Positions 1 through 14,012 of a stretch of DNA of 14,012 bases are shown in pieces; the stretch's first letter is position 1, and every line of letters begins with the position of its first letter. Made by a program: the position numbers and the translations under genes. Under the pieces are notes generated by a model. The model searched no databases. It was not told the origin of the DNA and saw nothing but the letters and a program-made list of their open reading frames with translations. This DNA comes from an archaeon (GTDB lineage Archaea > Iainarchaeota > Iainarchaeia > Iainarchaeales > Iainarchaeaceae). The stretch lies in assembly GCA_035289485.1 (NCBI GenBank), contig DATDXA010000064.1, positions 1 through 14,012 of the forward strand, in the 5' to 3' direction.

Positions 1-1617
1 GTTGTGCACTGCCCAAATCTTCTTTGAAAGCTCGTGGTCAAAGCCCATTTCCTGGAACATGGTGATTTTTTCCTTGTCCTTTGGCTTGACCTTGCCCTCA
101 AAGTGGCTCTTGATAAGTTTTTCCAAAACCTCCGGAGGAATTGGCTCTGCTTTCATCTTGAGCCTGTTGTGCTTGTTCGGGCTTTTTGCTTCGACCACCG
201 GAGACTTCTTGTTCATGGTCTCGTGATAAACCACAATCGGCGGAGAAACAGTAATCGCAACATTGTGATGCTTTTCTATTCTGTACTGGTTAATTTCAAG
301 GTGCAGCTCTCCCATTCCCGAAAGCAGGTGCTCCCCGGTTTCCTGATTAATTGTCGCGCGCAAATTTGGGTCCTCTTTAGTTAGCTGCCTTATAACTTCA
401 ATCAGTTTTGGCAAATCCTTTGTGCTCTTTGCCTCAATCGAAACAGTCATCACAGGCTCGACTTCAGTCATGAAACTTTCAAACGGCTTTATTTCCATAT
501 CCGAAATTGTTTCTCCCGCATAAACTTCTTTCAATCCAACAAGCGCAACAATGTTTCCTGCAGGCACTGTGGTTGCCTCAACAAAATCCTCTCCCATGAA
601 AAGGCCGATTTTTTGCGTGTAAACTTCTTTATGGCTTCCAACAAGCTTTACTTTTGTGCCCCTTGTGACTTTCCCAGAATATACCCTTCCGGTTGCAATG
701 TCTCCTGAGTGCTTGTCAACACTGACATCCGTAACCATCATTGTGAATGGGCCTGTTTCATCGCAATGCTGCATTGCCTTGCCCTCTGCACTTTCAATGT
801 CCCCTTTCCATACAACCGGCATCCTGTAGCCCTGCGCCTGAATTGGATTTGGAAGGTGCTGGATAATTAATTCAAAAATTGCTTCAGAGAGCTTGCTTTT
901 TGCAGAGAGTTCTTTTTGATTGTCGCTTTTGAGGTACTCATAAACCTGCTTGAACGAAATTCCTGTTTGCGCCATGCGCGGAACTGAAATCGCCCACTTG
1001 TTGTATGCGCTTCCAAACATTACCGAGCCGTCCTGCACCTTGACCTGCCATTTTTCCTCAAATTCTTTCGGGACGTTTTTTCTTATAAGCGTGTTGACGT
1101 GCGTGATGACTTTCATGAACCTCTCCTGCATCTGCTGCTCTGTTAGCTGCAGCTCGTTAATCAGGCGGTCAACCTTGTTGATGAAAAGAACCGGCCTTAC
1201 GTATTCGCGCAGAGCCTGGCGAACAACAGTTTCAGTCTGAGGCATCACTCCCTCGACCGCATCAACAACTAGTATTACTCCGTCAACTGCTCTCATTGCC
1301 CTTATGACTTCCCCTCCAAAGTCAACGTGCCCCGGAGTATCAATGAGATTTACCAGATGGTCAGTTCCTTTGTAATTGTAGAGAAGTGAGATGTTTGCTG
1401 CGTTAATTGTTATTCCGCGCTCCTGCTCCTGGTCCTCATAATCCATTACCCTTTGCTGGCCTGCGAGTTCCTCACTCATAAGCCCAGAAGCCGCAATGAG
1501 AGAATCGGCAAGAGTGGATTTTCCGTGATCGATATGGGCAACTATTCCCATGTTTCTGATGTTTAGCCTTGTATTCATCAGTTTTTCTGCAAGCTTTACA
1601 ACATCTTCCTTCTTCAT
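1..1617 (-). CDS. fusA: Elongation factor EF-2, N-terminal 539 codons (runs off the left edge; absent from the ORF track)
   Basis: Manual translation from ATG at 1617 gives MKKEDVVKLAEKLMNTRLNIRNMGIVAHIDHGKSTLADS, with RGITI, DTPGHVDF, NKVD and GMGELHLE motifs. GAGGTG lies 7 nt upstream of the ATG, and the gene follows rps7. Confidence 0.98.
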   Translation of the reverse strand, partial: MKKEDVVKLAEKLMNTRLNIRNMGIVAHIDHGKSTLADSLIAASGLMSEELAGQQRVMDYEDQEQERGITINAANISLLYNYKGTDHLVNLIDTPGHVDFGGEVIRAMRAVDGVILVVDAVEGVMPQTETVVRQALREYVRPVLFINKVDRLINELQLTEQQMQERFMKVITHVNTLIRKNVPKEFEEKWQVKVQDGSVMFGSAYNKWAISVPRMAQTGISFKQVYEYLKSDNQKELSAKSKLSEAIFELIIQHLPNPIQAQGYRMPVVWKGDIESAEGKAMQHCDETGPFTMMVTDVSVDKHSGDIATGRVYSGKVTRGTKVKLVGSHKEVYTQKIGLFMGEDFVEATTVPAGNIVALVGLKEVYAGETISDMEIKPFESFMTEVEPVMTVSIEAKSTKDLPKLIEVIRQLTKEDPNLRATINQETGEHLLSGMGELHLEINQYRIEKHHNVAITVSPPIVVYHETMNKKSPVVEAKSPNKHNRLKMKAEPIPPEVLEKLIKSHFEGKVKPKDKEKITMFQEMGFDHELSKKIWAVHN

Positions 1618-1742
1618 CCCGAGACACCTCTCGGGAGGAGGTGCCCTATCTCCTTGCGAACCTCTTGGTTCGCGAGGCCTCCCAGAACTTTGTTCTGGAA
1701 GGTCGCTTGGGCTCGATAGGCCTTACTCACTTCGTTCACCAT
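1618..1742 (-). repeat. Structured intergenic element, copy A (upstream of EF-2; carries a 51-nt two-hairpin insertion)
   Basis: mRNA strand GGCCTATCGAGC...AGATAGGGCACCTCCTCCCGAGAGGTGTCTCGGG-ATG; shares the CCTATC/GATAGG stem and 3' hairpin architecture with copies B-D. Confidence 0.85.
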
Positions 1743-1786
1743 AAAATCAAATCCTCAAATTCAATATGAACTGCAAAAATGCACGT

Positions 1787-2431
1787 TTACCTTGATGCCT
1801 TTGCAATCCTTTCTACCTCATCGCGCCTCTTTACGCTAAAGCTCGTGTTCTCTTCTCCGGCCGCGGAGATTAGCTCTTTTGCGAGCGCTTCAGCCGCGCT
1901 TGTCTTGTTATTGAACGAGCCTGAAAATGCCGCAAGCGCGAGATTCTTAAGTGACTCATCAACCTTCTTTAGCGGCGCCACATCAACTGAAACAGTGTAA
2001 GATACTCCGCCCCTTGAAATCCTTGTGACATCTTCTCTAGGTCCCGCGTTCTGAATCGCATCCACAAGAACCTGCAGGGGGTTTTTCATGGTCCTTTTTT
2101 CAACAAGTTCAAATGCCTCTTCAACAATGTGCATTGCCATTATTTTCTTTCCAGTTCCGCCCCTTCCGCGGATGTATTTTCCGGAGAGCTTTCTCTTTCC
2201 CTGGCCGCTTCTCATGATTTTGTTGATTAATCTCTCAACAATGCTAAGCGAACCCTTCTCAAACCGGTGCCTTGTGCCCCTGCCAAATGTGTGCGGGATT
2301 TCCTTGCTCTTAAGGCTTACATACCTTCCAAGGCTTGGGTCGCGGACCGATACTTCTGAAGGATCATATTTTCCAAAAACAAAGAACGCGTGCGCGCTTC
2401 CCTTTTCAGCAGCTTTTTCAGTCATTCGCAT
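1787..2431 (-). CDS. rps7: 30S ribosomal protein uS7
   Basis: IVERLINKIMR, NPLQVLVDAIQNAGPRED and KRRDEVERIAKASR motifs; lies between rps12 and EF-2. Spacing from AGGTGA suggests the true start may be the second ATG (2425). Confidence 0.97.
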   Translation of the reverse strand: MRMTEKAAEKGSAHAFFVFGKYDPSEVSVRDPSLGRYVSLKSKEIPHTFGRGTRHRFEKGSLSIVERLINKIMRSGQGKRKLSGKYIRGRGGTGKKIMAMHIVEEAFELVEKRTMKNPLQVLVDAIQNAGPREDVTRISRGGVSYTVSVDVAPLKKVDESLKNLALAAFSGSFNNKTSAAEALAKELISAAGEENTSFSVKRRDEVERIAKASR

Positions 2432-2443
2432 TTCACCTAACTA

Positions 2444-2881
2444 TTACCTCTTCACTTTCTCCTTCTTTCCGGTCCTTAGCATCTGCAGTGCAATTCCATT
2501 TACATGCGTTACGCGGTATTTTACTCCCCAAAGGTCCCCTTTAGGCCCTCCTTGCGCTCCGCCTATTCCTTCAACCATAACCTCATCATGCTCATCAATG
2601 AACTTAATCGCCCCGTCCTTTGGCGCGAGCGCGGTCAGTTGCCTGCCGTTCTTTATGAGCTGCACTCTCACGCACTTTCGGATTCCCGAGTGCGGCTGCT
2701 TTGCTGTAACTCCCCTTTTTTCAAGCACAATTCCTTTTGCCTGGGGCGAGCCGTTCATCAGGTCTCCGCCCTTATCGTGCATTCGCGCGTTCATTTTCTT
2801 TTTCCAGCGCCTGTCCTTTTTTCGCCACTTCTTCCTTCTCTTTTCAAGTGCCCTTGCTGCAAATTCCCCTGCCATAAACAT
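2444..2881 (-). CDS. rps12: 30S ribosomal protein uS12
   Basis: [21 protein letters not shown] and FIDEHDEV motifs of archaeal uS12; start is ATG at 2881 or 2875. Confidence 0.97.
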
Positions 2882-2886
2882 CAAAC

Positions 2887-2967
2887 TCCGATCTGCTCAT
2901 CGGAAGGGAGCACCCAATCTTCGGCCTTTTGGCCTCGATTGGCTTTGCCCACTCCGTTCGCATAAAA
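2887..2967 (-). repeat. Structured intergenic element, copy B (upstream of rps12)
   Basis: mRNA strand GCCAATCGAGGCCAAAAGGCCGAAGATTGGGTGCTCCCTTCCGATGAGCAGATCGGA; same architecture as copies C/D with compensatory changes. Confidence 0.85.
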
Positions 2968-2975
2968 CTCCATTT

Positions 2976-3392
2976 TCACCTAATCCTTACCTCTTCAATC
3001 CCGTAATTTCTTTTCGCGAGCTCCTTAACTCTTTTCAATCTCCTCATATTCTGCAAAATTATTTTCTTGTTTGTCGCATCAACGCTGACAATCGCAATCT
3101 TGCTATCCTTCATATCCTTTATTTCGACTTTCACAATTTTTGCCTTGAAAAAAGCCCTTTCAAAGAACTTCTCCGGCTGCTCTGTGTATTCAAAGAGCTC
3201 TACTCTTTTTCCAATCCTTTTTTTGAGCAGCTCAACAGTTGAGCCGCTCTTTCCGATTGCCCTGTTCATGTCCTTTTCAGGAATGAGGAAAACCACGCTG
3301 TCGCCCTCGACAAAGCAGTCCCTCGCGCTCACCTTCGCGATCGCATCAAGCGCGTTCATCATTTGAATCTGCGAGATGTCAAGCAACTTCAC
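2976..3392 (-). CDS. nusA: Archaeal NusA (KH-domain transcription factor)
   Basis: AIGKSG KH motif and GKRVELFEY; C-terminal KELAKRNYGIEEVRI; conserved position between rpl30e and rps12; GTG start with GGTG upstream. Confidence 0.93.
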   Translation of the reverse strand: MKLLDISQIQMMNALDAIAKVSARDCFVEGDSVVFLIPEKDMNRAIGKSGSTVELLKKRIGKRVELFEYTEQPEKFFERAFFKAKIVKVEIKDMKDSKIAIVSVDATNKKIILQNMRRLKRVKELAKRNYGIEEVRIR

Positions 3393-3404
3393 AAAACACC
3401 ACGC

Positions 3405-3710
3405 TTACTTCTCGATTTCAAGAACCCTGCTCTTGCCCGCGTCCTCGATTGCCATCGCACTTATCGTGAAAGGCTTTCCGCAGACACTTCCAAGTTCAAT
3501 TCCTGTTCCTTCAAAGACGAAATGCGGTGTTTTGCCGTTTTCCGCAAAAGAAACGAGCTTTTCGCTTGTTATCTGGGGCGCGTTTTTCGCGATTATTATT
3601 AGCTTTGCGGAACCATTTTTAAGGCTTTTCTCCGCCTGCTGCGTGCCAAAAACGACCTTTCCTGTGTCCACTGCCCTTCTGATTTCCTTTGGTGCATCAA
3701 CGTTTGCCAT
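3405..3710 (-). CDS. rpl30e: 50S ribosomal protein eL30
   Basis: AVDTGKVVFG, AKLIIIAKNAP and ELGSVCGKPF...IEDAGKS motifs. Confidence 0.97.
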   Translation of the reverse strand: MANVDAPKEIRRAVDTGKVVFGTQQAEKSLKNGSAKLIIIAKNAPQITSEKLVSFAENGKTPHFVFEGTGIELGSVCGKPFTISAMAIEDAGKSRVLEIEK

Positions 3711-3848
3711 TTTTTATCCAATCCTGTAAAATATCCGAAATTCCGCGAAAAGCCAAAAGGTCAAATAAGAACCAGAACTAAATCCGGCCCTACTCCGCCA
3801 AAATGGCTTCTCAAGGCGTAATTTAACAAGGAATATTGCTGATGAAGG

Positions 3849-3862
3849 TTTATAATGGTTTG
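3849..3862 (-). promoter_or_regulatory. Candidate TATA box (CAAACCATTATAAA on the minus strand) for an rpl30e-nusA-rps12-rps7-EF-2 transcript
   Basis: TTATAAA about 140 nt upstream of the rpl30e start. The motif also reads as a TATA box on the plus strand, so its direction is uncertain. Confidence 0.4.
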
Positions 3863-3876
3863 TTGAATGCCTTTGG

Positions 3877-4704
3877 CTAATCTACCAGCGTTTCTAAAGT
3901 GAACCGTAAATCATAATTTCTGTTGGATTCATCAAAAGGCACTAAAACTTTAACAAGTCCCGTATCAGTATGCTGGCCTTTTGAAGCGTCCAATACTGGG
4001 CTGTCTACCCCATTTACGGAAGGCGTGACAACAATATCACAATAAATTGTTTGCATTGGTTTTAATCCCCGAGAGCCGCAGCCGGGGTTGGTATTATATT
4101 GTGGATAATATGGAGGGTAATCTTTGGAAAAAAAACTTCCAGTGCCGGGAACGCCTATTATGATTGGGACTGTAAAATCTCCAATATTCTTAACTGCAAT
4201 TCTTTTTTCTTCGGATTTTTTTTGATTATTTAATTCGAACGTCAATTCATTAGGTGTCAATTCTATACCAATGTCCCTTTCTGGCAACAAATTAACTTTA
4301 CACACGGCTCCCTTATCGCCCTTTTTAAAATTTTGGTCTAGAAAGCCGCACACTTCTATTGTCTTCCCTTCATAGATTGTTTTCAATGTGACTTCTTTTG
4401 AAAGTTCATACGGGCCAGCCTTTCTTTGTTCAGGTGGGCCATAATTGACCTGGTCAATTACAGTACCTGCAGAATTGTCATAAACTTTGTAATAAATGTC
4501 ATTTCTATTCGAGATTATCTTTATCGTAACCCACGAATAATAGGCACCGCTGAATTCGTTGGTGGAAATCTCTAGACTATTGTCAAATTTCTCGGTAGCC
4601 CAACTGGCATCAAATGAAAAATCCGAATCATCTACCGAATTGTTTACATTGCAGCCCACAAGGAACACCGATGCCAGCGCAATCACGGCAAGAAATTTCT
4701 TCAT
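3877..4704 (-). CDS. Predicted lipoprotein / surface protein with a probable C-terminal Ig-like domain
   Basis: 275-aa ORF with signal peptide MKKFLAVIALASVFLVGC ending in a lipobox Cys. C-terminal IAVKNIGD...LKPMQTIYCDIVVTP resembles Ig-like beta-sandwich patterns (inference). Confidence 0.8.
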   Translation of the reverse strand: MKKFLAVIALASVFLVGCNVNNSVDDSDFSFDASWATEKFDNSLEISTNEFSGAYYSWVTIKIISNRNDIYYKVYDNSAGTVIDQVNYGPPEQRKAGPYELSKEVTLKTIYEGKTIEVCGFLDQNFKKGDKGAVCKVNLLPERDIGIELTPNELTFELNNQKKSEEKRIAVKNIGDFTVPIIIGVPGTGSFFSKDYPPYYPQYNTNPGCGSRGLKPMQTIYCDIVVTPSVNGVDSPVLDASKGQHTDTGLVKVLVPFDESNRNYDLRFTLETLVD

Positions 4705-4794
4705 CAGAAATTAATTGTCGGGGGGGGTATAATAATATGCCGAATCTTGTTATGTTGAAGTTCTTGAGCTCTTTAATTCCCTTCCCCAAACACG

Positions 4795-4823
4795 TTTTTA
4801 TAGTATTACTATGGTAATACTAT
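4795..4823 (+). promoter_or_regulatory. TA promoter TATA box (TTTTTATA) overlapping a perfect 10-bp inverted repeat, probable operator
   Basis: ATAGTATTAC-TATG-GTAATACTAT at 4800-4823, followed by GGAGGT and the ATG at 4837. Confidence 0.75.
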
Positions 4824-4836
4824 TGGAGGTATTTTT

Positions 4837-5022
4837 ATGGATGTGATTCCGGCAAAGTTCACGCCAAAGCTCACGGTCGAGATTGATGCGCTCGTGAAGG
4901 AAGGCTGGTATGCCAACCGCAGCGAGGCTATTCGCGATGCCGTACGCGACCTTGTAAAGAAGATGAAAGCCGAGCGCCTTGAGGCGGCAATTAAGGAGGA
5001 CGTTGAATGGGGCCTAAAATAA
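4837..5022 (+). CDS. Ribbon-helix-helix (CopG/Arc/MetJ) protein, putative antitoxin
   Basis: IDALVKEGWYANRSEAIRDAVRDL matches the RHH pattern; strong SD (GGAGGT); overlaps the downstream PIN gene. Confidence 0.88.
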   Translation: MDVIPAKFTPKLTVEIDALVKEGWYANRSEAIRDAVRDLVKKMKAERLEAAIKEDVEWGLK

Positions 5023-5480
5023 TCGCTGTCATTGACGCTGGCCCTCTTATTCATCTTGCCGAAATAGGGGCACTGAAGGCGCTTGAGGCATTTTCGCTAA
5101 TTACTCCAGGCGGGGTTGTCGAGGAAGTGAGGTCGTTTCCCGGAGGGATTAAGGTAGTTGACAATTATGACAAGAATCTTGTAAGCGCACTCCAGAATGA
5201 ATTCTCACTCGGGCTTGGCGAGAGCCAATGCATTGCGCTTGCAAAGGCGGAAAAAATCGTGATTTTCCTAACTGATGATCTTGATGCGAGAACAACCGCC
5301 CTGAGTCTTGGGCTTGAGCCGCACGGGACAATTGGGATACTGCTGAAGGCATTCAAGCTCGGCTTGCTGGGCAAAAAGGATGCAATCGAATTTGTGAAGA
5401 GGCTCAAATCTTCCTCTTCGCTTTATATAACCTCAGAACTTGTTGGGTATATTCTGCAAAAAATAGAAACGGAAAAATAG
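5007..5480 (+). CDS. PIN-domain (VapC-like, DUF3368-type) putative ribonuclease toxin
   Basis: AVIDAGPLIHL, LGLGESQCIALA, FLTDDLDAR and GTIGILL motifs with the acidic PIN residues; GGAGG SD inside the antitoxin gene; 16-nt overlap. Confidence 0.88.
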   Translation: MGPKIIAVIDAGPLIHLAEIGALKALEAFSLITPGGVVEEVRSFPGGIKVVDNYDKNLVSALQNEFSLGLGESQCIALAKAEKIVIFLTDDLDARTTALSLGLEPHGTIGILLKAFKLGLLGKKDAIEFVKRLKSSSSLYITSELVGYILQKIETEK

Positions 5481-5517
5481 TGCATTTCTGAGTGCCCAGA
5501 AAATGATTTGCAATCAG

Positions 5518-6747
5518 CTACTTCTTCATCACAAGGCTAACGCGCCCGGTCCCAACCTTTATCGGCTGGCCGACAATTATGTTCTCAACAACCCCTTCAA
5601 GGTTCTCGATTTCACCGCTAAAGCTTGCCTCAAGAAGGTGCTTAACTGTTTCTTCAAAAGATGCCCTTGCGAAAGGAGATGATTTGCCCCTTGTAATTCC
5701 GGTTCTTACAATTCCTCTGATTTCCCCGTCAAATGTCATAAGGTCAGCGAGAAGCATTATGTGGCGGATATCAATTGAAATCCCGTTCTCCTTGAGAACC
5801 CCGTCAAGTTCGTTTACAATTGCCATTCTTCCAGCTTCAATTCCCATTACCGCGCTGATTTCTTTTATGTCATTTGTAGTGGTGCGGCCGCCATCAACTT
5901 CAGGAAGCTTTACAACCGCCTTGAGGTTGGTTCCCCTTGTCTTTATGACGCTCTCTCCGTCTTCTTTTGAAAGTATGACCTTCTCTATTCCGCGCACACC
6001 CTGTATCCTTACATTGCGCAGCTTGTTTAGCGTCCTTCTGATTTTCAGGAGCGGCTCGTTTTTGAAAGTGAAATCAATAATGTTCTTTTCCCTGCGCTTT
6101 GCATCCTTTTTGAGATGCTTCTCTATTTTTGAAATCAAATCCTCGGTGTTGACATTTCTTGAGCTGATTGCATCGCGGTCAAGTTCGATTGTGACCTTGC
6201 TCTTTAGCAAATCCTCAGTGACCTTAATCACATCATCAATTCTGACATCAATTAGTGTCTTTGCGTACGCATCAAGTTTTTCCGCGTCCTTTTTGAGAAG
6301 CGGATCCGCGATGTAAATTGTCATTGTCGGGTATTTTGCCTTGCTTCTTCCATCAACGATTTCCTCAACCCTCTGAATTCCTGAACCTACCGAGACTTCT
6401 GCTGAACCCGCGTAGTGCTTTGTTCTAAGTGTTAGTTGCGTTCCGGGCTCTCCGAGAGATTGCGCCGTGATAATTCCCACAGCCTCGCCGGGTTCCACCT
6501 TGAGCGTTTCAAAGTGCGCGGTAATTCTTTCAAGCAGCTGCTCTCTATCCTTTGTTTTGAGCTTTAGCTCATCTGCAACCACATTGAATTCATCGGCAAC
6601 TTTTTTAGGCAGGCCTTCCTCATTAAACATCTCGCCGCTCGCATAAACCCTTTCAAAAACAGGTTCAACTTCAACGGGCTTTTTAGGGGCCTTCGGCTTC
6701 TTTGGCGCCTTAGGTTTTTTTTCCTTGTGCTCTTTTTTTGCTGCCAT
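5518..6747 (-). CDS. rpoA2: DNA-directed RNA polymerase subunit A'' (Rpo1C)
   Basis: [39 protein letters not shown] and [14 protein letters not shown] motifs. Confidence 0.98.
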
Positions 6748-6791
6748 TCAAATCACATTCCACAAAATCCAATCATTTCTGCCCTATCAAA

Positions 6792-9404
6792 TCACTTGCT
6801 CTTCATCTTTTCGTATTCCCTCTTAACCGAAATGCTCTTTCCCTTGAAGGACTTTTCAGGGAACACTCCGTCCTCTCCGTACCTGTATTGTATAATGTTC
6901 TTGTTTGCGGTCCTTACTGTTCCGTCATTAACAACAACCAAATCCTTTAGTGAATTCGCAAGCCTTCTGTACAAATATCCTGAGACCTTTGTTGAAACAC
7001 CTGTGTCGACTTCTCCTTGCCTTCCACCCATTGTGTGGTAGAAGTATTCCTTGCTCTCCATTCCTTCCATGAAGTTATGCGTTATGAATCCGCCGGCATC
7101 AATTCCGACATCGCTTCTCCTGTTGAGCCCGATAAGCCTGTTTCTAAATCCTCTTTTAGGCCTGCCTTCCCTAACGGATGCCTGTCCCCACATTCCTGAA
7201 AGGTTTGTAAGGTTGAGTACGGATCCTCTTGACCCTGAAAGTATCATGATGTTGCTGTTAAACTCTGGCTTTTCAACCATTACGCTTTCAACAATTTCCT
7301 TGAGGATGTGCTTTTGTATTTTCTCCTTCGCCCCGAATGCGGCTCTCATCATGTAAATCTCAAAGCTCTCGTTGTAAGTTCTTCCGGGGATTGTTTCAAT
7401 CTGGTTCTTGTGGAACTTCTTTACAACTTCTCCGGCATCATGCCTCATTTCCTCAACAACTTTTTCTCTTAGCTTTAGAACCTTCAGGCTTGGAGCGTAC
7501 TCTTCAAGGCTTACAGTCATTCCAACTTCTGCAATGAAGCTTGAAATAATCTTTGAGACCTTGTCGTAAAATTCAGTTAGCACCGCAGGAGGGTACTCTC
7601 TTGCAATGGCGTCAACGAGCTTTCCTTTTCCTTCACCAAGGCTCATCGAGTCAATGACCCCGCTCTTTAGCTGCCCCTTCTCGATTTTCACGATAAGGTC
7701 ATTCTCGTACGGGTCCTTGAGCGCAGGATGGTTAGGGTCAAGGCCCTTTACATGATTGTAAAATCTTGTCTTGTATTCCATGTTCAAATCCTTTGGAAGC
7801 AGCTGCGAGAAAATCAGCTTTCCGCTGTACTTGTCCTTGCCAACATCCGGCTTTGGAATATCCTCAAGCCCCATTATCTGGAAGTAGCGGAATGCCTGCT
7901 CTTTTGTGAGCACGGTTTGCTTAAGAGTTAGAATGAAGCAGCCTGAAACTCCGTCTTCGTCAAGAATAATTACCGGCGCTCCGTACCTTGGCGAGATGAA
8001 CTGCTTTTCAACTAGCATTAGTTCAGAAGCTTCCGCAATTCCTTCGGGGGTCTGCGGCACGTGCATGTTCATTTCATCGCCATCAAAGTCGGCGTTATAG
8101 GGCTTGCACACAATCGGATTGAGCCTGAAAGTTTTTCCCGGCATAATCTTTGCGTAGTGCGCCATCATTGAAAGCCTGTGAAGCGAAGGCTGCCTGTTGA
8201 AAAGTACTATGTCCCCGTTGCGCAGTTTTCTCTCGACCTTGTAGCCCGGCCCAAGTTCTTTAAGTATGTCTTCCTTGTTCACATCTCCAAGCTTTTTTCT
8301 CATCCCGTCTGCTCTGATAACATAAACGACTTTTCCGTCGTTGATTAGCTGCTTGCATGCCTCAATGTTGTTTGCCGTGACCATTTCAGGAACTGTCATG
8401 TTTTCTGCGATTTCTTGCGGCACTCCGAGCTGATTGATTGAAATCATCGGGTCCGGAGTGATAATTGATCTTGCAGCGAAGTTGACGCGCTTTCCTGTGA
8501 GGTTATACCTAAACCTTCCTTTCTTTCCCTGCAATCTCTGAACAAGCGTGCGAAGAGCCCTTCCGCTCCTGTGCTTTGCTGGCGGCACTCCTGCCGTGTT
8601 GTTGTTGAAATAAGTGGTCACGTGGTACTGGAGCAAATCCCAGAGGTCCTCAATGATTAGCTGCGGCGCTCCCGCATCGATGTTGTCCTTGAGCCTCATG
8701 TTTATTCTTATAATATCAACAAGCTTGTGCGTCAAATCATCTTCGCTCTTTATTCCTGATTCGAGCGTGATGCTTGGCCTTAAATTAATTGGCGGCACCT
8801 GCAGAACCGTCATTATGAACCACTCAGGCCTTAGTTTTCCCTTCTCATATCCAAAAAACTCGAGGTCCTGGTCTGGAATCTTCTCAACCCATTCCCTAAT
8901 CTGTGTTGGGTAAATCCTGTCTTTATCAATGTAAAAGTTGGTCGGCTTGTCAAGCGAGATTACTTTTCTCTCGTGCGCGCAGTGAGGGCATTTCTTTGCC
9001 TTTCTCGCCCTTGTGAGTATTTTCTTTGCAATATCAAGAGAATCATCGCCGATGTAAATCTTGAGCTGCTCAAGCTTGTCATCGGGCATTGCGATTCTTC
9101 CGCAGCCCTGGCATGTTGCCTGCATGAGAACTTCAAGCTTTTTTCCAAATTCACTGTGGCATACAGGCCTTACCATTTCAATATGCCCAAAGTGCCCCGG
9201 GCACTTCTTCATTGTGTTTCCGCATGTTTTGCAGCGAAGCCCCGGGTTGATTACTCCGAGGTGGTTATCCATTAAGCCGCCTTCCATTGGAAAGCCGTCC
9301 TTATCGTAAGTTTCCGGGCTCTTGGTTTCAATCGCAGACATCTTCCTGATTTGTTCTGGCGAGAGTATTCTGAATTCAACAGCCTTGATTCTTTTGAGCA
9401 TCAT
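6792..9404 (-). CDS. rpoA1: DNA-directed RNA polymerase subunit A' (Rpo1N)
   Basis: Catalytic NADFDGD, CPGHFGHIE, FNRQPSLH and GKRVNF motifs. Confidence 0.99.
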   Translation of the reverse strand: MMLKRIKAVEFRILSPEQIRKMSAIETKSPETYDKDGFPMEGGLMDNHLGVINPGLRCKTCGNTMKKCPGHFGHIEMVRPVCHSEFGKKLEVLMQATCQGCGRIAMPDDKLEQLKIYIGDDSLDIAKKILTRARKAKKCPHCAHERKVISLDKPTNFYIDKDRIYPTQIREWVEKIPDQDLEFFGYEKGKLRPEWFIMTVLQVPPINLRPSITLESGIKSEDDLTHKLVDIIRINMRLKDNIDAGAPQLIIEDLWDLLQYHVTTYFNNNTAGVPPAKHRSGRALRTLVQRLQGKKGRFRYNLTGKRVNFAARSIITPDPMISINQLGVPQEIAENMTVPEMVTANNIEACKQLINDGKVVYVIRADGMRKKLGDVNKEDILKELGPGYKVERKLRNGDIVLFNRQPSLHRLSMMAHYAKIMPGKTFRLNPIVCKPYNADFDGDEMNMHVPQTPEGIAEASELMLVEKQFISPRYGAPVIILDEDGVSGCFILTLKQTVLTKEQAFRYFQIMGLEDIPKPDVGKDKYSGKLIFSQLLPKDLNMEYKTRFYNHVKGLDPNHPALKDPYENDLIVKIEKGQLKSGVIDSMSLGEGKGKLVDAIAREYPPAVLTEFYDKVSKIISSFIAEVGMTVSLEEYAPSLKVLKLREKVVEEMRHDAGEVVKKFHKNQIETIPGRTYNESFEIYMMRAAFGAKEKIQKHILKEIVESVMVEKPEFNSNIMILSGSRGSVLNLTNLSGMWGQASVREGRPKRGFRNRLIGLNRRSDVGIDAGGFITHNFMEGMESKEYFYHTMGGRQGEVDTGVSTKVSGYLYRRLANSLKDLVVVNDGTVRTANKNIIQYRYGEDGVFPEKSFKGKSISVKREYEKMKSK

Positions 9405-9485
9405 TTCAACCGCTGCTCCGGTTGGGAGAGCGCCCTATCTTCGGCTTGAGCCTCGATAGGCCTTGCTTCATGCCCGACATTTTCC
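9405..9485 (-). repeat. Structured intergenic element, copy C (upstream of rpoA')
   Basis: mRNA strand GGCCTATCGAGGCTCAAGCCGAAGATAGGGCGCTCTCCCAACCGGAGCAGCGGTTGAA-ATG; 60 of 65 positions match copy D by manual alignment. Confidence 0.92.
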
Positions 9486-9513
9486 GTAATTACACATTTT
9501 CCAATCATGTCAT

Positions 9514-11334
9514 TCACACCTTGTCCGTCAAAATCAATTTCGGGTAAACTCCGAGCGCCTTCAGCTCGTCAAGCAAAAGCTTGAACCCATAGCTCATCTC
9601 AACCGGGTAAATCTTTGAATCATTCACTTCAAGCACGCGCTTTGTCTTTCTTATCTGGTCCTCAAACCCTATCACTCCTGCGGTTTCTGAAACCCACATA
9701 GTGACCTTGTCTGAATCATCAATGAATTTTTCCTGCAAGAGCATTGCCGCTCCGTGCCCTACAAGTGTTTCTCCTTCCATCTCTCCAAACCTCAGGCCGC
9801 CTTCTTTCTCTTTTCCTTCGGTTGGCTGCCTTGTCAGTATCTGCACAGGTCCGCGTGCCCTTGACTGTATCTTATGCGCTGTCATGTGGAAGAGCCTTCT
9901 ATAAGCTACAACTCCTGTAAAAATTTCTCCCTTAATTCTCTGCCCCGTGGTTCCGTCGTAGAAAACTTCCTTGCCATTTGGCTTAAAGCCCGCCTTGTGA
10001 AGCATTGCCTCGATATCTTCTTGCGGCGTTCCGGTGAACGGGGTTCCGTCAATTTGCTCGGCCTTTAGCGAAGCCGCCTTTCCGCCAAGCATCTCAAGCA
10101 AATGCCCAATTGTCATTCTGGAAGGGACCGAGTGCGGGTTCAGTATCAAATCCGGCTTAATTCCATCCGGCGTAAATGGCATGTCCTCTTCAGGAACAAT
10201 CAAGCCAACAACCCCTTTCTGCCCGTGCTTTGAGCTGAACTTGTCCCCGAGCGAAGGAATTCTTTCGCTTCTGATTTTTATTTTCACAAGCTTGTTTCCC
10301 GCGTCGGATTCTGTAACATAAATCTTGTCAACGTGCCCTTCCTTGCCTTTTCTGATTGTAACCGAAGCTTCCCTTCTCTTCTCCTGCACAACACCGAATT
10401 CATTTATCTCCTCAAGGAATCTTGGAGGCGATGTCTTTCCAATCACAACATCATTTTCTCCGATATAGGATTCAAGCTGTATTATTCCATCTTCGCCGAG
10501 TTTTTTGTAAGCTTCAGCGCCCAAAAATCCAACCGTGTCCTCTGGAGGGATTTCGAACTTGTCAATCTGCCCGCCCGGATACCTGTTCTCGGAGCTTTCA
10601 TATACTCTAAAGTAGCTGCTCCTTCCAAGCCCGCGGTCAACCGCGCCCTTGTTCAATACAACAGCATCAAGGATGTTGAATCCGTAAGGCATTATTGCAA
10701 CAACAAAGTTCTGCACCTGCGGCCTCTCATTGAGGCCGATTATGTCCTCGATCTTGGTTTTTACAAGCGCCTTCTGCGGATAATACAAAAGGAAGCTTTC
10801 CGTGTCAGTTCTGAAATTGTAATTGCTTGCGGCAAACCCTTGCGCCTGCTTAAACATCTTGGCCCCGTGCAGCGCCTTTCCTGCCATGTTGTGCTCGAGG
10901 TAGGGAATCATTGCGCTGATTATGCTAAGAATTGCCGCGCCGTCAATTTCAAGGTGCGTGTGCTCTTTTGTGAGCTCGTCAATTTTTGCCGCAATGAAAG
11001 CGTTCTCTTCCTCTTCGGCATCAAGGTATTCAATGTATCCCTGCTCTACAAGATCATTCCAAGTAAGTTTTCCTTCGCGCAGCTGCTTTAGCTGCTCATC
11101 GCCAAGTTTTATTTTGCCGCCATCAACAACAACAAGCGGGCGCTGCACCCTTCCTGCGTCCGTGTTTATGTAAACTTCATTCGTGTCCTCGTGGTATGCG
11201 ACATTTATCTGCTCAGACATCTTGTTCTCGCGCCTGCGGCCTATGATTTCGCGCGTGAGCTTAATTGGGTCATTGTGAAACCCAATCAGCCTTCCGTTAA
11301 TGTAAATTTTTGCATTTTTTGCGCTTTCAGCCAT
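9514..11334 (-). CDS. rpoB1: DNA-directed RNA polymerase subunit B' (Rpo2C)
   Basis: GDKFSSKHGQKG, PDLILNPH, TRQPTEG and GGLRFGEME motifs. Confidence 0.98.
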   Translation of the reverse strand: MAESAKNAKIYINGRLIGFHNDPIKLTREIIGRRRENKMSEQINVAYHEDTNEVYINTDAGRVQRPLVVVDGGKIKLGDEQLKQLREGKLTWNDLVEQGYIEYLDAEEEENAFIAAKIDELTKEHTHLEIDGAAILSIISAMIPYLEHNMAGKALHGAKMFKQAQGFAASNYNFRTDTESFLLYYPQKALVKTKIEDIIGLNERPQVQNFVVAIMPYGFNILDAVVLNKGAVDRGLGRSSYFRVYESSENRYPGGQIDKFEIPPEDTVGFLGAEAYKKLGEDGIIQLESYIGENDVVIGKTSPPRFLEEINEFGVVQEKRREASVTIRKGKEGHVDKIYVTESDAGNKLVKIKIRSERIPSLGDKFSSKHGQKGVVGLIVPEEDMPFTPDGIKPDLILNPHSVPSRMTIGHLLEMLGGKAASLKAEQIDGTPFTGTPQEDIEAMLHKAGFKPNGKEVFYDGTTGQRIKGEIFTGVVAYRRLFHMTAHKIQSRARGPVQILTRQPTEGKEKEGGLRFGEMEGETLVGHGAAMLLQEKFIDDSDKVTMWVSETAGVIGFEDQIRKTKRVLEVNDSKIYPVEMSYGFKLLLDELKALGVYPKLILTDKV

Positions 11335-11412
11335 TCAACCGCTGCTCCGGTTGGGGGAGCGCCCTATCTTCGCCTTGGGGCTCGATAGGCCGTGCTTCGC
11401 ACCAACATTTCC
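11335..11412 (-). repeat. Structured intergenic element, copy D (between rpoB'' and rpoB')
   Basis: mRNA strand GGCCTATCGAGCCCCAAGGCGAAGATAGGGCGCTCCCCCAACCGGAGCAGCGGTTGA-ATG; near-identical to copy C. Confidence 0.92.
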
Positions 11413-11426
11413 AAATGCATTAAGTG

Positions 11427-12893
11427 TCATTTCAATTTCACTCCCATGTCCTTGAGAAGCTTCTCAACCGGCTCCTCTTCCGCTTCCGTTGTGACCTGCG
11501 CGAGCATTGCAAGATTCTTTACAAGCCCACACTGCGGCCCATCAGGCGTTTCGATTGCGCAGAGCCTTCCCCAGTGCGTTCCGTGAACATCACGGGCCTC
11601 ATAAAGTTCCCTGTTCTTGTCAAGCGGCGATTTTACTTTTCTCAAATCGGTCAGAGGCGAGAGGAAATTTACGCGATCCATGAACTTTGAAACTCCTGTG
11701 GCTCTTCCTATCCAATTTCCCGTGCTCATTGCAAACCTTATGCGTTCCGAAACCGCTCCTGGCCTTACAATCGTTGAAATGTTGAGCTTCCTTCTCCTTG
11801 TAACGGTCCTGTCAATCTGGAATTTGAGGTCCTTGATGAAATATTTGAAGCTGTATCTGAAAAGGTGCTCCATTAGTTTTCCTGAAAGCTCAAGCCTCTT
11901 GTTAGAGTAATGGTCCTTATCGTCCTGCTCCCTTAAATTGTACGCCCTTTCAACGGCTTTGGTTGCCATCATCACAAGGTAGTAAGCCTTTGCAAGCCTG
12001 TTTTTAGAATCCTGGCCGATGTGCGGCAAGAGGAACGCATCTATAACTTCTTGCGCCCTTCTGAGCCTGTACTCTTCAACCTGCCCGGGCGCTACAAACT
12101 TTCCAATCTTATCAAGAGCTTCCTTCTCGCTTTTTACAAGCAGGTTTTCGTTATTAATCATGACATCGTTTTGGATTTCTTTCTGGTCAATGAATGCATC
12201 CGTGATTGCCTGCGGGGTTTTGAGCCCGAGAGCTTTTAGAAGAACAAAAAGTTTTAGTTTTCGCGGCGAAGCCGGGAATGTAACTCCAAGAGTTCCATCA
12301 GGGCTTCTTATGATTCTTACCCTTCCCTTGAAGGCCCCTCTTGTGCTGATAACTTCAGCGACGATTTTATCGGACTGCTCGGAAACAATTACCCTGTCTG
12401 AAGCAAGAACTTCCTGGGTCATGAGCGCCTTTTCCGAGCCGTTGATTATGAAGTAGCCGCCAAAATCCATCGAGTCCTCTCCCATTTCAACAAGTTCCTC
12501 GCCGGTCTTTCCATTGAGCCAGCAAAGGTTTGATTTGAGCATCACCGGAAGCTCTCCGATGTAAGTTTCCTTCTTGTCCTGCTCAACATCCCTTCTAAGC
12601 AGCCTCATTGTGAGATGTATCGGGCTTGAATATGTCCTGTTGCGCAGGCGCGCTTCCATCGGCAAAAATCTCTGCCGCGGGGAGCCATCGGCTTCAACAA
12701 TCTGCGGCTTGCGCACGGATATTTTTTCAAATTCAACGCGCACTTCCTCAATTTTCGGAGTGACCTCGTTGTTTTCAACAATGATTTCTGGCAGCTTCTT
12801 TTCCACGAACTGGTTGAAGGAATCAATCTCCATTTTGGCGATGCTCCTGTCCCTGAAGTAGGAATTGATAACAGACCAGCCATCAAATGTCAT
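11427..12893 (-). CDS. rpoB2: DNA-directed RNA polymerase subunit B'' (Rpo2N)
   Basis: EARLRNRTYS, GGYFIINGSEK, DDKDHYSNKRL and ETPDGPQCGLVKNLA motifs; ATGA overlap with the rpoH stop. Confidence 0.98.
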   Translation of the reverse strand: MTFDGWSVINSYFRDRSIAKMEIDSFNQFVEKKLPEIIVENNEVTPKIEEVRVEFEKISVRKPQIVEADGSPRQRFLPMEARLRNRTYSSPIHLTMRLLRRDVEQDKKETYIGELPVMLKSNLCWLNGKTGEELVEMGEDSMDFGGYFIINGSEKALMTQEVLASDRVIVSEQSDKIVAEVISTRGAFKGRVRIIRSPDGTLGVTFPASPRKLKLFVLLKALGLKTPQAITDAFIDQKEIQNDVMINNENLLVKSEKEALDKIGKFVAPGQVEEYRLRRAQEVIDAFLLPHIGQDSKNRLAKAYYLVMMATKAVERAYNLREQDDKDHYSNKRLELSGKLMEHLFRYSFKYFIKDLKFQIDRTVTRRRKLNISTIVRPGAVSERIRFAMSTGNWIGRATGVSKFMDRVNFLSPLTDLRKVKSPLDKNRELYEARDVHGTHWGRLCAIETPDGPQCGLVKNLAMLAQVTTEAEEEPVEKLLKDMGVKLK

Positions 12894-13126
12894 TTGCCGA
12901 CCACCCTGAAATAGATTGTTTTTCCGGCCGTGTGGCTGTTTCTTGTGATTTTAATCAAATCGCCCTTTTTTGCGCCAATTTCTATAATTGCCGAGTCATC
13001 AGGGTCGACGCGGGGAAAACTTGTCAGAGGCGAGCCGAACTTTTCGACAACTTCCTTAACCTTATCATCCTGCACTATTTCGTGCTTGGGAACCAAAAAA
13101 TGCTGCGCAACCCTGTCTAACACCAA
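12890..13126 (-). CDS. rpoH: DNA-directed RNA polymerase subunit H (Rpo5)
   Basis: HFLVPKHEI and GDLIKITRNSHTAGKTIYFRVV motifs. Start is uncertain: TTG 13126 or GTG 13123 follow a GGAG; the ORF track extends to GTG 13162. Confidence 0.95.
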   Translation of the reverse strand: MVLDRVAQHFLVPKHEIVQDDKVKEVVEKFGSPLTSFPRVDPDDSAIIEIGAKKGDLIKITRNSHTAGKTIYFRVVGK

Positions 13127-13258
13127 GCCAATCAAACTCCAATCCTGCTTTTCTAGGTGCACGGCTTACGCGGGGGAAATACGCGTTTGAAACTATTGAA
13201 AAGTTTTAGCCCACACCTTGGAAAAATCGATGAATAAATTAATACTTAAGATACTAGA

Positions 13259-13276
13259 GAAAGGGTTTTAAAGTTA
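13259..13276. promoter_or_regulatory. Candidate TATA element (GAAAGGGTTTTAAAGTTA) in the divergent rpoH / riboflavin kinase intergenic region
   Basis: TTTTAAA on plus and TTTAAAA on minus, about 140 nt upstream of rpoH; direction unresolved. Confidence 0.4.
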
Positions 13277-13431
13277 CCCTGCCTTTTCTAAAATCCCGCT
13301 AATTCCTTTCCCGCTCCTGCTCACCATATATTGTTGTTTTTGAGCTGCCATTTGCTCCAATTATGTAGCTTTCTCTTACCCTTTTTCGTTAAGCAACCCT
13401 TTTTTAAGTAATTCCTAGTGGTTTTTCCTCT

Positions 13432-14012
13432 ATGAAAGAAGAAAATCTCGGCCTTGCCCTTCTGATTGCAAAAAAAGCCGGGCTTTTTGGCAGCGCATTT
13501 GCCTCAACTTCCGAGCTCGCAACCCTCACAGGGTATTCGCAGCAGTCCATTTCACGCAAATTAAGGGAACTTGAATCTGAAGGCGTGCTTTCGCGAAAGG
13601 TTTCCAATTCCGGAATCGAAATCGCGCTCACTGAAAAAGGCCGCAAGGAGCTCGAATCCTTCTACCTCGAGCTTGGGGAAATATTTTCAAAAAAGAAGAA
13701 TGTCTCGCTTAGCGGAAAGGTCCTAAGCGGCCTTGGCGAAGGGACATATTACACCTCAATTCCGCAGTACAAAAAGCAGTTCAAGGACCTTTTGGGCATG
13801 GATATTTTCCTCGGCACCCTAAATTTGGAAGTGAACCCAAGTGAGCGCGCGCTTTTCACGAACTCGGCGCCAATAAAAATCGAAGGCTTCAAAACAGAGC
13901 AGCGCACCTTTGGCGGAATCGATTGCTGGAAATGCACGGTGAACGGCAAAGTTGAAGCCGCGGCAATTCTCCCGCACCGCACAAACCATCCTGCAAATAT
14001 TATTGAAATCAT
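13432..14012 (+). CDS. ribK: CTP-dependent riboflavin kinase with N-terminal winged HTH (RbkR-type); runs off the right edge
   Basis: Manual translation from ATG 13432: STSELATLTGYSQQSISRKLRELESEG (HTH), then GKVLSGLGEGTYY...YKKQFKDLLG..FLGTLN of the archaeal riboflavin kinase. TTTTTTAAG about 24 nt upstream suggests a leaderless transcript. Confidence 0.92.
   Translation, partial: MKEENLGLALLIAKKAGLFGSAFASTSELATLTGYSQQSISRKLRELESEGVLSRKVSNSGIEIALTEKGRKELESFYLELGEIFSKKKNVSLSGKVLSGLGEGTYYTSIPQYKKQFKDLLGMDIFLGTLNLEVNPSERALFTNSAPIKIEGFKTEQRTFGGIDCWKCTVNGKVEAAAILPHRTNHPANIIEI

Follow-up and report, generated by a model that had tools for sequence, protein, structure and literature searches.

Four related folded elements (A to D) lie on the minus strand of the window, the whole 14,012-nt stretch of archaeal DNA analysed here, each of them directly before the start codon of an essential gene, which raises the question of whether they regulate these genes or have been inserted there. 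A sequence-only reading had offered both answers: a cis-regulatory RNA coordinating RNA polymerase, ribosomal and elongation-factor genes, or a small non-autonomous mobile element. The evidence assembled below makes it likely that all four arose by insertion of a small mobile repeat (63-132 nt) which is non-coding, folds in a strand-specific manner and is spread through Iainarchaeota, and that they are not dedicated regulators of the four genes.

Architecture of the four copies

The downstream genes had been named EF-2, rps12, rpoA' and rpoB', and the Pfam matches agree; these genes and rpoB'' are located as follows (minus strand throughout, -).

1..1617 (-): EF-2 gene, truncated at the edge of the window, 3' of copy A; Pfam GTP_EFTU, EFG_III, EF-G_D2
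2444..2881 (-): rps12 (S12/S23), 3' of copy B, start at the ATG at 2881 or 2875; Pfam Ribosom_S12_S23
6792..9404 (-): rpoA' (Rpb1 domains 1-5), 3' of copy C; Pfam
9514..11334 (-): rpoB' (Rpb2 domains 4-7), 3' of copy D and 5' of copy C; Pfam
11427..12893 (-): rpoB'' (Rpb2 domains 1-3), 5' of copy D; Pfam

The repeat unit opens with a short 5' extension. A stem (P1) follows, which bears a conserved GA/GAA internal loop and varies at its tip, and the unit closes with a 3' H-type pseudoknot, the last helix of which (P3) is the end of the element. The pseudoknot forms between the loop of the 3' hairpin and the 4-6 nt that come after the outer stem; the paired strands are CACCUC/GAGGUG in A and GCUC/GAGC in the other three copies. 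The four copies and their parts are listed below.

11336..11430 (-): copy D, between rpoB'' and rpoB'; sequence, model match of 83.9 bits, pair counts
11430-11428 (-): putative leftover ATG of copy D, overlapping the rpoB'' stop and followed by the 5' extension
11391-11384 with 11368-11361 (-): copy D P1, with GA/GAA internal loop
11381-11372 (-): copy D tip hairpin
11360-11357 (-): copy D pseudoknot 5' strand, GCUC
11353-11348 with 11341-11336 (-): copy D P3
11347-11342 (-): copy D loop GAGCAG, of which GAGC pairs with GCUC
9407..9508 (-): copy C, between rpoB' and rpoA'; sequence, model match of 87.7 bits
9462-9455 with 9439-9432 (-): copy C P1; tip hairpin 9452-9443
9431-9428 (-): copy C pseudoknot 5' strand; P3 9424-9419 with 9412-9407; loop 9418-9413
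9404 (-): ATG after copy C, preceded by AA as the 3' flank
2887..2973 (-): copy B, between a NusA-like KH gene and rps12; sequence, model match of 78.6 bits
2944-2937 with 2919-2912 (-): copy B P1 (CCAATC/GATTGG); tip hairpin 2934-2923
2911-2908 (-): copy B pseudoknot 5' strand; P3 2904-2899 with 2892-2887; loop 2898-2893
1618..1742 (-): copy A (long variant), between rps7 and EF-2; sequence
1722-1715 with 1650-1643 (-): copy A P1, enclosing a junction of two extra hairpins
1643-1638 (-): copy A pseudoknot 5' strand, CACCUC
1635-1629 with 1624-1618 (-): copy A P3
1630-1625 (-): copy A Shine-Dalgarno (SD)-like GAGGUG, paired with CACCUC; ATG (1617) immediately 3'

When the sequences were re-read, all four elements proved real and in place, with the outer stem CCTATC/GATAGG in A, C and D and its counterpart in B as listed, the inner hairpins GGC-TCAA-GCC (C), GCC-CCAA-GGC (D) and GGCC-AAAA-GGCC (B), and the 3' hairpins CAACCG/CGGTTG (C and D), TCCGAT/ATCGGA (B) and CCCGAGA/TCTCGGG (A). 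The earlier account of the structure was right about these stems and overlooked the pseudoknot, the conserved 5' extension and the two-hairpin junction which replaces the inner hairpin of copy A. It was also right that the elements finish a few nucleotides before an ATG, the distance from the 3' hairpin being 0 nt in A, 1 nt in D and 2 nt in C, while in copy B the hairpin is followed by GTTTG-ATG. Copy A is predicted to fold with -58.1 kcal/mol (z = -4.7), and its long variant is also present at C5, C16 and C31 of the same genome (G000).

Compensatory changes had been taken as a sign of selection on structure, and covariation in 81 distinct copies upholds this: 94.9% of cells are paired, whereas shuffling leaves 68.0% and sliding the partners 33-42%, and changes on both sides are seen at 20 of 21 pairs. 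The pseudoknot helix, which is outside the model, is 93.8% paired with both-sided changes at 4/4 pairs. G.U combinations exceed A.C combinations (38 versus 15, binomial p = 0.002), and this excess identifies the sense strand as the folding strand. At C18, C27, C21 and C31:79451 a plain hairpin takes the place of the loop-bearing stem.

The kink-turn, in which tandem sheared G.A pairs come after a 3-nt bulge and keep the register of the non-canonical stem, was considered as an L7Ae/L30e site and rejected, because covariation fixes Watson-Crick pairs directly beside the GA/GAA loop (columns 14-16 with 114-116); the GA/GAA region is a 2x3 loop and is off the kink-turn register. Both the fold and the unpaired purines are very strongly conserved, as they would also be in a functional RNA, and this counts against the mobile-element reading.

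Distribution among genomes and genes

The covariance model that had been proposed as a check was built from 7 short copies and run on the whole 1.16-Mb Iainarchaeota genome G000, where 33 matches were obtained at E<=1, including 29 at E<=0.01, well beyond chance; the genome accordingly holds about 29 copies of the pseudoknotted repeat, four of which are A to D. Matches were also found in 19 of the 22 other genomes of the same family and, in a sample of the phylum Iainarchaeota, in 61 of 151 genomes and 16 of 29 families, with 0-29 copies per genome. Rfam gave 0 matches to the whole window at E<=1, and with copies C and A alone at E<=10 the top match reached 18.4 bits against a gathering score of 50. 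No described element family matching the repeat was found in Rfam or in a literature search, and the family, noted earlier as unrecognised, remains novel as far as tested against these two sources.

Besides gene starts, copies are found at the 5' ends of tRNAs, at the edges of promoters and at the 3' ends of genes; others stand before a pyrD-like and an ndk-like gene, before four tRNAs and before promoter motifs. According to a crude ORF call on 33 copies, the next downstream feature shares the strand of the copy in 23 cases and has the opposite strand in 8, and 2 copies have no such feature. The tabulation of strand and position that had been suggested reveals a sense bias without exclusivity for gene starts, and the description of an element that targets gene starts is too narrow.

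The same sites are often empty in relatives. Among 16 relatives with complete loci the model matched at the rpoB'/rpoA' junction in 6 and at the rpoB''/rpoB' junction in 4, and the rpoB'/rpoA' junction without the element is just 3-22 nt in five relatives (G003, G006, G007, G010 and G022). Among 22 genomes with the locus, G000, G016 and G017 carry a copy between nusA and rps12, G000 and G017 carry one between rps7 and EF-2, and G001 and G003 carry one between rps12 and rps7. A gene-specific cis-regulatory leader of the riboswitch or ribosomal leader type was rejected for the window genes on this ground, since placement before the orthologous window genes is not conserved (6/16 and 4/16; 3 and 2 filled among 22).

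These data bear directly on the proposal of a dedicated leader RNA coordinating RNA polymerase, ribosomal and elongation-factor genes, for example by a pseudoknot which hides the ribosome-binding site until a signal arrives. Such a leader would agree with the strong covariation, with the position of all four window copies 0-2 nt from, or overlapping, a start codon, with recurrence before a uL22-like gene in G001, G003 and G021 (gene read by eye), and with the SD-like GGAGGUG/GAGGUG run in the hairpin loop paired with a CACCUC-like strand in copy A, C22:27379, L049, L053, L054 and G003. However, most copies are antisense or precede unrelated genes, tRNAs or promoter motifs, the downstream gene set is not conserved, the corresponding junctions are empty in most relatives, and target duplications flank some copies. 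The first of the two earlier answers is largely refuted by this distribution and is considered very improbable.

Copies at tRNA genes

In all 20 tRNA-adjacent copies that were read, the 3' end lies 0-2 nt from, or shares a base with, tRNA base 1. This set comprises 12 tRNA-Ile and 5 tRNA-Trp copies plus Leu, Lys and Ser-like ones. A copy stands at tRNA-Ile(UAU) in 10 (strong) plus 3 (weak) of 21 genomes, spanning 5-6 genera, and at tRNA-Trp in 5 of 13. Genomes of the same genus have empty sites, and the 3' hairpins are wholly different within one genus, which fits repeated insertion; the recurrence at tRNA-Ile(UAU) could instead reflect retained function.

The abutment on tRNA base 1 would agree with an RNA-end-forming module, that is, a self-cleaving ribozyme or nuclease recognition fold which would cut at its own 3' edge and free tRNAs and leaderless mRNAs from longer transcripts. 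Copies A, C, D and C22:27379 similarly end 0-2 nt before an ATG, and a compact pseudoknotted fold with invariant unpaired purines is typical of small ribozymes. Against this module stand the persistence of the plain-hairpin variants, the several copies that are antisense or followed by a promoter motif, the lack of a ribozyme match in Rfam, and the presence of RNase P RNA (RNaseP_arch, 91.6 bits versus a cut-off of 84), so that tRNA 5' ends require no substitute; this reading is regarded as quite unlikely. The same RNase P RNA match led to rejection of a substitute for RNase P such as RNase P-less archaea have, and a protein of the PIN_5/HARP family was not found.

Flanking repeats, element ends and transposases

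Flanking direct repeats of 12-41 nt were identified in 12 of 58 copies, with lengths of 12, 17, 17, 19, 19, 20, 23, 25, 26, 27, 36 and 40/41 nt. In G000 scores of at least 12 were reached by 3 of 29 copies, the 99th percentile of cross-pairs being 10, and in relatives by 9 of 29 copies versus 6 of 812 cross-pairs. Perfect repeats measure 36, 25 and 19 nt, the first two belonging to G008 and G011; window copies A to D have at most short, decayed repeats, as judged by eye. Often the repeat equals the SD and ATG of the next gene, and often it spans a stop/SD/ATG junction. An empty counterpart is available for the G000 site C31:78966: in G001, G002, G005 and G006 it holds the repeat just once, across the stop codon and SD. 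In G003 an element of a different subtype has been inserted independently, at the ATG of this gene.

In all 12 repeat-delimited copies the element stops where the 3' hairpin does (last base, +/-2), with 5' extensions of 5-30 nt, and none of them has terminal inverted repeats (head versus reversed-tail scores 3-7, within shuffles). With about 29 copies, site differences between genomes and these flanking repeats, the second of the two earlier answers, a small non-autonomous mobile element, is supported. The repeat is probably a small, tightly folded mobile sequence with some 30 copies per genome in tiny Iainarchaeota (DPANN), placed next to tRNA genes and start codons.

The repeat might be an ordinary DNA MITE for which a resident transposase, of the IS4/IS5-type DDE or the Y1 HUH kind, acts in trans, and in three of the five genomes tested both kinds of gene are at hand: DDE_Tnp_1 in G000 (2), G021 (4) and G005 (1), and Y1_Tnp in the same three. 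Nevertheless, the repeat-delimited copies lack inverted ends, the duplications are neither fixed in length nor short, and no element-like sequence adjoins the DDE_Tnp_1 or Y1_Tnp genes at five transposase loci (best E = 2); Y1 elements are not known to make a target duplication. In addition, G008 and G011, with their perfect repeats, gave neither a DDE_Tnp_1 nor a Y1_Tnp match (81-82% complete). No multi-copy IS-sized repeat was found in G000 (incomplete) and no TnpB match above the cut-off in the same genome. According to these data, a MITE of this kind is judged improbable.

Persistence within operons

Insertion duplicates 12-41 nt of the target, without terminal inverted repeats. Where the duplicated stretch spans a stop/SD/ATG junction, the upstream duplicate retains the end of the preceding gene and the downstream duplicate the ribosome-binding site and start of the following one, and in this way the element survives within essential operons of a highly compact genome. 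Every window copy has an ATG at its 5' edge, probably a leftover start codon, which opens a frame of 30-42 codons through the folded insert that ends on or beside the true start codon, as in 4/4 copies:

11335..11430 (-): 31-codon frame over copy D; ATG overlaps the rpoB'' stop, TGA directly before the rpoB' ATG (11334)
9401..9508 (-): 35-codon frame over copy C; TGA overlaps the rpoA' ATG (ATGA); a 2-codon frame joins it to the rpoB' stop
2881..2973 (-): 30-codon frame over copy B; ATG just 3' of the stop of the NusA-like gene (AGGTGA), TGA overlaps an rps12 ATG
1614..1742 (-): 42-codon frame over copy A; GAGGA before the ATG, TGA overlaps the EF-2 ATG (ATGA)

Because such a frame stops at the true start, ribosomes that traverse it would open up the pseudoknot and then re-initiate. 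The SD-like GAGGUG of copy A would lie within the pseudoknot itself. Open frames through the element number 1.91 of 3 on the sense and antisense strand alike, and the spanning frames of the window are for this reason no proof of selection for coupling.

A possible route of movement

The precise 3' end, the variable 5' ends and repeat lengths, the fold of the sense strand and the abutment on tRNA 5' ends point to a single-stranded intermediate and not to a cut-and-paste transposase, and this intermediate is probably RNA. A reverse transcriptase (RVT_1) was found in 0 of 23 genomes of the family (63-95% complete). A route through RNA that needs no dedicated reverse transcriptase can be outlined, speculative and rather unlikely as it is. 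RNase P would free the tRNA-leader copies (Ile, Trp and others) as a stable pseudoknotted RNA ending exactly at the last helix; the freed RNA would be linked to a second processed RNA at its 5' end, for example a mature tRNA or an mRNA start; and repair of a break or fork would return a copy of this chimera to the chromosome, the duplication extending from the RNA 5' end to the break. This would account for the junction at tRNA base 1, a position set only by RNA processing, as well as for the precise 3' end with variable 5' ends, the variable duplications of 12-41 nt and the sense-orientation bias. At empty tRNA sites promoter spacing places the inferred transcription start about 15-20 nt upstream of tRNA base 1.

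Significance and comparison with known systems

DPANN genomes are among the smallest and most compact known, yet this lineage tolerates about 30 folded 70-nt inserts, which stand before tRNAs and within operons as essential as those of RNA polymerase, the ribosomal proteins and EF-2. The repeat would be a selfish sequence made harmless in that it duplicates the stop/SD/ATG junction which it splits and remains readable by ribosomes. The combination of no inverted ends, long variable duplications, abutment on RNase P sites and, in 23 genomes, no reverse transcriptase or linked transposase makes a mechanistic puzzle, and an RNA intermediate, if true, would be a mode of mobility undescribed in prokaryotes. 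In practice, the copies lengthen "intergenic" spacers and give rise to spurious small ORFs and upstream start codons; in DPANN genomes they will mislead both gene callers and searches for new regulatory RNAs.

By definition (PMC11602168), MITEs have duplications of 2-10 bp and terminal inverted repeats that measure 10-15 bp or more. The Iainarchaeota repeat resembles them as a small, non-autonomous, multi-copy element with flanking target duplications and differs in the absence of inverted repeats and in duplications of 12-41 nt; membership was rejected on these differences, and no related autonomous IS with the same ends was found (five transposase loci and the repeats of G000; genomes incomplete). 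Long, variable target duplications are shared with IS1634-type insertion sequences, which unlike the repeat are kilobase-sized, with inverted ends and their own DDE transposase.

Eukaryotic SINEs have a precise structured 3' end, heterogeneous 5' ends, variable target duplications, no inverted repeats and machinery encoded elsewhere. The 12 delimited copies are alike in their precise 3' end, variable 5' ends and variable duplications, as in target-primed retroposition, whereas no reverse transcriptase (23 genomes), A-tail or internal promoter accompanies the repeat and the host is archaeal. Copy A and some others resemble the SD-sequestering pseudoknots of riboswitch expression platforms, as they pair an SD-like purine run inside the pseudoknot a few nucleotides before an ATG, but the repeat has no conserved ligand pocket or gene set and its loops are mostly not SD-like (GAGCAG, ACGCAA).

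REP/BIME, ERIC, pneumococcal BOX/RUP and Neisseria Correia elements are short, non-coding, multi-copy hairpin-forming repeats in transcribed spacers; the presence of such bacterial repeats varies by strain, and they sometimes carry or alter expression signals. The archaeal repeat is likewise short, non-coding, structured and variably present in spacers; it differs in its one-strand stem and H-type pseudoknot, its abutment on tRNA base 1, its lack of inverted ends and its target duplications of 12-41 nt. The REP/RAYT system, in which copies of a short palindrome lie on either side of a single-copy Y1 transposase gene, was rejected as a match: Y1_Tnp occurs in 3 of 5 genomes without adjoining copies, and the repeat is not a simple palindrome.

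The Rickettsia palindromic elements (RPE) are selfish structured DNA of about 100 nt in a reduced genome, carried in frame inside proteins, and no transposase is known for them. In both cases the insert stays readable and hence persists in or against essential genes of a reduced genome; the fold and duplications differ, and the Iainarchaeota copies are placed at cistron junctions and bridged by short frames.

The window genes and the common fold of the elements

According to Pfam, the minus strand of the window carries rpoH, rpoB'', rpoB', rpoA', rpoA'', an L7Ae/L30e-family gene, a NusA-like KH gene, rps12, rps7, and EF-2. Four spacers are unusually long (169, 91, 109, and 92 nt) and hold the minus-strand elements A, B, C, and D, which precede EF-2, rps12, rpoA', and rpoB', respectively; in these spacers the four related elements of the sequence-only reading were matched stem by stem. 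Contigs from four DNA runs span copies A, B, and D, and the element is skipped at none of the joints displayed. Two further segments of the window are as follows.

3711-5517: about 1.8 kb between rpoA'' and the L7Ae/L30e-family gene, with two minus-strand ORFs (275 and 81 aa) without Pfam match and a plus-strand ORF of 157 aa with a sub-threshold DUF3368 match (25.4 bits, cut-off 27.3); it may be a foreign insert within the operon, perhaps toxin-antitoxin-like

13432-14010, plus strand: a gene, divergent from the rpo operon, in which a winged-helix domain is joined to a CTP-dependent riboflavin kinase domain (DUF120/RFKase)

The common plan of the element was derived from the aligned window copies and from further copies read across the genome. 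A single-stranded 5' extension, ending frequently in CGAAGCAAG-like letters, is followed by an 8-bp outer stem, whose conserved internal loop is 2x3 (5' strand GA, 3' strand GAA), and by a variable tip hairpin, instead of which two hairpins are found in copy A and in at least three other copies of G000, the genome holding the window. Immediately 3' of the stem lies an H-type pseudoknot, absent from the earlier description, whose 4-6-nt 5' strand pairs with the 3' hairpin loop (GCUC with GAGC in B, C, and D; CACCUC with GAGGUG in A).

The earlier claim of selection on structure was supported by 81 distinct copies from many genomes, where standard pairs occupied 94.9% of cells versus 68.0% in shuffles and 33–42% with slid partners, and where 20 of 21 pairs changed on both sides. 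In the same 81 copies (a 56-copy set was also examined) the pseudoknot helix was paired in 93.8% of cells with covariation at 4/4 pairs, and this pairing could not be favoured by the alignment because the helix was outside the search model. The pairs G.U outnumbered A.C (38 versus 15, p = 0.002); therefore the folding strand is the strand shown, as RNA or as single-stranded DNA.

Several other assignments were rejected: a kink-turn, since the covarying register is wrong; a bulge-helix-bulge intron, since visual inspection showed non-complementary 5' and 3' ends; and a common origin of the pseudoknot-only variants at C43:15315 and C14:15699 (contig and position in G000), which have just 63 nt in common. 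Nor was a described family matched: Rfam gave zero matches to it with the entire window and with single copies, and no comparable element was found in the published literature searched, of which supplements and the cluster atlas of a 2026 preprint may include one.

Insertion signature

The second proposal of the sequence-only reading, a small non-autonomous mobile element, is supported by flanking direct repeats and by orthologous sites found both empty and filled. The repeats were sought by local alignment of the upstream and downstream flanks with mismatched flank pairs as control. A score of at least 12 was obtained for 3 of 29 G000 copies (99th percentile of mismatched pairs, 10) and for 9 of 29 copies of relatives versus 6 of 812 mismatched pairs. 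In 12 delimited cases direct repeats of 12–41 nt, three of them perfect (36, 25, and 19 nt), enclose elements spanning 63–132 nt, and terminal inverted repeats were found in none of the 12. All 12 elements end on the 3' side at the last base (±2) of the 3' hairpin, while their 5' extension is between 5 and about 30 nt long.

One site, C31:78966, was fully resolved. Its neighbour genes adjoin each other in four relatives of the same family (G001, G002, G005, and G006), where the empty spacer holds a single copy of a 23-nt stretch covering the stop codon of the upstream gene and the SD of the downstream one. In G000 the element lies between two copies of this stretch, each decayed in its dispensable half. 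In the relative G003 an independent insertion of another subtype is located at the ATG of the same gene. At other sites the repeat consists of SD and ATG plus 0–7 nt (C21:11360 and L049, L050, and L060, loci fetched from other genomes) or of the final codons and stop of the upstream gene (loci L070 and L075). Because the repeats often duplicate SD and ATG, the ATG that borders each of the four window copies on the 5' side is interpreted as a leftover start codon.

Tandem or nested copies were also observed, at L071 (G004) downstream of rpoB', at L069 and L039 (G005), and at L043 (G008). The copy preceding rpoA' in G005 contains a second pseudoknot domain within its 3' hairpin, G004 has several pseudoknot domains in succession, and in G008 a second copy is inserted 15 nt 3' of the first, the duplication beginning exactly at the 3' end of the first copy.

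Copy number and placement

In G000 (1.16 Mb, 64 contigs, 90% complete) a covariance model built from seven short copies gave 33 matches at E<=1, of which 29 were at E<=0.01, and 19 of the other 22 family genomes contained the element. A better model detected it in 61 of 151 sampled genomes and in 16 of 29 families of the phylum, with 0–29 copies per genome.

The four genes of the window had also suggested a cis-regulatory RNA for RNA polymerase and ribosome/elongation genes. This reading is not supported, as copies stand before unrelated genes and tRNAs and the junctions are variably filled; the four window genes do not form a regulon defined by the element. Copies in G000 precede pyrD-like and ndk-like genes (identified by eye) and four tRNAs (Leu-GAG, Trp-CCA, Lys-UUU, and Ile-UAU), one is located 5 nt 3' of tRNA-Tyr, and a few are antisense relative to their neighbours. 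For the 33 copies, a crude ORF call put the next feature downstream on the same strand 23 times and on the opposite strand 8 times, and 2 copies had no such feature.

The rpoB' locus was fetched from the family, resulting in 16 complete loci, where the model found a copy at rpoB'/rpoA' in 6 and at rpoB''/rpoB' in 4, a few additional divergent copies being recognized by eye; without the element the rpoB'/rpoA' junction measures 3–22 nt (G003, G006, G007, G010, and G022). The rps12 surroundings were obtained from 22 genomes: nusA/rps12 is filled in G000, G016, and G017, rps7/EF-2 in G000 and G017, and rps12/rps7, empty in G000, is filled in G001 and G003.

Among these loci, S12 of L168–L172 (G002, G004, and G005, of the genus of G000) aligns to the window S12 as aa 1–69 and 66–142, both pieces lying within a single uninterrupted frame of 617–667 aa. 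Judged by this arrangement, rps12 of these loci probably carries an intein of about 520 aa; the intein-like insert is absent from G000 rps12 (2444-2881).

Roughly 30 places of G000 outside the window, for example, C38:1360, C5:26641, C4:10273, C14:15699, and C31:57232, have a motif CACCGGCACCGAAC(C/T)C about 10–15 nt upstream of TATA-like boxes, frequently with the palindrome GTATGG-N5-CCATAC on its 5' side. The motif is probably a common transcription-factor or promoter-upstream site, and five element copies terminate 2–5 nt upstream of it.

Junctions with tRNA genes

Twenty tRNA-adjacent copies were read: 12 at tRNA-Ile(UAU), 5 at tRNA-Trp, those at tRNA-Leu and tRNA-Lys in G000, and one at a Ser-like tRNA of G001. 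The last helix of every copy ends 0–2 nt before base 1 of the tRNA, usually with a single A or U left, or has its last base in common with the tRNA. By the model, tRNA-Ile(UAU) has a copy in 10 genomes strongly and in 3 weakly out of 21, representing 5-6 genera, and tRNA-Trp has one in 5 of 13. Empty sites occur in genomes of the same genus, and the 3' hairpins are wholly unlike between genomes of one genus, a pattern that seems to fit repeated insertion or turnover at a single precise position better than gradual compensatory drift.

A conserved TATA-like motif stands upstream of the element and, at empty sites, about 40 nt upstream of the tRNA. At tRNA-Ile(UAU) (loci L115–L135) nearly all of the 21 genomes conserve a promoter-like block upstream, TTTAAAAACCTAATT or a variant of it, with or without an element between the block and the tRNA; in G011 and G018 there is a divergent structured leader that the model missed. 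The usual promoter spacing would place the transcription start 15–20 nt before the tRNA, and therefore tRNA base 1 is marked by RNase P processing only. Selection alone would not require exact abutment to the tRNA, which is a hint of a putative joining of the element at RNA ends.

Replacement of RNase P by the element was rejected because RNase P RNA was found in the genome; HARP/PIN_5 was searched for and not found. An old duplication, to be seen as a decayed copy of the tRNA 5' part upstream of the copies, was not supported, the scores being within controls in 7 of 8 cases and marginal for tRNA-Leu (2 of 29).

Short frames across the copies

In all four window copies a frame of 30–42 codons begins at the leftover ATG and crosses the whole folded insert. 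In copy D this ATG overlaps the rpoB'' stop, and in copy C a 2-codon frame connects it to the rpoB' stop. In A, B, and C the spanning frame ends at a TGA that overlaps the true ATG, and in D the TGA is immediately 5' of it; the same behaviour was seen in three other operon-internal G000 copies (C21, C13, and C31:78966). Copy A has an SD-like GAGGUG 7 nt upstream of the ATG, within the pseudoknot. Ribosomes would unwind the pseudoknot and then re-initiate, which would preserve the translational coupling otherwise broken by the insertion.

A conserved peptide or coding element was rejected, since use of the three frames is inconsistent and stops occur in many copies. Selection for translatability was not retained either, because sense and antisense openness are equal (1.91 of 3 frames versus 1.45 in shuffles), with no sense-specific signal. 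About 64% of frames are open on either strand, and therefore the regularity of the spanning frames is suggestive of selection and not a proof of it.

Search for a mobiliser

Reverse transcriptase (RVT_1) was found in none of the 23 family genomes (G000 and 22 relatives), TnpB zinc-ribbon gave nothing above the cut-off and a 17-bit sub-threshold match alone, and rve integrase was present in G005 only. DDE_Tnp_1 and Y1_Tnp were present in three of five genomes tested, and the transposase loci searched had no element-like sequence beside the transposase genes. The transposase genes of G000 itself (C29:36302-36838, C20:10502-11017, and C40:8017-8184) comprise two of the IS4/IS5-type DDE class and a partial Y1 (HUH) gene, which lies at a contig end; none of the three adjoins an element copy. 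Multi-copy repeats of IS size were absent from G000, where the large repeats amounted to a few two-copy paralogous segments. Because the family genomes are metagenome bins of 63–95% completeness, a mobiliser may be located on an unbinned virus or plasmid.

Comparison with known repeats

The element is rated among the small non-autonomous structured repeats and resembles the small dispersed structured repeats of bacteria (REP/BIME, ERIC, BOX, and Correia) and the Rickettsia palindromic elements, which are selfish, non-coding, and structured and are tolerated near or inside essential genes. MITEs are usually defined by inverted ends of at least 10–15 bp and duplications of 2–10 bp (PMC11602168); both features were tested and neither was found, so by this usual definition the element is not a MITE.

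Unusual within such a group are the pseudoknotted one-strand fold, the long variable target duplications without inverted ends, and the exact abutment to the RNase P site, and because of these features a bolder reading is kept, namely, that the element may spread through RNA. Unlike SINE retroposition, the host genomes gave no reverse transcriptase, but the precise structured 3' end, the ragged 5' ends, and the variable duplications of the element are SINE retroposition-like.

Follow-up and report, generated by a model that had tools for sequence, protein, structure and literature searches.

The hairpin and overlapping pseudoknot that precede rpoA' in this stretch of archaeal DNA (the window, by which we mean all 14,012 nucleotides analysed) probably make up the 3' domain of a short non-coding repeat with an RNA-type structure, which moves, or has at some time moved, within one family of DPANN archaea (Iainarchaeota-like). 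Any gate on translation formed by this structure would be a local by-product at best, and the module is probably tolerated, and perhaps partly co-opted, in coupled operons via relay frames or a built-in SD. The initial annotation had described positions 9405-9432 as a pseudoknot or switch that covers the ribosome-binding region in four copies and gates initiation. We find that this segment is the 3' domain of one copy (copy C) and that the reported hairpin, with its loop-to-upstream pairing, makes up the last third of a module of 57-110 nt, which is multi-copy and restricted to this family.

The minus strand of the window carries the operon rpoH-rpoB''-rpoB'-rpoA'-rpoA''-L30e-NusA-S12-S7-EF2, as identified by Pfam on the long ORFs; archaeal transcription/translation operons classically have this arrangement, here with a split rpoB. 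Within it, rpoB'' spans 11427-12893, rpoB' 9514-11334 (stop codon at 9516-9514), rpoA' 6792-9404 (ATG at 9404), rpoA'' 5518-6747, S12 2444-2884 and EF-2 1-1617 (ATG at 1617), with rpoH, L30e, a NusA-like KH protein and S7 likewise recognized by Pfam on the same strand. The nearest named relatives in a comparison of RpoB' are Diapherotrites/Iainarchaeum metagenome bins, at 62-67% identity, and the host genome comprises 1.16 Mb in 64 contigs, at 90% completeness. As a separate observation, an insert of about 1.8 kb (3730-5517) lies between rpoA'' and L30e, genes that are usually adjacent. It contains a 275-aa ORF with a lipobox-like N-terminus on the minus strand (3877-4704), for which neither Pfam nor NCBIfam returned a match, and, on the plus strand, a 61-aa antitoxin-like ORF (4837-5022) overlapping a DUF3368 PIN-like ORF (5007-5480). 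The latter two probably constitute a toxin–antitoxin pair, and all three ORFs of the insert were without a match in NCBIfam.

From 5' to 3', the module consists of a helix P1, a GA/GAA internal loop, a helix P2 with an NCAA loop, a linker, and a hairpin P3 with the pseudoknot. P1 follows the pattern CCNATC/GATN'GG, in which N and N' are compensated, and the GA/GAA internal loop above it is invariant, while P2 is a short, variable hairpin in whose place two extra hairpins stand in copy A. The module is about 59 nt long in copies B, C, and D and 108 nt in copy A, and single-sequence folds give back P1, P2, and P3 with z-scores of -2.3 to -5.7 (the last for copy A). The four window copies all lie on the minus strand, and each is defined by its fold and by a match to R1, a covariance model built from seven short copies. 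Copy C, for which covariation adds further evidence, occupies the rpoB'/rpoA' junction (9407..9465; 81.4 bits), with P1 at 9462-9455/9439-9432, P2 at 9452-9443, and P3 at 9424-9419/9412-9407; its linker GCTC (9431-9428) pairs with positions 9418-9415 of the loop GAGCAG (9418-9413). Copy D, at the rpoB''/rpoB' junction (11336..11394; 80.2 bits), has its linker GCTC at 11360-11357, P3 at 11353-11348/11341-11336, and the loop at 11347-11342, with the ATG of rpoB' at 11334. Compared with copy C, it shows a compensated G-C to C-G flip in P2, and an 18-mer of copy C recurs identically in it (11353-11336), a pair of matches seen in none of 200 shuffles. Copy B, at the NusA/S12 junction (2887..2947; 77.5 bits), has the linker TGCTC at 2912-2908, P3 at 2904-2899/2892-2887, and a compensated T-A to A-T change in P1. 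Copy A, the long form before EF-2 (1618..1725; 36.7 bits), is of an SD type considered below; its linker CACCTC lies at 1643-1638 (CACC at 1643-1640), P3 at 1635-1629/1624-1618, the loop GGTG at 1628-1625, and an SD-like GAGGTG at 1630-1625. By eye, the 5' flank of copy D reads GGTGCGAAG (11395..11403, minus strand), and the same flank, as TTGCGAAG or in the longer form GCGAACGAAGTGAG, is seen again upstream of many copies, tRNA-linked ones included; it probably belongs to the element.

The complementarity that had been reported between the hairpin loop and the segment just 5' of it is present on the minus strand in all four copies, and it is kept, not lost, in additional copies. We counted covariation in 43 distinct copies (16 from the own genome and 27 from relatives) aligned to R1, which itself lacks the pseudoknot, so that the four linker/loop pairs were added afterwards for counting. 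In the pseudoknot helix, 93% of cells are paired, and three of the four pairs show changes on both sides (for example, U-A 17, G-C 12, and C-G 9 at one pair, and C-G 20 and U-A 9 at another), with P3 paired in 98.8% and changing at six of six pairs, P1 in 95.3%, and P2 in 100%. For the whole structure, 96.5% of cells are paired versus 71.8% with shuffled partners, the observed value being reached in 0 of 500 shuffles, and sliding the partners by 1-3 columns leaves 34-46% paired. Linker/loop pair types include GCTC/GAGC, GCCC/GGGC, GCTT/AAGC, TGCG/CGCA, and CACC/GGTG, among which the joint change of both partners described for copy A (GCTC/GAGC to CACC/GGTG) takes its place. The module therefore contains the two crossing helices, each with compensatory changes, that characterize an H-type pseudoknot. 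An L1 of about 3 nt across the 6-bp P3 is a plausible span for such a fold, and L3, at 2 nt across the 4-bp pseudoknot helix, is tight by pseudoknot geometry, in line with the earlier caution over a very short linker; the two helices may coexist or alternate. When the 3' domain is folded alone, near-equal competing hairpins appear for copies A and C.

Other structural readings were set aside. An extra 5' helix between the GAAG flank and the linker is present in some minimum-energy folds, and is inconsistent by eye. A kink-turn at the GA/GAA loop was rejected as covariation fixes the Watson-Crick register of P1 up to the loop, the third P1 pair from the loop being A-U in 34 copies and G-C in 7, which leaves a 2x3 internal loop and not a K-turn. 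A bulge-helix-bulge intron was rejected by eye, since the two bulges face each other without the 4-bp stagger, and exact excision of the copy in S15 (see below) would break the frame. Rfam 15, with its known riboswitch and ribozyme families, gave no match in the window at E≤1, and on five other loci it returned only a tRNA at the gathering score.

A loose pattern found nine copies in the own genome and none in the reversed control, and R1 gave 36 matches there at E≤1 and 29 at E≤0.02. At E≤0.001, matches occur in 19 of the 41 genomes searched, own genome counted, with 17 of the 22 other genomes of the family positive and, weakly, one of 18 from other families of the order. Copy numbers differ widely between close relatives, being 17, 4, 3, 1, 22, and 2 in the same genus, with a swing from 1 to 26 within one genus. 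In nine of 60 further regions the contig ends before the full 200-nt flank (eight at 1-14 nt and one 85 nt past the module), and contig ends just beyond the module are expected of a repeat that breaks assemblies. Our literature search returned no description of such an element in DPANN archaea.

Evidence for movement comes from two orthologous junctions, which we compared by eye in 16 genomes. The rpoB''/rpoB' junction is compact (8-21 nt) in four, filled by a module in eight, and occupied by other long spacers in four; for rpoB'/rpoA', the corresponding numbers are six, seven, and three. Within one genus, species differ in the module variant found at the same junction. The module thus combines multiple copies with filled and empty orthologous sites, as looked for in a mobile repeat. 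DNA contigs from four sequencing runs, belonging to four studies, span copies C and D; among the junctions listed none skips them, and the contigs are uninformative on empty alleles. The runs listed for this DNA included no RNA run. Several filled sites are bracketed by a duplicated gene tail or gene start, with repeats of about 20 nt in G003 and G007 and about 13 nt in G016, and with the rpoB' tail repeated in G015 and G020. Flanking repeats, counted where a direct repeat matches at 12 or more bases and its second copy begins 0-3 nt beyond P3, were found at 19 of 111 copies and, with an offset control, at none of 111; they are 10-46 nt long. The second repeat begins right after the last base pair of P3, and the first ends 0-2 nt before the first position of R1 in at least 11 of the 19 repeat-flanked copies; this abutment on the start of the model indicates that the folded module is the inserted unit. 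In other repeat-flanked copies a variable stretch lies between, often ending in TTGCGAAG or GCGAACGAAGTGAG. Counting against a mobile element is that clear flanking repeats accompany only about one in six copies.

An enzyme that could have moved the module did not emerge from our searches. The own genome (90% complete) yielded no reverse transcriptase of the RVT_1 type (PF00078), and a TnpB-type match was weak and below the cut-off. A Y1_Tnp transposase is found in nine of the 23 family genomes, which are incomplete, and is an unlikely mobiliser, as its presence there does not follow module copy number: G001 and G012 have 17 copies each and no Y1 transposase, versus 12 copies and seven transposases in G009. 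Contig ends are where most of the seven in G009 are found, and where the own genome has a partial gene for a Y1 (IS200/IS605-type) transposase (G000:C40:8017-8184). In the rpoB'/rpoA' spacer of G005 (L071), the module orthologous to copy C has a second 3' domain (linker and P3) nested where its own linker and the 5' strand of its P3 would stand, so the pseudoknot hairpin of about 27 nt may move or convert alone.

The contexts of the module extend well beyond starts of translation. In a sample of 121 copies (30 from the own genome and 91 from relatives), 17, from several genera, have their end at -2 to +1 nt relative to where a tRNA on the same strand begins (five for Ile-TAT, four for Trp, three for Lys, two each for Ser and Glu, and one for Leu), one adjoins a tRNA on the opposite strand at its 3' end, 31 have an open frame beginning no more than 14 nt downstream, and 72 have other contexts. 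The downstream features include RNAP subunits, S12, EF-2, ndk, pyrD, MCM, ATPase A, and six tRNA species. Judged by eye from neighbouring ORFs and tRNAs, 32 of the 36 own copies are in sense orientation, two are antisense, and two are unclear. That several genera have tRNA-linked copies at the same five or six tRNA species, with the structure kept, would fit a host function too. RNase P RNA is present in the genome, so the tRNA-linked copies would be removed as leaders, and the idea that the module replaces RNase P can be ruled out.

Some copies lie inside genes. A degenerate one is found in frame in the N-terminal tail of S15 (G000:C31:79457-79503, minus strand, locus L249), where 16 module-encoded residues and four from the 5' flank are missing from all 13 further members of the family that were inspected (23 had a match), so that the own genome alone has the module among these 14. 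A second module lies 30 nt downstream of the S15 gene. In S17, the copy (G000:C22:7606-7685, plus strand) is in the N-terminal region, between two copies of the gene's first nine or so codons (AEKVH...), and as the second copy of the S17 start is without an ATG, this module must be translated. A conserved stretch of about 21 nt, GGCACCGGCACCGAACCCTGC, stands directly 3' of several modules of the own genome (G000 C38:1355-1380; C4:10250-10278, minus strand; C14; C5:26639-26665; C51). One of its frames reads APAPNPA, and it is possibly the duplicated tail of paralogous (pilin-like?) genes.

An SD is indeed held in the pseudoknot in one variant of the module, for which the earlier reading is correct. 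This SD-type subfamily, with a P3 loop of GGAGGT/GAGGTG and a CACCTC-like linker, accounts for seven of the 121 copies, and in all seven the start codon falls at -1/0 relative to the P3 end, so that it follows the SD-like motif by about 6-8 nt; the junction copies of G012 and G016 also look SD-type. Copy A belongs here, with the EF-2 SD GAGGTG in its P3 loop opposite CACCTC, just as had been noted, and the loop GAGCAG of copies B, C, and D contains no SD. The claim that the structure covers the ribosome-binding region in every copy is thus borne out as far as the start codon is concerned, which is 0-5 nt away from the P3 base in each window copy, but the SD itself is enclosed in copy A only. 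Similarly, a gate on initiation is conceivable for the copy A variant, but a gate dedicated to the four genes does not agree with the copies that precede tRNAs (17 of 121), follow gene tails, or lie within coding sequence, nor with related genomes that lack the module at the same junctions.

Each window copy is also crossed by a short open frame on the minus strand. The frame over copy C has 35 codons (9401..9508) and a TGA overlapping the ATG of rpoA' (ATGA); its own ATG comes 8 nt after the rpoB' stop, measured from that codon's first base (5 nt past its end), at the same distance from an SD-like AAGGTG in the rpoB' tail as the rpoA' start in some relatives with compact junctions. Over copy D, the ATG of a 31-codon frame (11335..11430) overlaps the TGA of rpoB'' (ATGA), and the ATG of rpoB' directly follows its TGA. 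The 30-codon frame over copy B (2881..2973) begins 5 nt after the NusA stop by the same measure (2 nt past the codon end) and ends in a TGA overlapping the S12 ATG (TGATG). The 42-codon frame over copy A (1614..1742) begins 47 nt after the S7 stop, again from the codon's first base, leaving a 44-nt gap, and its TGA overlaps the ATG of EF-2 (ATGA). Among relatives, bridging frames are present in five of five tested filled rpoB'/rpoA' spacers (G015 and G020 left out) and, within a strict window, in four of seven filled rpoB''/rpoB' spacers; in the other three, hand translation gives frames that traverse the module and terminate either where the duplicated tail has its stop or on the first of two ATGs. 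At nine junctions and in the four window copies, the bridging frame stops at -4 to +5 nt relative to the ATG of the next gene. This is the proximity called for by termination–reinitiation, which, according to published work, requires overlaps or very short distances (PMC10666635). The stop of rpoB'' is ATGA in seven of seven filled junctions and in G010, and TAA or TAG in three of three compact ones.

These frames nevertheless have a high chance expectation. Shuffling the nine junction spacers that have one, with their ends fixed, gives a bridging frame in 10-59% of trials per site, the GC-rich module is no less free of stop codons on its antisense than on its sense strand, and the related genomes in these counts are not independent, for which reasons we rate the bridging frames as suggestive. 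A conserved peptide was rejected, as the reading frame through the module differs between copies. Frames also occur at junctions without the module: an 11-codon frame crosses the 21-nt rpoB''/rpoB' spacer of G010 (L081), and the rpoB'/rpoA' spacers of G009 and G013 (L078/L080) hold a 25- and a 72-codon hydrophobic ORF. With all four window copies crossed, any gate would likely be opened by a translating ribosome and not by a ligand or Mg2+, and, read from the sequence, the bridging frames are suggestive of ribosome-driven coupling and not of a ligand switch.

We propose that each insertion in the window landed in an intercistronic junction at which translation of the downstream gene was coupled to the upstream gene. 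The surviving copies would be those crossed by a frame that begins at the upstream stop or close to it, or else at the old start codon, and stops on the new start. Ribosomes would melt the module while translating, terminate on the AUG, and re-initiate, and as the folded module would leave no free ribosome-binding site, the downstream gene would stay dependent on upstream translation. In the copy A variant, the P3 loop would supply the SD, paired to the anti-SD-like linker until opened. The proposal supposes that the modules are transcribed through and that the bridging frames are translated, as their arrangement in the sequence would imply.

A bolder form of the mobile-repeat reading, which we consider possible though rather improbable, is that the module represents a new kind of mobile element in prokaryotes, whose spread or selection takes place at the level of a folded RNA or single strand. 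It would be a unit of the tRNA-leader type, with its 3' end at the base of the pseudoknotted hairpin, where RNase P would cut the tRNA-linked copies. It would be copied into gene borders with long, variable duplications and without a recognisable reverse transcriptase or transposase, and the host would neutralise it by relay frames or co-opt it as a portable, self-masked ribosome-binding site.

The rival that survives best, although we hold it to be unlikely, is a cis-acting translational switch kept by the host, in which the pseudoknot and P3 hide the start until temperature, Mg2+, a protein, or a ligand opens them. The start codons 0-5 nt from P3 in the window copies are as such a switch would have them, and the pseudoknot persists even where an SD occupies the loop, with all seven SD-type copies placed at start codons and carrying a CACCTC-like linker. 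The near-equal alternative hairpins into which the 3' domain of copies A and C folds alone, and a 2-nt connecting loop whose geometry would favour alternating over co-existing helices, point in the same direction. However, the module also occurs upstream of tRNAs, after gene tails, and within ORFs, and close relatives have their essential rpoB' and rpoA' without it. The loop and linker vary freely with no conserved pocket, the associated genes have no common pathway, and Rfam gives no match; neither the conserved ligand core nor the coherent gene set of a generic riboswitch was found. The bridging frames, moreover, would provide an opener without any signal.

Less likely still is an element of RNA processing or stability, with a cleavage site at the 3' end of the module or a block to exonucleases, acting as operon punctuation. 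Its products would be tRNAs with mature 5' ends and mRNAs that are leaderless or protected, with RNase P, tRNase Z, or the module itself as the cutter. Placement fits, since the 3' end of P3 adjoins position +1 of the tRNA (offset -2 to +1) in 17 copies and many other copies lie 0-2 nt from start codons, and RNase P, whose RNA is present, would release tRNA-linked copies with exactly that 3' end. Pseudoknots can also mimic acceptor arms, as in the tRNA-like structures of plant viruses, and the 5S t-element of Haloferax is cut by tRNase Z. Yet bridging-frame stops that overlap the next start make sense only on uncut mRNA, the S15 and S17 copies must remain in their mRNAs, and no known ribozyme family matches. 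Adjacency to start codons is also explained by insertion if the target repeat begins at the start codon. Finally, a family of small trans-acting RNAs of 60 nt, protein-binding or catalytic and released from many precursors, mainly tRNA co-transcripts, would account for the GA/GAA internal loop and the P2 loop NCAA, both conserved though unpaired, for the structure kept in tRNA-linked copies of several genera, and for TATA-like stretches 20-45 nt upstream of these copies (a weak sign, being AT-richness only with inconsistent spacing), but is very improbable given that copy number swings from 1 to 26 within one genus, that many copies are embedded in mRNAs, and that the tRNA-Ile leaders of two congeneric species differ in every helix, which suggests replacement and not conservation.

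Taken as a mobile repeat, the module offers a caution for the annotation of DPANN genomes and for the mining of regulatory RNAs, as a covarying pseudoknot before essential genes resembles a new archaeal riboswitch and yet is best read as a dispersed repeat. The element is unusual in its RNA-type tertiary fold, strong sense bias, exact placement at tRNA 5' ends and start codons, and long, variable repeats, a combination that no known enzyme explains. The relay frames suggest how compact operons coupled by stop/start overlaps survive insertions, and the SD-type variant would be a natural, portable, self-masked ribosome-binding site.

Several known systems share part of these features. The REP/BIME, ERIC, Correia, and RUP/BOX repeats and MITEs are short, non-coding, multi-copy, hairpin-forming intergenic repeats, and like them the module would be co-transcribed with adjacent genes, is present or absent between relatives, and breaks assemblies (PMC10969869). 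Unlike a MITE, it is without terminal inverted repeats, its 5' end (YAAGGCC) not being complementary to the 3' strand of P3 on inspection of the alignment and P1 and P3 being separate internal hairpins, and its flanking repeats are long and variable (10-46 nt, at 19 of 111 copies) and not a fixed short duplication. It also differs from the bacterial repeats and MITEs in its strong sense preference and covarying RNA-type pseudoknot, and we found no parent IS or matching transposase; as regards the RAYT of REP/BIME, Y1_Tnp is present in nine of the 23 incomplete genomes, unrelated to copy number. Rickettsia palindromic elements resemble it in sparing genes by in-frame insertion, here in the N-terminal tails of S15 and S17, but are about 150 bp long and mostly intragenic, whereas the module is found mostly at gene borders and before tRNAs (PMC10969869). 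The ATGA/TGATG overlaps at both ends of the bridging frames are like those of termination–reinitiation coupling (PMC6728339; PMC10666635). What departs from known coupling is a non-conserved relay frame of 21-70 codons over a folded repeat, which would restore the coupling that insertion would break, and our literature search returned no description of such a frame.

Among regulatory RNAs, preQ1-I/II and SAM-II are SD-sequestering riboswitches with H-type pseudoknots and are represented in Rfam. The SD-type modules such as copy A are like them in having a compact pseudoknot that includes the SD just before the start, but the module differs in having no Rfam match, binding core, or coherent regulon, and in that most of its loops are without an SD. 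SINEs and retroposed small RNAs have a precise 3' end, a variable 5' extension, and target duplications of variable length. The module resembles SINEs in these end features and in having possible source copies in the transcripts of RNA genes (tRNA leaders), and differs in that no reverse transcriptase was found in the genome and there is no A-rich tail. A last comparison is with yeast mitochondria, which contain mobile GC clusters and 'byp' elements, the latter being inserts over which ribosomes hop. These too are small, GC-rich, folded inserts in and between the essential genes of a reduced genome that are made harmless at translation, except that at the module ribosomes would appear to read through the insert in a relay frame instead of hopping over it.
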